Of a stretch of 64,000 bases of DNA, positions 1 through 64,000 are shown in pieces. The position numbers were made by a program, and so were the translations under genes. The DNA is from Acidobacteriaceae bacterium (lineage in GTDB: Bacteria > Acidobacteriota > Terriglobia > Bryobacterales > Bryobacteraceae): contig JADCJL010000115.1 of NCBI GenBank assembly GCA_020247055.1, positions 12,095 through 76,094 on the forward strand, written 5' to 3'. The notes under the pieces are model-generated. The model ran no database searches, was not told the DNA's origin, and saw nothing but the letters and a program-made list of their open reading frames with translations. Positions within the stretch are counted from its first letter, which is position 1; the number at the start of each line of letters is the position of its first letter.

Positions 1-692
1 AGGCGCACCTGTTGGCCGCTCGAGACCGTAGCGGTATCGGTGGTGATGCGGGCTTCGGAGAGGCGAGGGAGGGTGCCGGTGACGCGCAGCTGAAAGCTGC
101 GGCCGGCCACCGAGAGCGAACCGGTGCGGAGGCCCGGGGCGGAGGGGGTGGCGGTGAGGCGGAGGGCGAGTTCGGCGCCGGGATCGAGGAGGACGGGGAG
201 AGGGACGGGGTTGGCGAAGGCGAAGTCGGTGGAGAGGGAGGGGATGGTGAGCGGGCGAGAGGTGCGGTTTTGGAGGAGGACGGTGGTGGCGGCCGGGGAG
301 CCGACTTCGGCCGAGCCGAGGTCGATGATGCCACCCTGAAACAGCGTTTGGCCCTCATGGACGACGGCGGCGGCGGCGAGGCCGGAGCCGCGAAGGATGA
401 CGCTGGAGGCGCCGGCGGAGAGGTTGGCGCTGAAGCTGCCTTCGGCTTCGGGCAGGAAGCGAACGGTGAAGTCGCCGGAGGGCTGGATATTGCGGACGGC
501 GAAGCCGACGCCGGCCACCGCGAGGTTGGCGCCGGCGGGGGCACGGAAGCGGACGTCGAGGGGGTCGCCGGGCGTGGTCGAGCCGAGGGAGTAGCTGGCG
601 CCGGCGGGGCGGAAGCCTTCGGGGGTTTCGACGAGAATCTGCGCGTTGGCGGCGAGGGCGGCGCAGAGGAGCAGGCTACTGATTCTGAGCAT
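1..692 (-). CDS. secreted hypothetical protein, beta-rich (Ig-like sandwich suspected); 3' end lies beyond the window
   Basis: This ORF is absent from the supplied track because it has no stop inside the window. My reverse-complement reading from ATG 692..690 gives MLRISSLLLCAALAANAQILVETPEGFRPAGASYSLG..., a signal peptide. The frame stays open to position 1, with no TTA/CTA/TCA triplets in that frame on the plus strand. The opposing ORF 12..710 is G/A/E low complexity. Confidence 0.55.
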   Translation of the reverse strand, partial: MLRISSLLLCAALAANAQILVETPEGFRPAGASYSLGSTTPGDPLDVRFRAPAGANLAVAGVGFAVRNIQPSGDFTVRFLPEAEGSFSANLSAGASSVILRGSGLAAAAVVHEGQTLFQGGIIDLGSAEVGSPAATTVLLQNRTSRPLTIPSLSTDFAFANPVPLPVLLDPGAELALRLTATPSAPGLRTGSLSVAGRSFQLRVTGTLPRLSEARITTDTATVSSGQQVR

Positions 693-1188
693 CTTCGGCC
701 TCCGGGATAACAAAGCGGGCTTCGCGGCCGGGGGTGGTACGAACGGCGAAGCTGCGGCCGCGGAGGCGGACGTGGTACCAGCCGGGGGCGCGGGGCTCGG
801 CATCGGGGTCGGGAAGGGCGAACTCGGCTTCGTCGATGGCGACGTTGCGGAGCGAGGCGCCGTCCCATTGATAGGCAGCGTCCTGATCGGTGAGCCAGGC
901 GGTGGTGGGGCTGAAGCGGGCGGGGCCGGCGGGGAGGCGGGCGACGGTGTCGCCGGCGGCGTCGAGGCGTTCGGTTCCGGCTTCGGTGCGGAGCCAGCCG
1001 CCGTCGCCGTACCAGGCGAAGGCGAGGACACCCGCGCGCACGGGGGCGCCGGGGACGAAGCTGCCGGCGATGCCGTAGAGCGGGCGGACGCGGTTCTGCG
1101 GGTCGCGCCAGAAGCCGATCCGGGGGGCGTCGATCTGGCCGATGGCGAATGAACCGAGAGCGAAGAAGACGAGGAGGAGGTTTCTCAT
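676..1188 (-). CDS. hypothetical secreted protein (170 aa)
   Basis: I used the internal start MRNLLLVFFALGSFAIGQ (signal peptide) within track ORF 676..1512, with ATG at 1188..1186. That ATG overlaps the upstream stop as ATGA. The longer N-terminal extension is a P/R-rich artefact. Confidence 0.55.
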   Translation of the reverse strand: MRNLLLVFFALGSFAIGQIDAPRIGFWRDPQNRVRPLYGIAGSFVPGAPVRAGVLAFAWYGDGGWLRTEAGTERLDAAGDTVARLPAGPARFSPTTAWLTDQDAAYQWDGASLRNVAIDEAEFALPDPDAEPRAPGWYHVRLRGRSFAVRTTPGREARFVIPEAEDAQNQ

Positions 1189-1432
1189 GGCTTTCCGATG
1201 GCGATGCTGAGGGAACTGATAGATACCGAAGGCAACGTGGCTGCGGCGGGGGACGGGGCGCCGGGCGGGACGGGGGCGGGGGGCGGGCCGATGGTGATGC
1301 CGGGGCGACCGATCGATACGGCAGGAGGGGTGGCCGCGGCGGGGGCGATGCCGAGGGGAAGGTTTCTCATGGCTTTCCGATGGCGATGCTGGGGGGGCCG
1401 ATAGCAACCGAAGGGAGCGTGGCCGCGGCGGG
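1180..1432 (-). repeat. imperfect tandem repeat: a 32-nt core occurs three times (1218..1249, 1311..1342, 1400..1431) and a duplicated ~75-nt junction block starts near 1180 and near 1361
   Basis: Read directly from the sequence. ggtttctcatggctttccgatggcgatgctg occurs twice. gat(a/c)g(a/c)(t/a)ac(c/g)g.agg...gtggc(t/c)gcggcgg occurs three times with a ~90-nt period. On the minus strand the core encodes PAAAT(L/P)P(S/A)V(S/A)I(S/G). Confidence 0.6.
1185..1370 (-). CDS. small Pro/Ala-rich ORF (61 aa) created by duplication of the flanking gene junction; coding status uncertain
   Basis: The product is MRNLPLGIAPAAATPPAVSIGRPGITIGPPPAPVPPGAPSPAAATLPSVSISSLSIAIGKP. It has ATGA overlaps at both ends (1367..1370 and 1185..1188). 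Its C-terminal tail is nearly identical to the tail of the upstream protein. Confidence 0.3.
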   Translation of the reverse strand: MRNLPLGIAPAAATPPAVSIGRPGITIGPPPAPVPPGAPSPAAATLPSVSISSLSIAIGKP

Positions 1433-2026
1433 GGGCGGGGCGCCGGGGGCGGCGGGGGCGCGCGCACCGCGGTTGGCCGCAGCGGCGACTCCGCCCGCAG
1501 CAGCGCCGCCAATCAGAGCCGCCAGTGCAGCCCATTTGCGGCGGGAGGGGCCGATCTTAATCTGAGGCAGGACGGTCTGCGCCGGTTCCTGGGTTCGCTT
1601 TGCGGCGGCAGCAGGTTCGGCGAGGTACTGCGCGGAGACGGTACCGGAGCGGGCCTGCCCCTTGTTGGCGGTGATGCGGATTTGCAAGGGGCCGGGGGAA
1701 CGATTCCAGGCGATGCCCCGGACCGCGACCCGGCCGTCCGGGCCGGAGATGGCAAGTTCCGTGCGCAAGCCGGTTGCGAAAAGGCCGCTGGGCCCTTCAT
1801 CAGGAAGACGGAAACTGACCGAGGCGTCCGGCACGGGCCGGCCACTTTCGTCAGTAACGCGAACGACTAGGGGCTGGGAGGCCCGGGCGCCGGTCGTGTG
1901 AACCGCCCCTTCTCCTTCAATGACCCGGATCTGCAACAGAGCCGGGTCCTGGCCAAACAAGGCCGTATGGGCTGCAAGGCAGGACGTCAGCACGCCTGCC
2001 ACAGCGCGACGCCGTGGATACCGCAT
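1367..2026 (-). CDS. membrane-anchored protein with a bacterial Ig-like (Big_1-like) domain and a Pro/Ala-rich C-terminal tail
   Basis: It has a signal-like N-terminus (MRYPRRRAVAGVLTSCLAAHTALFGQ). The stretch VVRVTDESGRPVPDASVSFRL...GRVAVRGIAW looks like an invasin/intimin-type Ig segment. A TM segment WAALAALIGGAAAGGVAAAA follows, and the tail is AAATLPSVAIGPPSIAIGKP. Confidence 0.55.
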   Translation of the reverse strand: MRYPRRRAVAGVLTSCLAAHTALFGQDPALLQIRVIEGEGAVHTTGARASQPLVVRVTDESGRPVPDASVSFRLPDEGPSGLFATGLRTELAISGPDGRVAVRGIAWNRSPGPLQIRITANKGQARSGTVSAQYLAEPAAAAKRTQEPAQTVLPQIKIGPSRRKWAALAALIGGAAAGGVAAAANRGARAPAAPGAPPPAAATLPSVAIGPPSIAIGKP

Positions 2027-2049
2027 TACCGTGAAAGACTGATTTCGGC

Positions 2050-2805
2050 CTAGTTCCGATCAGCGGCAGCCGGAGCGAGAGGAGCTTCGCCGAGGGAGAC
2101 CACCCGGAGAAGTACAGCCGTGACGTTGTCCGGCGCACCCGCTTTTTTGGCTGCTTCGATCAGAGTCTTACCTTTGTCTTCTAGTGCGGTTTCGGTCCGG
2201 AAAACTCTCTCAATTTCTTCGTCGGAGATAACGCCGTGGAGACCGTCGCTGCAGAGGAGCAGTTGCATGTCCGCAGCGAGTTCGACGCGGTAGGAGTGGA
2301 CGCGCAGCTGTTCGCTGACGCCGATGGCCATGGTGAGGACGTGGCGCATGGGATGGACTTTCAGCTGGGCCTCTTCGATGCCGAGCTTGCGGCCGACCTC
2401 CTGGACCCAGGTCTGGTCTTCGGTCAAGGCAGTTAGGGTATTGTTGTGAAAGACATAGGCGCGGCTGTCGCCGACGCTGGCGAGGAAGATTTCGCGGCCG
2501 GCGTCGAGGGCGGCGACAAGCGTGGTGCCCATGCCTTCGAGGGAGCTATCGCGGCTGGCCTCTTCGAGCACCCGACGGTTGGCTTCGGCGAAGGCGCTGG
2601 GCAACAGTTCGGTATCGCATTTGCCGGCGCGCCAGACGAATTCACCGACGGTTTCGGCGGCTAGTTGGGAGGCACACTCGCCGGCGGCGGCTCCGCCCAT
2701 GCCATCGGCAACGAGGAAGAGCCCGAGGGCGGGCGCCAGAAGATAGTAATCCTCGTTGTTGCTGCGGACACAACCGGGGTCAGAGAGGCCAAAGGCTTCC
2801 AGCAT
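2050..2805 (-). CDS. PP2C-family Ser/Thr protein phosphatase
   Basis: The PP2C motifs are present: RSNNEDY, VADGMGGAAAGE, LASVGDSRAY, CSDGLHG and PDNVTAVLL. Confidence 0.9.
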   Translation of the reverse strand: MLEAFGLSDPGCVRSNNEDYYLLAPALGLFLVADGMGGAAAGECASQLAAETVGEFVWRAGKCDTELLPSAFAEANRRVLEEASRDSSLEGMGTTLVAALDAGREIFLASVGDSRAYVFHNNTLTALTEDQTWVQEVGRKLGIEEAQLKVHPMRHVLTMAIGVSEQLRVHSYRVELAADMQLLLCSDGLHGVISDEEIERVFRTETALEDKGKTLIEAAKKAGAPDNVTAVLLRVVSLGEAPLAPAAADRN

Positions 2806-2904
2806 GAACTTTTTGATTATATGTCAGAACGCTTACGCGGTAGCCTCGGCGTACTGGCACGTGGCTCCTTGTGGGTCAACGCGAAAACGGGGGCGAAAAT
2901 CCCT

Positions 2905-2958
2905 CAAAAAACACTTCTGAAAAACTCGCGCACAACGGACTCGCTTCGGCCTGTGCGC
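2905..2958 (-). terminator. putative rho-independent terminator after the outer-membrane barrel gene
   Basis: The minus strand reads GCGCACA-(17 nt loop)-TGTGCGC, a 7-bp stem at 2928..2934 / 2952..2958. It is followed by GAGTTTTTCAGAAGTGTTTTTT and lies 3 nt after the stop at 2961. Confidence 0.45.
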
Positions 2959-2960
2959 TT

Positions 2961-5465
2961 TTAAAGAACAATGCGGACTCCCAATTGAAAGACGCGGCCG
3001 TCGTTGAGGGTGTTAGTGATCTTGCCAAAGGCCGGGCTGGTGACGTTGCGCTGGGGTTCGTCGAACTGGGGGGTGTTGGTGGCGTTGTAGGCTTCGGCGC
3101 GGAACTGGAAGGATCCGTCGCGGGGGAGCTTCCAGTTGCGCTGGAGGGCGGCGTTCCAATTGAAGATGCCGCCTTTGCGGAAGGTGCCGCGGCCGAGGTT
3201 GCCGCGGTATTCGCCGACGGGGATGTAGCTGAAGCGGTCGCGGCGAAGGATCAGGGCGGCGGTATCGGGGTTGCCGATGGTGCGGCCGAGGATGGAGGGG
3301 TCAAGGATATTGGGCCGTTCGCCCCCGGAGCCGTCGACGTTGCCGATGCCGGGGGCGTCGGAGCCGATGAACAGGGTGAGCGGGGTACCGGTTTTGAGGG
3401 TGCCAACGCCGCTGACCTGGAAAGCGTAGGGGAGGTCGTAGACGGTTTGGAGGGAGAAGGCGTGGGTGGAGTCGAAGTTGCTGAGGCCTTTGCGGTCGGC
3501 AAGCATGTTGAACATGGACTGGGGCCGGGCGTTGAGCATGTCTTTATTGGCGGCGGTGGCGGTGTAGTCCGAGCCGTTGTCGAGACCTTTGCCGAAGGTG
3601 TAGACGGCGCTGACGAGGAGCCCGCGGCGGGAGGGGAGGTCGAGGGCGGCCTGGGCGCCGTCGTACCAGGCGGTGCCGGCGTTGACGACGCGGCGGAGTT
3701 CGTTGATGGAGGGGTCGGGGCGGCGCTGGTCGATGTTGCCGGTGGTGGGGGCGATGCCGGGGACGAAGACGGCGCGATTTTCGACAAAGGCGTAGGGGAG
3801 CTTGAAGCTGCGGCTGCCGATGTAGCCGAGGCGGAGCTGGGTGTTGTTGGTCCAGCGGCGTTCGAGGCGGAGGCTGTACTGGTGGGCGTAGGCGGAGACG
3901 AGGCCGGGGTCGAGGGTGTGGAGGGAGGGCTTGAAGTTGGTGGCGGTGGTGAGCGGGTTCAGGAGATCGGGGTTCTGGAGAAAGATGTATTGGGCGTTGG
4001 GCGGGTTGTTGCGGACCTGGCCGTAGGCGACGGGGGGAACGGGGGAGAAGGAGACGGCGTACATGGCGCGCGCGGTCCAGGCGTTGGTGGCGCGCCAGGC
4101 GAGGGAGACGCGGGGGGCGAGGTTGTTGCAGTCGCAGGGGTAGGGGATGGGTTCGCGGTTGTTGACTTCGTAGGGGGCGCCGTCGGGGCTGTAGCGAAGG
4201 CCGAGATAGAGCTGGAGGCGGGGGTGGAGCTGGGAGCGGAGGGCGACATAGGCCTGGCCGGACCAGTTGCGGAAGCCGCGGGAGACGCTGCCGAGGGTGA
4301 TTTCGTAGTTGGTGGGGTCGCCGTAGCGAAGGTTTTCGATGGCGGTGCGGCCGAAGTTGTTGGCGAACTGGTAGTAGCCGCGGAGGTTGTTGGCTTCGAT
4401 GCCGTTCAACTGGTAGCGGGTGGCGTCGCCGCCGAAGGTGAGGGTGTGGCGGCCCATGATTTTCTGGCCGCCGAAGCCGTAGCGGAAGGAGTTCTGGGCG
4501 CGGTCGACGGGGAAGGTGCTGTCGGGTCCGAGCTCTTCGATTTGATAGCCGAAGCGGACGCGGGGGCCGACGGCGCCGGGAGGGCTGACGAGGAGGGAGA
4601 CGTTGCGCTGGACGGTGATGCCGGCCTGGAGGTTGAGGGTGGAAGACGGGGCGCGGCGCCAGGTGAGGCGGGCGGTGTGGTTCTGGAGGGTGGTGTCGGG
4701 GTTTTGGCCGGCGACGAGTTGGAAGGCGTCGATTTGCTGGTGGCCGCGGCTGTAGAAGGCGGAGAGATCGTTGCCGGCGAGGCGTTTATCGAGGCGGAGG
4801 TCGAAGTCGGTGGCGTCGATGCGCTGGGGGGAGTTGGTGTTGAGGGCGCGGGGGTCGAAGTCGAGGCGGTTGGGGGGTTCGGCGGGGTAGGCGGCGAAGA
4901 TGCGGTTGATCCAGGCGCGTTTGGCGGGGTCGGGGGTGAGGGGAGAGCGTTCTGAAAGCAGGGGGACGAGAACGTTGCCGTTGACCATGCCGCGGACGGC
5001 GCGCTGGCCGAGGTTGACGGTGAGGTTGCCGAGGGGGCCGAGGGAGCCGGTGAGGCGGCCGCCGAAGGAGTTCTGGCGGCTGGGTTTGACGCCGCCGACC
5101 TGGAAGAAGGCGCGGGCGTTGAAGACGCTGTTCTGGTGGCGATGGTAGAGTTCGCCGTGCCAGGCGGCGATTTTGGCGGGCGGGGCGAGGAAGGGTTGGG
5201 CGCTGGGGGGGTTGCCCTGTTCGCCGGCGAAGGTGCTGACTTCGACGGGGGATTCGGTGAGGATCTGGACGCGATTGCCGAGGCGGACGTTGGCTTCCTT
5301 GGCGGCGTTGGTATCGATGAGATAGACGGCGACGTTTTCGTTGCGCATGGCTTCGGTGCGCAGCCGGGGGGCGGGTTTGGGGGGCGCGGGGGTGGGTTGG
5401 GGCGGGTCGGCGGCGCGAAGGGTGAGGGTTAAGGAGAGGGTGAGGAGAAAACAGACGGGACGCAT
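2961..5465 (-). CDS. TonB-dependent-receptor-like outer-membrane beta-barrel protein without a CarboxypepD_reg N-terminal domain
   Basis: It starts with the signal peptide MRPVCFLLTLSLTLTLRAA. The segment HGELYHRHQNSVFNARAFF is typical of acidobacterial TBDR barrels. The rest is 834 aa of alternating beta-strand-like sequence rich in Y/F/N/G. Confidence 0.75.
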   Translation of the reverse strand: MRPVCFLLTLSLTLTLRAADPPQPTPAPPKPAPRLRTEAMRNENVAVYLIDTNAAKEANVRLGNRVQILTESPVEVSTFAGEQGNPPSAQPFLAPPAKIAAWHGELYHRHQNSVFNARAFFQVGGVKPSRQNSFGGRLTGSLGPLGNLTVNLGQRAVRGMVNGNVLVPLLSERSPLTPDPAKRAWINRIFAAYPAEPPNRLDFDPRALNTNSPQRIDATDFDLRLDKRLAGNDLSAFYSRGHQQIDAFQLVAGQNPDTTLQNHTARLTWRRAPSSTLNLQAGITVQRNVSLLVSPPGAVGPRVRFGYQIEELGPDSTFPVDRAQNSFRYGFGGQKIMGRHTLTFGGDATRYQLNGIEANNLRGYYQFANNFGRTAIENLRYGDPTNYEITLGSVSRGFRNWSGQAYVALRSQLHPRLQLYLGLRYSPDGAPYEVNNREPIPYPCDCNNLAPRVSLAWRATNAWTARAMYAVSFSPVPPVAYGQVRNNPPNAQYIFLQNPDLLNPLTTATNFKPSLHTLDPGLVSAYAHQYSLRLERRWTNNTQLRLGYIGSRSFKLPYAFVENRAVFVPGIAPTTGNIDQRRPDPSINELRRVVNAGTAWYDGAQAALDLPSRRGLLVSAVYTFGKGLDNGSDYTATAANKDMLNARPQSMFNMLADRKGLSNFDSTHAFSLQTVYDLPYAFQVSGVGTLKTGTPLTLFIGSDAPGIGNVDGSGGERPNILDPSILGRTIGNPDTAALILRRDRFSYIPVGEYRGNLGRGTFRKGGIFNWNAALQRNWKLPRDGSFQFRAEAYNATNTPQFDEPQRNVTSPAFGKITNTLNDGRVFQLGVRIVL

Positions 5466-6640
5466 TATTTCTTTTCGAAGATGGACTTGAGCTGGAGGAA
5501 GGCCGCTTCCTGATACTGCTCCTTGATTCGTTCGAGGCCTTCGGTGCGGGCGTCGCCGGGGCGGGCGGGTTCCTTTTTAAGACAGCGGCCGAGGAGGGAG
5601 ATAGCCTGTTCGTCGGAGGGGACGCGGTCGAGAACGGCGCGGAAGCGTTCGGCGGCGACGTCGAAGCTGCCGGTTTTCCAGAGGGCGTAGCCGGCGTTGA
5701 ATTGGTAATCGGGGTCGGATTGGTCGCCTTCGAGGGCTTTGAGGAAGCTATCGAGGGCGAGGGAGGGGTTACGGCGCATCTGGGCGGCGCCGAGGTTGTT
5801 GTAGACCTCGTTCAGGGGGACGGTGGAGGCGACGAGCTCAAAGGCCTGTTCGGCGGCGGTGTAGTCGGCGACGCGGTATTTGCAGATGCCGAGGTAGAAG
5901 TTGGCTTCGCGGTAGTGGGGGTCGGTGGGGCGAACGCGCTGGAACCAGAGGGCGGCTTCGCGGAAGGCGTCCTGGTCCCAATGGTAGAGGCCGAGTTGGA
6001 AACAGGGGGGGGAGAAGTTGGCGTCGAGGCGGGCGGCCTGGGTGAAGAAGCGGTGCTTGGCGGCGGGGTCGGCGGCGAGGAGGCCGCGGACGTAGTATTC
6101 GAGGGCGTCGATGCGGGTGCGGGTGCGTTTGGCGAGGAAGGCCTGTTCGTCGAGGCGGGCGTCGGGGAGGAGTTCGACGAGGGTGCGGTAGCAGAGGCGG
6201 TTTTGGAGGGCGGCGAGGTCTTCAAGAAGGCCGGATTCGGTGAGTTCGTCGCTTTGGCGGAGGCGTCGGAGGTCGAGGACGCGGGCGCGGATGATGATGG
6301 TGGATTTGGCGGGGGCGGTTTGGCGGGTGACTTCGAAGCTGCCGTAGACGACGTGGTAGGCGTCGAGTTCGTCGCCGATTTTGACGACGGAGGCACGGGT
6401 GAGGAGGGCGTAGGGGCGGATGCCGAGGCGGGTGTAGGCTTCGGTGCGGTCGCTGCGGTCGAGCACGAGCAGGCCTTCGCCGGAGGCGGCGTCGTGGATC
6501 ATTTCGGCGATGCTTTCGCCGATCCAATCGAGGTTTTTGTCCTGCGAGAGATTCGAGAAGGGTAGGACGACGGAGGAGGCGGCGGAGAGGGAGGAAAGGG
6601 ATGCGAGCAGGAGGGCTGAAACGATCAGGCTGCGCGGCAT
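5465..6640 (-). CDS. exported TPR-repeat protein with a TolB-N/CsgG-like N-terminal domain
   Basis: The signal peptide is MPRSLIVSALLLASLSSLSAAS. The N-terminal segment VVLPFSNLSQDKNLDWIGESIAE is followed by TPR-like repeats (YHWDQDAFREAALWFQRV, YLGICKYRVADYTAAEQAFE, YALWKTGSFDVAAERFRAVL). Its stop overlaps the next gene's start by 1 nt (TAATG). Confidence 0.75.
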   Translation of the reverse strand: MPRSLIVSALLLASLSSLSAASSVVLPFSNLSQDKNLDWIGESIAEMIHDAASGEGLLVLDRSDRTEAYTRLGIRPYALLTRASVVKIGDELDAYHVVYGSFEVTRQTAPAKSTIIIRARVLDLRRLRQSDELTESGLLEDLAALQNRLCYRTLVELLPDARLDEQAFLAKRTRTRIDALEYYVRGLLAADPAAKHRFFTQAARLDANFSPPCFQLGLYHWDQDAFREAALWFQRVRPTDPHYREANFYLGICKYRVADYTAAEQAFELVASTVPLNEVYNNLGAAQMRRNPSLALDSFLKALEGDQSDPDYQFNAGYALWKTGSFDVAAERFRAVLDRVPSDEQAISLLGRCLKKEPARPGDARTEGLERIKEQYQEAAFLQLKSIFEKK

Positions 6641-6676
6641 CCCTCTCAGTATAGCTTGGGGGTGGGAGCAGGGCGG

Positions 6677-6988
6677 CTAGTTCAGGACGAGTTTGGTGTT
6701 GGTTCCACCGATGCGGATTTCGTCGACGGTGAGTTGGCCGTCCCCAGTGAGGTAGCGGACGGAGGTGGATTTGAACTTGTCGCTGACCTGTTCGGACTTG
6801 ACGGAGGCCTCGATCGTTTTCCTGCCGTCGCGGATGATCATTTTGTCGCCGTCGACTTTGACGCGGTAAGCGCCGGGCTTGAGCTGGGTGCCGGCGATGC
6901 GGGCGGGCTGATAGAAGGTGACGGTGAAATCGGAAACGCCGGCGAAGGCGGAGGATAACATCAGCGCAAACACAGCTACTAACTTCAT
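6677..6988 (-). CDS. small secreted hypothetical protein (103 aa)
   Basis: It has the signal peptide MKLVAVFALMLSSAFAG, a non-repetitive beta-rich composition and atypically low GC for an artefact ORF. Confidence 0.6.
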   Translation of the reverse strand: MKLVAVFALMLSSAFAGVSDFTVTFYQPARIAGTQLKPGAYRVKVDGDKMIIRDGRKTIEASVKSEQVSDKFKSTSVRYLTGDGQLTVDEIRIGGTNTKLVLN

Positions 6989-7067
6989 GGGTTTTCTGGC
7001 TCCTGAATTGACTTTCGAGATAGATTGGTGGTCCGGCCTGACTCAAGGCGCGGCCCGTTATATCTAT

Positions 7068-8003
7068 CTATACGGACGAACGCAGGAATTGTTCCGCGGC
7101 AAGGACAGATTTTTCGAAAATTTCCGGCTGCATGCCGAAGCCGGGGAGCCAGACGGTGCCGGTATCCGCGCGGAACCAGGTGAGTTGGCGTTTGGCGTAC
7201 TGGCGGGTTTTGGTTTGCATTTCGGCGAGGGCGGCGGGCGGAGCGAGGCGGCCGGCGAGGCAATCGGCGGCCTGTTTGTAGCCGAGCGCGGCGAAGGGTT
7301 TGGCCGTGGGGGGATAGAGAGTGAGTAAGTGGGCGGTTTCTTCGAGCAGGCCGGACTGCCACATGCGGAGGCAGCGGGCGTCGAGATTGGCGTAGAGTAA
7401 GTGGCGGGGAGGATCGAGACCAAGCTGGAGGGTGCGGTAACCGGTGAGGGCGTCGAGGCCCTGGGCGAAGGTGTCGGCGGCGGGCTGGCCGGTGAGGAGG
7501 CGGATTTCGAGGGCGCGGAGGGTTTTATTGCGGTCGTGGGGGTGGATGCGGGCGGCGGCGGCGGGGTCGAGGCGGGTGAGGAGGCGGTGGAGGCGGGGGC
7601 GTTGGGCGAGGCGGGCGCGGAGAGCGGGGGAGGCGGTGGGCCCGGGGGAGAGGCCGCGGAGGAGGGCGCGGAGGTAGAAGCCGGTGCCGCCGCAGAGGAT
7701 GGGGAGGCGACCGCGGGCGGTGATGGCGGGCAGGAGGGATTTGACGGCGCGGGCGAAGTCGCCGGCGGTGAAGGTTTCGGTGGCGGTGCAGAGGTCAAAG
7801 AGGTGGTGCGGGGGGGATTGGCGGTCGGCGGCGGGGAGCTTGGCGGTGCCGATGTCGAAGCCGGTAAAGACCTGCAGGGAGTCGGCGTTGAGGATTTCGC
7901 CGTCGAAGCGGCGGGCGAGGGCGATGGCGAGATCGCTTTTGCCGGAGCCGGTGGGACCGACGATCGTAAGGAGAGGGGCGAGGAGGGGGGCGAGGGCGGA
8001 CAC
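7068..8003 (-). CDS. miaA: tRNA dimethylallyltransferase
   Basis: The P-loop IVGPTGSGKSDLAI, then LNADSLQVFTGFDIGTAK, PHHLFD and CGGTGFYLRALL are MiaA signatures. Confidence 0.92.
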   Translation of the reverse strand: MSALAPLLAPLLTIVGPTGSGKSDLAIALARRFDGEILNADSLQVFTGFDIGTAKLPAADRQSPPHHLFDLCTATETFTAGDFARAVKSLLPAITARGRLPILCGGTGFYLRALLRGLSPGPTASPALRARLAQRPRLHRLLTRLDPAAAARIHPHDRNKTLRALEIRLLTGQPAADTFAQGLDALTGYRTLQLGLDPPRHLLYANLDARCLRMWQSGLLEETAHLLTLYPPTAKPFAALGYKQAADCLAGRLAPPAALAEMQTKTRQYAKRQLTWFRADTGTVWLPGFGMQPEIFEKSVLAAEQFLRSSV

Positions 8004-8087
8004 GATTCCAGTGTAGGTTCGAAACCCTTTGCTCCGCCGGGGAATCCATTCTGGCAGGTATATACTAAGAGGCAGAAAGCAGGCAGG

Positions 8088-10115
8088 ATGCGTCTTATTC
8101 AGCGTTATTTCATGACCTTGGCCGGGCTAACGGTCGCCGTGTCGGCGTATGGGCAGGCTGGGCCGGGGGCCGGGCCGCGGCGGACCGAGAATCGCGGCGG
8201 GTCCTATTACAACTACGCCATGGGTCATCTCTATGCAGACCTGGCGCAGACGTACGGCAACCGGGCGGAGTACCTGAACAAGGCGATTGAGTTTTTCAAA
8301 GCGGCGATGAAGGATGACCCGTCGGCGGCGTTTGTGGCCGAGGAGATGTCGGACCTTTATATCCAGGCCGGGCGGCTGCGGGAGGCGGTGTCGGAGTCGG
8401 AGGCGGCGATCAAGGTCAACCCGAACGACCTGACGGCGCGGCGGATTCTGGGGCGGATTTTCTCGCGGCTGGTGGGCGACCCGCAGACGCGGGGACTGAA
8501 CGAGGAGATGCTGAAGCGGGCGACCGAGCAGTACCGGAAGATCACGGAGCTGGACGCCGAGGACGGCGAGAGCTGGATGATGCTGGGGCGGCTGCACAAA
8601 ATTGCGCAGAACTCGGTGGACGCCAAGATTGCTTACGAAAAGGCGCTGGCGCTGGACGCAGAGAACGTGGACGCGCTGAGCGGGTTGGCGCTGGTGCTGG
8701 CGGATGTGGGCGATACGGCGAAGGCGGCAGAGTTGCTGAAGAAAGTGGCCGAGAAGAGCCCGAACCTGCGGACGCTGACGGCGCTGGCGCAGGCCTACGA
8801 GCAGATGCGGGATTACGGGATGGCGAGCGAGACGCTGCGGAAGGCGCTCGAGATGCAGCCGGAGAACCTGGACATCAAGAAAGATTTTGCGAATTCGCTG
8901 GTGATGGCGGATAAAGTGGACGAGGCGCTGCGCACCTACGAGGAGCTGGTAAAGGAGGACCCGAAGGACGCGTTGAGCCAACTGCGGCTGTCGCAGATTT
9001 ACCGGCAGAAGGGGCAGTTTGACAAGGCGTGGGAGGCGAGCAACGCGGCCAAGCGGATTGACCCGAACAACCTGGAGATCCGCTACAACGAAGTGAACCT
9101 TTACGAGGGCCAGGGCAAGTACGCCGAGGCGATCACGGCGTTGAAGGACGTGCTGGCGCAGTCGCTGCGCGGGTCGAGCGCCGCGGAGAAGAACAACCGG
9201 GCGATGCTGCTGGAGCGGTTGGGGCTGCTGTACCGGAACAACGACCAGCCGGCCGAGGCGGTGGCGCAGTTTACCGAGATGGGGTCGCTTGATAAGGATC
9301 TGGGGGCGCGGAGCGCGGCGCAGGTGGTAGACACGTGGCGGCAGGCGCGGCAGTATCCGAAGGCGATTGCGGCAGCCGATGAGGCGCTGCAGAAGTATCC
9401 GGACGACCGGATGATCCGGATTGTGCGGGCGAGCGCGCTGGCCGAGTCGGGGCGGACGACGGAGGCGGTGGAAGACCTGAAGAAGATGCTGGGTGGGAAG
9501 GGGGACCGGGAGACGCATCTGCAGATGGCGCAGCTTTATGACAAAGCGAAGAACTACGGGGAGATGAGCAAGAGCCTGGATGCGGCCGAGGGGTTGTCGA
9601 AGACCGATGAGGAGCGGGAAGCGGTCTGGTTCAGCCGGGGCGCGATGTTCGAGAAGCAGAAGAAGTTTGACGAGGCCGAGCGGGAGTTCCGGAAGGTACT
9701 GGCCGTGAGCCCGAACAATCCCGGAGCGTTGAACTATCTGGGCTACATGCTGGCGGACCGGAACGTGCGGGTGGGCGAGGCGGAGAAGATGATCGCCAAG
9801 GCGCTCGAGCAGGAGCCGAACAACGGGGCGTACCTGGACAGTCTCGGTTGGGCGCAGTACCGGCTCGGGAAATATGAGGAGGCGCTGGCGAGCCTGCAGC
9901 GGTCGGCAGCTCTGACGCAGAGGGACTCGACGATTCATGATCATCTGGGCGATGTATATTTCAAGCTGAATAAGCTGAAGGAGGCCATCGCCGCATGGCA
10001 GCAGTCGATCAAAGAATGGGAAGCGAGCGCACCGAGCGAACGGGAGAACGTAGACATCACGAAGGTGCAGAAGAAGCTGGAAGCCGCCAAGGCCAAGGTG
10101 GCGCGCGAAAAGTAG
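8088..10115 (+). CDS. exported TPR-repeat protein (675 aa)
   Basis: I used the internal ATG at 8088, in frame with track ORF 7401..10115, giving MRLIQRYFMTLAGLTVAVSAYGQ (signal peptide). More than 10 TPR units follow (for example AIEFFKAAMKDDP, KIAYEKALALDAEN, LNYLGYMLADRN). The upstream 229 codons are G/A/E artefact antisense to miaA. Confidence 0.85.
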   Translation: MRLIQRYFMTLAGLTVAVSAYGQAGPGAGPRRTENRGGSYYNYAMGHLYADLAQTYGNRAEYLNKAIEFFKAAMKDDPSAAFVAEEMSDLYIQAGRLREAVSESEAAIKVNPNDLTARRILGRIFSRLVGDPQTRGLNEEMLKRATEQYRKITELDAEDGESWMMLGRLHKIAQNSVDAKIAYEKALALDAENVDALSGLALVLADVGDTAKAAELLKKVAEKSPNLRTLTALAQAYEQMRDYGMASETLRKALEMQPENLDIKKDFANSLVMADKVDEALRTYEELVKEDPKDALSQLRLSQIYRQKGQFDKAWEASNAAKRIDPNNLEIRYNEVNLYEGQGKYAEAITALKDVLAQSLRGSSAAEKNNRAMLLERLGLLYRNNDQPAEAVAQFTEMGSLDKDLGARSAAQVVDTWRQARQYPKAIAAADEALQKYPDDRMIRIVRASALAESGRTTEAVEDLKKMLGGKGDRETHLQMAQLYDKAKNYGEMSKSLDAAEGLSKTDEEREAVWFSRGAMFEKQKKFDEAEREFRKVLAVSPNNPGALNYLGYMLADRNVRVGEAEKMIAKALEQEPNNGAYLDSLGWAQYRLGKYEEALASLQRSAALTQRDSTIHDHLGDVYFKLNKLKEAIAAWQQSIKEWEASAPSERENVDITKVQKKLEAAKAKVAREK

Positions 10116-11968
10116 TTTGCCTGCTGGCGGCCGCCCTGCCTCTGCTAGCGCAGGGGCAGGGGCCGGAGTGGCGCTACTGGGGCGGGGACGCGGGCGGGCA
10201 GAAGTATTCGCCGCTGCGGCAGATTCACCGGGGCAACGTCGGCAAGCTGAAGGTAGCGTGGACGTACCGGACGGGGGAGATCAGCGACGGGAGTGAGTCG
10301 CCGTCGCGGAGCGCGTTTGAGACGACGCCGCTGTATGTGGACGGGGAGTTGTACGTGACGACGCCGTACAACCGGCTGGTGGCGCTGGAGGCGGAGACGG
10401 GCCGGGAGAAGTGGGCGTTTGATCCGAAGCTGGACCGGACGCGGCCGCTGAATCTGTTCATCAGCCGGGGGGCGTCGTACTGGACCGACGGGCGGGCGCG
10501 GCGGATTCTTTACGGGACGCAGGGGGGGAGGCTATTTTCGATCGACGCGGCGACGGGGAAGCCAGACGCGGCGTTTGGCGAGGGGGGATCGATCGACCTG
10601 CGGAAGGGCGTGGCGGAGGCGTGGCCGGACAAGGGCTACGGGATGACCTCGCCGCCGGCGATTTACAAGGACGTGGTGATTTGCGGGGCCTGGACGGCGG
10701 ACGGGGAGCCGCAGGGTCCGGCGGGGGACATTCGGGGGTTTGACGCGCGGACGGGGAAGCTGCTTTGGACGTTCCACACGGTGCCGCGGGCGGGTGAGTT
10801 CGGCTACGATACATGGCCGGCGGGAGCGGGCCAGGACCGGGCGGCGGTGAACGCCTGGAGCGTGCTGAGCGTGGATACGGAGCGGGGGATGGTGTTTGTG
10901 CCGCTGACTTCGCCGGCCTATGACTACTACGGCGGCGACCGGAAGGGGGACGGGCTGTTTGGCGATGCGGTGGTGGCGCTCGATGCGTTGACGGGGAAGC
11001 GGGTGTGGCATTTCCAGACGATTCACCACAACATTTGGGACTACGACCTGCCGGCGCAGCCGAACCTGGTGACGGTGCGGCACGAGGGGCGGATGGTGCC
11101 GGCGGTAGCGCAGGTGACCAAGACGGGATTTGTGTTTCTGCTGGACCGGGTGACGGGCAGGCCGCTGTTTCCGGTGGAGGAGCGGAGGGTGCCGGCGAGC
11201 GAGGTGCCGGGGGAGTGGGCGTCGCCGACGCAGCCGGTGCCGGTGAAGCCGCCGCCGTTTACGCGGCAATCGATGAAGGCGGAGGAGTTGACGACCGTGA
11301 CGCCGGAGTCGCGGAAGTTCTGCGAGGAGATTGTAAAGGGCGCGAAGTTCGGCGGGTTGTACACGCCGATTGGGCTGGAGCGGACGATTCTGTTTCCGGG
11401 CACGAACGGGGGGACGAACTGGGGCGGGGCGTCGTTTGACCCGGCGACGCGGACGCTATACGTGAACTCGATGGATGTGGGGATGACGTTTCAGTTGGAA
11501 AAGCGGCCGGAGGGAGCGGTGGTTCCGTACCGGGCGCGGGGGGCGCGGACGCCGAATTCGCGATTCTGGGACAACAACCTGTATTCGTGCCAGCAGCCGC
11601 CGTGGGGGAGTTTGACGGCGATTGACCTCGACACGGGGACGTTCCGGTGGCGGGTGGTGCTGGGCGAGTACGAGGAGTTGACCAAGCGGGGGGTGGCGAA
11701 GACGGGGACGCCGAACCTGGGCGGGTCGCTCGTGACGGCGGGGGGATTGTTGTTTATCGCGGCGACCAACGACGGGCGGTTCCGGGCGTTCGATAAGGAC
11801 TCGGGGCGACAGCTTTGGGAGACCCGGCTGCCGGCGAGCGGGCACGCCAATCCGATGACTTATAGCGGGCCGCGGTCGAAGCGGCAGTTTGTCGTGATTG
11901 CGGCGGGCGGGGGGAATAAATACAGCGCGACGTTTGCCGATGCGTTGGTGGCGTTTGCGTTGGAGTAG
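9995..11968 (+). CDS. PQQ-dependent dehydrogenase (glucose/quinate/shikimate-type 8-bladed propeller), soluble/exported form; start codon uncertain
   Basis: The sequence WRYWGGDAGGQKYSPLRQI, repeated W-containing propeller motifs, and IHHNIWDYDLP and GTNGGTNWGG support the family. The hydrophobic signal core VVCLLAAALPLLAQGQG has no ATG/GTG/TTG directly in front. The only in-frame starts are 9995 and 10016, both inside the preceding TPR gene. Confidence 0.8.
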   Translation: MAAVDQRMGSERTERTGERRHHEGAEEAGSRQGQGGARKVVCLLAAALPLLAQGQGPEWRYWGGDAGGQKYSPLRQIHRGNVGKLKVAWTYRTGEISDGSESPSRSAFETTPLYVDGELYVTTPYNRLVALEAETGREKWAFDPKLDRTRPLNLFISRGASYWTDGRARRILYGTQGGRLFSIDAATGKPDAAFGEGGSIDLRKGVAEAWPDKGYGMTSPPAIYKDVVICGAWTADGEPQGPAGDIRGFDARTGKLLWTFHTVPRAGEFGYDTWPAGAGQDRAAVNAWSVLSVDTERGMVFVPLTSPAYDYYGGDRKGDGLFGDAVVALDALTGKRVWHFQTIHHNIWDYDLPAQPNLVTVRHEGRMVPAVAQVTKTGFVFLLDRVTGRPLFPVEERRVPASEVPGEWASPTQPVPVKPPPFTRQSMKAEELTTVTPESRKFCEEIVKGAKFGGLYTPIGLERTILFPGTNGGTNWGGASFDPATRTLYVNSMDVGMTFQLEKRPEGAVVPYRARGARTPNSRFWDNNLYSCQQPPWGSLTAIDLDTGTFRWRVVLGEYEELTKRGVAKTGTPNLGGSLVTAGGLLFIAATNDGRFRAFDKDSGRQLWETRLPASGHANPMTYSGPRSKRQFVVIAAGGGNKYSATFADALVAFALE

Positions 11969-11984
11969 GGAGATACTGGACACT

Positions 11985-12440
11985 ATGCGGAAACAATGGA
12001 CGAGTTGGGCGATGGCGCTGGGCCTGGGGGCGAGCGCGTGGGCGGGCGAGCGGTTCGGCAAGGGATTGACACTGAGCGAGCCGACGCCGGTGGCGACGAT
12101 TCTGGGGGCGCCGGAGCAGTACATCGGCAAGATGGTACAGGTGCGCGGAAAGGTGACCGAGGTTTGCACCATGATGGGCTGCTGGATGCAGGTGGTGGAC
12201 CAGAAGGACGGGATGCGGATCAAGGTGAACGACGGGGAGATTGTGTTTCCGCGGACGGCGGTGGGCAAGACGGCGACAGCCGAAGGGGTTTTAAAGAAGC
12301 TGGTGCTGAGTAAGGAGCAGGCGGTGGCGCGGGCGCGGCACGAGGCTGAGGAGCAGGGGCGGAAGTTCGACCCGGCGTCGGTGAAGGGTGGTTTGGTGAT
12401 CTATCAGGTGCAGGGCACCGGGGCGGTAGTGGGCGAATAA
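11985..12440 (+). CDS. DUF4920-like exported protein
   Basis: I used the internal ATG at 11985, giving MRKQWTSWAMALGLGASAWA (signal peptide). The motif VTEVCTMMGCWMQV is typical of DUF4920. Confidence 0.65.
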   Translation: MRKQWTSWAMALGLGASAWAGERFGKGLTLSEPTPVATILGAPEQYIGKMVQVRGKVTEVCTMMGCWMQVVDQKDGMRIKVNDGEIVFPRTAVGKTATAEGVLKKLVLSKEQAVARARHEAEEQGRKFDPASVKGGLVIYQVQGTGAVVGE

Positions 12441-14011
12441 TGCAGCGCAGAAAACTGTTGTGGATGGCAGGAGCAGCCGCCGGGAGTGTGTTTGGCCAGG
12501 CGGCGGCGCCGGGAGCGGCGACGGGCCGTGCGAAGTGTAAGCTGGTGCTGGCGATTACGGTGGACCAGTTCCGGTATGACTATTTGACACGGTTCCGGGG
12601 CGAGTACACGGGCGGGATTGCGCGGATGTTGACGCAGGGGGCGGTGTTCACGAACGCGTTTTATGAGCACACGCCGACCGTGACGGCGGTGGGGCACGCG
12701 ACGATTTTGAGCGGGGCGAGTCCGGCGCTGTCGGGGATTGTGGGCAACGACTGGTGGGACCGGGAGATGAACCGGGAGGTGACGAGCGTTTTTGACCCGA
12801 AGGCGAAGACGCTGGGGGCGCCCGAGCGGGCGGCGGCGTCGCCGCACCGGCTGCTGGTTTCAACGATTGGGGATGAGATCAAGATGTCGGGCAAGGGGGA
12901 GAGCCGGACGATTGGGATTTCGGTGAAGGACCGGGGGGCGATTCTGCCGGCGGGGCGGATGGCGGATGCGGCGTACTGGTTCGATAACGAATCGGGGCGG
13001 TTTGTGTCGAGCACGTGGTACCAGAAGGCGCTACCGGGCTGGGTGGAGGCGTTCAACGGTCGGAAGCCGGGCGAGAAGTTTCTGGGCGCGGAGTGGAAGG
13101 CGGGGGACCTGCTGCTAAAGAAGATGCCGGCGAAAGCGGACACGATGTTCTACTCGAACATGGAGGCGAGTCCGTTTGGCAACGAGCTGCTCGAGGAGTT
13201 CACCGAAGCGGCGATTGAGAACGAGAAACTGGGCCAGCATGCGGGCGTGGACGTGCTGGCGGTGAGTTTTTCGTGCAACGACTATGTGGGGCACGCCGAG
13301 GGGCCGGACTCTCCGCACGCGCACGATATGTGCCGGCGGACGGATGCGATGCTGGCGCGGCTGTTTGCGTTTCTCGACAAGAAGATCGGCATGCGGAACG
13401 TGCTGGTGGTGTTTACGGCCGACCACGGCGTGGCGCCGGTGCCGGAGGTGAATACGGCGCGGAAGATGCCGGGGGCGCGGCTGAAGGACCGGGCGATTGG
13501 GGCGGCGATTGAGGAGGCGCTGAGCGCGCGGTACGGAGCCGGGAAATGGCTGGTGCAGGCCAAGTCACCATATGTGCCGTATCTTGACTATGAGCTGCTG
13601 TCGGCCCGGCGGATTGCGGCGCGGGAGGCGCGGCAGGTGGCGGCGGAGGCGGTGCGGAACCTTCCCGGGATTGCGCGTGTCTATACCAAAGACCAGATGA
13701 TGGAAGGGCTTGCGATCGGGGACTTTGTGGCGCGGCGGGTGCATAATGGCTACTACGCGGGGCGGGGGCCGGATCTGGTGGTGATAACCGAGCCGTATGC
13801 GATGTACGCGGCACGGGGGACGACGCACGGCGCGCCGTTCCACTACGACGCGCAGGTGCCGGTAATTTTGATGGGTCCCGGGGTGAAGCCCGGGCGTTAC
13901 CACCGGGCGGCGGCGGTGAACGATATCGCGCCGACGCTGGCGACGCTGCTTGAGGTGGCGATGCCGAGCGGCAACATGGGGCGGACGCTCGATGAGTGTT
14001 TAACGTACTGA
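12440..14011 (+). CDS. alkaline phosphatase / nucleotide pyrophosphatase (NPP, PafA-like) family enzyme
   Basis: The N-terminus has an RRKLL signal. ITVDQFRYDYL and PTVTAVGHATILSG (Thr nucleophile region) are present, along with NDYVGH and FTADHG metal-site motifs. The start overlaps the preceding stop (TAATG). Confidence 0.85.
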   Translation: MQRRKLLWMAGAAAGSVFGQAAAPGAATGRAKCKLVLAITVDQFRYDYLTRFRGEYTGGIARMLTQGAVFTNAFYEHTPTVTAVGHATILSGASPALSGIVGNDWWDREMNREVTSVFDPKAKTLGAPERAAASPHRLLVSTIGDEIKMSGKGESRTIGISVKDRGAILPAGRMADAAYWFDNESGRFVSSTWYQKALPGWVEAFNGRKPGEKFLGAEWKAGDLLLKKMPAKADTMFYSNMEASPFGNELLEEFTEAAIENEKLGQHAGVDVLAVSFSCNDYVGHAEGPDSPHAHDMCRRTDAMLARLFAFLDKKIGMRNVLVVFTADHGVAPVPEVNTARKMPGARLKDRAIGAAIEEALSARYGAGKWLVQAKSPYVPYLDYELLSARRIAAREARQVAAEAVRNLPGIARVYTKDQMMEGLAIGDFVARRVHNGYYAGRGPDLVVITEPYAMYAARGTTHGAPFHYDAQVPVILMGPGVKPGRYHRAAAVNDIAPTLATLLEVAMPSGNMGRTLDECLTY

Positions 14012-14068
14012 AACAGCTGGCTGTGGTAGGCTAACAGATAGTTTAAAAAGGGAGTTCGATCAAGATTT

Positions 14069-14581
14069 ATGTTTATCCGTTCGCTGCTTTTGCCGGCCCT
14101 TCTGCTTGCCGGCGCCACCGTTGCTTCCGCGCAGATGAAGGTTGCGATTATCAACCTGCAGAGGGCGGTTCTTGAGACGGCGGAATTGACCAAGGCGCAG
14201 AAGGATCTGGAAACCAAGTTCAAGCCGCGCCAGGAGCAGATCGAAGCGATTCAGAAGGAGCTGCAGCAGATTCAGACGCAGCTGCAGACGATGCAGGGCA
14301 AACTGACGCCGGCGGCCGAGCAGGAGTTGACGGTGCGCGGACAGCGGCGGCAGCGGGAGTTGCAGCGGTTGACGGAGGACCTGCAGGGCGACGTGGACCG
14401 GGAGCGGCAGGATGTGCTGGGCCGCAGCGCCAAGCGGATGGAAGAGGTGGTGAAGAAGGTTTCCGAGGCGGGCGGCTACGATGTGGTGATTGACGTCTCG
14501 AACGCGGTGTTTTTCAAGCCGGCGCTGGAGATTACCAAGCAGGCGACCGAGGAGTACAACAAAGCGTATCCGGTGAAGTAA
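14069..14581 (+). CDS. skp: OmpH/Skp periplasmic chaperone
   Basis: A signal peptide is followed by a long coiled-coil Q/E/K/R-rich arm (KAQKDLETKFKPRQEQIEAIQKELQ) and a C-terminal GYDVVID. Confidence 0.85.
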   Translation: MFIRSLLLPALLLAGATVASAQMKVAIINLQRAVLETAELTKAQKDLETKFKPRQEQIEAIQKELQQIQTQLQTMQGKLTPAAEQELTVRGQRRQRELQRLTEDLQGDVDRERQDVLGRSAKRMEEVVKKVSEAGGYDVVIDVSNAVFFKPALEITKQATEEYNKAYPVK

Positions 14582-14605
14582 GTTGTTGGTTCGGAGGGGG
14601 GTCCG

Positions 14606-15037
14606 ATGGGCGGCTATCTCGAGAATTTTGGCGTTCAGGACGCAAAGCGGGAACGGCTGAGGAAACGGGTGGCCGCGGGGGTGTTGGCGGTAGCGGTCAC
14701 CGGCGGGTTGTTGTGGTTCCTGCTGCGGAACTACAAGGAAGAGTCGCGCGTGAAGGAGTTTGTCGCAGCGCTCGAACGCAGGGATTATAAGGTGGCGCAC
14801 GCGTTGTGGGGGTGCACGGACGCCACGCCATGCCGGGATTATGGCATGACGCGGTTTCTCGAGGATTGGGGCGAGCAGGCGGGTCCGGTGCAGCGGGGAA
14901 GCGTGAAGAGCTGCGAGGGCGGCATTATCCAGACCGTGACGGTGAAAGGCAAAGAGACGCTGCTGTACGTGGACCGGGAGACGCTGCTGATTGGCTTTTC
15001 GCCGTGGCCGGTGTGTACGCCGCGGGTTAAGATGTAG
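14606..15037 (+). CDS. hypothetical single-pass membrane protein
   Basis: A TM segment VAAGVLAVAVTGGLLWFLL is followed by a globular Cys-containing domain. The composition is not mirror-like. Confidence 0.55.
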   Translation: MGGYLENFGVQDAKRERLRKRVAAGVLAVAVTGGLLWFLLRNYKEESRVKEFVAALERRDYKVAHALWGCTDATPCRDYGMTRFLEDWGEQAGPVQRGSVKSCEGGIIQTVTVKGKETLLYVDRETLLIGFSPWPVCTPRVKM

Positions 15038-15548
15038 CGTTGGTGATGTGGGCGAGGTGATGGGCGCCGTGCCAGGCGTAGAGGGCGAGGGTCTCTTCAA
15101 GGCGCCGGGGTCCGAGTTCGGGGTGGACGAACGGGCGCTGCCACTGTTCGTCTGAGAGCGATTCGAGCAGGATGACCCAGCGAAGGTGTAGGGCAGAGAG
15201 CAGGACGAGGGAGAGATCGACTTCGGCGTGGGCGGCGTCGGCGAGTTCGGCCCAGCGGGCTTCGTCGTAGGGTTTGATGATGGGGGCGTCTTCAGTGAGC
15301 GCCAGGCGGAAGCGGATATAGCTGTTCATGTGGCTGTCGGCCACGTGATGGACGGTTTGGCGGAGGGTCCAGCCGCCGGGGCGGTAGGGGGAGTCGAGTT
15401 GGGAGGGGGTGAGGGGGGAGACGGCGGCGCGGAGTTGCGCGGGGAAGGCGGCGAGGGCGCTGATCCAGTGGCGACGGTCTTCCGGGGTGATGCGGGTAGG
15501 CCATTGGAAGCGGCCGATGGGGTATTGGAGGTCGGGTTGGGGTGTCAT
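15027..15548 (-). CDS. DinB_2/YfiT-like metal-dependent (thiol transferase-type) protein
   Basis: The sequence GGWTLRQTVHHVADSHMNSYIRF ... YAWHGAHHLAHI carries the His triad of the DinB/YfiT fold. Confidence 0.85.
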   Translation of the reverse strand: MTPQPDLQYPIGRFQWPTRITPEDRRHWISALAAFPAQLRAAVSPLTPSQLDSPYRPGGWTLRQTVHHVADSHMNSYIRFRLALTEDAPIIKPYDEARWAELADAAHAEVDLSLVLLSALHLRWVILLESLSDEQWQRPFVHPELGPRRLEETLALYAWHGAHHLAHITNATS

Positions 15549-15928
15549 TGTGGTTGATTAATCATGAAATTCGCAACTTGTAGAAAGAAGGGGCGAAGGA
15601 TGGCTTCGGCTTCCTGAGGGAGGGCGGCGGTAGTGAAGGCGTTCTCCATGAGGGTGAGCCAGCGGTCGCGGGCGGCGGCGTTGATCTCGTAGGGGGCGTG
15701 GCGCATGCGGAGGCGGGGGTGGCCGCGTTGTTCGATGTAACGCGGGGGGCCGCCGAAGCGGCCGATAAGGAAATCGCGGAGACGTTGTTCGGCACCGGGG
15801 AGATCGTCGGCGGGGTACATGGGGCCGAGGATGTCATCGGTGGGGATCTGGGCGTAGAAGGCGGCGACGAGGCGGGCGAAGCCATCTTCGCCAATCGCGT
15901 CGTAGAGCTGCATCTCGTTGAGGCTCAT
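15545..15928 (-). CDS. glbO: group II truncated haemoglobin
   Basis: I used the internal ATG at 15928 (MSLNEMQLYDAIG). FYAQIPTDDILGPMYPADDLPGAEQRLRDFLIGRFGGPPRYIEQRGHPRLRMRHAPY is a close match to the trHbO signature. The gene has ATGA overlaps with both neighbours. Confidence 0.9.
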   Translation of the reverse strand: MSLNEMQLYDAIGEDGFARLVAAFYAQIPTDDILGPMYPADDLPGAEQRLRDFLIGRFGGPPRYIEQRGHPRLRMRHAPYEINAAARDRWLTLMENAFTTAALPQEAEAILRPFFLQVANFMINQPQ

Positions 15929-16416
15929 ACGGTTTGTTGGAGATAGAAGTAGAACAGGTCGGTGGCGGGAGGGACGTGACCGAGTTGGCGAAGCATGGCC
16001 ATGACCTGGCCGCGGTGGAGGGTGGCGTGGTTGACGACGTGGAGGAGAATCTTCCACCGGGCGAGGGTGAAGGTATCCCCGTTAAGGCGGCGGGAGGTGA
16101 GTTCGCGGTTGAGGTCGGTTTCGGCAGCGGCGTAGGCTTTGAGACCGTAGAGGACGGGGGGCCAGTGCTCTTTGAGTTGATCGAGCGTGGGTCCGGGAGC
16201 GGGATCGGCAAAGTCGATCTGGCGGCCTTCGAGACGGCCGAGCCAGGTTCTATCGGCGTAGTAGATATGTTGGAGAGTAGCCAGGACGGAGGAGTGGGAG
16301 ACGTGGAGGTCGCGGGTGAGTTCCTCTGGAGAGAGGCGGGAGGCAGCGTCGAGGAGCTTGGAGGAGGCCCACAGGCTGTAGTCGAGGTGGGTGAGGATCG
16401 TGGATTGAAGTTCCAT
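15925..16416 (-). CDS. DinB-family damage-inducible protein
   Basis: THLDYSLWASSKLL, LQHIYYADRTWLGRL and VVNHATLHRGQV are DinB four-helix-bundle motifs. Confidence 0.85.
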   Translation of the reverse strand: MELQSTILTHLDYSLWASSKLLDAASRLSPEELTRDLHVSHSSVLATLQHIYYADRTWLGRLEGRQIDFADPAPGPTLDQLKEHWPPVLYGLKAYAAAETDLNRELTSRRLNGDTFTLARWKILLHVVNHATLHRGQVMAMLRQLGHVPPATDLFYFYLQQTV

Positions 16417-16417
16417 A

Positions 16418-16454
16418 AAGCGAAAAGCCGGGGTGATGCGAGATCAGCCCCGGC
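16418..16454 (-). terminator. putative rho-independent terminator of rpoD
   Basis: The minus strand reads GCCGGGG-(14 nt loop)-CCCCGGC, a 7-bp stem at 16427..16433 / 16448..16454, followed by TTTTCGCTTT. It lies 24 nt after the rpoD stop. Confidence 0.5.
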
Positions 16455-16478
16455 AAGTGATGGATCGTACCGAAGCGG

Positions 16479-18038
16479 CTAGCGGGCGGCGAGCAGGGCG
16501 CGGAGGTGACGGGCGCGTTCCGGCGAGCGGAGCTGGCGCAGGGCCTTGGCTTCGATTTGGCGGATGCGTTCGCGGGTCACGTCGAACTCCTGCCCGATCT
16601 CTTCGAGAGTGTGCTCGCGCTCACAGCCGATGCCGAAACGGAGGCGGATCACCTTTTCTTCTTTTGGGGAGAGGGTTTTGAGGATGTTCGCCGTCTCATC
16701 GCGCACGTTGGCTTCGATGACCGAATCGACGGGGGAGCCAACCCACCGATCTTCGATAAGATCGCCGAGGGCCGATTCCCCATCACGACCAACCGGAGTT
16801 TCAAGGGAAACCGGGTCGCGAGAGATGGTTTTCAGCTTTTGGACCTTTTCGACGGGGATGTCCATGCGACGGCTGATTTCTTCATTTGTAGGAGCGCGGC
16901 CGAGTTCTTTTTCCAGTTCGCGGGTAGCGCGCAGGAACTTGTTCATCGACTCGTTCATGTGCACGGGGATGCGAATAGTACGGGACTGGTCGGCGATGGC
17001 GCGGGTGATGGCCTGACGGATCCACCAGGTAGCGTAGGTGGAGAACTTGTAGCCGCGACGGTACTCGAACTTGTCGGCGGCGCGCATGAGACCGATATTG
17101 CCTTCCTGAATCAGATCGAGGAGATGGAGACCGCGGTTGACATACTTCTTGGCGACGGAGACGACGAGGCGGAGGTTGGCCTCTACGAGGTCTTTTTTGG
17201 CGCGCTCGGCCTCGGATTCGCCGTGCCGGATGATCGCGATGGTGTGACGAAGATCTGTGAGGGAGGCACCGGCGAGGGTTTCGAGCCGCTTCACCTCCTT
17301 CTTCAACTCGCGGATACGCCCGGCGTGTTCCGGCTTTTTCCTTTCTTCCAGGCGATGGAGTTCCGCTTCGAGGTGAACGATTTCATCGACTGTCTTGTCG
17401 ATCTCCTGAGCGAACTGACGCCAACGGGAGGGATAGAACGGGATAGCCCGGATGGCGAGGCTGGTTTCTACCCTCGAACGGGCGAGGCGCATGACGAGTT
17501 TGCGGCGTGCTTTCCGGGTGGCCGCATCCTTGAGTTCAGCGGGTTTAAGAGGGAGGACGCCTTCCAGCTTTTCGGCGCTTTGCTGCTGCTTTTTGTAGAG
17601 CGTAACAACATTCAGGAAGCGGTCGAGCGCCTCCTTGCGCATCTTGGCATCGGCGGGCGTTCCGTCTTCGCTTTCGCCGAGGTCGACGAAATTATCGATA
17701 TCCTGCTCTTCTTTGCGCAGCGCCTCGGCGAATTCCATGACGCGATGCTGGACCACAGCAGAGCGGCTGATGGCACGCAACATCCGGAGTTTGCCGCGCT
17801 CCATGCGACGGGCCAGTTCGACCTCACCCTCCCGGGTCAGCAGCGGCACAGCGCCCATTTCGCGGAGGTAGACGCGAACGGGGTCGTCGGTGTAGATCGA
17901 CTCTTCGGGAGCAACCTGTCCCGGAAACTCATCGCCATCGTGAACTTCTTCCGGGTGGAAAAAATTTGCTTCTTCGTCAAATGGGAGCCCAAGGGGCTCG
18001 GCTGTGTCAGCAGAATACTGGTCTTCGAAGTGATCCAT
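16479..18038 (-). CDS. rpoD: primary RNA polymerase sigma factor (sigma-70)
   Basis: [62 protein letters not shown] and the region 4.2 segment [28 protein letters not shown] are all present. Confidence 0.95.
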
Positions 18039-18132
18039 CTAGAGTCACTCTCCCGTGGAGGGTCTGGCCATCAACTTTCGGAACGGAAATGGGTCAGAAG
18101 TGCAGACGGACCCGTCAGGAGTGCCATTTCGA

Positions 18133-18161
18133 ATTGTATCATTGCAGTTAACCCGTTTGAA
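18133..18161 (-). promoter_or_regulatory. possible sigma-70-type promoter for rpoD
   Basis: The minus strand reads TTCAAA-17 nt-TACAAT. It sits in a low-GC intergenic region about 95 nt upstream of the rpoD ATG. This is a pattern match only. Confidence 0.25.
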
Positions 18162-18255
18162 AGAACAAAGTTGAGTTGCGTTGGCCCGATCGCCCACATT
18201 AATAAAGATGTCGGCTGGGAAAAACGGTTTCAGCTCAATTTCGCGGCCGGGAGAT

Positions 18256-18723
18256 TCAGTGTTGGGAGCGGCGGGTGCGGAGCAGATTCTGCAGTTCGCT
18301 GAGGAAGGCCTGTTCGTCCTGAAAGTCCCGGTAGACGGAGGCGAAGCGGACGTAGGCAATCTTGTCGAGCTGGCGGAGTTCGTCCATGAGAATCTCTCCT
18401 ACTTCCGTAGTAGGCAGTTCTCGTTCCGGACTGTCCGCGATACGGCTCTCGATGTGGTCGACGATGGCGGCAAGCTTCGAGATAGGGATGGGGCGTTTTT
18501 CGCAGGCTTTGATGAGGCCATTCAGTACTTTCTGGCGCTCGAATTTTTCGCGCCGGCCATCTTTCTTGACCACCATGTAGGGGATTTCGTCGATTTTTTC
18601 GTAGGTTGTAAAGCGGCGTTCACAGGCGAGACACTGGCGGCGACGGCGAATGGCATCGCCCTCCTTGCTTTCGCGGGAGTCGATGACCTTGTCTTCAGAA
18701 TGGGCACAAAAGGGACACTTCAT
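18256..18723 (-). CDS. nrdR: transcriptional repressor NrdR
   Basis: I used the internal ATG at 18723, giving MKCPFCAHSEDKVIDSRESKEGDAIRRRRQCLACERRFTTYE (zinc ribbon) followed by an ATP-cone (VVKKDGRREKFERQKVLNGL). Confidence 0.93.
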   Translation of the reverse strand: MKCPFCAHSEDKVIDSRESKEGDAIRRRRQCLACERRFTTYEKIDEIPYMVVKKDGRREKFERQKVLNGLIKACEKRPIPISKLAAIVDHIESRIADSPERELPTTEVGEILMDELRQLDKIAYVRFASVYRDFQDEQAFLSELQNLLRTRRSQH

Positions 18724-19775
18724 GGCGTGATTTCGGATTCGATTGTTTTGAGAGAGCCCCAGGAGAGACCCTGCCGGGCAGCGAGGAGCAGACCGAACGG
18801 AACAACTACTACCCATGTAGCAATCCAACAGGCAATCGCGATGCCCATGGCGGGAGCAGCCTGGATGGCGAACAGTTGCGAGAGGACGAGGAAGGCGACG
18901 ATTTGGGTACCGCCGCCGATTCCGGGGATCTGGACGATACCGCCGAAGGAGACGAAGCCAAGGTAGACGACGACATCGAGGGCGGAGAGGGAGTTGGTTT
19001 GGGGGAAGGCCCAGAGGATGAAGGCGCAGGCGCCGAGGATGGCAGCCCATTCGAAGATGGTGTACAGAGTGATGAGGCCGATGTCGGCGGGGCGCCCGCA
19101 GGAGGCGAGGCCGGCGGCGAAGTTGGTGAGGGCACCGCTGATTTTAGCCTGGAGGGCGGAGGGCAGGAAGGCGAGAGCGTCGCGGAGGCGTTGCGTGAGG
19201 GTGTCACCGCCGCGGGCGGCGGCTATCAGAATGACGAGGCAGACCGCGCCGAGGAGGGTGACGAGAAGTCCGCCGGTTTGGAGGACCCATTGGAGGGCGG
19301 GGCCGATGGGTCGGCCGGTGGGGTCGAAGGCGGCGAGGCCGATTCCGAACAGCAGGAGGGCGGCGAGGAGGTCGTAGATGCGTTCGAGCAACCAGGCGGC
19401 CATTTGGGAGGGGAGGGTTACCTCTTCCGAGCGGGCGATGAGGTAGGGGCGAACGAGTTCTCCGGGGCGGCCGAACAGGGCGATGGCGGTAAAGCCGATG
19501 AAGGTATTGCTGAGAATGCGCCAGAGGGAGGAGTGGGGATTGACGCTACGGAGCATCACCTGCCAGCGGAGGGCGCGGGCGAGGTAGCTGGCAAGGACGA
19601 CGGCGGCGCCGGGCAGCATCCAGCGCCAGTCGATTTGGTTATAGACTTGGGCGAGGGCGGCCCAATCGAAAGCCGCCAGGCGCTGCCAGGAGAACCAGAG
19701 GAGGACCGGCACGAGCAAAGCGGCCGCGCCGAGGGCCCAGCGGCGATATTTAGAAGAAAAGAGAGAATCCGGCAA
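18720..19775 (-). CDS. UPF0104 / lysylphosphatidylglycerol-synthase-TM-region family integral membrane protein (flippase-like)
   Basis: It has about 8 predicted TM helices and the motif TFIGFTAIALFGRPGELVRPYL typical of this family. Its stop overlaps the nrdR start as ATGA. Confidence 0.8.
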   Translation of the reverse strand: MPDSLFSSKYRRWALGAAALLVPVLLWFSWQRLAAFDWAALAQVYNQIDWRWMLPGAAVVLASYLARALRWQVMLRSVNPHSSLWRILSNTFIGFTAIALFGRPGELVRPYLIARSEEVTLPSQMAAWLLERIYDLLAALLLFGIGLAAFDPTGRPIGPALQWVLQTGGLLVTLLGAVCLVILIAAARGGDTLTQRLRDALAFLPSALQAKISGALTNFAAGLASCGRPADIGLITLYTIFEWAAILGACAFILWAFPQTNSLSALDVVVYLGFVSFGGIVQIPGIGGGTQIVAFLVLSQLFAIQAAPAMGIAIACWIATWVVVVPFGLLLAARQGLSWGSLKTIESEITP

Positions 19776-19813
19776 ATCAGTGGCTACAAAATCAGAGCAA
19801 GTGCAATTCGCGC

Positions 19814-19838
19814 GAACTTATTATCCCAGATCCTCGTA
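19814..19838 (+). promoter_or_regulatory. putative autoregulated ECF-type promoter (GAAC-N17-CGTA)
   Basis: gcGAACttattatcccagatcctCGTAtt lies 55-80 nt upstream of the ECF sigma ATG and resembles the generic ECF -35 GAAC / -10 CGT architecture. Confidence 0.35.
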
Positions 19839-19892
19839 TTTGTTTTTGCCGGCCCGGACACGGGCCAGGGACAGAGTACAGGACAAGGCGAA

Positions 19893-20558
19893 ATGGCACC
19901 GGCGGCTACAGTTGAGCAACGAATTTGGGCGGCCGCTCATGGCTTGACGCCCCCTATCGGCGGGAACCATCGCTTGGACCAGAGTTTCGACTTCGATTTA
20001 CGGTTGGTGGAGCGCTGTTTGGCCGGCGAAGAGACGGCGTGGGAGGATCTCGTCAGGACGCACTCGCGCCGGGTGTATTCGATTTGTTATCGGTTTACGG
20101 GAACCGACAGCGAAGCGCAGGATTTGACGCAGGAGGTTTTTCTCCGGCTGTTCAAGACGCTGCGGCTGTTTCGCGCCGGCGAGGGTTCTTTTGCGGTGTG
20201 GCTCGCGCGGATGACGCGGAACCTGCTGATTGATCATTACCGGCGGACGAAGGCGAACCGGGTGACGGATTCGATTGAGGATCAGTTGCCGATGATCGAG
20301 GCGCGGACGGCGGGACAAAGGGGAGGGGCGGACGGTTTGCTGGCGGGGCGGGAGGCGAGTGAGTTGTTGCAGGCCGCGCTGCAGAAGCTGTCGCCGGAGC
20401 TGCGGGAGACGGTGATTTTGCGGGATCTCGAGGAGTTGGACTATAAAGAAATTGCGGCGGTTTTGAACGTTCCGGAGGGCACGGTGAAATCGCGGCTGAA
20501 CCGGGGGCGGGCCGAACTGGCCCGGCTGCTCAAGCGGCATCAGGTGGCACTGGTATGA
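19893..20558 (+). CDS. ECF (sigma-24 family) RNA polymerase sigma factor
   Basis: I used the internal ATG at 19893. Region 2 is DLTQEVFLRLFKTL...FAVWLARMTRNLLIDHYRR and region 4 is RDLEELDYKEIAAVLNVPEGTVKSRLNRGRAEL. Confidence 0.9.
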   Translation: MAPAATVEQRIWAAAHGLTPPIGGNHRLDQSFDFDLRLVERCLAGEETAWEDLVRTHSRRVYSICYRFTGTDSEAQDLTQEVFLRLFKTLRLFRAGEGSFAVWLARMTRNLLIDHYRRTKANRVTDSIEDQLPMIEARTAGQRGGADGLLAGREASELLQAALQKLSPELRETVILRDLEELDYKEIAAVLNVPEGTVKSRLNRGRAELARLLKRHQVALV

Positions 20559-21175
20559 AACTGAACTGCGCCGAATTCGAAATCCTGCTCTGTGACGCTG
20601 TGGACGGCCAACTGCGCGGCGAGGCGCAGGAGGGTTTTGCGGCCCACCGCGACAGTTGCGCGGCGTGCCGCGAGTATGCGGCCGAGGTGCTGGGCGCGGC
20701 CGCGTTTCTCGAGCGGGTGGCGGTGGTGGAGCCGCCCAAAGAGTTACTCACGAAGATTTTGTACGATCTGCCCGGAGGCGCGGCGCCGCGGCCGGGCGGG
20801 GCGGGCGGGCTGCGCGGCTTTCTCAACCGCTGGGTGGGGCCGGTGCTGGCGCCGAAGCTGGCGATGGGGATGGCGATGACGGTTTTGTCGCTGTCGATGC
20901 TGGCGAGTGTTTTTAAGGTTCCGCTGCGTCCTTTGAGCGCGGCGGACCTGGACCCGGTGAGGATTGTGGCGAGCGTGGAAGACGAAGCCCACCGCGCCTG
21001 GAGCCGGGCGGTGAAGTATTACGAAAACCTGCGGCTCGTCTTTGAGATTCAGAGCCGGCTGCAGGAGTGGACCGAGCAGGAAGAGATAGAACGGCAGAAT
21101 GAGTTGCGGAGGCAGACCGAGCGGCTTTCCGTACCCTCCGCGGCACCCGCCAAGGACACGCAGGCGAAACAGTAG
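20555..21175 (+). CDS. anti-sigma factor (zf-HC2 type) with one TM segment
   Basis: HRDSCAAC matches the H-x3-C-x2-C motif. A TM helix LAMGMAMTVLSLSMLASVF is present, and the start overlaps the sigma gene stop as ATGA. Confidence 0.75.
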   Translation: MKLNCAEFEILLCDAVDGQLRGEAQEGFAAHRDSCAACREYAAEVLGAAAFLERVAVVEPPKELLTKILYDLPGGAAPRPGGAGGLRGFLNRWVGPVLAPKLAMGMAMTVLSLSMLASVFKVPLRPLSAADLDPVRIVASVEDEAHRAWSRAVKYYENLRLVFEIQSRLQEWTEQEEIERQNELRRQTERLSVPSAAPAKDTQAKQ

Positions 21176-21191
21176 CAGGAGTTGGAGAACC

Positions 21192-21923
21192 ATGACGAGC
21201 GAACAAAACGCACCACCACCCCCGCCGGCAACGGCGTTTTGCCGGATTTGCGGCAAAACGCTCGAGACCGACGCGCAAAAGGTCGCCTTCGGTACGATTT
21301 ACTGCGCCGAGCATCTGCCCGCGGCAGAAACGAACGGCTCTCCTTGGACAACGACCGCGTCATCCGGGACGGTAACGCCGCCGGTGCCACCCTGGACGGT
21401 AGCGCCGACGGTGCCGCCACCGCCTCCTGGCGCGGTGAACCAGAGCGGTTCGCCCGGTTTGGCTTTTGTGCTCGGTCTGTTGCCCGGGGTGGGCGCCATC
21501 TACAACGCACAGTATGCCAAGGGCTTAGTGCATGTGTTGATTTTCGGCACCTTGATCAGTTTGGCGAACTCGCGCAGCCTGGGCGAGTTCCAGCCGCTGA
21601 TTGCGCTATTGATTCCGGCCTGGGTCTTCTACCAGGCGTTTGAGGCCTATCACACGGCGCGGCGCCGGCAGGCCGGCGAGCCGGTGGACGAGTTTTCCGG
21701 GCTCGTGGATGCGCCGGCCGGGCAGGCCGGATTGCCGATCGGGCCGTTGGTGTTGATCGGCCTGGGCACGATCTTCCTGCTGCACAACTTTGAGCTGGTG
21801 CGATTGGCCGATCTGTTCAAGTTCTGGCCGGTGGGCCTGATCGGCCTGGGGGCGTATCTGCTGTATCGACGGATGCAGCCGGCGGCCCCGGCGCCGAACG
21901 GGGAGGTGCGCCGTGACCAATAA
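21192..21923 (+). CDS. zinc-ribbon membrane protein with a C-terminal LiaF-like two-helix module
   Basis: I used the internal ATG at 21192, which is preceded by GGAG. The protein has a zinc ribbon (FCRICGKTL...YCAEHL), a Pro-rich linker, TM helices and the C-terminal module PIGPLVLIGLGTIFLLHNF...FWPVGLIGLGAYLLY. Confidence 0.65.
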   Translation: MTSEQNAPPPPPATAFCRICGKTLETDAQKVAFGTIYCAEHLPAAETNGSPWTTTASSGTVTPPVPPWTVAPTVPPPPPGAVNQSGSPGLAFVLGLLPGVGAIYNAQYAKGLVHVLIFGTLISLANSRSLGEFQPLIALLIPAWVFYQAFEAYHTARRRQAGEPVDEFSGLVDAPAGQAGLPIGPLVLIGLGTIFLLHNFELVRLADLFKFWPVGLIGLGAYLLYRRMQPAAPAPNGEVRRDQ

Positions 21924-22101
21924 TCTTTGCCGGGCGATCCGCGGGCCGATCGTACTGATCACCGTAGGGGTTTTGTTCGCGATGGATCAGGCGGGAAGTT
22001 TTGGCGTCCGGCAGTCGTGGCCGGTCCTGCTGGTGGTGCTGGGCGTGCTGAAACTGGGCGAGCGGCTGACGGCGGCGCCGCCGGCGCCGGGGGGGCACTA
22101 A
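21913..22101 (+). CDS. small membrane protein (62 aa) consisting of one LiaF-like two-helix module
   Basis: It starts with GTG. The sequence RGPIVLITVGVLFAMDQ...SWPVLLVVLGVLKL repeats the module seen in both flanking genes. Confidence 0.45.
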   Translation: MTNNLCRAIRGPIVLITVGVLFAMDQAGSFGVRQSWPVLLVVLGVLKLGERLTAAPPAPGGH

Positions 22102-22105
22102 AACC

Positions 22106-23530
22106 ATGCGGCGCCCCTCTCTGCTGGGACCTATCGTCTTAATCCTGATTGGATTGTTATTCCTCCTGCGGAACTTTCTGCCCGAACTGCAGTTGTTTGA
22201 TCTGTTGACCCGCTACTGGCCCTACGGGCTGATTTCCTGGGGCGTGGTCCGTCTGGCCGAGGTGCTGCTGGGGCGCCGGGCAGATGGCCGGGGAGTCTCG
22301 GGCGGAGAGTGGGTGCTGGTGGTGCTGGTGTGCCTGGCCGGTTCGGGGCTTCATTGGGGCAGACAGCAAAGCAGTTGGTTGGGCAACCGGATCTCGCTGG
22401 GCGCCTGGGAGCTGTTTGGGGAGTCTTATGAGTTTCCGGTGAACGGTTCGATGGAAGCGGGGAAGATGCCGCGGATTCTGATTGACAATGCGCGGGGAGA
22501 CACGCGGATTACCGGTGGCGACACCGAACAGGTGCGGGTGACCGGCACCAGGAGCATCCGGGCGCTGAACCAGGATGCGGCCAACCGGGACGACCAGGCT
22601 ACGCCGGTGCAGATTGTCCGCGAGGGAGACACGATTGTCATCCGGTCGACGCTCGACCGGAGCGGGACCGGACCGCAGGGTCGCGCGAACCTGGAGATTC
22701 AGGTACCGCGGGGGGCGCGCGTCGAGACGCGGGGGCGGTACGGGGATTTTGACCTCGAAAATGTAGACGGCGATGTGGAGATCAGCAGCGAGAACGCGGG
22801 GGTACGGCTCGCGAACCTGGGGGGAAACGTTCGGATTGACCTGCGGCGGAGTGACCTTGTGCGGGCGGTAGGGGTGAAGGGGAATGTGGAGGTAAAGGGC
22901 CGGGGCGATGACGTGGAGTTGGACAACATTGGCGGGACGGCGACGGTGGACGGGACTTTTTCGGGGGATGTCGAGTTCCGGAAGATCGCCCGGCAGCTGC
23001 GGTTTCAAAGCCAGTCGACCAGCCTGCAGGTGGAAAAGGTCGTGAGGACGCTGCGGCTTTCGGGCGGCGAGTTGACCGGGAGCGACGTGACGGGTCCGCT
23101 GGTGCTGCGGGCGAAATCGAAGGACGTGGAGTTGAACGGGTTTACCGAGGCGGTGTCGGTGGAGGTAGACCGGGGAGATATCACGCTCCGGCCGGCGGGG
23201 ATCGCGTTCGGAAAGGTGGCGGCGATGACCAAGGCAGGGGACGTGGAACTGGTGCTGCCGGCGACGGCGAAGTTCGCCCTCGCGGCCAGGACGCGGCGCG
23301 GCGAGGTGACCAACGACTACGGGCCGCCGCTGCGGATGACGAATGAGGAGCGGGGCGGGAGCCTGGAGGGGAGCGCCGGGGGCGGCCCGCGAGTGGTGCT
23401 GGAGACCGACCGCGGCGATATCCGCGTGCGGAAGGGCGAAGGCCTGCCGGCGCCGGCGATGGTGGAGAAGCCGCTGGACCCTCCGGCGCCGCCGGCTACC
23501 CCGCTTCCCTTACAGCGCAGTGTGCAGTAG
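22106..23530 (+). CDS. DUF4097 (LiaG-like putative adhesin, beta-helix) protein with an N-terminal LiaF-like membrane module
   Basis: The N-terminal module is LLGPIVLILIGLLFLLRNF...YWPYGLISWGVVRL. It is followed by repeated G-D/N-V-x-V/I turns (GDVEISSENAGVRLANLGGNVRIDL..GNVEVKGRGDDVELDNIGGTATVDG). Confidence 0.75.
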   Translation: MRRPSLLGPIVLILIGLLFLLRNFLPELQLFDLLTRYWPYGLISWGVVRLAEVLLGRRADGRGVSGGEWVLVVLVCLAGSGLHWGRQQSSWLGNRISLGAWELFGESYEFPVNGSMEAGKMPRILIDNARGDTRITGGDTEQVRVTGTRSIRALNQDAANRDDQATPVQIVREGDTIVIRSTLDRSGTGPQGRANLEIQVPRGARVETRGRYGDFDLENVDGDVEISSENAGVRLANLGGNVRIDLRRSDLVRAVGVKGNVEVKGRGDDVELDNIGGTATVDGTFSGDVEFRKIARQLRFQSQSTSLQVEKVVRTLRLSGGELTGSDVTGPLVLRAKSKDVELNGFTEAVSVEVDRGDITLRPAGIAFGKVAAMTKAGDVELVLPATAKFALAARTRRGEVTNDYGPPLRMTNEERGGSLEGSAGGGPRVVLETDRGDIRVRKGEGLPAPAMVEKPLDPPAPPATPLPLQRSVQ

Positions 23531-23541
23531 ACTGTCGGGCG

Positions 23542-24003
23542 ATGCTGCGACGCAATCTCTTGTTTTTGAGCGGAGCCGGACTGCTGGCTCAGGATAAGGT
23601 GGACCTGGCCATTGGCAAATGGCGTTATCTGCGGGAGATCTCGCGTTACGAGTCCGGGCCCGGGCCGAAGGAGTCCCAGCGGCAGTGGGTGCGGGACGGG
23701 GACGGGGTGCGGTTCCTGCACGATGGCACCAACATGGACGGCACGCCGTTCCATACCGAGTTCCGCGCCAAGTACGATGGCAAGCAGTATCCGTTCACAG
23801 GTGGCACCTTATACAACTCCGTGGCACTGACCTGGCGGAGCCCGAACCGGGTGGATCAGGTATTCGAACTCGACGGGAAGGTAACGGTGCGGACAACGCG
23901 GACGATTTCGCCGGACGGGAAGCGGATGTCGATCATCGCGCGGGGAACTCTGCCGACGGGCAAGCCGTTTGTCAACCGGATGGTGTACGAGCGGGTGAAG
24001 TAG
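23542..24003 (+). CDS. hypothetical exported protein (153 aa, beta-rich)
   Basis: It has a signal-like N-terminus MLRRNLLFLSGAGLLAQ and a non-repetitive composition. Confidence 0.55.
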   Translation: MLRRNLLFLSGAGLLAQDKVDLAIGKWRYLREISRYESGPGPKESQRQWVRDGDGVRFLHDGTNMDGTPFHTEFRAKYDGKQYPFTGGTLYNSVALTWRSPNRVDQVFELDGKVTVRTTRTISPDGKRMSIIARGTLPTGKPFVNRMVYERVK

Positions 24004-25005
24004 TTAGGGCGTGGCGGGATCTGGCTTGGCCGCGTCGACAACCGGCGGACGGCGGCGGCGCGGGGCGCGGGGCACGGGCTTGGCGCTCGCAAGAGTCGTC
24101 ATGGTTTCGAGCAGGGCGGTCTTCTGCGCGGGGTCGATCTGCAGCAGGTGGTGCTGCCCGGCGCCGGCCTTCCAGACGAGGGTGTGGCGGGGGGAGAGCG
24201 TGGCCAAGCCGGGGGCGGAGAGCGTGAAATACGGCTCCAGCTTGACGGCAGCGAGGACGGCGGCGACGGCGGCCGTGGGGGCGTCGTAGGGCATCGGCCG
24301 CGCGGCGCGGTAGGCGTCGGCGATGGGATGGGTCTCGGACCAGGCGAAGTTGGTTTCAAGCGCCGCAGCGGGGAACGGGAGCGAGGCGCCCAGCTCCGGG
24401 GTGACGATGTAGAGGGGAGCGGGCCATTCGGCGAGCAACTTTTGCGCCGCCGCGGGGTCGGTGCCCAGCCGGTCCGGGGCCCAGACGAGGGCGCGGGTTT
24501 TCTGTTTGATCAGCTCCTTGGCGCCCGGCAGACCAAGGACGCCGGCGAGGTTGGTGGCGGGTCCGGCGAGGACCGTGACGCAGTTCTGATCGTACTGCGA
24601 GGTGTAGGCGTTGCGGAGGACGGCGTGGACGTCGGCGGTGTCGTTCAACTGCAGGATGCCGTGGTTGTAGACGGGCTTGCCTTCCGGGTTTTTGCGGCCG
24701 AGGACGGCGTCGAGCAGCGGCGTAGATTCAGTGGACCTGCCGGCGATGGACATGCCAACGGGTAAGCCGCGGCCAACGGCGCCGAAATCGGCGCTGACGG
24801 TGCCGGCGTAGAAGCGGGCGACGACCTCGGCCATGGCGGCCGAGGCGAGGCAGTGTTTCGAGACCGTAGTAGCGACGACGCGGCACTCGTTCTTGCCATC
24901 CATTCCGTAGAGGACGGCCAAGGCGAGTACGGCGTCGATGGCGTTACCGAGGTCGGCGTCGAAGATGACGCCCAGGGGAGGCTTGGCCGCGCCGATGGCT
25001 TGCAT
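24004..25005 (-). CDS. inosine-uridine-preferring nucleoside hydrolase (IUNH)-like protein
   Basis: The N-terminal segment VIFDADLGNAIDAVLAL resembles the DxDxxxDD Asp cluster of IUNH-fold proteins. The gene has a basic, Pro-rich C-terminal tail and lies 6 nt downstream of the DUF1552 gene. Confidence 0.55.
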   Translation of the reverse strand: MQAIGAAKPPLGVIFDADLGNAIDAVLALAVLYGMDGKNECRVVATTVSKHCLASAAMAEVVARFYAGTVSADFGAVGRGLPVGMSIAGRSTESTPLLDAVLGRKNPEGKPVYNHGILQLNDTADVHAVLRNAYTSQYDQNCVTVLAGPATNLAGVLGLPGAKELIKQKTRALVWAPDRLGTDPAAAQKLLAEWPAPLYIVTPELGASLPFPAAALETNFAWSETHPIADAYRAARPMPYDAPTAAVAAVLAAVKLEPYFTLSAPGLATLSPRHTLVWKAGAGQHHLLQIDPAQKTALLETMTTLASAKPVPRAPRRRRPPVVDAAKPDPATP

Positions 25006-25011
25006 GGAGGA

Positions 25012-26355
25012 TTAGCTCAGGTTCAGTCCGTCGAGACGGCCGGTAGACTCGCCGAAGTGTTCGACGTTGACGCCCATGCGGTCCATCATGGTGAGGTACA
25101 TGTTCGAAATGGGGGTCTCTTTGCGGTAGACGATCCGGCGGCCGGTTTTGAACGCACCGCCCGCTTTACCGAACATGAGGGTGGGCAGGTCTTCGTGGTT
25201 GTGCCGGTTACCGTCGGACAGGCCGGCGCCGTAGACGATCATCGAGTTATCGAGCACGTTCGAATCGCCTTCTTTGGCGGCCTTCAGCTTCTCGAGCCAG
25301 CCGGCGAACTGCTTGACGTGATAGGTGTTGATCTGGGCGACCTTCTCGATCGAGGCCGGGTTGAACAGATGGTGGGTGAGCGGGTGGTGTCCGTCGGAGA
25401 TACCGATTTCGCGGTAGGAGCGCGAGGTGCCTTCGCGGGTGACGAGGAAGGTGACAACACGGGTCATGTCGGCCTGGAAGGCGACGGTGATCATATCCGT
25501 CATGAGCTTGAAGTGCTCGGCGAAGTCGGCCGGGATGCCGTAGGGCTTTTCGATGCCGGGGTCGATTTGCGCGGTATCGTTTTCCGCCTTTTCGAGCTGC
25601 TTTTCGATGGCGCGGATGGAGGAGAGATATTCGTCGAGCTTGCGGCGGTCGGTGGGGCCGAGGTTGGACTGGAGCTTGCGGGTATCGTCGGTGACGAAGT
25701 CGATGATGCTGCGGCGGAACTTGCCCTGGCGGGCGCGGGCTTCGGGGCTGAGGATCTGGCCGGTGCCGAAGAGGCGTTCAAAGAGCGCGCGCGGGTTGAG
25801 GATGGGCGGCATGGGCTGCGTTTCGCTGCGCCAGGCGAGGTTGTTCGTGTAAGCGCAGGAGTAGCCCGAGTCGCAGTCGCCGGCTTGGCGGCCGTCTTCG
25901 AGGCCGACTTCAAGCGAGGCGAAGCGCGTCTGGCTGCCGACTTTGTTGGCGACGATCTGGTCGCAGGTGATGCCGGCTTTGATATCGACGGCCGTTTTGC
26001 GGGGCTGAATGCCGCTGAGGTAGCCGCCGCAGCAGCGGCCGTGGTCGCCGGCGCCGTCGAGCAGGGCGCGGCCGCCGTTGTGGGTCAGGTTGCCGAGGTG
26101 GAGCATGTCGCCCTGGAAGCCGTCGAGCGGCTTGAGCAGGCGGGGCAGTTCGCCGAGCTGGCCTTCGGCCACGTTCCAGAGCTTATGGTCAACGATGCCG
26201 TTGGGCACGTAGACGAAGGCCATGCGCACGGGCTTTTTGCCGGGCAGCTGGCTTGAGGCGAGGGCGGGGGCCATGGCGTCCATGGCCGGGAGGGCGATGG
26301 CGGCGCCGAGGCCGCGGAGGAGAGTGCGACGGGGAAGAGCTTTGCGGGTGATCAT
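25012..26355 (-). CDS. DUF1552 family protein (Tat signal)
   Basis: RRTLLRGLGAAIALPAMDAM is a Tat signal. VYVPNG, the GDHGRCC region and the overall similarity pattern are typical of DUF1552, which usually pairs with DUF1592-type proteins. Confidence 0.85.
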   Translation of the reverse strand: MITRKALPRRTLLRGLGAAIALPAMDAMAPALASSQLPGKKPVRMAFVYVPNGIVDHKLWNVAEGQLGELPRLLKPLDGFQGDMLHLGNLTHNGGRALLDGAGDHGRCCGGYLSGIQPRKTAVDIKAGITCDQIVANKVGSQTRFASLEVGLEDGRQAGDCDSGYSCAYTNNLAWRSETQPMPPILNPRALFERLFGTGQILSPEARARQGKFRRSIIDFVTDDTRKLQSNLGPTDRRKLDEYLSSIRAIEKQLEKAENDTAQIDPGIEKPYGIPADFAEHFKLMTDMITVAFQADMTRVVTFLVTREGTSRSYREIGISDGHHPLTHHLFNPASIEKVAQINTYHVKQFAGWLEKLKAAKEGDSNVLDNSMIVYGAGLSDGNRHNHEDLPTLMFGKAGGAFKTGRRIVYRKETPISNMYLTMMDRMGVNVEHFGESTGRLDGLNLS

Positions 26356-28634
26356 CGGGTGGCTACCTGGGAGCTGGATTTTTCGCGGGGTGTTTCGCCG
26401 CGGCGCATCTGGAATGGCAGACTGTGAACAATTTCTTTGACGAGCGCCTGGAACGGGTAGTTGGCGGGCGCGATCGCTTTCGTGATCGTCTCGACCGTCC
26501 TTCGATCATATCGCTCCAGACCGCGGCCGAGGGCGTAGGTCAACATCTTTTCGGTGACGCAGCGGGCGAAGTCGGGCAGTTCGGCCTGCAGGACGGTGCG
26601 CATCTGCGCGGGGTCCTGGAACGACTTGCCATTGGGCATGGTGCCGGAGGTGTCGAGGTCGAACTTGCCGTCTTTGGTGCGCCAGGTGCCGATGCCGTCG
26701 TAGTTTTCAAGGCCAAAGCCGAGGACGTCCATGCGGTTGTGGCAGGAGGCGCAGGTGGGGTTGGTGCGATGCTTCTCCATCTGCTGGCGGAGCGAGCCGG
26801 CGGTGGCCATCTTCTCTTCGTCGAGGGCGGGCACGTCGGGCGGCGGGGCCGGGGGCGGGGCGCCGAGGATGTTCTGCAGAATGTACTTGCCGCGGATGAC
26901 GGGCGAGGTGCGGGTGGGGTAGCTGGAGACGGTGAGGACGCTGGCGTGGGAGAGGATGCCGCCGCGCTGCGGGGTGGCCAACTCCACGCGGCGGAAGGCG
27001 GGGCCGGTGACCCCGTCGATGCCGTAGTGCTTGGCGAGAGTTTCGTTCAGAAACGTGAAGCGGGCGTCGAGGAACTCGGCCATCGGCCGGTTTTCGGTGA
27101 GCATGGCTTCAAAGAAGAGCCGGGTTTCGGCCTTCATCGCGTCGCGCAGTTCGGGGTTCCAGGCGGGGAACTTGCCGGGGTCCGGCTTCACGCTATCGAG
27201 ATTGCGAATTTCGAGCCACTGGCCGGCGAAGTTTTCGGCCAGCGCCGAGGCCTTGGGGTCGGCGAGCATCCGCTGGATCTGGGCGTTGAGGGCCGGGCGG
27301 AGTTTGCTGGTTTCGGCCAGGCGGAGCAGCTCTTCGTCGGGCATGGAGCTCCAGAGGAAGTAACTCAGGCGGGAGGCGAGTTCCAGATCGGTGACCGGGC
27401 GGGGAGTGACGGGGTCGGAGTCGCGCTCGACGCGGAACAGGAAGTGGGGGGAGACGAGGACGGCCTGGATGGCGAGTTGGAGGCCCTGTTCGGTGGAGAG
27501 TCCTTCCTGGCGGGCGAGGCCGACAAAGCGGGTGAGCTTGGCCACTTCGTCCTTGGCGACGGGACGGCGGTAGGCGCGGCGGGCGAGATTAGCCAGGATA
27601 CTTTCGATGCAGGCGTCGCCGGAGTTGGGGTCGCAGGTAAGGAGCTTTTTCCGGCTGGGGCGTTCGGTTTTCGCCGGGAAGGGGCCAATGAAGAGGATGG
27701 AATCGAGCCACTTGTTCTTCTTGTTGTTGTAGGCGTCCTTGTCGGAGAGATCCTTGACGAAAGGGTCGTCGATAAAGCCGGCGCGGAAGACGTGATCGCC
27801 TTCGGGCAGCAGGAGGCGCATCTCCTCCTCGGAGTAGGGGTTGAAGTAGACGAGCTTCGATGGCTTCGTTTCGGCGGTGATGGTGTGGAGGAGTTTGCCG
27901 TCCATCCAGAGGCCGAGCTTGACGGGCGGGGCGTCGGCCGAGCGTTCACCGGGCAGACCGAAGCGGATGGTGTATTCGCCTTCGAAATCGACGCGGTGGC
28001 TGGCTTCAATGGTGCTGCGGTCGATGCGGCGAATGGCCTTATCGCGATTGTGATAGAGCTTTTCGACGGGCTTGGGCAGGGGGTCGGCGCCGATGGCGCG
28101 GGCGGCGATGCGTTCGGCGGCGTTGAGGTACTTCTCCATCAGGATGGGCGATATGGTGAGGACGTCGCCGATGTTATCGAAGCCGTGGCCGGAGTCGTCG
28201 GTGGGGAAGTCGCGATCGGCGCGGAACTCAACGGCGAGCAGGTCGCGGATGGTGTTGGTGTACTCGTTGCGGTTGAGGCGGCGGGCGGTGACGCGGCCGG
28301 GGTCGGGCTTGACGAGTTTGTCCGCGCGGGCGAACTCGGCGGTGACGTAGGTAAGGAGCGCTTCCGTCTGCGCCGTCGTCGGGCGGGGCATGCCTTTGGG
28401 GGGCATTTCGCCGGTGCGGATTTTCTGGATGATCCGCTCCCAGTCGTCGCGATTGGAGGCGAGGGTAGCCGGGTTTTGGAAGGGGACGATGTTCAGGCCG
28501 CCGGCGGCGGAGCGGTCGTTGTGGCAGCCGACGCAGGATTGATTGATAACGGGCTGCACGGAGCGCTCAAAGCTGGGCGTTTGGCCCAGGGCGGCGACGG
28601 CGAACAGGCTCAACGGGAGGGCGGGAAGACGCAT
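26352..28634 (-). CDS. DUF1587/DUF1592/DUF1595/DUF1588/DUF1585-type protein with an N-terminal CxxCH motif
   Basis: ATG at 28634 gives MRLPALPLSLFAVAALGQ. SCVGCHNDRSAAGGLNI, GEMPPKG and a C-terminal CASCHNRMDVLGFGLENYD are present. The TTG extension to 28682 runs up to the tRNA, so I rejected it. Confidence 0.85.
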   Translation of the reverse strand: MRLPALPLSLFAVAALGQTPSFERSVQPVINQSCVGCHNDRSAAGGLNIVPFQNPATLASNRDDWERIIQKIRTGEMPPKGMPRPTTAQTEALLTYVTAEFARADKLVKPDPGRVTARRLNRNEYTNTIRDLLAVEFRADRDFPTDDSGHGFDNIGDVLTISPILMEKYLNAAERIAARAIGADPLPKPVEKLYHNRDKAIRRIDRSTIEASHRVDFEGEYTIRFGLPGERSADAPPVKLGLWMDGKLLHTITAETKPSKLVYFNPYSEEEMRLLLPEGDHVFRAGFIDDPFVKDLSDKDAYNNKKNKWLDSILFIGPFPAKTERPSRKKLLTCDPNSGDACIESILANLARRAYRRPVAKDEVAKLTRFVGLARQEGLSTEQGLQLAIQAVLVSPHFLFRVERDSDPVTPRPVTDLELASRLSYFLWSSMPDEELLRLAETSKLRPALNAQIQRMLADPKASALAENFAGQWLEIRNLDSVKPDPGKFPAWNPELRDAMKAETRLFFEAMLTENRPMAEFLDARFTFLNETLAKHYGIDGVTGPAFRRVELATPQRGGILSHASVLTVSSYPTRTSPVIRGKYILQNILGAPPPAPPPDVPALDEEKMATAGSLRQQMEKHRTNPTCASCHNRMDVLGFGLENYDGIGTWRTKDGKFDLDTSGTMPNGKSFQDPAQMRTVLQAELPDFARCVTEKMLTYALGRGLERYDRRTVETITKAIAPANYPFQALVKEIVHSLPFQMRRGETPREKSSSQVATR

Positions 28635-28704
28635 CGTTACCCTCAGGATAACGTTTTTCAAGCGCCCGACGTTACCGCGCAAGCGGAAACGGGAAGAAGA
28701 AAGG

Positions 28705-28778
28705 TGGCTGGGAGACAGGGATTCGAACCCCGATAGGCAGAGTCAGAGTCTGCAGTCCTACCATTAGACGATCTCCCA
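28705..28778 (-). tRNA. tRNA-Gln (anticodon CUG), CCA encoded
   Basis: The minus strand reads TGGGAGATCGTCTAATGGTAGGACTGCAGACTCTGACTCTGCCTATCGGGGTTCGAATCCCTGTCTCCCAGCCA. The acceptor stem is 7 bp, the anticodon stem is GCAGA/TCTGC with loop CTCTGAC, and the T-loop is TTCGAAT. Confidence 0.9.
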
Positions 28779-28801
28779 GTGGCAGGCGACACTTCAGTTT
28801 A

Positions 28802-30331
28802 CTACGAAGCCAGCTGCAGCGCCAAGTCGCGACCGTAGATTTGCTGAAAGAGATCGGCGACGCGCTCTCCGGCCCAGAGCTCGAGGTTGATGTCGCCCTC
28901 CTCTTCAAGAAGGATGGTGACGGTTTTCGGGGTGATCTGGACGCGGGCGGATTCGGCGTGGTGGTCCGGGCTGCCGGCGAGGCTATCGGCGAGGCGGACG
29001 ATGGGGACGAGCCAGAGGACGGTTTTCTTGACGGCGGCAGTGAGGTCCTGGAAGAATCCGTGGCGGGCGCTGGGCATGGACTTGCGGTGGAAGCGGCACA
29101 GGAGGGCGATGGTGAGGCGCTCTTCGTTGGTGAAGGCGGGCAGGTCGCCGTTGGCGACGAGGTAATAGCTGTGTTTGTGGTGCGCCATGTCGCTGACGTA
29201 GTGGCCGGAGTCGAGCAGGTAGGCGGCGGCCTCGAGGAGGCGGCCGGCGGCGGGGGGAAGCTGGTGGAGGGGTTGGAGGCCGACGAAGAGGGAGTTGGCG
29301 AGGCGGGCGGTTTGGCGGGCGTGCTTCATATCGACGGCAAAGCGGCGGGCCATGGCTTCGACGGCGTTCCGCTGTTCGCGGTTCATGCGGGTGAGGTCGC
29401 TGCCGCTGCGGCGGTCGGCGAGGTCGGCGATGATGCCGTCGCGGACGCCGGCGGCGGAGTAGAAGACCTCGCTTTGGCCGTAGGCCTTCAGGATGCGGTG
29501 GAGGACACTGACGCCGGCGATGATGATTTCGGCGCGGCGGGGGCCGATGCCGGGGACTTTGCGGCGGGCGGCGAGAGAGGACTTGGCGAGGAAGTTTTCA
29601 AGGTCAGCGATGTCGGTGGTTTGCGCGGAGAGGTGGTCGGCGCGGTCGCGTTCTTTACGGGGGACCTTGTTGAGGGCGCTGATGACGGCGGCGGCGGTGG
29701 AGGAGGTGGCGATGGCGCGATCGAAAGGGCCGGGGCCGGTGCGTTTCAGGGCGGGGGCGAGTTTCTCGTCGATGTAGGCGGCGAGGCGTTCGCGCTGTTC
29801 GCGGGCCGGGGGGTCGGCATCGAGGAACATTTCGGTGAGGCGGACGGCGCCGAGGGGGCGGGAGATAGCGCTTTCGAGTCTGCCGTCGTTGGAGACGATG
29901 ACTTCGGCGCTGCCGCCGCCGATGTCGATGAGGAGGACGCGCTCGTCCGGGTGGGGCCAGGCGGCGTGAACGCCGGCGTGGATAAGGCGGGACTCTTCGA
30001 GGCCGGAGATGATTTCGACGGGCGCGCCGAGGGCCTGGCCGGCGCGGTAGAGGAACTCGTCCTGGTTGCGGGCGTCGCGGACGGCGCTGGTGGCGACAGC
30101 GCGGACGCCGGTGGCGCCGAGGCGGTGGTAGGTGGCGGCGAAGCGGGTGAGGGTGCGGACCAGCAGATCCATGGCGTCGCGGGAGATGACGCCTTCGGTG
30201 AAGACGCTGGTGCCGAGGCGGGTGACCTCACGTTCGGCGGCGAGAGTTTTTACGGGCTCACCCGGGTTGACCTCGGCTACGGCGAGGCGGGTGGAGTTGC
30301 TTCCAATATCGATGGCGGCGTAGCGCGGCAT
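28802..30331 (-). CDS. ppx: exopolyphosphatase / guanosine pentaphosphate phosphohydrolase (Ppx/GppA family)
   Basis: AAIDIGSNSTRLAVAE, LLIDIGGGSAEV and a C-terminal HD-like region (HHKHSYYLV) support the family. Confidence 0.9.
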   Translation of the reverse strand: MPRYAAIDIGSNSTRLAVAEVNPGEPVKTLAAEREVTRLGTSVFTEGVISRDAMDLLVRTLTRFAATYHRLGATGVRAVATSAVRDARNQDEFLYRAGQALGAPVEIISGLEESRLIHAGVHAAWPHPDERVLLIDIGGGSAEVIVSNDGRLESAISRPLGAVRLTEMFLDADPPAREQRERLAAYIDEKLAPALKRTGPGPFDRAIATSSTAAAVISALNKVPRKERDRADHLSAQTTDIADLENFLAKSSLAARRKVPGIGPRRAEIIIAGVSVLHRILKAYGQSEVFYSAAGVRDGIIADLADRRSGSDLTRMNREQRNAVEAMARRFAVDMKHARQTARLANSLFVGLQPLHQLPPAAGRLLEAAAYLLDSGHYVSDMAHHKHSYYLVANGDLPAFTNEERLTIALLCRFHRKSMPSARHGFFQDLTAAVKKTVLWLVPIVRLADSLAGSPDHHAESARVQITPKTVTILLEEEGDINLELWAGERVADLFQQIYGRDLALQLAS

Positions 30332-30392
30332 GGGTCTCCTTCATCATAAAGGGGTGCGGGGCGTGCGGATATAATTGTCAAAGCTTATTCCC

Positions 30393-31124
30393 ATGCAATA
30401 CCTGACGCCGAACCGATTCAAGGGCAAGTTGATTGTCGTCGAAGGCATTGATGGCTCGGGCAAGTCGACGCAGTTGGCGCTGTTGAGCCAGTGGCTGCGG
30501 GCGCAGGGTTTGGCGGTGGCGTTCAGCGAGTGGAACTCTTCGCCGCTGGTGAGCGACACGACGCGGCGGGGCAAGAAGAAGATGATGTTCACCCCGACGA
30601 CGTTCAGCCTGATTCACGCCACGGACTTTGCCGACCGGCAGGAGCGCTACATCATCCCGATGCTGAAAGCCGGGGCGGTGGTGTGCGCCGACCGGTTTGC
30701 CTATACGGCCTTTGCGCGCGACGTGGTGCGCGGGGTATCACCGCGTTGGGTGCGGAATCTCTACCGTTTCGCCATTCAGCCCAATCTGGCGTTCTACTTC
30801 CGGGTGCCGCTTGAAGTGGCGCTGGGGCGGATTCTGGGCGGTCGGGATGCGATCAAGTACTACGAAGCGGGGATGGATTTGAATCTGTCGAAGCGGGTGG
30901 AGGAGTCGTTCCGGATCTTTCAGGGCCGGATTCTCGAGCAGTATGAGGCGATGATCGAGGAGATGGGGTTTCATGTCATCGACGCCTCGCGGTCGATTGA
31001 GGAGCAGCAGTTTCAAATGCGCCGGATTGTGATGGAGCAGTTGGGCGATGCCGTCGCCAGCGGACAGATTCTGAATCAGGAGGGGACGGTCCATGCCTAC
31101 GAAGCAGCCACTCCAGTTCTATAG
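30393..31124 (+). CDS. thymidylate-kinase-like P-loop kinase (intact Walker A)
   Basis: I prefer the ATG at 30393 over the TTG at 30375. The gene has an intact P-loop (LIVVEGIDGSGKST) and a DRY-type motif (CADRFAYTAFA). Confidence 0.7.
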   Translation: MQYLTPNRFKGKLIVVEGIDGSGKSTQLALLSQWLRAQGLAVAFSEWNSSPLVSDTTRRGKKKMMFTPTTFSLIHATDFADRQERYIIPMLKAGAVVCADRFAYTAFARDVVRGVSPRWVRNLYRFAIQPNLAFYFRVPLEVALGRILGGRDAIKYYEAGMDLNLSKRVEESFRIFQGRILEQYEAMIEEMGFHVIDASRSIEEQQFQMRRIVMEQLGDAVASGQILNQEGTVHAYEAATPVL

Positions 31125-31818
31125 CGAGCCGCTGCCCGGGGTGGACATCTCGGAGCTACAGGGGAAGCTGATTGTGGTGGAGGGGCCGGACGCGGTGGGC
31201 CGCAGCACGCAGGTGGCGCGGTTGAAAGCGTGGCTGGAGCAGCAGGGGCACGCGGTGCTCGATACGGGCATGGCGCGAAGCGCGCTGGCGGGTAAAGGGA
31301 TCGCGCAGGCCAAAGAGGGGCACACGCTGGGTTCGGTGACGATGACGTTGTTCTACGCCACCGACTTCGCCGATCGCCTGGAGAACGAGATAATTCCGGC
31401 GCTGCGGGCGGGATTTGTCGTGCTGACCGACCGGTACATTTTTTCGCTGATGGCGCGGGGCATTGCGCGGGGCGAGGACAGTTCGTGGCTTGAAAAAGTG
31501 GCCGGCTTCGCCCTCGTGCCCCACGCGGTGTACTACCTGCGGGCGGAGGTGCCGACGCTGATTACGCGGACCGTGATGGGCCGCGGGCAGTTCGACTTCT
31601 GGGAGAGCGGCATGGACATGCGGTTTGGCCCGGACATGTACGACAGCTTCGTGCGCTATCAGGCGCGGGTGATCCGCGCACTCGACCGGATGTCGATGCG
31701 CTACGGCTTCGTCACCGTGGACGCGGCCAAGCCGGCCGATAAGATCTTCCTCGAATTGCAGCGCCACATTGCCGGGCACTTTGCCCCGAAGAAGCGGCCC
31801 GCGCGGAAGGCGACTTAA
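31093..31818 (+). CDS. thymidylate-kinase-like paralog with a degenerate P-loop (Lys replaced by Arg)
   Basis: LIVVEGPDAVGRST replaces GxxGxGKST, while the DRY motif (TDRYIFSLMA) is retained. The gene overlaps the preceding paralog by 32 nt. Confidence 0.65.
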   Translation: MPTKQPLQFYSEPLPGVDISELQGKLIVVEGPDAVGRSTQVARLKAWLEQQGHAVLDTGMARSALAGKGIAQAKEGHTLGSVTMTLFYATDFADRLENEIIPALRAGFVVLTDRYIFSLMARGIARGEDSSWLEKVAGFALVPHAVYYLRAEVPTLITRTVMGRGQFDFWESGMDMRFGPDMYDSFVRYQARVIRALDRMSMRYGFVTVDAAKPADKIFLELQRHIAGHFAPKKRPARKAT

Positions 31819-32516
31819 TGCTGGCGGGAATTTTTCTGTCGATTCCGTGCCCGGACGTGGTGGAGATGGCGAGCCTGGCCGGCTGGGATTTTGTCGTGAT
31901 CGACACCGAACACGGCGCGATGGGGACCGCGCAGTTGCCGAACATGCTGCGGGCGGCGCGGGTGCCGGCGATTGTGCGGGTGGCGGGGCGGGCGGATGTG
32001 CTGCAGGGCGCGCTCGACGCGGGGGCCGACGGCGTGCTGGTGCCGCAGATCCATACGGCGGAGGAGGCGGCGGCGGTGGTGTCGGCGAGCCGGTTTCATC
32101 CGCGGGGGAAGCGCGGGTTGAACGGATTTGTGCGGGCAGCGGGCTATTCGCTGGTGCCGCTCGAGGACTATATCAAACGGCCGGTGCGGGTGGTGATTCA
32201 GATTGAGACGGTAGGGGCGCTAGCGGCGGTGGAGGCGATTGCGGGGCTGGCGGGCGTGGATGAGCTGTTCATTGGGCCGTACGATCTTTCGCAGGCGCTG
32301 GGCCGGCCGGGCGATGTGATGCACGCCGACGTCTTGGGCGCGGGACAGCGGGTGATTGACGCCGCCCATGCCGCGGGCATTGCCGTCAGCGCGTTTGCCA
32401 ATAGCCGCGAGGCCGCCGACCGCTGGCGGGAGATGGGGGTGGACCGGCTGATGTACTCGGCCGACGCCAACATTCTGGCGCAGGCGCTGCGGCGGGTACG
32501 CGACGAGTTGCGCTAA
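31818..32516 (+). CDS. HpcH/HpaI-family aldolase (short N-terminus)
   Basis: GWDFVVIDTEHG, LVPQIHTAEEA, the VIQIETVGA motif and FIGPYDLS are present. The start overlaps the preceding stop (TAATG). Confidence 0.85.
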   Translation: MLAGIFLSIPCPDVVEMASLAGWDFVVIDTEHGAMGTAQLPNMLRAARVPAIVRVAGRADVLQGALDAGADGVLVPQIHTAEEAAAVVSASRFHPRGKRGLNGFVRAAGYSLVPLEDYIKRPVRVVIQIETVGALAAVEAIAGLAGVDELFIGPYDLSQALGRPGDVMHADVLGAGQRVIDAAHAAGIAVSAFANSREAADRWREMGVDRLMYSADANILAQALRRVRDELR

Positions 32517-32971
32517 GCGGCCGGGAAGTACCGGCCCTTGGGATAAAGGGAAACGATGGCGACCACGGTGGCGTCGATCTTTGTGGTCAGCTTCCACTGG
32601 GGGCAGCCGGCGCCGGGGGGATACTGGTGATCGTTGTCGAGAGAGGCATTGTGGCCGATAGCCGGGAAGACTTTAACCAGGCGGTCGCCGCCGGTGGCGG
32701 CAAACGAAGCCGCGGCCATTTGCGTTACCTTGTTGACGTCAACGCCCGTGGGAGGCGTGGCCCGATGGTCGGCGACCTGGGAGTAGCCGGCGAGGCTGAA
32801 CTCGCCGGGCTGGGGCACACGATCCAGTTTCAGAAAGGTCGCCCCGTTGGCGAGACGACCGGGATGATAACCGAGAATTTTTTCAATCTCCTCGAGAGTG
32901 CGCCCTTTGAGGAACTTTTCTTTGGTGACGTAGCCGGAGACTTGGACCTTTGCGCCGAGAGAGAGTGTCAT
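32513..32971 (-). CDS. hypothetical cytoplasmic protein (152 aa), family not recognised
   Basis: It is a clean ORF with balanced composition and no signal peptide. It lies convergent with the aldolase gene and overlaps it by 4 nt. Confidence 0.5.
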   Translation of the reverse strand: MTLSLGAKVQVSGYVTKEKFLKGRTLEEIEKILGYHPGRLANGATFLKLDRVPQPGEFSLAGYSQVADHRATPPTGVDVNKVTQMAAASFAATGGDRLVKVFPAIGHNASLDNDHQYPPGAGCPQWKLTTKIDATVVAIVSLYPKGRYFPAA

Positions 32972-32990
32972 ACCCTAACTAACGCGGAAA

Positions 32991-34031
32991 TCAGTAGCCT
33001 TTCCCCTTATCGACAACGTTCATTAACTCCATGCCGAGCGAGTAGCGGCGAAGGTTTTCGCTGAACAGGTCGACGAGGCGGCGCTGGCGGTCGGGGCCCC
33101 AGCCGGAGGTGTGGGCGGTCATGACCACATTGGGCGCATCGAAGATGGGATGGTCGGCCGGGGGCGGCTCCTGCGGGAAAACGTCGAGGCCGGCGCCGCC
33201 GATCCAGCCTTCCTTGAGCGCTTTGACGAGCGCCATGTCGTCGAACAGATCGCCGCGGCTCATGCCGAGGAAGATGGCGTGCTTCTGCATTTTGCGGAAG
33301 ACGCTTTCGTTGAACATGCGGCGAGTTTTCGGGGTGGAGGGCGCGGCGCTGACGAGGACGTCAACGCGCGGGACCATCTCCATGAGCCACGACGGGTCGT
33401 GCAGCTCTTCGACCCATTCGGGCTTGTGCATGGGCTTGGCGTCGGTGGCGAGCACTTTCATGTCGAAGCCGAAGTGCGCGCGGCGGCCGATCTCATAGCC
33501 GATGCCGCCGAAGCCGACCAGGCCGATGGTACGGCCGCCGAGCTCCCAATGGTCGGGGCTCTTGACGGTGCCGACGGGCTTCATCTGCCGCTTGGCGAAC
33601 TGAGGCATGTAGTACTTGGTGATGCCGCGCGTGAGGCAGAGCAGCAGGCCCATGGCGGTTTCGGCGATGCCGGGGGCGAAGATGCGGGCCATGTTGGTGA
33701 ACAGGATGGGGCTGGCCATAAACTTCGGGTCGGCGCTTTCCACACCGGCGCCCGGGGACTGGACCCACTTCACTTTCGGGGCGAAATCGAGGTCGGCGCC
33801 GGAGAGGCCGCCGTAGACGATGTCGGCGTCGCGGAGCTCTTTGCGAAAGGCTTCGCGGTCTTTGGCGACGACAATGCGGATAGGTACGGCCTTGCCCTGA
33901 GTGAGCTTGGCGAGTTCGGCGGGTTCGAACTCCACGGTGCTGAGAACTTTCAACGGGCCGGTCTGCGCCGCCGCAATCTGGGGAGCGGCCGCGAGGCCGG
34001 AGGCTTGGAGCACTGTACGCCGGGTAATCAT
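32991..34031 (-). CDS. D-isomer-specific 2-hydroxyacid dehydrogenase family protein with a Tat-like signal
   Basis: I used the internal ATG at 34031, giving MITRRTVLQASGLAAAPQIAAAQ. The NAD-binding site is GLVGFGGIGYEIG, and GMSRG, LDVF and the MTAHTSG catalytic region are present. Confidence 0.85.
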   Translation of the reverse strand: MITRRTVLQASGLAAAPQIAAAQTGPLKVLSTVEFEPAELAKLTQGKAVPIRIVVAKDREAFRKELRDADIVYGGLSGADLDFAPKVKWVQSPGAGVESADPKFMASPILFTNMARIFAPGIAETAMGLLLCLTRGITKYYMPQFAKRQMKPVGTVKSPDHWELGGRTIGLVGFGGIGYEIGRRAHFGFDMKVLATDAKPMHKPEWVEELHDPSWLMEMVPRVDVLVSAAPSTPKTRRMFNESVFRKMQKHAIFLGMSRGDLFDDMALVKALKEGWIGGAGLDVFPQEPPPADHPIFDAPNVVMTAHTSGWGPDRQRRLVDLFSENLRRYSLGMELMNVVDKGKGY

Positions 34032-34049
34032 GTGTGTTGTTCTATCACA

Positions 34050-35480
34050 ATGAGTCTTCCTATTTGGAGCAGGGGCGCGCAAGCGGCGGCGGCGCTGCTC
34101 ATCAGCCTGGCGGGAGGTTTGCTTCCGGCCCAGGTAACTACCAAGGTCGATCTGCACGCCGAGCGCCTCGGGGCCGTTTCGCGGCAGATCTGGGAGTTGG
34201 CCGAGGTCGGCTACAAGGAGCAGAAAAGCTCGGCCCTGCTGCAGGAGGAGCTCCGGCGGGCCGGGTTCTCCGTCGAGTCCGGCACCGGCGGCATCCCCAC
34301 CGCCTTCGTCGCCACCTACGGCACGGGCAAACCGGTGATCGGTCTGATGGCCGAATACGACGCGCTGCCCGGCCTGTCGCAGGAGGACACGCCGCAACGC
34401 GCCCCGCGCCAAGCCAACGCCCCCGGCCACGGCTGCGGCCATAACCTGCTCGGCGCCGGCTCCGTGCTCGCCGCCATCGCCCTCAAAGAGCAGGGCTTCC
34501 GCGGCACCTTGAAGGTATTCGGCACCCCGGCCGAAGAGGGCGGCGGCGGCAAGGTCTATATGATCCGCGCTGGAGCGTTCGCCGGCGTCGACGCCGTACT
34601 CGCCTGGCACCCCGGCGACGCCAACCAGGCCAGCCTGCGCACCACCCTCGCCAACATCACCGCCAAGTTCCGCTTCCGCGGCGTGGCCGCCCACGCGGCC
34701 GTGAACCCGGAGCAGGGCCGCTCCGCGCTCGACGCCGTCATGCTCTTCAATCACGCCATCGACCTGCTGCGCGAACACGTGCCGCAGGAGACCCGCCTGC
34801 ACTACATCATCACGCAGGGCGGCGTGGCGCCCAACGTTGTGCCCGACTTCGCCGAAGTCTATGTCTACGCCCGCCACCCGTCGATGAAGGTGCTCGACAA
34901 CGTCTGGTCCCGCATCGAAAAGGCCGCCGCCGGCGCCGCGCTCGCCACCGAGACCCGCCAGGAGATGGCCATCCAGTCCGCCGTCTACAACATGCTCCCC
35001 AACGATGCCCTCGCCGCGCTCTACGACCGGCACCTGCGGGTGCTCGGCGGTATCCAATACGGCGCCGGAGAAAAGGAGTTCGCCGCGAAGCTGCGCACCA
35101 CGCTGTTCGCCGAACCGGAGCTGGCGCTGGGCAGCGAGGCGCGGATTCAACCCATCGCGCAAGGGGCCGGCGCCGGGTCCACCGACGCCGCGGACGTCTC
35201 CTGGGTGGTGCCCACCTCCGAACTCAGCGTCGCCACCTTCGCCCCGGGCATCCCCTTTCACTCCTGGCAGTCGACGGCCTGCGCCGGCATGAGCATCGGC
35301 CGCAAGGGCATGGTGCTCGCCGCCAAGGTGCTGGCCCTGACGGCGATGGATCTCTTTACCGAACCCGCGCAGTTGACCGCCGTCCGCCAGGCCTTCGACC
35401 AGCGCCGCGCCGGCTTTGCCTACCAGTCGCGCCTGCCGCAGGACGCCAAGCCGCCGCTCAACTACCGCGACAGCAAGTGA
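34050..35480 (+). CDS. M20-family amidohydrolase (AbgB/aminobenzoyl-glutamate-utilisation-like), exported
   Basis: I used the internal ATG at 34050, giving MSLPIWSRGAQAAAALLISLAGG. AEYDALPG, GHGCGHNLLG and GTPAEEGGGGK are present. Confidence 0.88.
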   Translation: MSLPIWSRGAQAAAALLISLAGGLLPAQVTTKVDLHAERLGAVSRQIWELAEVGYKEQKSSALLQEELRRAGFSVESGTGGIPTAFVATYGTGKPVIGLMAEYDALPGLSQEDTPQRAPRQANAPGHGCGHNLLGAGSVLAAIALKEQGFRGTLKVFGTPAEEGGGGKVYMIRAGAFAGVDAVLAWHPGDANQASLRTTLANITAKFRFRGVAAHAAVNPEQGRSALDAVMLFNHAIDLLREHVPQETRLHYIITQGGVAPNVVPDFAEVYVYARHPSMKVLDNVWSRIEKAAAGAALATETRQEMAIQSAVYNMLPNDALAALYDRHLRVLGGIQYGAGEKEFAAKLRTTLFAEPELALGSEARIQPIAQGAGAGSTDAADVSWVVPTSELSVATFAPGIPFHSWQSTACAGMSIGRKGMVLAAKVLALTAMDLFTEPAQLTAVRQAFDQRRAGFAYQSRLPQDAKPPLNYRDSK

Positions 35481-36373
35481 TCGGCCCGCGCGGCAAAGGC
35501 GCGCAGCCCGCGAACGGTCGCCGCATCGTCAAACTGCGCACCGAGCCGCGTGGCCGCGCCTTCAAAATTCGCGAGGCGTTCGCGCACCACCGGCAGATGG
35601 TCGGCGTAGAACTCCATCAAGGTCGCATAGCGCGAAACCAACTGCGCCGGATGGATATCCCAGCTCTGGTAGAACCCCTCGCTCAACGAACGCAGGATGT
35701 CCTCGCGATGACGCGTCCACCCGGCTTGCGGATCCGCGCCCACGGGCAGCAGCTTGGTGGGGCCGTCAACGACGGGCTTACCCGTCAGCAGCATCTGCAG
35801 GCGGACGCTCGAGCAGGCCGGATGATGCAGGTGCTGAAAGGCGGCCGGGATGCCGAGCGAGGCCAGCAGATCGTAGGGGCCCAGATGGAGGCTATCGGCC
35901 GGAATCTCATGCAGATGGCGCAGCACGGGCGCGGTTTCAATCAGCGCCTCCACATGCGCGCCGGGGCAGGCGGCGGCCACTTGCGCGACCTCATCCGGAT
36001 GCTCCACCTTCGGCACCGTGACCCGAAAGCCGGGCGGCACGGCGCCCGCGCTATCGAGGAAGATCTCGAGCGTCCGCAGCCCGTGCCGCTTGATGCGGAT
36101 GCCGACGGCGGGCAGCCCCGTGCCGGCGGCGACGATCCGGCCGCAGCGGCGGGCATCGGCGTCCTCTTCGGCCGGTGGGCGATCGCCGTAGCCGTCTTCA
36201 AAGTCGATGCGGTAGTCTTCGACCGGCTCGGCCTTTAGCTTCGCTGCAATCTGATCGCGGAACGGGGAGGAGAAACCGGCGAGCGCGCGCAGGGCCACGC
36301 CGCCGATTTTCTCCGCGATATCGGGCCGGAACAGATGAGCCCCGCCGTAGAAGACATGCACCGGCTGGGTCAT
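35462..36373 (-). CDS. HpcH/CitE-superfamily TIM-barrel-like protein (DUF6986-like)
   Basis: RIDFEDGYG resembles the D-x-ED motif of CitE/HpcH, and LHLGPYDL resembles the G-x-x-DL motif. Its start overlaps the upstream gene's stop as ATGA. Confidence 0.55.
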   Translation of the reverse strand: MTQPVHVFYGGAHLFRPDIAEKIGGVALRALAGFSSPFRDQIAAKLKAEPVEDYRIDFEDGYGDRPPAEEDADARRCGRIVAAGTGLPAVGIRIKRHGLRTLEIFLDSAGAVPPGFRVTVPKVEHPDEVAQVAAACPGAHVEALIETAPVLRHLHEIPADSLHLGPYDLLASLGIPAAFQHLHHPACSSVRLQMLLTGKPVVDGPTKLLPVGADPQAGWTRHREDILRSLSEGFYQSWDIHPAQLVSRYATLMEFYADHLPVVRERLANFEGAATRLGAQFDDAATVRGLRAFAARADHLLSR

Positions 36374-37617
36374 TTGGTGGGGTTCGCCAGGGGATAGGTG
36401 AGCGTGTCCTCGAGCCAGGCGGCATTCTCGCGGACGGCCTCGCGGAGCTTGCCGACGAGGGCTTCGCGCTGGTCGAACAGCCGGTAGCCTTCGCGCGAAC
36501 GCAGGTAGCCGCGGGCCTCCGGGTGCCGCTCAAACAGGGTCGCTTCGCCGAGTTCGTCCCGCAGGCGCTCGAACTTCGCGCGGCGGTCGAGCAGAGCCTT
36601 GATGAGAAACGGGACGACCATCGAATAGTCGCCCTGCATGCTTTCGGTCGACTGCTGATAGGTTTCGCGATCGACCTTACCCCAGGTGACGGCTTCGGCC
36701 GGCGGGCAGCTCGACAGGCTGCCATCGGTGACCGGCGCCGAGGTGATCTGCACGTCGAACTCGTAGCCGCGGACATCGGGCAGGCCGAGAATCTGGCCGA
36801 GCGCCGGCTCCGGCTGCAGGTTGTAGTTCTTGGGCACGCCGCCTCCAAGCATGAACGTGGCGAGCGACTTGGCTTCGGTATCAAACAGGCCCCAGCGATG
36901 GTAGGCGCAGGCTTCAAAGACCTCGGCGTGGAGGTCGAGGTCGAAGCCGTAGGAGGGGATCAGTCCGGCTTCGCGCATGGCCCACAGCTTCATCGAGTTG
37001 AGGAACACGCTGCCGTCGCCGGGCGCGCCAACAAAGACCGGAATCGCCATCTCGTGGCACTTGGCGAGCAGCCCCGGCTCGACGCCGTTGCGCTCTTCAA
37101 TCGCCTGGTACCAGCGGCCGAGCTTGTTGCGCATCTCGGTGCCGGTCATCTTCTTCTGGAAGTCGGGATGGTTGAGCAGCGCGGTCAGAAAGCGGTCCTG
37201 ATCAAGCAGCACGTCCTCGTCGAAGGCCATGTCGGTAACGCGGATGGTCTTGTCATCGCGCAACGCGCCATCGTCGCCGAAGATAGGCACTTCAAAGACC
37301 GGATCTTTGCGGCCGTCGAGCGAGCGGTGGCCGTCGTGATAGCAGACGGCGTCGGTGGTGGACAGGTAGGCGACCCAGCCGGTTTCGAGCAGCGGAATCA
37401 GCCACGCCTGGTGCTGGCCGGAGACGGTGACCGGTCCGGCGATGGCGAGCGTGAGCGGGCAGCCCTGGCCGATGGCGCGGTCGAGGATTTCGTAGATGCG
37501 GCGCAGGTAGGCGCCGCCAAAGGCCGGCAGACAGTGCCGGAACAGTTCATCGAGAGAGTTGACTTCGTCGACGCGCCGGACGCGGACAGTGCGGCGTTGG
37601 GAATCGTGATGGTTCAT
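36370..37617 (-). CDS. deoxyhypusine synthase (DHS)-like protein
   Basis: I prefer the ATG at 37617 (MNHHDSQRR), which has AGAGGGGA upstream. The TTG at 37683 would overlap the peptidase gene. LGGGVPKNY and AEAVTWGK retain the lysine equivalent to the catalytic Lys of eukaryotic DHS. Confidence 0.85.
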   Translation of the reverse strand: MNHHDSQRRTVRVRRVDEVNSLDELFRHCLPAFGGAYLRRIYEILDRAIGQGCPLTLAIAGPVTVSGQHQAWLIPLLETGWVAYLSTTDAVCYHDGHRSLDGRKDPVFEVPIFGDDGALRDDKTIRVTDMAFDEDVLLDQDRFLTALLNHPDFQKKMTGTEMRNKLGRWYQAIEERNGVEPGLLAKCHEMAIPVFVGAPGDGSVFLNSMKLWAMREAGLIPSYGFDLDLHAEVFEACAYHRWGLFDTEAKSLATFMLGGGVPKNYNLQPEPALGQILGLPDVRGYEFDVQITSAPVTDGSLSSCPPAEAVTWGKVDRETYQQSTESMQGDYSMVVPFLIKALLDRRAKFERLRDELGEATLFERHPEARGYLRSREGYRLFDQREALVGKLREAVRENAAWLEDTLTYPLANPTK

Positions 37618-37639
37618 GCCAGCTTCTATTGTCCCCTCT

Positions 37640-40318
37640 TTATTGAGCGGAGGTGGCCTGATGCTCCGGCCGGTCGCGTTCAATGTAGGGGATGCCCTGC
37701 TGCATCCATTTCGGCTTGGGTTCGTTTCGCAAAAAGTGGTTGAAGAACTGGAAGAGGCGCAGGGCGTAGTCCATCTGGTTGGCGCGTTTGCGGATGCCGT
37801 GGGGTTCGCCGTTGTAGTTGAAGAAGTAGGCTTCCTTGTTCAGGCGGCGAAGGGCGAGGAAGAACTCGATGCCCTGGGTCCAGGGGACGGCGTCGTCGGC
37901 GTCGTTGTGCAGCATGAGCAGGGGCGTTTCGACGCGGTCGGCGGAGAAAACCGGCGAGTTTTCAAGGAAGCGGAGCGGATACTGCCACGGGGAGCCGCCA
38001 ATGCGGCTCTGCGCGCGTTCGTACTGAAACTGGCGCGGGATGCCGGTGCCGTAGCGGATGCCGGAGTAGGCGGCGAACATGTTGCCGACGAGCGCGCCGG
38101 GGGCGGCGGCGCGGAAGCGGTTGGTTTTCGTGACGAGGTAGGCGATCTGGTAGCCGCCCCAGGAGTGGCCCTGGATGCCGATGCGGGCCTCGTCGATGTA
38201 GCCCGAGTCGACTACCTTCTGCACGGCGGGCAGCACCGCGTTCATGGCGCTCTGGCCGGGGTAGCCGATGGTGTAGGCGATATCGGGGAGCAGGACGACG
38301 TAGCCGTTCGAGGCATAGACGGCGGGGTTAACGCGGTGGCTGGGGGCGGGGTCGTAGAAGGTGTGGAGCGTTTGGGAGAGGCGCTCGTAGAGGTAGACGA
38401 GCAGGGGGTATTTTTTGGCGGGATCGAAGCCGGGCGGCTTGATGAGGACGCTGTGGAGCGGCACGCCGTTCAGGTTGGTGAAGGGCATCAGTTCGGCCGA
38501 GCCCCAGGCGAGTTGGGATTGCTGCGGGTTGGCGCGGGTGACCTTGTCGAGTTTCGTGAAGGTGGAGTTGGTAATGAGCAGGTCGGGGTACTCGGTGAAG
38601 GTGCTGGCCGAGAGCAGGAGGACGTCGGCGTCCTTGGCCTGCACGGGGGCGCGGAAGTTTTTGGCGGCCAGGAGGATCTTGCGCGGCGGGGCATCGCCGG
38701 CGAAGGAGTCGCGATAGAAGCCGGTCTGGCGGGTGCGTTCGCTTTCGGCGCGGAGGAGGAGGGGGTCGGCGGGGTCGAGGTGGCGACGGCGCGGGTCCGT
38801 GCGGAGACGGACGAGGCGAAACTGGAGCTGCTGTTTGCGGCCTTCGCCTTCGGTCAGGTTGCGGGCGGGGGCGCCGGGCGAGAGGGCCCAGAGGTCGTAG
38901 CGGTCGTAGACGAGGAAGTGGCGGCTGTCGGCGGTCCAGCCGGCTTGGCCGTAGCTGGTGGGGCTGCCGGGGGTGTCGTGGAGTTCGTTGTGGAAGCGAA
39001 CGGGCAGGGGGGCCGTGAGATTGGCCGTTGTTTTGGCCGCGGTGTTGATGACCCACCAGTGGCCGGCGGCGTAGTAGGCGGCGTGCTTGCCGTCGGGCGA
39101 GAGCGTGGGCGTGCCGGCGGCGCGCTGGACCATGCGGCTGCGTTCGCCGGTGGTGGTGTTGAGCAGCCAGAAATCGCTGCGCCGGTCGCTATAGTCGTTC
39201 TCGCGGCGGTAGGGCTGGTCGTCGACGCCGATGGCGACAAGGCCATCTTCGCTGGGGGTGACGTCGAGCAGGTCGGGGGTGGCGAGTTGGACGAACTGTT
39301 TGGCGGCAATGTGGAAGACGGCGCGGTAACTGCGGTTGCGCTCCTGCTCGGCGCGGGCTTTTTGGATGGTGGGAACGCGGTCGTCCTGATAGTGCCAGAG
39401 GTCGAAGACGGCTTTGTCTTCAGCCGAGTCTGCGGCGGGGCGTTTGGGGCGCGCGGGGGTGGTGTTGAAGAAGACGCGGGCGCCATCGCGGGAGAACTGC
39501 AGGTTGGCGCGGTCGCTGATACTGGCGCGGTGCCATTCGGCGGCCGTCGCCTCGCCGCGCTTCCAGCCGAAGAGGGCTTGTTTGGTGACGAAGGCGAGTT
39601 GGGTTTGGGCTTCGTCCCAGGTGAGTTTGGCGTAGGCACCGGGGGCGGTGGTGAGGGTTTGGAGTTCGGGGGTGAGGAGTTGAACGGCGTCCTTGGTAAT
39701 GAAGGCGAGGAGTTGGCCGTCGCGGGTGAAGGAGTACTCCGTAACGGCGGCGAACTTGCGTTCGGTTTGGGCGGGCAGGGCGCGGACGACGAGTTCGGTG
39801 GCGCCTTTGCCGGAGCGGCGGTAGGCGATGGCGTTGGTAACGTCTTCGGGGAAGGCGAAGCTTTGCACGTCGTCGATGCGGGTGACTTGGCCAGAGGGGA
39901 CTTCGACAAGGACGAGGCCATTTGGTGGCGCCGGCTTTTTATCGCGCTTGGCCTGCTGGGTGGCGGCCTTCGGCGGATAGCTCGTCAGGAAGAGGTAGCG
40001 GCCATCGGCGCTGAAGTCGATGCGCGGGCCGGCGGTGGCTGTGGGTGCGTCCTCACCTTCGCCATCAGTGGCGGGAGGGGGCATGGCGCCGATGGGGATG
40101 CGGGTCTCGCGGCCGGAGGCGAGTTCGCGGAGAACGGCTTCGCCGTCGCCGGACTGCGGCAGGAGGGCGTAGGCGAGATAGCGGCCATCGCGGGAGAGCG
40201 TTTGGCTTTGAATTGACCGCCAGGAGTCGAAATCGGAAAAAGCAATGGGGCGGGGGGCTTGCGCGGCAACGGGAACGAAGCCACACAAAACGGCGCAGAC
40301 GGCTCGGAGAAGACCCAT
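37640..40318 (-). CDS. S9-family serine peptidase (prolyl oligopeptidase / dipeptidyl-peptidase type) with an N-terminal beta-propeller
   Basis: It has a signal peptide, WD/propeller-like repeats, the nucleophile elbow IGIQGHSWGGYQ, and a C-terminal LMLHNDADDAVP (Asp) followed by a His region. Confidence 0.88.
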   Translation of the reverse strand: MGLLRAVCAVLCGFVPVAAQAPRPIAFSDFDSWRSIQSQTLSRDGRYLAYALLPQSGDGEAVLRELASGRETRIPIGAMPPPATDGEGEDAPTATAGPRIDFSADGRYLFLTSYPPKAATQQAKRDKKPAPPNGLVLVEVPSGQVTRIDDVQSFAFPEDVTNAIAYRRSGKGATELVVRALPAQTERKFAAVTEYSFTRDGQLLAFITKDAVQLLTPELQTLTTAPGAYAKLTWDEAQTQLAFVTKQALFGWKRGEATAAEWHRASISDRANLQFSRDGARVFFNTTPARPKRPAADSAEDKAVFDLWHYQDDRVPTIQKARAEQERNRSYRAVFHIAAKQFVQLATPDLLDVTPSEDGLVAIGVDDQPYRRENDYSDRRSDFWLLNTTTGERSRMVQRAAGTPTLSPDGKHAAYYAAGHWWVINTAAKTTANLTAPLPVRFHNELHDTPGSPTSYGQAGWTADSRHFLVYDRYDLWALSPGAPARNLTEGEGRKQQLQFRLVRLRTDPRRRHLDPADPLLLRAESERTRQTGFYRDSFAGDAPPRKILLAAKNFRAPVQAKDADVLLLSASTFTEYPDLLITNSTFTKLDKVTRANPQQSQLAWGSAELMPFTNLNGVPLHSVLIKPPGFDPAKKYPLLVYLYERLSQTLHTFYDPAPSHRVNPAVYASNGYVVLLPDIAYTIGYPGQSAMNAVLPAVQKVVDSGYIDEARIGIQGHSWGGYQIAYLVTKTNRFRAAAPGALVGNMFAAYSGIRYGTGIPRQFQYERAQSRIGGSPWQYPLRFLENSPVFSADRVETPLLMLHNDADDAVPWTQGIEFFLALRRLNKEAYFFNYNGEPHGIRKRANQMDYALRLFQFFNHFLRNEPKPKWMQQGIPYIERDRPEHQATSAQ

Positions 40319-40388
40319 TCAGGTACGATACACCGGCTCAAGGAGGGAGTTCTTCATGATATGCTCAGGGCAATTCCAGGAGGTCGTA

Positions 40389-43300
40389 ATGATATCCCGT
40401 ATCTTGCTCTCGGCTCTGTTAGCCGCTGTGGCTTGCTTTGGCCAAGCCGAAAGAGGAACTTTTAATGGTTCCGTGATTGACTCTTCCGGCGCGGCCGTGG
40501 CCGGCGCCAACGTGAAGATTTTCAACATGGCGACCGGCGTTGAGTTGAACGCCGCTTCGACGGAAGCCGGCGTCTTCCGCGCCCCTTCGCTGTCTCCGGG
40601 CACCTACCGCATCACCGTCTCGGCGCCCGGCTTCAAGACGGCCGTCCGCCAGAACATCGTTCTGGCCGTGGCGCAGACCCTCACCGTCGACTTCACGCTC
40701 GAAGTCGGCAACCTGACCGAATCGGTCACCATCACGGCCGAAACGCCACTGCTTGAAACCGGCACGGCCGAGATCGGCTCCTACGTCACCAAGAAAGAGT
40801 TCGACGATTGGCCCATCGCCGTGGGCGGCGGCCGTCGGCAGATTCAGCAGTTTATCTTCACCTCGCTGCCCGGCACGACCGGCGGCACCTGGCAGGGGTC
40901 GATCAACGGCGGCCAGAACTATTCGCACGAGATTCTGATCGACGGCATCTCCGTGGGCCGCATGGACCTCGCCGGTGGCGCCAATAGCGAGTTCAGCCCG
41001 TCTTCAGAATCGATCTCCGAGTTCAAACTGCAGACCGGCACGGTGTCGGCGCAGTATTCGGGCGGACAGACTTCGGTCGCCAACTTCGCCACCAAGTCCG
41101 GCACGAACGAGTTGCACGGGTCGGCCTACTACTATGGCCAGAACGACGCCCTGCGCGCTAATTCGTTCAACTCGAACGCCTCGAACGTTCGCCGGCAGCC
41201 CTTCAAGCAGCACAACTACGGCTACTCGATCGGCGGCCCGGTGATCATTCCCAAGCTTTACAACGGGAAGAACCGCACGTTCTTTTTCCACAACATGGAA
41301 CGGACGACGACCAAGGACTACAACCAGGCCGGCTTCTCTACGCTGCCCATGCCGGAGTTCCAGCAGGGTGACTTCAGCCGCATCCTGAACGCCGGCTTCA
41401 CCGGCAACGCCGTCTCCGGAACGAACGTCGGTACCGATGCTCTCGGACGGCCTGTCATCGGTGGCGCGATCTATGATCCGCGCTCGGCCCGTCAGGTCGG
41501 CAACAGCTGGGTGCGCGACATCTTCCCCGGCAATATCATCCCGCGCACGCGGTTCAGCCCCGTCTCGCAGAAGATCATCGACGTGGCCACCATCGACAAG
41601 CCGCAGTTCGACACGATGCTCAACAACATCCCCGCCCTCGGCGCCTGCTGCCCCGAGTTCCGCGAGCGCATGTTGACGTTCAAGGGCGACCACAACCTGA
41701 ACGAACGCCATCGCATCAGCGGCATGGTGAACCGCAACTTCCGCGTCCGCAACAACTCCATTGCCGGCCGGTGGGGCGGGCCTCCCGGATCGCCCACCAA
41801 CGTCTACCAGAACCAGGACACCCCGGGCACGATGGTTCGCGGCGCCTATGACTTCACGCTGCGCCCCACGCTGCTTGGCCGCCTGAACCTCGGCTACAAC
41901 CGCTTCGGCAACATCAACGAAAGCGTCTTCGTCGACCAGGACTGGCCCGCCAAGATCGGCCTGCAGAACGTGCCGGGCGTCCACTTCCCCGCCCTGAACT
42001 TCTCCGGCCTGCCCTTCCAGGGCGGCGGCATCGGCGCCGGCGGCCGCCTCGGCTCCAACAGCCGCGGCGCCAGCTTCAACGGCTCCACCATCATCCAGAC
42101 CGACTTCACCAAAGTCAGCGGCAAGCACAATTACAAATTCGGCTTTGAAAACCGCCGCTACTACTACAACACCCGCAGCAAGTCCGGCTCCGGCGACTTC
42201 AACTTTTCGCCCAACCAGACCGCGTTGCCCGGCTTCATCAACCAGACCGGCCACAGCTTCGCCAGCTTCCTGCTCGGCGACTACGCCTCGACGAGCCGCG
42301 GCATCATTGCGATGAACCCCGGTCACCGCTGGCGCACCGCCGGCTTCTACTTCCAGGACGACTGGAAGGTCACCCGCAAACTGACGCTGAACGTCGGCCT
42401 CCGCTGGGAGATGATCGGCGGCCTGATCGAAGTTGCCGGACGGATGTCGGCCATCGACTTCGCCACGCCCAACCCCGGCGCCGGCAACCGTCCGGGCGCG
42501 CTCGTCTTCGCCGAAGACCGCAACCGGAAGGGCTTCCAGGACAACTACTACAAGCAGATCTCACCCAAGTTCGGCTTCGCCTACGCCATGTCCGACAAGC
42601 TCGTCTTCCGCGGCGGCTACGGCATCAACAACACCCCGGCCATCTCGAACGGCTTCGGCTTCGGCGGCACGCTCGGCTACAACGGCAGCATCGTCGTCAA
42701 CAGCGGCAACACCTCCGTTCCGTTTGCCGAAGCGCCCATCGGCAACCTCGCCACCCCCTACCCCAGCTTCACCGGAACCCTCCCCAACAAGGTTCCGACG
42801 CTGGCCAACGGCCAGGGCATCGATTACTACAGCCCCCAGGGCAACCGTCTGCCGTACGTGCAGAACTGGAACTTCGGCTTCCAGTATCAGCTCCCGGCCA
42901 GCACGGTGCTCGAACTCAACTACGTCGGCAACAAAGGCACCCGCCTGATTGCCAAGGGCTTCGAGCAGCCCAACAACCTGCCCTTCTCGGTCACCCAGCA
43001 GTTTGGCGACATCCTGCCCCGGCCGTGGAGCCCCTCGAGCCCCATCCCGCAGCCCTTCCCCGGCTTTGCGGGCACCAATCTCCAGGCGCTGCGTCCGTTC
43101 CCGCAGTTCACGGGCATCAACAGCATCTTCCCGAACATGGGCTCGTCCTCCTATCACTCCATGCAGCTCCAGGTTACCCGGCACTTCAAAAAGGGCCTGG
43201 CCGTCCTGGGCGCCTACACCTGGTCGAAGGCGATCGGCCTCGCCGACAACGCCATCGACGCCGAAGGTGTGGCCGACGTGTTCAACCGCAACATCGAGCG

Positions 43301-43910
43301 GTCCATCACCAACTACCACTTCCCGCACGTGGCCAAGTTGAGCTGGATCTATGAGCTCCCCGTTGGCAAGGGCCGCGCGCTCAACACCAACGGCGTGCTC
43401 GACGCGCTCGTCGGCGGCTGGCAGTTGAGCGGCATCCAGAACTGGCGCAGCGGCAACCCGGTCTCCATCGGCACCGGCGGCATCAACCTGCCCACGGGTA
43501 ACTCGGTCCGTCCGGACCTGGTGGCCGGGGTGCCGATCGTCCTCAACGCCGATGCTCCCATCAACTTCCGCGGCATCAACGGCGGTACGGCGTACCTCAA
43601 CCGCGCGGCGTTCGCCAATCCCCCGGTCTTCGCCGGCGGCCAGAACGTCGTGCAGCGGCTCGGCACGGTGGGCCCGTTCCTGCCCAACATCCGCGACCGT
43701 CACCTCGTCAGCTTCGACGCCAGCATCCAGAAGTTCTTCAAGTTCGATGAGGTGCGGAACATCCAGCTCCGCGGCACGTTCCTGAACGCCTTCAACTGGG
43801 CCGGCATCGGCGGCTTGAACACCAACATCACCAGCCCCTTCTTCGGCCAGTACACCGGCCAGCAGTTGGGTCCGCGGAACATCGAACTCGCCCTGCGCTT
43901 TACTTTCTAA
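40389..43910 (+). CDS. TonB-dependent receptor with a CarboxypepD_reg N-terminal domain
   Basis: The ATG at 40389 is preceded by AGGAGG and gives MISRILLSALLAAVACFGQ. GSVIDSSGAAVAGANVKIFN...GTYRITVSAPGFK is the CarboxypepD_reg domain. A 1100-aa barrel follows and ends in LALRFTF. Confidence 0.88.
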   Translation: MISRILLSALLAAVACFGQAERGTFNGSVIDSSGAAVAGANVKIFNMATGVELNAASTEAGVFRAPSLSPGTYRITVSAPGFKTAVRQNIVLAVAQTLTVDFTLEVGNLTESVTITAETPLLETGTAEIGSYVTKKEFDDWPIAVGGGRRQIQQFIFTSLPGTTGGTWQGSINGGQNYSHEILIDGISVGRMDLAGGANSEFSPSSESISEFKLQTGTVSAQYSGGQTSVANFATKSGTNELHGSAYYYGQNDALRANSFNSNASNVRRQPFKQHNYGYSIGGPVIIPKLYNGKNRTFFFHNMERTTTKDYNQAGFSTLPMPEFQQGDFSRILNAGFTGNAVSGTNVGTDALGRPVIGGAIYDPRSARQVGNSWVRDIFPGNIIPRTRFSPVSQKIIDVATIDKPQFDTMLNNIPALGACCPEFRERMLTFKGDHNLNERHRISGMVNRNFRVRNNSIAGRWGGPPGSPTNVYQNQDTPGTMVRGAYDFTLRPTLLGRLNLGYNRFGNINESVFVDQDWPAKIGLQNVPGVHFPALNFSGLPFQGGGIGAGGRLGSNSRGASFNGSTIIQTDFTKVSGKHNYKFGFENRRYYYNTRSKSGSGDFNFSPNQTALPGFINQTGHSFASFLLGDYASTSRGIIAMNPGHRWRTAGFYFQDDWKVTRKLTLNVGLRWEMIGGLIEVAGRMSAIDFATPNPGAGNRPGALVFAEDRNRKGFQDNYYKQISPKFGFAYAMSDKLVFRGGYGINNTPAISNGFGFGGTLGYNGSIVVNSGNTSVPFAEAPIGNLATPYPSFTGTLPNKVPTLANGQGIDYYSPQGNRLPYVQNWNFGFQYQLPASTVLELNYVGNKGTRLIAKGFEQPNNLPFSVTQQFGDILPRPWSPSSPIPQPFPGFAGTNLQALRPFPQFTGINSIFPNMGSSSYHSMQLQVTRHFKKGLAVLGAYTWSKAIGLADNAIDAEGVADVFNRNIERSITNYHFPHVAKLSWIYELPVGKGRALNTNGVLDALVGGWQLSGIQNWRSGNPVSIGTGGINLPTGNSVRPDLVAGVPIVLNADAPINFRGINGGTAYLNRAAFANPPVFAGGQNVVQRLGTVGPFLPNIRDRHLVSFDASIQKFFKFDEVRNIQLRGTFLNAFNWAGIGGLNTNITSPFFGQYTGQQLGPRNIELALRFTF

Positions 43911-45200
43911 GTGCGCCGGCTGTTCCTGCTGTCCGTCTTCACTGCCCGGGTCTTCGCGGACCCGGGCAGTGCTGTTTGCGCCCCCTGCCACGCCGAGATC
44001 GTCGAACGCTTCTCCCGCTCCCGCATGGCCCGCACCGCGGCGGCGGAATCGCCCGGGAACTGGTCGCTCGGCTCCGGCGCCATCGGCAAAAGCTATATAA
44101 CATTTCTCGACAACTTCCTCGTCCAGTCGCCCCGCTCCTACTTCGCCGCCACGCGCTCCTACGGCATCTCCCCCGGCTTCCCCAACGCTCAAACCCTCCG
44201 CCCCGTCGAAGAGCCCTGCCTGCAGTGCCACGCCTCCGGCGTCCAACTCGTCAAGGGCACGCAAAACCAATACGCCAATCCGCCCTTCGCTGAACCCGGC
44301 GTCACCTGCCAGCGCTGCCACGGCCCCGCCGCCCACCACTCCGTCAACCCGGCCAAGCTCCCGCCCGAACGCCGCGACAACGTCTGCGAACAGTGCCACC
44401 TCACCGGCGCCGCCAAGGTCACCCGCGCCGGGCGCAACCCCTACGACTACCAACCCGGCGACCGTCTCGGTGACTTCGTCTCCCTCTTCGTCAACGGCGC
44501 CAAAACCAACGCCACCGACCACGCCGAACAACTCGCCGAAAGCGCCTGCAAGCAAGGGGCCGGCGACAAACTCTGGTGCGTCACCTGTCACGATCCCCAC
44601 GGCGGCCGCAAGACCAACACCTGCCAGGGCTGCCACACCCCGGACCGCTGCCACCGCGGCCCCCGGTGCGAAAGCTGCCACATGCCCAAGGCCGCCAGCA
44701 AAGACGCCCATGTCGCCTTCACCAACCACCGCATCGGCCGCCCCGCCCCGCCGCCGCGCCCGCTCCGCCTATTCTGGAACGCGTCCATCCCGCCCCGCGA
44801 CCTCGCCCTCGCCCAACCCTCCATCCCCCGCCTCGAACGCGTCGAACCGAAAGACGCTGCCGTGCTCACCCAACTCGGCCAGCTCTACGACCAGGCCGGC
44901 CGCGGCGCCGACGCCGTCCGCGTCTACCGCGAAGCGCTCCGGCTTAACCCGGCCGAACCCACCGCCGCCGCCAACCTCGCCATCTACGAGGCCCAACGCG
45001 GCGAAACGGCCGCCGCCGAAGCCCGCTGGCAGGACGTCTTCGCCCGCTACCCCGGCCTGCCCGGCCCGGGCCTCAATCTGGCCACCGCCCAACTCCAGCG
45101 CGGCGACCGTCCGGCGGCCATCGCCACCCTCCGCCGCCTGCTCCGCTTCCACCCCGGCCACGCCCAGGCCCGGGAGATTCTCAACCGGCTCACCCGCTAA
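43911..45200 (+). CDS. heptahaem c-type cytochrome fused to a C-terminal TPR domain
   Basis: The GTG start immediately follows the receptor's TAA stop. There are seven CxxCH motifs (CAPCH, CLQCH, CQRCH, CEQCH, CVTCH, CQGCH, CESCH). The C-terminus has TPR-like repeats (LGQLYDQAGRGADAVRVYREALRLNP). Confidence 0.8.
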   Translation: MRRLFLLSVFTARVFADPGSAVCAPCHAEIVERFSRSRMARTAAAESPGNWSLGSGAIGKSYITFLDNFLVQSPRSYFAATRSYGISPGFPNAQTLRPVEEPCLQCHASGVQLVKGTQNQYANPPFAEPGVTCQRCHGPAAHHSVNPAKLPPERRDNVCEQCHLTGAAKVTRAGRNPYDYQPGDRLGDFVSLFVNGAKTNATDHAEQLAESACKQGAGDKLWCVTCHDPHGGRKTNTCQGCHTPDRCHRGPRCESCHMPKAASKDAHVAFTNHRIGRPAPPPRPLRLFWNASIPPRDLALAQPSIPRLERVEPKDAAVLTQLGQLYDQAGRGADAVRVYREALRLNPAEPTAAANLAIYEAQRGETAAAEARWQDVFARYPGLPGPGLNLATAQLQRGDRPAAIATLRRLLRFHPGHAQAREILNRLTR

Positions 45201-45222
45201 GCCTGCTACCTTGGAAGTTCGG

Positions 45223-46860
<1,638 letters not shown>

Positions 46861-47364
46861 TTAGTTCGTCCGCACCGCGACGAGGGTGGACGCGTCAAAG
46901 GGGCCCGCATCGAGGCCCACGTCCACCTTCACGTCAATGTTCTTGCAGATGGACGGCGTGCACGCCTGCCCCTTCACGCCCACCTTGCCCACGGCGCCCT
47001 CGCGCTTCACCGGCGCGGCAAACTGCGCTTCGCCCTCGAACCCCCAGGTGAAGATGCGCAGTTCGGGCTTCGAGAAATCCTGCGGCGCGGTCTGCTTCCA
47101 GGGCCCGGTCACCGTCAGCCCTTCGCCCACGATCACCTTCGTCGGCAGGTCCGCGCTCAGCGCCTTCTTACCCTTCAGTGCTTCCACGGCCCGCACGGCG
47201 TTGTCCATCGCGAACGTGTGCCAGCCCTTACCCAGCTTTACGCGCACCACCAGTTGGTCGCCCGCCAGGCGCGCATCGTAGATCGCGCACACCTCGTCGT
47301 CGACCATCACCTGCACGGGCGCGCCCCAACCCGTCGCCAACAGAACCAAGCTCAGTAGTTTCAT
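46861..47364 (-). CDS. exported DsbD-N-terminal/DsbC-corrector-like domain protein (tentative)
   Basis: It has the signal peptide MKLLSLVLLATGWG, is beta-rich, and carries a C-terminal GQACTPSICK Cys pair resembling the Y-x-G-C...C motif of the DsbD alpha-domain family. Its start overlaps the upstream gene's stop as ATGA. Confidence 0.45.
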   Translation of the reverse strand: MKLLSLVLLATGWGAPVQVMVDDEVCAIYDARLAGDQLVVRVKLGKGWHTFAMDNAVRAVEALKGKKALSADLPTKVIVGEGLTVTGPWKQTAPQDFSKPELRIFTWGFEGEAQFAAPVKREGAVGKVGVKGQACTPSICKNIDVKVDVGLDAGPFDASTLVAVRTN

Positions 47365-48575
47365 TTTCGAAAGCTCATCTGCATCGTCTTCAGCGGCATC
47401 TCAATCCGCTTGCCGCCCCGCAGCACTTCGAGCGTGGCCGCATCGCCGGGCGCCTTGCGCAGGATCAAATACAACGAAGCCGTATGCGCATCCGGATCGA
47501 CGCGCTTGCCGTCGATGCCGGCAATCACATCGTCCTCCTGCAGCCCGTGCAGTTCCATGGTCCGCGCCGTGCTCGAGACATACTTCACGCGGCTGGCAAA
47601 GCCTTCGGCCGGCAGCCCGAGCTCCTGCTTTTCGGCCGCGCTCAGCGGCCGGTCGTCGAAGTAGAAGCGCGGCTCCACGCTCGACTGGCGGAACTTGGTC
47701 TCCGACCACCACCACTGCGGCGGCAGCGCCATCGTCACCTCCACCATCTTGCCGCCTCGCTCCACGGTCAGGTGCGCTTCCCGCGCCTTCCGCGGCGTCT
47801 CGTTAAAACGGTGCTGCACGTCAGCGAAGGTCCACACCACTTTGCCTTCCCACTGCGCGATGCGGTCGCCCGCCGCGAGCCCGGCCGCGGCGGCTGCCCC
47901 GTTGGTCTCTTTGATCACCAGCCCCTTCGGCACATCGAGAAAGATGCCCACGCGCTTCAGATCCGGCGACCGGTATAGGTGCACCATCTTGTCGAGCGTC
48001 CCGTCCTGATGGCGGTGCAGGTTCTGGTAGTCGCCAATCAGATGGCACTCGACGCACTGGTTCCGCGCGAAGGTCCGTTCGACGAGCAGCGAATAGTTCT
48101 TCGGGAAATCGGGCTTCGGCCGCGGCGGCGCCGGCGGGCGGTGGGCGTGCAGTTCCAGCCCCTTGGCCGCGGCCAGCGTCAGGCTTTCCAGGTTCAGATA
48201 AGTATCCGGCGAAGCGTTGTCGCGCCCGCCGTAGCGCAGGTAGATCTGCTCGTCGGCGTTGAGCAGGTAGAAGTAGATCGTGTTGTTCCGGTCGTGTTCA
48301 AAAAGACCAATATCGATCGTATCCATGCGGATAATGCGCACGGTAACGTACTGCCGGAGCAGTTTGCCGAGGGGCGAATCTTTCGGTGACAGCACAACCT
48401 GTGCGTCAAATGTTCGGCCGTTCGTTCAAGGTTCGCAGCGAAACTCGAGGAAAATCGGCTTGCCGGTCGCCTTCGCCATTTTCAAGGCTTCCCCATAGTT
48501 GTCGAGCCAGACGATATCATCATCTTGGGCCACCGCCAGCGCGGCCAAACCGATAAGAAGCAGCAAAACCCGCAT
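47361..48575 (-). CDS. candidate selenoprotein: exported thioredoxin-like (C-E-P-U) protein with a CxxCH motif and two PDZ domains; in-frame TGA at 48426..48428
   Basis: ATG at 48575 gives MRVLLLLIGLAALAVAQDDDIVWLDNYGEALKMAKATGKPIFLEFRCEP-TGA-TNGRTFDAQVVLSPKDSPLGKLL... The reading frame is continuous with track ORF 47361..48395 (48575-48395=180). The TGA occupies the second redox position of the Trx-fold motif. PDZ-like GLAAGDRIAQWEGKVV and GLQEDDVIAGIDGKRV lie downstream. The alternative reading is a pseudogene or two separate ORFs. Confidence 0.5.
48372..48419 (-). promoter_or_regulatory. SECIS-like stem-loop downstream of the in-frame UGA
   Basis: The RNA reads GGCCGAA-CAUUU-GACGCAC-AGGUU-GUGC(U)GUC-ACCGAAAGA-UUCGCCC. 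The upper stem is 7 bp with one bulged U and an AGGUU loop (48388..48407). The lower stem is 6 bp with a C-C mismatch. The structure was folded by eye only. Confidence 0.35.
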
Positions 48576-48595
48576 AATTCCCACATTGTAGCAAC

Positions 48596-49504
48596 ATGCC
48601 TATTCGCCTCTCCGCCTTTCCCAAGTGCTATCTGGACGCCATCGCCGGCGAAAAGCCCACGATGACCGTCTTTGACTGGATCGCCATGGCGCGCGACCTC
48701 GACGCCGACGGCCTTGAAATGTACGACGGCTTCTTCACCTCGCTCGAACCGGCCTACCTCGATTCGATCGGCGAGGCCATCTCCACCGCCGGCTTCGACA
48801 TGCCGATGCTGTGCTGCTCGCCGGACTTCACCAACCCCGACGCCGACGCCCGCCAACGCGCCGTCGAACGCGAAGCGGCCATGATCGCCGTCACACGCCG
48901 ACTCGGCGGCCCCGGCGCGGTCTGCCGCGTCCTCAGCGGACAGCGCTACCCCGGCCTCTCCCGCGAACAGGGCCTGCATTGGGTGGTCGAATGCATCGAG
49001 TCGCTGCTGCCCGTCGCCCGCGAACACGGCATCATCCTTGGCCTCGAAAACCACTACAAAGACGGCTTCTGGCGCTACCCCGAGTTTGCCCAGAAGAAGG
49101 ACGTCTTCCTCGAACTCCTCGCTCTCATCAACGACACGGAAAACTTCGGCGTCCAGTACGATCCCTCGAACGCCCTCGTCGCCGGCGATGATCCCATCGA
49201 ACTGCTCGAACTCGTCGCCCCGCGCGTGGTTTCGATGCACGCCAGCGACCGCTACCTCGTCCCCGGCGCTTCGCTCGAAGACCTGCGCCAATCCGACGGC
49301 ACGCTCGGCTACTCGCCCAACCTCCGCCACGGCGTCACGGGCCAGGGCCTCAACGACTACCACGAGATCTTCCGCATCCTCGCCGCCCACAACTACAACG
49401 GCTGGATCAGCCTTGAAGACGGCATGAACGGCATGGACGAAATGGTCGCCTCGCTCGCCTTCCTGCGCCGCATGAGCGCGCAGTACTTCCCGGAGGCGAA
49501 CTAA
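48596..49504 (+). CDS. sugar phosphate isomerase/epimerase (xylose-isomerase-like TIM barrel)
   Basis: GLEMYDGF, ILGLENHY, the QYDPSN motif and WISLED match the typical AP_endonuc_2/xylose isomerase-like pattern. Confidence 0.88.
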   Translation: MPIRLSAFPKCYLDAIAGEKPTMTVFDWIAMARDLDADGLEMYDGFFTSLEPAYLDSIGEAISTAGFDMPMLCCSPDFTNPDADARQRAVEREAAMIAVTRRLGGPGAVCRVLSGQRYPGLSREQGLHWVVECIESLLPVAREHGIILGLENHYKDGFWRYPEFAQKKDVFLELLALINDTENFGVQYDPSNALVAGDDPIELLELVAPRVVSMHASDRYLVPGASLEDLRQSDGTLGYSPNLRHGVTGQGLNDYHEIFRILAAHNYNGWISLEDGMNGMDEMVASLAFLRRMSAQYFPEAN

Positions 49505-49505
49505 T

Positions 49506-50534
49506 ATGCGCACCGGCCTCGTCGGCTGCGGCAAGGTGGGCCACCTGCACGCGGCCGCGCTCTCGGAACTCAGCACCTTCACCGGCGTCTGCGACCACGA
49601 CCCCGCACGCGCCGCCGCCTTCGCCGCGCAGTACGGCGCCACGCCCTACGCCGATCTCGAAACGATGCTTGGCGCCGTCGACGCCATCGTCATCTGCACG
49701 CCGCATCCGCTCCACGCCGCCCCCGCGCTGCCGGCGCTCGAACGCGGCATCCACGTGCTCGTCGAAAAGCCGCTCGCCGCCACCGTCGATGATTGCGACC
49801 GCATGCTCGAAGCCGCCGTGCGCGGCCGTGCCCGCCTCGGCGTCGTCAGCCAGCGCCGCTTCTTTGAACCCGTGCTGGCGATGAAGGCCGCCATCGCCGC
49901 CGGCAAGATCGGCCAGCCTATCCTCGGCACCGTCGCCATGTTCAGCTGGCGCGACGAGGCCTACTACCGCTCCGACCCGTGGCGCGGCAAATGGTCCACC
50001 GAAGGCGGCGGCGTGCTGATCAATCAAGCCCCCCACCACCTCGACATCCTGCAGTGGATGATGGGCCCCATGCGCGAGGTCTCCGGCGAATGGAGCAACC
50101 TGAACCATCCCTACGTCGAGGTTGAAGACACGGCCCTTGCCAATGTCCGCTTCGCGAGCGGTGGCCTCGGCAACATCGTCTGCAGCCTCTCGCAGAACCC
50201 CGGCATCCACACGAAAATCCACGTCCACGGCAAGAACGGCTACTCGGTCGGCACCCAGACCGACGGCGGCGCCACCTTCATCGCCGGCATGTCCGGCTCC
50301 GCGCTCGAACCGGCCTACAACGACCTGTGGACCATCCCCGGCGAGACCGCGCCCACCTACAACGCCCCGGTCGATCCCATCCCGCACTACCACCGGCTCC
50401 AGGTGAAAGACTTCCTCGAAGCCATCGACGAGAACCGCCCCTTCGTCTCCCCGGCCGAAGACGGCCGCGCCGTGGTCGCCCTCATCCAGGGCATCTACCG
50501 TTCGAGCCGCGAACGCCGTCCCTCCGCGTTATGA
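49506..50534 (+). CDS. Gfo/Idh/MocA-family NAD(P)-dependent oxidoreductase
   Basis: The N-terminal Rossmann segment is MRTGLVGCGKVGHLHA. VLVEKPLA is the EKP motif, and the C-terminal alpha/beta domain is present. Confidence 0.9.
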   Translation: MRTGLVGCGKVGHLHAAALSELSTFTGVCDHDPARAAAFAAQYGATPYADLETMLGAVDAIVICTPHPLHAAPALPALERGIHVLVEKPLAATVDDCDRMLEAAVRGRARLGVVSQRRFFEPVLAMKAAIAAGKIGQPILGTVAMFSWRDEAYYRSDPWRGKWSTEGGGVLINQAPHHLDILQWMMGPMREVSGEWSNLNHPYVEVEDTALANVRFASGGLGNIVCSLSQNPGIHTKIHVHGKNGYSVGTQTDGGATFIAGMSGSALEPAYNDLWTIPGETAPTYNAPVDPIPHYHRLQVKDFLEAIDENRPFVSPAEDGRAVVALIQGIYRSSRERRPSAL

Positions 50535-52366
50535 GACTTGTTATGAGATACGATACCGCCGTGCGCCCTACCCTTCTCGCCCTCCTCGCTACCGCCGCTC
50601 TCGCGCAGGAGTTCCACCTCAAAGACGGCGACCGCGTCGTCTTTTTCGGTGACTCCATCACCGACCAGCGGCTCTATACGACCTTCACGGAGACCTTCGC
50701 CGTCACCCGCTTCCCCGGCCGCAAGATCACCTTCACCCACTCGGGCTGGGGCGGCGACCGCGTCACCGGCGGCGCCGGCGGCGGCATCGCCGAACGCCTC
50801 TCCCGCGACGTATTCGCCTACCAGCCCACCGTCGTCTCCATCATGCTCGGCATGAACGACGGCCGCGTCCGCCCCTACGAACAGCAGATCTTCGACACGT
50901 ATGCCAACGGCTACCGGAACATCATCAAAGGGTTGAAAGCCAAGGGCCCCGGCGTCCGCATCACCGCCATCCAGCCCTCGCCCTACGACGACGTCACCTA
51001 CGAACCCCGCTTCCCCGGCGGCTACAACGCCGTCCTGCTGCGCTTTGCTGACTTCCTCGCGCAACTCGCCAAGGACCAGCAACTCACCGTGGCCGATCTC
51101 AACCGCCCCGTCACCGCCATGCTCGCCAAGGCCAAGGCAACCGATGCAGCGCTCTCGCAGAAGATCATCCCGGACCGCGTCCACCCCGGCCCGGCCGGCC
51201 ACCTCATCATGGCCGGCGGTCTGCTCGCCGGCTGGAACGCGCCCAGCCTCGTTTCGGCCGTCACCATCGACGCCAAGACCCAAACCGTCACCGCCGCGGC
51301 CAACGCCAAAGTAACCAATCTCGCCAAGCTCTCCTGGACCCAACTCGACAGCGCCCTTCCCTTCCCCATCGAGATGGCCGACCCCACCATGGCCCTGGCC
51401 GTCAACTCCTCGGACTTCGTCGCCCGCTTCAACCAGCAGACGCTCAAGATCACCGGCCTCCCCGCCGGCCCGCACACGCTCCGCATCGATGGCAGCGAGG
51501 TCGCCACCCGCACCGCCGCCGAATGGGCCGCCGGCGTCAACCTCGCCACGCTCCGCACCCCCATGTGGGCGCAGGCCGCCGAGGTGCACGCCCTCACGCT
51601 CCGCCGCGCAAACGTCCACAACACGCGCTGGCGCAACCTGCAGGTGCCGCTCAGCCAGGACGGCCTCGCCGGCCTCGCCAAGGCTAACGAAGCCATCGAC
51701 GCGCTCACCGCCGAGCTCACCGCCAAGCAGCGCGCCGCCGCGCAACCCGTGCCGCACCAGTTCGAACTCGTCGCCGGCCCTTCGGCCTTCCGGCCGCTGT
51801 GGAACGGCCGCGACCTCACCGGCTGGCACATCAGCCAGGTCAACCACCACGGCAACACGCAGGGCTGGAAGGTGGAAGACGGCGCGCTGACCGGCACGCA
51901 GGACCGGCCCGGCCACGGCGGCATTCTCCTCACCGACCGCCCCTACAAAAACTTCGAAATCAGCCTTGAAGTCAACCCCACTTACGGCTGCGACGGCGGC
52001 CTGTTTCTCCGCGCCAACGAAAAAGGGCAGGCCTATCAGGTGCTGCTCGACTACCTCGACGGCGGCGCCATCGGCGGCATCTACGGCGAACGTCTGCAGG
52101 GCGTCACCACCTTCGTGCCCCGCTGGCAACTCTGGTATCGCAACGCCGATTGGAACCATCTGCGCGCCCGGATTGAAGGCGACACGCCGCGCATCCGCGT
52201 CTGGCTGAACGGGATTCTGATCACCGACTTTACCGACACGGCCAACCATCTCGCCGACGGCGCCACCAGCGGCATGGTCGCCGTGCAGGTGCACGCGGGA
52301 AACCGCTGGGTGCCCGGCGGCAAGCAGCGCTTCCGCAACCTCATGATCCGCGAGTTACCGAACTAA
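50531..52366 (+). CDS. fusion protein: SGNH/GDSL hydrolase domain + DUF1080 (3-keto-disaccharide hydrolase family) domain
   Basis: The ATG at 50531 overlaps the preceding stop as ATGA. FFGDSITD is SGNH block I, GWGGD block II, GMNDG block III and DRVHP block V. The C-terminal LWNGRDLTGWH...GGILLTDRPYKNFEISLE...GLFLR...VQVH is DUF1080-like. Confidence 0.8.
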   Translation: MRLVMRYDTAVRPTLLALLATAALAQEFHLKDGDRVVFFGDSITDQRLYTTFTETFAVTRFPGRKITFTHSGWGGDRVTGGAGGGIAERLSRDVFAYQPTVVSIMLGMNDGRVRPYEQQIFDTYANGYRNIIKGLKAKGPGVRITAIQPSPYDDVTYEPRFPGGYNAVLLRFADFLAQLAKDQQLTVADLNRPVTAMLAKAKATDAALSQKIIPDRVHPGPAGHLIMAGGLLAGWNAPSLVSAVTIDAKTQTVTAAANAKVTNLAKLSWTQLDSALPFPIEMADPTMALAVNSSDFVARFNQQTLKITGLPAGPHTLRIDGSEVATRTAAEWAAGVNLATLRTPMWAQAAEVHALTLRRANVHNTRWRNLQVPLSQDGLAGLAKANEAIDALTAELTAKQRAAAQPVPHQFELVAGPSAFRPLWNGRDLTGWHISQVNHHGNTQGWKVEDGALTGTQDRPGHGGILLTDRPYKNFEISLEVNPTYGCDGGLFLRANEKGQAYQVLLDYLDGGAIGGIYGERLQGVTTFVPRWQLWYRNADWNHLRARIEGDTPRIRVWLNGILITDFTDTANHLADGATSGMVAVQVHAGNRWVPGGKQRFRNLMIRELPN

Positions 52367-53160
52367 TCGGACTCCGCCACTGGACGCAGGTGGCGCCGCG
52401 TCACCTCGTCCAACTCCTGCAAGCGGCGCCAGAATCCGGCCAGCTGATCGAGCGGCAGCGCATTGGCCCCGTCCGACAGCGCCCGTTCCGGCGCCTCGTG
52501 CACCTCGACAAAGATGCCGTCCACGCCCACGGCCACCGCCGCCCGCGCTAGCGGCTCAATGAACTCGGGCTGTCCGCCGCTGCCCTGCCCCGCCGCGCCC
52601 GGCAGTTGCACGCTGTGCGTCGCGTCAAAGATCACCGGCCAGCCAAAGCTGCGCATCACAACGAGGCCGCGCATATCGACCACCAGGTTGTTGTAGCCAA
52701 ACGAGGTCCCGCGCTCGGTGAGGATGATGTTGTTGTTGCCCGTGGAGGCCACCTTCTCCGCCGCCAGGCGAATATCCCAGGGCGAAACGAACTGCCCCTT
52801 CTTGATGTTCACCACGCGGCCCGAGCGCCCCGCTTCAAGCAGCAGGTCGGTCTGCCGGCACAGGAAGGCCGGGATCTGCAGAATGTCGCAGGCCTCGGCC
52901 GCCGGCCCCACCTGCCACGGCTCGTGGACATCGGTGAGAACGCGGTAGCCCCGCCGCCGCAGCTGCAGCAGCATCCGCACGCCCTCGGCAAAGCCCGGGC
53001 CGCGGTAGGAGTGCACGCTCGACCGATTGGCCTTGTCAAAGGAGGCCTTGAAGACGAAATCCGGCGAGACCGCTGCGATACTCTCGGCGAGAAAGTTCAG
53101 ATGCTCTTCGCTTTCGATGACGCAAGGGCCGGCAATCAGGTCGAGCGACTCACTGGGCAT
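52363..53160 (-). CDS. kdsA: 3-deoxy-8-phosphooctulonate synthase
   Basis: [57 protein letters not shown] and FDATHSVQ are present. Confidence 0.92.
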
Positions 53161-54787
53161 GCATCAGCTCCGCGCTCCGGCCGATGCGACGCAGATGCTC
53201 CTCGTAGGAAGCACCCACAAAAGCGGTGAAGAGCGGATGGGGTTCGAGCGGCTTGGACTTCAACTCCGGATGGAACTGGCAGCCGAGATACCACGGGTGG
53301 TCTTTAATCTCGCAGATTTCGACGTAAATGCCGTCCGGCGTCTGACCCGTCAACTGCAGGCCGCCCTCGGTCAGCACCTTCTCGAAATCCCGGTTGAACT
53401 CGTAGCGATGCCGGTGCCGCTCGCTCACCAGCTCCTGCCCGTAGGCCTCGCGCGCAAAGCTCCCCGGCGCCAGGCGGCAGGGGTAGGCGCCGAGGCGCAT
53501 CGTCCCGCCCAACTCGTCAATCCCTTTCAACTCGCGCAGCTTGTAGATGACGCGGTGCGGCGTCGAGGGTTCAAACTCGGTCGAATCCGCCAGCGGCATG
53601 CCGCAAACATTACGGGCGTACTCAATCACCATCGTCTGCATGCCAAGGCAGATGCCGAAGTAGGGCACCTTGTTTTCGCGGGCGTAGCGGATGGCGTTCA
53701 ACATGCCCTCCACGCCGCGTTTGCCGAAGCCGCCCGGCACGAGAATGCCGTCATATTGCTTCAGCGTCTCGGCGCATCCGGGCCAGGTCAAGGTCTCGGC
53801 CTCGATCCAGTGAATGTTCACCTTCAGCCGCCGGGCCAAGCCCCCGTGCAGCAGCGCTTCCTTCAGGCTCTTGTAGCTGTCCTCGTACTCGACGTACTTA
53901 CCCACCAGGCCGATGTTCACTTCATCCACGGTGTTCTGCATGCGGTCGAGCATTTCGGTCCAGCGAGCCAGATCGCGCGGCGGGGTGTTCTCCATGCGGA
54001 ACTGGTGCAGAATGATCTCGTCCACGCCCTGTTCGGCGAACATCAGCGGCACTTCGTAGATCGTCTTGGCGTCCGAGGCGCTGATCACCGCCCGCGGCTC
54101 CACATCGCAAAACAGCGCGATCTTCTCTTTGACGTCGGCGCCCAGCGGCCGCTCGCTGCGGCAGACCAGAATATCGGGCTGCACGCCGATGGCCCGCAGC
54201 TCCTTCACGCTGTGCTGCGTCGGCTTGGTCTTCAGCTCGTGCGCCGCCGCAATCCACGGCACCAGGCTCACGTGCACAAAGATCGTGTTGTCCCGGCCCT
54301 TCTCGTGGCGCACCTGCCGGATGGCCTCAAGAAACGGCAGGGACTCGATGTCGCCCACCGTCCCCCCGATTTCAACGATGACCACATCAACGTCCGGCGA
54401 CACGCGCTCAATGCCGGCTTTGATCTCGTTGGTCACGTGCGGGATCACCTGCACGGTCTTGCCGAGGTAGTCGCCCCGGCGCTCCCGGCTGATGATGGTC
54501 TCATAGATCCGGCCCGAGGTCAGGTTGTTGGCCTGCGTGAGCGGCGCGTGGGTGAACCGCTCATAGTGGCCGAGGTCGAGGTCGGTCTCAGCGCCGTCGT
54601 CGGTGACGAACACCTCGCCGTGCTGATAGGGGCTCATGGTCCCCGGGTCAACGTTCAGATACGGATCAAACTTTTGCAGCGTGACGCGCAACCCGCGGCT
54701 TTCGAGCAGGCAACCAATGGATGCCGCGGCGATCCCTTTGCCAAGGGAACTCACCACGCCACCCGTCACGAAAATGTATTTGGCCAT
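53150..54787 (-). CDS. pyrG: CTP synthase
   Basis: [19 protein letters not shown], the [11 protein letters not shown] motif, and the glutaminase GICLGMQ and HRHRYE motifs are present. Confidence 0.96.
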
Positions 54788-54793
54788 AGAAAA

Positions 54794-55525
54794 TTAAGAG
54801 AGAGTGCCCAGATGCCTCTGGACGCGAACAAGGTCTTCCGGGGTATCTACCCCCAAGGATTCGTACTCCGTTTCCGCAACGTGAATGGCAAAGCCATTCT
54901 CGAGCGCCCGCAACTGTTCGAGTCGCTCGGCCTGCTCCAACGGGCCCACCGGCAGCCCGGAGTAGCCGAGCAGAAACTCCCGCCGGTAGACATACAGCCC
55001 GATGTGTTTAAAGTAATCCACCGCGCCGCCCCGGTTGAACGGGATCGGACTGCGCGAAAAGTAAAGGGCAAAGCCCCGGCGGTCGGTGACGACTTTGACG
55101 ACGTTCGGATTGGTGATTTCATCAAGGCGCTCGATGCGGCGCTTGAGCGTCGCCATCTGCGCCTCGGGGTTTTCGAGCAGACTCTCGACGGCCACGGCAA
55201 TGGCGCCGGGGTCAATCAGCGGCTCATCGCCCTGAATGTTGACGACAATCTCCTGCGGATGGCCGGCGGCCACCTCCGCCACGCGGTCGGTGCCGGAGAG
55301 ATGGGTGGAGGCGGTCATCCGAACCGGGGCTCCAAACGTGCGGCAAGCGGCGGCAATCGCTTCATCGTCGGTGGCGATGACGACCTCATCGAGGGAAGAA
55401 CAGCGGCAGGCGCGTTCATAAACGTGCTGCAGCATCGGCTTGCCGTCCAGAGGGACGAGGGGCTTCCCTGGAAATCGCGTAGAGGCCAGGCGCGCCGGAA
55501 TAATTCCTATAACTCTGGCGGGCAC
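54794..55525 (-). CDS. kdsB: 3-deoxy-manno-octulosonate cytidylyltransferase
   Basis: The GTG at 55525 gives MPARVIGIIPARLASTRFPGKPL, the typical KdsB N-terminus. VVNIQGDEP is present. The longer track ORF to 55687 would overlap the divergent gene. The GTG at 55540 is an alternative start. Confidence 0.85.
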   Translation of the reverse strand: MPARVIGIIPARLASTRFPGKPLVPLDGKPMLQHVYERACRCSSLDEVVIATDDEAIAAACRTFGAPVRMTASTHLSGTDRVAEVAAGHPQEIVVNIQGDEPLIDPGAIAVAVESLLENPEAQMATLKRRIERLDEITNPNVVKVVTDRRGFALYFSRSPIPFNRGGAVDYFKHIGLYVYRREFLLGYSGLPVGPLEQAERLEQLRALENGFAIHVAETEYESLGVDTPEDLVRVQRHLGTLS

Positions 55526-55564
55526 AATAGATGGTAACACGCACTCTGGTGATAAGATCTCGTC

Positions 55565-58021
55565 ATGGCAAATCGCTGCCTCGGCTTCGCGCTCGCTCTG
55601 CTTCCGGCGCTCTGCGCCGCCGCGCCCTCCGATTTTTTCGAACAACGTATTCGCCCGCTCTTCGTTAAGCGCTGCCAGGGCTGCCACCCCATCGCCAAGC
55701 TATCGAGCGCCGCCGTCGTCGCCGGCAACCCCGAAGCCAGCGTGCTGTATCAAGCGGTCGCCCGCACCCACGCCACCCTGCAGATGCCGCCCACCGGCAA
55801 GCTGCCCGACGCCGAAATAGCCGACCTCGCCCAATGGATTCGCGATGGCGCTGTCGTCCCGGCCGCGCCGCCCCCGGGCAAGCCCTCCACCTGGGCGTTC
55901 CAGCCGCTCCCCCCGGCCGCCCCCGTCGATATCGACGCCCAACTGGCTAAATTGCGAAACGAAGCCAAGCTCACCCCCAACCCCCGCGCCGAGAAACGCA
56001 CCCTGCTCCGCCGCGTCACCTACGACCTCACCGGCCTCCCCCCCACCCCGGCCGAATTCGCCGCCTTCGAAGCCGACCGCTCCCCCCAGGCCTTCGCCAA
56101 GGTCGTCGATCGCCTCCTCGCCTCGCCCCACTACGGCGAACGCTGGGCCCGCCACTGGCTCGACCTCGCCCGCTACGCTGACGGCCAGCTCGGCGCGAGC
56201 AGCGACACTCCCTACGCGAACGCCCACCGCTACCGGGACTGGGTCATCAACGCCCTCAACGCCGACCGCCCCTATAACGAGTTCGCCCGCGCCCAGATCG
56301 CCGCCGACGCCCACCCCGGCAACCCCGCCGACCTCGCCGCCCTCGGCTTCCAGGCCCTCGGCCACGGCGCCAACGACCAGCTCGACGTCACCACCCGGAC
56401 CTTCCTCGGACTCACCGTCGCCTGCGCCCAGTGCCACGACCATAAGTACGACCCCATCCCCACCAAAGACTACTACTCCCTCCTCGGCGTCTTCAAGAGC
56501 AGCAAGAGCCACGAATATCCCCTCGCCGACGAAGCCATCGTCAAAGCCTACCAGGACCACAAAAAACGCATCGACGACGCCAAGTTCGCCCTCGACCGCT
56601 TCGTGCAGCTGCAGGCCGCCGACCTCGCCGAACTCCTCGCCCGGCAGACCGCCCAGTACATGACCGCCAAGACCGCCGACGGCCTCGACCCCGAGATCTT
56701 CGCCCGCTGGCAGGCCTATCTGAAGAACCCGGCCAAGGACCACCCGTTTCTTGAAAACACGACGCCCGAAAAGTTCCAGGCGCTCGTCAACCGCATCTTC
56801 GCCGACCGCCGCGGCATGGAGGAGCGCAACTTCGTCAAGCTCGGCGGCACCAAGGGCCTGCGCGACGAATCCACCCGCCAGTGGACCAACCTCGAATCGC
56901 TGCCCATTCTCGAGTACTACCTCTGGCGCGACCTCGCCTCAGACCCCTACAAGAAGGACTTCTTCTCCTTCGGCGGCGGCATCTACTACTTCGGCGAAAA
57001 GGAGATCGACCGCTGGCTCTCCCCGCTCTGGAAGGCCGAACACGACCGCCTGCGCCGCGAACTCAAACAGCTGCAGGACACCCTGCCCGCGCAGTACCCG
57101 TTTCTCCATACGCTCAAGGACGCTGACAAGCCCGCCAACGCCAAGGTAGCCATCCGCGGCGACGAGCAGAACCTGGGCGAAGAGGCGCCGCGCCGTTTCC
57201 TGAGCGCGCTGTGCGAAAACGAACCCAGACCGTTCACCCAGGGCAGCGGCCGCGCCGAACTCGCCGACGCCATTCTCGGCCATCCCCTGGCCGCCCGCGT
57301 GATCGTCAATCGCGTCTGGCAGGGGCACTTCGGCGCGGGCATCGTCGCCAGCCCCTCCAACTTCGGCCAGCTCGGCGAACGCCCCACCCACCCGGCACTA
57401 CTCGACTCCCTCGCCGCCGGCTTCGTCGCCGACGGATGGAGCCTCAAGCGGCTCCACCGCCGCATTCTGCTCTCGGAGGCTTACGCCATGAGCTCCTCCT
57501 ACTCGGCCGCCAACGCGCAGATCGACCCCGAAAACAAGCTGCTCTGGCGGGCGAACCTGAAGCCCCGGCTCGACGCCGAATCGCTTCGCGACAGCCTGCT
57601 CGCCGTCTCCGGCCAACTCGACCGCAGCGCCGGCGGCCCCGCCCAGCCGCTCACCGACGATTTCCGCCGCCGCGCCGTCTACGGCTACGTCGGCCGCACG
57701 AAGCCGGACCCCAGCCTGGCGCTGTTCGACTTCCCCAACCCCAACAACCCGGCCGAAAAACGCACGACCACGCTCGGCCCCCTGCAGCGGCTCTACTTCC
57801 TGAACAACTCCTTCGTCACCCGGCAGGCCGAAGCCCTGACGCAGCGCCTCTCGGGCGACGATCGCGCCAAGATCCAACAGCTCCACGAGATCCTCTACCT
57901 GCGCGCTCCGCGGGCCGAAGAGGTGACCATGGGCCTGCAATTCCTGCAGCAGAGCGGCGGCGCCTGGCCGCAGTACGCGCAGGTCCTCCTGACGGCAACC
58001 GAATTCACGGCGGTGAACTAA
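55565..58021 (+). CDS. PSCyt1/PSCyt2 (DUF1549)/PSD1 (DUF1553) domain protein
   Basis: FFEQRIRPLFVKRCQGCH is PSCyt1. LLRRVTYDLTGLPPTPAE and SPHYGERWARHWLDLARYAD are DUF1549. CAQCHDHKYDPI is present, and the C-terminal DUF1553-like region ends in TEFTAVN. Confidence 0.88.
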   Translation: MANRCLGFALALLPALCAAAPSDFFEQRIRPLFVKRCQGCHPIAKLSSAAVVAGNPEASVLYQAVARTHATLQMPPTGKLPDAEIADLAQWIRDGAVVPAAPPPGKPSTWAFQPLPPAAPVDIDAQLAKLRNEAKLTPNPRAEKRTLLRRVTYDLTGLPPTPAEFAAFEADRSPQAFAKVVDRLLASPHYGERWARHWLDLARYADGQLGASSDTPYANAHRYRDWVINALNADRPYNEFARAQIAADAHPGNPADLAALGFQALGHGANDQLDVTTRTFLGLTVACAQCHDHKYDPIPTKDYYSLLGVFKSSKSHEYPLADEAIVKAYQDHKKRIDDAKFALDRFVQLQAADLAELLARQTAQYMTAKTADGLDPEIFARWQAYLKNPAKDHPFLENTTPEKFQALVNRIFADRRGMEERNFVKLGGTKGLRDESTRQWTNLESLPILEYYLWRDLASDPYKKDFFSFGGGIYYFGEKEIDRWLSPLWKAEHDRLRRELKQLQDTLPAQYPFLHTLKDADKPANAKVAIRGDEQNLGEEAPRRFLSALCENEPRPFTQGSGRAELADAILGHPLAARVIVNRVWQGHFGAGIVASPSNFGQLGERPTHPALLDSLAAGFVADGWSLKRLHRRILLSEAYAMSSSYSAANAQIDPENKLLWRANLKPRLDAESLRDSLLAVSGQLDRSAGGPAQPLTDDFRRRAVYGYVGRTKPDPSLALFDFPNPNNPAEKRTTTLGPLQRLYFLNNSFVTRQAEALTQRLSGDDRAKIQQLHEILYLRAPRAEEVTMGLQFLQQSGGAWPQYAQVLLTATEFTAVN

Positions 58022-58023
58022 TC

Positions 58024-59367
58024 ATGCTTCGCAGAGATATTTTGAAAGGCATCGGCGGCAGCCTCGGCATGCTGGGCATGGCCCACGCCGCGGCGCCCGG
58101 CCCCCACTTCGCGCCCAAGGCCAAGCGGATCATCTTCCTGTTCCTCAACGGCGGCATGTCGCAGGTGGACACCTTCGACCCCAAGCCCGTGCTCGACCAG
58201 CGCGATGGCGAACCGATGCCCGGCCCCAAGCTGCAGACGGACCGCGCCGCCGGCAACCTGATGAAGTCGCCCTTCCGTTTCGCCCGCCACGGGCAGAGCG
58301 GGCTGCCCGTCAGCGAGATTTTTCCGCAGCTGGCCAAGCGCGCCGATGACCTCTGCGTCATCCGTTCGATGTACTCGGACAACGGCAACCACGGCCCGTC
58401 GCTGTTGATGATGAACTGCGGCCACAACCTGCCTGGCCGTCCGGCCATGGGTTCGTGGCTCACCTACGGCCTCGGCACGGACAACCGCAACCTGCCGGGA
58501 TTTGTCGTCCTCTGCCCCGGCTATCCGGTGCTCGGCCCGCAGCTGTGGGACTCGGCCTTCCTCCCCGCCACCTACCAGGGCACCCACCTGCTGACGAAGG
58601 AGAGCGGCCCCGAGAAGATCCTCCAGAACATCCGCAACGCCAAACTCTCGCTCGGCGAGCAGGAGCGGCAGCTGGCGCTGCTCGACCGGCTCAACGCCGG
58701 CTACCTGCAGCAGCTCGGCCACGAGCCGCAGATGGAAGCGAGCATTGCGTCGATGGAGGTCGCCTTCCGCATGCAGACCGAGGCGCCCGAGATCTTCAAC
58801 ATCAGCAGCGAACCGGAGCACGTGCGCGCCCGCTACGGCGACCACGAGTTCGGCCGCGGCTGTCTGATGGCGCTGCGCCTGGCCGAAAAAGGCGTCCGCA
58901 TGGTGCAGGTCTACTTCGGCAACTTCCAGCCGTGGGACAGCCACGACGATATCCGCGTGCACTCCAAGCTGGCGCAGGCCGCCGATGGGCCCATCGCGGC
59001 GCTACTCGAAGACCTCAAACAGCGCGGCCTGTTCGAAGATACGCTCGTCGTCATCGGCAGCGAGTTCGGCCGGACGCCGATGATTCAGAACAGCGGCCTC
59101 GAACGCGTCGGCAACGGGCGCGACCATAACGTCCACGGCTTCACGACGGTGCTCGCCGGCGGCGGCGTCAAAGGCGGCATGGCCTACGGCGCCACCGACG
59201 ACTTCGGCTATAAGGCCGTCGAGAACAAGGTGCACGTCCATGACCTGCAGGCGACTATTCTGCACCTGATGGGCCTCGACCACACCCGGCTCACCTACCG
59301 CTATAGCGGGCGGGACTACCGGCTTACCGACGTGGGCGGCCACGTCGTTAAGCCGGTGCTCGCCTGA
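58024..59367 (+). CDS. DUF1501 (sulfatase-fold) protein with a Tat signal
   Basis: The ATG at 58024 gives MLRRDILKGIGGSLGMLGMAHA. The FLNGGMSQVDTFDPKP motif and GSEFGRTP...GRDHN are present. Confidence 0.9.
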   Translation: MLRRDILKGIGGSLGMLGMAHAAAPGPHFAPKAKRIIFLFLNGGMSQVDTFDPKPVLDQRDGEPMPGPKLQTDRAAGNLMKSPFRFARHGQSGLPVSEIFPQLAKRADDLCVIRSMYSDNGNHGPSLLMMNCGHNLPGRPAMGSWLTYGLGTDNRNLPGFVVLCPGYPVLGPQLWDSAFLPATYQGTHLLTKESGPEKILQNIRNAKLSLGEQERQLALLDRLNAGYLQQLGHEPQMEASIASMEVAFRMQTEAPEIFNISSEPEHVRARYGDHEFGRGCLMALRLAEKGVRMVQVYFGNFQPWDSHDDIRVHSKLAQAADGPIAALLEDLKQRGLFEDTLVVIGSEFGRTPMIQNSGLERVGNGRDHNVHGFTTVLAGGGVKGGMAYGATDDFGYKAVENKVHVHDLQATILHLMGLDHTRLTYRYSGRDYRLTDVGGHVVKPVLA

Positions 59368-59377
59368 CCGGCGCGGC

Positions 59378-61339
59378 CTACCGGTAGAACGGCTGGCCCT
59401 TCAGCCAGCGCGGCCCATACTGCAGCGGCGGCGCGCCTACTTCGTGCGCGCCGAGGTCCGGGGCCTTGCCGACGAAGTTTTCGTTCACCGTCGGAATGAC
59501 GATGCCCGCATCGACGGCCCGGCTGCCGGGCTTCAGCTTCAGGTTGATGTCCATGGCGTGATAGACGTCAAAGCGCTTGGCCGGATCCGGCGGACGCAGG
59601 TTTTCAAAGATGTCGAAGTCGACTTCGATGCTGTGCGCCTCCTGCCCCGTGGCGGCCTTGTAATCAGCCAGCGTGGCGAACGTTTTCCAATCGGTCGGTT
59701 TCGGTTCGTAGACGCGCTGGCCGGCCGGTGGGGCGAACCAGCTGTACTGGCTCGTGACGCCCTTGTTGGGCCGGTAGCCGTTGTAGTCCGAGGTGTTGGT
59801 GGAGACGGAGTTGGCCAACCGTAGAATGCCGCGGTCCGGCGTGTCGCGGCCGAGGTAGAGGTTGTTGCGGAAGTGCATGTTGGCCGAGGGATCGCCGATG
59901 AGATTCTCGCCGATGATCGTGTTGTGATAGACAAACAGGCCGGCGGGCTTGGCCGAGAACTTGAAGGCCACGCCGCTCGGCGTATGGTAGAGCGTGTTGC
60001 GGATGAAGTAGACCGGGCCGCCGAAGACGGGCTGCGAGCTGTAGCCGCCTTGGGCCGAGTTGGTGCCGCGGTTGTTGAACACGCGGACGTTGTGGACGCC
60101 GCCGTCGGTTTCGACGTAGTCGTCGTTGAACAGATGCAGGTCGTTGTTGTAGATGTCGATCGAGGAGGCGCGCAGGTCCGGGTCCGTGGGCGGGGTGCCG
60201 TAGGTGGAGATGCCGATGGCGTCGTGGAAGTAGGCGATGGCGTTGTGCGCGATGACGTGGCCCTGGCCGTAGACTTTAATGGCGTAGTAGCTCACCATGC
60301 GGTGGGACTTGAACGGGGGCTCCACCCACTGGTTGCCTCCCGGTTCGCGCTGGCGGCCGCCCCAGCCGATGAGGCGGAAGCGGTCGTCGCGTCCGATGAA
60401 CAGGTTGTCGGCGATGTAGAAGTCGTTTGAGCCGGCGAACTCGGTCCAGACGCCGAAGCCGATGTTTTCAAAGCGGCAGTTCTTGACGGTGAGGCCGACG
60501 GCGCCGGTGACCTCTTTCTGCCCGGCGAAGATCGCCACGTCGGTATTGCGGAAGGTCAGGCCGTCAAAGATGTGATGGCGCGAGGCCATGACGTCAAACA
60601 GGCGATGGTTGTTGTCGCCATCGAAGATCACTTCGCCGTCGCCGGCGGCCTTGATGGTGATGGGCTTTTCGGGCGTACCTTTGAGCGTCAGCGACATGGA
60701 GCCGTCAAAGGGCGCCATCATGGGATCGACGTAGTCGAGGCGTTCGGGGCGGTAGAGGCCAGAGTGGACGAGCAGCGTATCGCCGGGCTGGGCGCGGCGC
60801 TCCCAGACGACGGACCAGTCGCCGAGGCCGGCGCCGTAGTAGGCCTGCAAGATACCGGTGAAGGCGGGCTGCTGGCGGGGGCCGAAGTAGTCGGGCGGGT
60901 AGACGTGCAGGGTGCGGCCGCCCTTGTAGGGCTGCGGCTCGGTGCGGGTGCGGACCTTGACGAGCTGCGTGGTTTGGCCGGAGACGCCGTCGGGGTCGGT
61001 CATCACGAAGCGGCACTCGTACTCGGTGCCGGGGGTCAGGTTCAGAATGCTGCCGGCAAAGCCGTGCGGGACGGTGTAGTCCAGATTCTCTTTGCGGCGA
61101 TAGACGTTTTCGCCGCCGATGCGGAGGAGCGGCATGCCCTTTTTCCAGTTCGCTTCGCCCACGGGGCGGTACTCGACCGAAACAGCGGCGTTGCGGTTTT
61201 CGTCGCCGGTGATGGGCCATTCAAAGCCCAGGTTCAGCAGCGTCGGATGTTCAACGTGAAACTTGCCGGCCTGGGTAGCGTTCTGCGCGAACGCGCCAGC
61301 GGCGGCAAGGAGGAGTAATGTCAGATAACGAATGCCCAT
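59378..61339 (-). CDS. exported right-handed parallel beta-helix (pectin-lyase-fold) protein with an N-terminal FN3-like domain
   Basis: A signal peptide is followed by VEYRPVGEANWKKG...GTEYECRFV (FN3-like). Repeated N-x-I/F turns follow (FRNTDVAIF, VKNCRFENIG, IADNLFIG, IAHNAIAYF, IYNNDLH, VFNNRGTN, YHNTIIG, FRNNLYLG). Confidence 0.7.
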   Translation of the reverse strand: MGIRYLTLLLLAAAGAFAQNATQAGKFHVEHPTLLNLGFEWPITGDENRNAAVSVEYRPVGEANWKKGMPLLRIGGENVYRRKENLDYTVPHGFAGSILNLTPGTEYECRFVMTDPDGVSGQTTQLVKVRTRTEPQPYKGGRTLHVYPPDYFGPRQQPAFTGILQAYYGAGLGDWSVVWERRAQPGDTLLVHSGLYRPERLDYVDPMMAPFDGSMSLTLKGTPEKPITIKAAGDGEVIFDGDNNHRLFDVMASRHHIFDGLTFRNTDVAIFAGQKEVTGAVGLTVKNCRFENIGFGVWTEFAGSNDFYIADNLFIGRDDRFRLIGWGGRQREPGGNQWVEPPFKSHRMVSYYAIKVYGQGHVIAHNAIAYFHDAIGISTYGTPPTDPDLRASSIDIYNNDLHLFNDDYVETDGGVHNVRVFNNRGTNSAQGGYSSQPVFGGPVYFIRNTLYHTPSGVAFKFSAKPAGLFVYHNTIIGENLIGDPSANMHFRNNLYLGRDTPDRGILRLANSVSTNTSDYNGYRPNKGVTSQYSWFAPPAGQRVYEPKPTDWKTFATLADYKAATGQEAHSIEVDFDIFENLRPPDPAKRFDVYHAMDINLKLKPGSRAVDAGIVIPTVNENFVGKAPDLGAHEVGAPPLQYGPRWLKGQPFYR

Positions 61340-61360
61340 ACGTGGGGCGATTATATCGAC

Positions 61361-62383
61361 TTACGAGGCGCAATCGACAAGGATCTTCATGACGTCGGCC
61401 CCCTGCTCCATTTCGAGCAGCCCCTTTTCGACCTGGTCGAGCGGGTAGACGTTGGTGATGAGACGGCGGAAGGGGACCTCGCCCGCGGCGAGCAGCGCGA
61501 TGGCTTCGTCGAAATCGACGGGCTCGTAGACGCGGGTGCCGATCATCTCCTGCTCTTTCCAGAACATTTTGTGCAGGTCCACGGGCACCGGCTTCGGGAA
61601 GACGGCCACGATGACGATGCGCGCCCGCACGCGGCCCAGCTTGGTCATCAGCTCCGCGCCCGGCGCCGAACCGGAGACTTCGAAGACGACATCGGCGCCA
61701 TCGCCGCCCGTCTCGGCGGCCACGAAGGCCGCCACGTCCGCGGTGCGCGGGTCGAGGACTTCGAGGCCCATCTCGCGCAGCAGGCGGATGCGGAAGGGGT
61801 TGATTTCAGTGACCACGACGCGAGCGCCGTGATGCCGGGCGACCAGCGCCACGAGGGCGCCGATGGGGCCGCCGCCGATGACGACGGCGAACTCGCCGGG
61901 CGAGACGCGGCCGAGGCGGACATCGTGGCAGGCGACGGCGATGGGTTCAATGAGCGCGGCGTCGACGAGCGGCAATCCGGCGGGGAGGGCATGCAGCGTG
62001 TGCGCCGGCACCGTCCAGAGGCCCTGCATGGCGCCGGGGGCGTCGATACCGATGAACTGGAGTTTGGGGCAGACGTGGGAGTGGCCGCGCCGGCAGGTGG
62101 GGCAGACGCCGCAGGGGGCGAGCGGCCGGACGGTGACGCGGTCACCGGGCGCCCAGCCGTCAACGCCGGCGCCGACGGCCGTGATGGTGCCCGAGCTTTC
62201 GTGGCCGATCACCTGCGGGAGTTTGACGCGGTGGTCCATGTTGCCGTGGAACAGATGGAGGTCGGTGCCGCAGATCCCGCAATGGGAGACCTGGATCTGG
62301 ACCTCGCCCGGGGAGGGGGCCACGGGGACGCAGGGAGCGACGGAGATTGTCCGGTTACTTAAATATTGGGCAGCGCGAAACAT
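61361..62383 (-). CDS. zinc-dependent medium-chain alcohol/polyol dehydrogenase
   Basis: I used the internal ATG at 62383. HCGICGTDLH and GHESSG are present. The structural zinc site is CGVCPTCRRGHSHVC and the Rossmann motif is VIGGGPIG. Confidence 0.9.
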   Translation of the reverse strand: MFRAAQYLSNRTISVAPCVPVAPSPGEVQIQVSHCGICGTDLHLFHGNMDHRVKLPQVIGHESSGTITAVGAGVDGWAPGDRVTVRPLAPCGVCPTCRRGHSHVCPKLQFIGIDAPGAMQGLWTVPAHTLHALPAGLPLVDAALIEPIAVACHDVRLGRVSPGEFAVVIGGGPIGALVALVARHHGARVVVTEINPFRIRLLREMGLEVLDPRTADVAAFVAAETGGDGADVVFEVSGSAPGAELMTKLGRVRARIVIVAVFPKPVPVDLHKMFWKEQEMIGTRVYEPVDFDEAIALLAAGEVPFRRLITNVYPLDQVEKGLLEMEQGADVMKILVDCAS

Positions 62384-62410
62384 CGCCTTAGTATCCGTCG
62401 TCTTTCGGGA

Positions 62411-62770
62411 ATGGTCAAACAACTCCTCGTAGCGTTTACGCTCCTGGCTACCACTTTGGTTGCCGCAGATGTGACAGGTAAGTGGTCGGCGCAGGTGCCG
62501 GGCCGCGGTGGGGAAACCCGGGAACAGATTTACAACTTGAAGGCGAACGGCGCCGTGCTGACGGGTACGGTGGAGGGCATGGGTGAGCCGGCCCCGATTG
62601 CGGACGGCAAGGTGGAGGGCGACAACGTCTCGTTCACGATGACGCGAGAGTTCAATGGCAACCAGATGAAGTGGACGTTTACCGGGACCGTGGCGGGCGA
62701 TGAGATGAAGCTGAAGCGGGCCGGGGGACGGGGCGAGCCGCGGGAGTTTACCGCCAAGCGGGTGAAGTAG
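62411..62770 (+). CDS. small exported hypothetical protein (119 aa)
   Basis: The ATG at 62411 gives MVKQLLVAFTLLATTLVAADVTGKW (signal peptide), followed by a beta-rich body. Confidence 0.55.
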   Translation: MVKQLLVAFTLLATTLVAADVTGKWSAQVPGRGGETREQIYNLKANGAVLTGTVEGMGEPAPIADGKVEGDNVSFTMTREFNGNQMKWTFTGTVAGDEMKLKRAGGRGEPREFTAKRVK

Positions 62771-62779
62771 TTTTTTTGC

Positions 62780-62818
62780 GCCGGGTGCGTTGGCCATCGT
62801 CTGGACGGCGCACCCGGC
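62780..62818. terminator. strong GC hairpin between convergent genes (possible bidirectional terminator, no clear U-tract)
   Basis: gccgggtgcg-(19 nt)-cgcacccggc forms a perfect 10-bp stem. The T7 run lies 5' of the stem on the plus strand, so the geometry is atypical. Confidence 0.35.
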
Positions 62819-62866
62819 CCGATCCCTTGGCGCCGGATGCGGGCGGGGTTGGGGGGAGAAGCGCAG

Positions 62867-64000
62867 CTACGCGATCAGTTCCCGTAGCACCGTGCCGTGG
62901 ACGTCGGTCAGCCGGCGGTCGATGCCGTTGTGGCGGTAGCTCAGGCGCTGGTGGTCGATGCCCAGCAGATGCAGCATCGTAGCGTGGAGATCATAACAAT
63001 AGACCGGCTTTTCCACGGCCTTGTACGACCATTCATCCGTAGCGCCATAACTGACGCCCCCGCGGAAGCCGCCGCCGGCGAGCCAACTCGTGAACCCCGC
63101 CGGGTTGTGGTCGCGCCCGAGGCTCCCTTGGCTGCAGGGCATGCGGCCGAACTCGGTCGTCCAGTGGACGATCGTATCGTTCAGCAGTCCACGCGACTTT
63201 AAGTCGCGCAGGAGGCCCGCCACGGGGCGGTCGAGCGACTTGCCCAACTCGCCATGGTCCTTGGCCAGATTCTCGTGGCTATCCCAGTTGCGGCGGGGAA
63301 AGCCGTTGTCGGCCCCGCTCCAAATCTGCACGAAGCGGACGCCACGCTCGACGAGACGGCGCGCCACCAGGCAGCGCTCGCCCATCTCGACCGTGGCGGG
63401 ATCGTCGAGACCGTAGAGCTTCCGCGTAGCCGGAGACTCGCCGGCGATGGCCAGCACCTCCGGGGCGCTCATCTGCAGCCGCGCCGCCATGGTGTAGGAG
63501 GCGATGCGGGCTTCGAGCAGCGAGTCGCCGGGGTGGGAGGCCAGGTGCTGCCGGTTCACGCGGTCAAGCAGCGCGAGGCCCTCGCGCTCACTCTCCGGGC
63601 TGATGTAGCCGGCCTGCTTGGGCGCCGCCAGATCATAGATGGGCTGCGGCGTGCCGACGCGCACCGTGGTCGCCTGGTGCGCCGCGGGCAGGAAGCCGGA
63701 CGACCAGTTGCCCGGGCCGTTCGGCGGCACGCCGCGGTGGTCGGGCAGGACGATGAACTTCGGCAGATTGTCGTTCAAGGTGCCGAGAGCGTAGGAGAGC
63801 CAAGCGCCGGCGCTGGGGAACCCGGGCAGGATAAAACCCGTATTCTGCATGAAGGTGGCCGGGCCGTGGATGTTCGACTTGGATTGCAGGGAGTGGACGA
63901 AGGCGATGTCGTCAACGCACTGGGCGATTTCCGGGAACAGATCGCTGACCCATTTGCCGGACTGTCCGTAGCGCTTCCACGCCCACGGGCTGGGCATGAC
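62867..64000 (-). CDS. DUF1501 (sulfatase-fold) protein, N-terminus beyond the window edge
   Basis: TTEFGRMPCSQGSLGRDHNP and a C-terminus (YRHNGIDRRLTDVHG) match the paralog at 58024..59367. The expected Tat signal and the FLxGGxSxxDxFDPKP motif are missing, so the true start lies upstream of position 64000. Confidence 0.85.
   Translation of the reverse strand, partial: VMPSPWAWKRYGQSGKWVSDLFPEIAQCVDDIAFVHSLQSKSNIHGPATFMQNTGFILPGFPSAGAWLSYALGTLNDNLPKFIVLPDHRGVPPNGPGNWSSGFLPAAHQATTVRVGTPQPIYDLAAPKQAGYISPESEREGLALLDRVNRQHLASHPGDSLLEARIASYTMAARLQMSAPEVLAIAGESPATRKLYGLDDPATVEMGERCLVARRLVERGVRFVQIWSGADNGFPRRNWDSHENLAKDHGELGKSLDRPVAGLLRDLKSRGLLNDTIVHWTTEFGRMPCSQGSLGRDHNPAGFTSWLAGGGFRGGVSYGATDEWSYKAVEKPVYCYDLHATMLHLLGIDHQRLSYRHNGIDRRLTDVHGTVLRELIA

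Follow-up and report, generated by a model that had tools for sequence, protein, structure and literature searches.

The question raised by this locus is whether an in-frame TGA on the minus strand is the end of a short peptide, a defect of the sequence, or a codon for an inserted amino acid. The window, the whole 64,000-nt stretch of DNA that was analysed, contains an ATG at 48575 from which 49 sense codons (MRVLLLLIGLAALAVAQDDDIVWLDNYGEALKMAKATGKPIFLEFRCEP) lead to a TGA at 48428..48426. Beyond this TGA the frame stays open as far as the terminator at 47363..47361, which is a TGA as well, giving 405 codons with the stop. A sequence-only reading of this DNA had placed the start, the sole interruption and the 404-codon product at the same positions, and had also claimed that the ORF caller split the gene. 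Both points were confirmed; the program-made list of open reading frames contains two pieces, 48426..48584 (52 aa) and 47361..48395 (344 aa, with a GTG start). The GenBank version of the gene, MCA2969067.1, is a truncated 344-aa "PDZ domain-containing protein", and the orthologs among the matches listed are likewise truncated, at 344–348 aa. The best explanation of the data as a whole, and one that is very probably correct, is a single gene for an exported Thioredoxin_7/PDZ selenoprotein, with selenocysteine (Sec) decoded through SelB and a hairpin, and with a predicted redox role in the periplasm.

The joined product begins with MR, followed by a hydrophobic core and AVA/QD. It thus resembles a signal peptide by sequence inspection, as the sequence-only reading had proposed. 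Hydrophobic N-termini equivalent to it are present in 80/80 related Bryobacterales loci. The CxxCH motif and the two PDZ domains proposed in the same reading were also found, the motif as C174-V-E-C-H178. Pfam reports PDZ_2 at 4.8e-14 (residues 343–395) and PDZ_6 at 7.9e-7, both above threshold. In a profile search against the PDB, the first PDZ domain resembles the PDZ domains of DegP, DegQ and RseP, and the matches to the second span residues 307–400.

The Thioredoxin_7-like domain, which is cut in two by the TGA, was upheld by structural and profile comparison, whereas Pfam PF13899 (Thioredoxin_7) alone remains under threshold (23.9 vs 27 bits). The family profile matches AGR2 in the PDB over residues 20–133, at 5.8e-7. 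Structure comparison used the AF2 model of a CxxC homolog, P0245 (pLDDT 85). With this model Foldseek found the Trx domain 3f9u_B at TM 0.62 (target-normalised), and the matches include nDsbD, an exported Trx domain and DegP/RseP PDZ tandems. The domain of P0245 covered by each match was assigned from the size and description of the target; on this basis the 3f9u_B match probably covers the Trx-like domain of the model. The features of the locus are collected in Table 1.

Table 1. Predicted features of the selenoprotein locus, in window positions.
Feature	Position	Strand	Basis
Complete selenoprotein CDS (predicted), 404 aa, Sec = residue 50	47361..48575	minus	Translation; NCBIfam NF041199
Putative signal peptide MRVLLLLIGLAALAVA, probable cleavage AVA/QD	48528..48575	minus	Sequence inspection by eye
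Putative redox motif C47-E-P-U50, Sec codon TGA 48428..48426	48426..48437	minus	Alignment of orthologs and CxxC homologs
Thioredoxin_7-like (DsbD-gamma / AGR2-like) domain, ~residues 20–145	48141..48518	minus	Pfam, PDB profile, Foldseek
Candidate SECIS hairpin U-GAC-GCACA-[GGU]-UGUGC-(U bulge)-GUC-A	48387..48408	minus	RNAalifold consensus and comparative evidence
CxxCH motif C174-V-E-C177-H178	48042..48056	minus	Family alignment
PDZ domain 1, ~residues 211–287	47715..47945	minus	Pfam PDZ_6 and PDZ, PDB profile, Foldseek
PDZ domain 2, ~residues 307–400	47376..47657	minus	Pfam PDZ_2, PDB profile
Exported DsbD_N (alpha-domain)-like protein, 167 aa, Q-A-C-x4-C-K motif conserved	46861..47364	minus	Pfam, synteny

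The idea that the gene might encode a selenoprotein is borne out by its full-length match to the curated selenoprotein family NF041199 of NCBIfam. With Sec entered as Cys, the joined protein reaches 424.2 bits where the cut-off is 300, and residues 22–396 align with positions 2–389 of the 390 in the model. According to PMC2398784, this Trx7/PDZ family was first reported in 2008 by Zhang and Gladyshev, under the name 'Putative secreted serine protease MucD' selenoprotein. Two reviews list it as 'PDZ domain-containing protein, pfam13899, CxxU' (PMC9312934, 2022) and likewise with a CxxU motif (PMC13188914, 2026). Judged by its sequence, 47361..48575 is a member of this already known family, from which it shows no essential difference. 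The full-length HMM match, the CxxU motif and the Thioredoxin_7 plus PDZ architecture are common to both, as are the occurrence of Sec and Cys forms and a SECIS directly 3′ of the UGA.

The two PDZ domains are similar in sequence and predicted fold to those of HtrA/DegP/DegQ/MucD and RseP. However, the HtrA, DegP and MucD proteases have a trypsin-like protease domain, and the present protein is without one; a Pfam search of the protein found no Trypsin domain. The match to TIGR02037 (44.8 bits vs a cut-off of 416) pairs residues 224–392 with model positions 268–431, the PDZ part only. The historical 'MucD protease' name for the family is misleading.

The family numbers 4,601 hits and is widespread. 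Acidobacteria of soil and freshwater have it, as do other lineages, and Sec forms are common in it. In a distant subfamily 73 loci were resolved, as 33 CxxU, 15 UxxU and 25 CxxC forms, so that TGA is present in 48 of them. One Cys homolog is a Verrucomicrobiales protein, and Planctomycete-type neighbours occur on one contig.

The codon itself is strictly conserved. TGA occupies the Sec position in 81/81 orthologous sequences (80 Bryobacterales loci and the window), with no instance of TAA, TAG or a Cys codon. In the Bryobacterales loci, where protein identity ranges from 54 to 95%, it is preceded by RCE[PA], and the signal peptide and Trx N-terminus upstream of it are kept in 80/80. The 30 codons upstream show entropies of 0.71, 0.53 and 1.16 by codon position, the third position being the most variable. 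Downstream, the 11 codons from the TGA to the first possible restart are conserved at the protein level. The same codon with both flanks conserved in 80/80 loci, together with its recurrence in 48/73 distant loci, places the pattern far beyond chance.

Alignment of homologs, which the sequence-only reading had proposed as a check, shows TGA or Cys at the site. In full-length homologs (P0245, P0276, P0287 and others) the Cys of a CxxC lies opposite the TGA, and the more distant CxxC relatives are single polypeptides. No close Cys homolog emerged when the N-terminal domain was used in a word-indexed search. One apparent full-length match with 'W' at the site, P0121, was rejected, being really a TGA translated under code 4. 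Since the selenoprotein gene also ends in TGA, there is no genome-wide reassignment of UGA. A crude scan of the 64-kb window for other frames running across a TGA found no second convincing selenoprotein candidate.

The sequence-only reading had pointed to 48360..48430 for a SECIS search, and a hairpin lies there that shows synonymous constraint and covariation and is missing from Cys forms. The bSECISearch criteria for bacterial SECIS elements, as given in PMC13188914, are an apical loop of 3–9 nt with G in its first two positions, an upper stem of 4–16 bp, a distance of 16–37 nt from the UGA, and an MFE <= -7.5 kcal/mol. The present hairpin has a GGU loop of 3 nt at 48399..48397 (or A-GGU-U) on a stem of 9 pairs that contains one bulged U, a spacing of 26 nt from the UGA, and -8.7 kcal/mol when folded alone. 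The GTG 'start' at 48395 of the 344-aa ORF sits within its 3′ arm.

Six consecutive third-codon positions in the hairpin are invariant in 72–74 of 74 unique sequences, and the flanking fourfold sites vary. The hairpin coincides in part with the codons of the conserved peptide FDAQVVLS, so its conservation is partly at the protein level, but the synonymous sites are not explained in this way. In the RNAalifold alignment of 75 sequences the closing pair is UA in 42, CG in 20 and UG in 3. Across lineages the five upper pairs are paired in 94% of cells, compared with 80.5% in shuffles and 24–51% in slid controls; their covariation score is 0.443, a value matched by 0/500 shuffles, against 0.167 in shuffles. 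At one of these pairs AU occurs 22 times, CG 16 and GC 13. The covariation of the upper hairpin comes from distant lineages only, because this part is invariant within the Bryobacterales.

The hairpin is present in all Sec forms and in none of the CxxC forms, and the mean MFE is -11.3 and -12.5 kcal/mol in Sec forms and -6.7 kcal/mol in CxxC forms. Single-sequence folding of the region is unexceptional (z = -0.25), as a hairpin of this small size does not stand out until sequences are compared. The Rfam search around the TGA gave no family match, only hits at chance level (E > 3). The SECIS of E. coli fdhF offers a direct comparison; its loop is GGUC on a GCA/UGC stem, and the fdhF sequence was folded for the purpose. 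Both are coding-region hairpins 3′ of the UGA with a small apical loop starting G-G-U, one bulged U in the stem and a spacing within 16–37 nt. They differ in that the present loop is 8 nt farther from the UGA, and the 3′ arm carries the bulged U here, the 5′ arm in fdhF.

The arrangement annotated in GenBank amounts to two genes, in which the TGA is the true stop of a 49-aa exported peptide and the 344-aa PDZ protein starts at GTG 48395 or another downstream start. It agrees with the exact product deposited as MCA2969067.1, with the best 120 database matches, all of 321–363 aa and split in the same way by gene callers, and with the ATG that comes straight after the TGA in some relatives (e.g. 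MEGRVFDAQ). However, a start is not conserved: the codon next to the TGA specifies T, I, M, V, L or Q, the called starts vary between orthologs, and the protein from the TGA to GTG 48395 is conserved. Two genes would mean a thioredoxin fold divided at the active site and a large fragment that has no signal peptide, whereas the Cys homologs are single polypeptides. With the stop being TGA in each of the 81 sequences, and a hairpin that goes with the TGA and is missing from CxxC forms, two separate genes are extremely improbable. An error of sequencing or assembly, or a mutation of TGC or TGT that inactivated the gene, has a practically negligible probability as the origin of the TGA; the gene would then encode an ordinary CxxC protein or be a pseudogene. 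TGA is indeed one substitution from TGC, TGT and TGG, the window seemingly comes from a metagenome-assembled genome, and an additional in-frame TAG in the relative L003 shows that defects occur in such assemblies. Yet the same TGA recurs in 80 independent assemblies and in dozens of metagenome contigs from different studies, the structured element co-occurs with it, and signs of decay are absent on both sides.

The UGA might also be read through outside the SelB/Sec pathway, with Cys, Trp or another residue inserted by an opal-suppressor or tRNA(Sec)-like tRNA(Cys), which some bacteria are proposed to have, or by an allo-tRNA, a type reported from Acidobacteria. Acidobacteria are described as having non-canonical suppressor-type tRNAs, and other phyla as having selC*-type tRNA(Cys) (PMC5389517). 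The Sec machinery was not encountered in the DNA at hand: tblastn with E. coli SelA, SelB and SelD found no selA, selB or selD in the 64-kb window or the fetched loci, and tRNA-Sec was found neither in the window (ARAGORN, Rfam) nor in 43 loci (ARAGORN). Against such readthrough, the loop sequence and spacing of the hairpin match the SelB-type SECIS model, and the codon stands at the classic Cys/Sec redox position of a curated selenoprotein family. The real terminator of the gene is also TGA, which would make general suppression costly. Selenoproteins are reported from some Acidobacteria (PMC1794560), an older report on which the presumed presence of the Sec machinery in this genome partly rests. 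Readthrough of this kind is very unlikely. Comparative sequence evidence makes selenocysteine the most likely reading of the UGA at 48428..48426. In this decoding, SelB with Sec-tRNA(Sec) would bind the hairpin at 48408..48387, and Sec would be delivered at the UGA ahead of termination by release factor 2.

The gene directly downstream bears on the function of the selenoprotein. Its ATG overlaps the TGA stop of the selenoprotein gene (ATGA), and it holds this position in 77/80 loci, being the sole conserved neighbour across them. The flanking genes encode an ABC-F ATPase, a xylose-isomerase-like TIM barrel and a GFO/IDH/MocA oxidoreductase. The partner protein scores 22.2 bits against Pfam DsbD_N, under the cut-off of 25, and its C135 and C140 (C-x4-C) are conserved in 77/78 sequences. 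Its sequence aligns at 30% identity (E 6e-30) with the C-terminal domain of the Verrucomicrobiales CxxC homolog P0245, which is a natural fusion with a DsbD-alpha-like domain. Foldseek with the P0245 model matches the nDsbD of N. meningitidis, 6dps, at TM 0.72 (target-normalised); from the size of nDsbD and the DsbD_N-type motifs in that region, this match probably covers the C-terminal domain. The loci of the distant subfamily are without a DsbD-alpha-like neighbour.

In DsbD, electrons pass from the gamma (Thioredoxin_7) to the alpha (DsbD_N) domain. The present locus resembles DsbD (DipZ) in that a Trx7-type domain with an active-site pair occurs beside a putative immunoglobulin-like DsbD_N-type protein with a Cys pair, the two being encoded together and sometimes fused, although both Pfam matches here (Thioredoxin_7 and DsbD_N) are under threshold. 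DsbD has a membrane beta domain, whereas no DsbD-beta or CcdA membrane partner was found in the operon or adjacent to it within the locus. The protein here also differs from DsbD in having Sec for the second Cys, and in the addition of PDZ domains and CxxCH.

The product would consist of a signal peptide, a DsbD-gamma-like Trx domain with C-E-P-U, the CxxCH motif and a DegP/RseP-like PDZ tandem, and its most likely function would be thiol/selenol-disulfide exchange in the periplasm. Redox equivalents would pass between the selenylsulfide and the Cys pair of the DsbD-alpha-like protein from the same transcript, resembling the gamma-to-alpha step inside DsbD, and the PDZ tandem would hold peptide substrates or partners. 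An alignment of 109 family sequences shows conservation of at least 90% for each Cys and for the His of the CxxCH motif, and the motif is kept even where the Trx CxxC of a homolog has degenerated. In the P0245 model it sits where a confidently predicted helix begins, and the Pfam search of the protein matched no cytochrome family. From its sequence the motif may serve to attach haem c, or may be a second site for redox chemistry or metal binding. A bolder and rather unlikely proposal is a novel redox module in which haem c at CxxCH would exchange equivalents with C-x-x-U, and this in turn with the DsbD-alpha-like protein, bypassing the beta domain and cytoplasmic thioredoxin, with the PDZ domains selecting substrates and the UxxU forms making a diselenide.

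The practical value of the finding is a correction of the annotation, as the GenBank product is without the signal peptide and the active site. Because the orthologs are also truncated in GenBank, selenoproteome counts for the Bryobacterales are probably too low. The family descriptions in the available parts of PMC2398784, PMC9312934 and PMC13188914 contain no mention of the DsbD-alpha-like partner, the near-invariant CxxCH or the UxxU relatives. The partner, its natural fusion and the invariant CxxCH provide concrete hypotheses for a first biochemical study of the family.

The frame on the minus strand was proposed by the sequence-only reading to be an exported thioredoxin-like/PDZ selenoprotein split by the ORF caller. 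Its start, TGA and terminator positions were accurate, and the CxxCH motif named there is at residues 174–178 (see the table). The mechanical ORF list cuts the frame into 52-aa and 344-aa ORFs. The exact truncated product is present in GenBank as MCA2969067.1, a "PDZ domain-containing protein". All of the best 120 database matches listed are 321–363 aa and cover 79–87% of the query, showing that every gene caller cuts at one site.

Coordinates of the selenoprotein frame, its neighbour and UxxU motifs in two loci of distant relatives
Feature	Position	Strand	Remark
49 sense codons (MRVLLLLIGLAALAVAQDDDIVWLDNYGEALKMAKATGKPIFLEFRCEP)	from ATG 48575	minus	translation
In-frame TGA	48428..48426	minus	translation
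Frame after TGA, stop-free to terminator	ends 47363..47361	minus	translation
CxxCH motif C174-V-E-C-H178	48042-48056	minus	
167-aa partner ORF	46861..47364		overlaps selenoprotein gene by ATGA
UxxU motif	L085:2959-2973		two in-frame TGAs
UxxU motif	L086:2932-2946		two in-frame TGAs

The predicted 404-aa joined protein scores 424.2 bits (curated cut-off 300) against the NCBIfam equivalog model NF041199, "Trx7/PDZ domain-containing (seleno)protein", with residues 22–396 matching model positions 2–389 of 390; this profile match is decisive for membership. When the TGA is read as Cys, Pfam matches the two expected PDZ domains; the expected Thioredoxin_7-like domain is matched at residues 23–80, but below threshold. 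In their entries on Trx7/PDZ, two reviews (PMC9312934, PMC13188914) cite Zhang and Gladyshev 2008 (PMC2398784). The sections of that paper dealing with the family derive it from ocean metagenomes under the name "Putative secreted serine protease MucD"; they count 2 Sec and 12 Cys sequences, predict a SECIS and suggest a thiol-related redox role, but otherwise give no function. Only the PDZ part of HtrA-type protease models aligns with the joined protein, so the protease name is wrong for it. The feature is already known, since published work and NCBI curated models cover the family along with its CxxU motif and SECIS.

Eighty genome loci with 54–95% identity were fetched; all come from MAGs, most of which carry the label Bryobacterales, Bryobacteraceae or Solibacteraceae. 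In all 80 and in the window, the upstream frame encodes a signal peptide followed by W[LF]xxYxxAxxxAKxTxKP[IL]F[LV]E[FY]RCE[PA], the next codon is TGA (never TAA, TAG or Cys), and the frame continues with xxGRxFDAQVVLSP. Third positions are the most variable in the 30 codons 5′ of the TGA, as expected of translated sequence, and protein-level conservation extends over the stretch from the TGA to the first possible restart codon. One close relative (L003, MAG C4_MAG_00032) carries an extra in-frame TAG about 110 codons past the Sec TGA (…DFPKN*PLLVE…), probably an assembly error or a pseudogene.

An exhaustive profile search gave 4,601 family members. Some are full-length single polypeptides with Cys aligned with the TGA (CVPC, CDPC, CEQC), and a few full-length members have lost the second Cys. 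The apparent Trp at the Sec site of one JGI-called homolog, P0121, was rejected because the DNA (L081:467-469) reads TGA. Evidently this contig, short and low in GC, was translated under genetic code 4 by the gene caller, a kind of call through which selenoproteins can pass for Trp variants. Fifteen distant members carry a UxxU motif (F-R-U-x-P-U), with two in-frame TGAs 9 nt apart and one hairpin after them (L085, L086, L093, L100-L103, L105, L109, L114, L131, L147, L159, L164, L166). Since the review tables, as far as they cover this family, give it as CxxU with one Sec (PMC9312934, PMC13188914), the diselenide-type UxxU variant may be undescribed.

Across 74 unique Bryobacterales sequences there is essentially no variation at nt +21 to +40 downstream of the UGA (GACGCACAGGUUGUGCUGUC), six successive third-codon positions included; of these six, three are fourfold-degenerate. 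Fourfold sites on either side vary freely. The RNAalifold consensus for the region is U-GAC-GCACA-[GGU]-UGUGC-(U)-GUC-A. Its closing pair is U-A in 42 sequences and C-G in 20, through synonymous changes in Phe and Ser codons. The hairpin agrees with published bacterial SECIS criteria, with a 3-nt loop beginning G-G-U, nine pairs, a distance of 26 nt from the UGA and −8.7 kcal/mol. Because the upper stem is invariant within the order, distant relatives were sampled (four contigs by exact look-up and 80 metagenome loci). Every TGA-containing distant member has an 8-bp hairpin in one codon register, GACNNNCA-G[G/U]U-UGN'N'N'GUC, which was not found in the CxxC members sampled. The mean MFE of the +15 to +50 stretch is −11.3 kcal/mol for CxxU, −12.5 for UxxU and −6.7 for CxxC. 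An alignment of 53 sequences has the five upper pairs 94% paired, compared with 80.5% in shuffles and 24–51% in slid controls. The covariation score is 0.443 versus 0.167 for the shuffles, of which 0 of 500 reached 0.443. One upper-stem pair is AU in 22 sequences, CG in 16 and GC in 13. Taken together, these comparisons strongly support the predicted hairpin as the recoding signal.

No tRNA-Sec, selA, selB or selD lies within the 64-kb window or any fetched locus. We infer Sec decoding in this organism from the conserved UGA and SECIS signature, together with an older report of selenoproteins in sequenced Acidobacteria (PMC1794560). Suppressor-type tRNAs are known from Acidobacteria (PMC5389517) and might read the UGA instead; this is disfavoured, as the hairpin is of the SelB type and the selenoprotein gene uses TGA as its own terminator, which also indicates that UGA is not reassigned genome-wide. 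The finding is real and was rightly interpreted by the sequence-only reading: given the NF041199 match, conserved UGA, Cys homologs and covarying SECIS-type hairpin, the UGA is most likely read as selenocysteine.

Ahead of the ATG (window 48579-48594, minus strand), no obvious Shine-Dalgarno sequence is present. A TACAAT hexamer, not called by the consensus promoter scan, ends 10 nt 5′ of the ATG (ttgcTACAATgtgggaattATG). The translated upstream frames suggest the same context at two relatives' loci, L001 and L002. The selenoprotein mRNA may thus have a very short leader or be leaderless, judging from the sequence.

The 167-aa ORF is directly downstream in 77 of 80 loci, whereas conservation of the remaining flanking genes is confined to the closest relatives. 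Its DsbD_N match is weak, and its family conserves a Q-A-C-x4-C-K motif. A homologous protein, P0245 (GenBank MCG8600862.1, Verrucomicrobiales, 606 aa, active site CVPC), is a natural fusion of Trx7/PDZ and DsbD-alpha-like proteins. The 167-aa neighbour aligns with the C-terminal domain of P0245 (E 6e-30), and the Cys pair lines up. The fusion points to a functional link between the two window genes. In Foldseek searches with the AlphaFold2 model of P0245 (pLDDT 85, pTM 0.79), domains were assigned by target size and description, the output having no query coordinates: the PDZ tandem resembles DegP, DegQ and RseP, the Trx domain 3f9u, an exported cytochrome-c-biogenesis-related thioredoxin domain, and the C-terminal domain the N-terminal domain of Neisseria meningitidis DsbD (6dps; TM 0.72 normalised to target). 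No DsbD-beta or CcdA gene is adjacent to the selenoprotein gene, and the alpha-like partner gene was not found at loci of the distant subfamily.

From the partner gene context, the P0245 fusion and the Foldseek matches, the selenoprotein is most likely a periplasmic thiol/selenol-disulfide oxidoreductase. By analogy, the CxxU site and the alpha-like partner would exchange in the way of DsbD-gamma and DsbD-alpha, and substrate binding would fall to the PDZ domains.

The CxxCH motif is at least 90% conserved, His included, in 109 sequences, and is kept in members with a degenerate Trx CxxC. It could be a haem-c site; its near-invariance points either to an attached haem or to a second site with a function. 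The joined protein has no cytochrome family matches, and the parts of the cited papers devoted to the family (PMC2398784, PMC9312934, PMC13188914) do not mention the site. The window also encodes a multihaem cytochrome c/TPR protein (Paired_CXXCH_1, Cytochrome_C554, TPR), immediately past the convergent ABC-F ATPase gene, so the organism makes c-type cytochromes. The long plus-strand ORFs there, 43911-45200 and 44470-46860, overlap, so the ABC-F gene probably begins well after 44470.

The value of the finding lies in correcting the annotation of the truncated MCA2969067.1 and in leads on the Trx7/PDZ family, which come from the partner gene, its fused form in P0245, the CxxCH motif and the UxxU forms.
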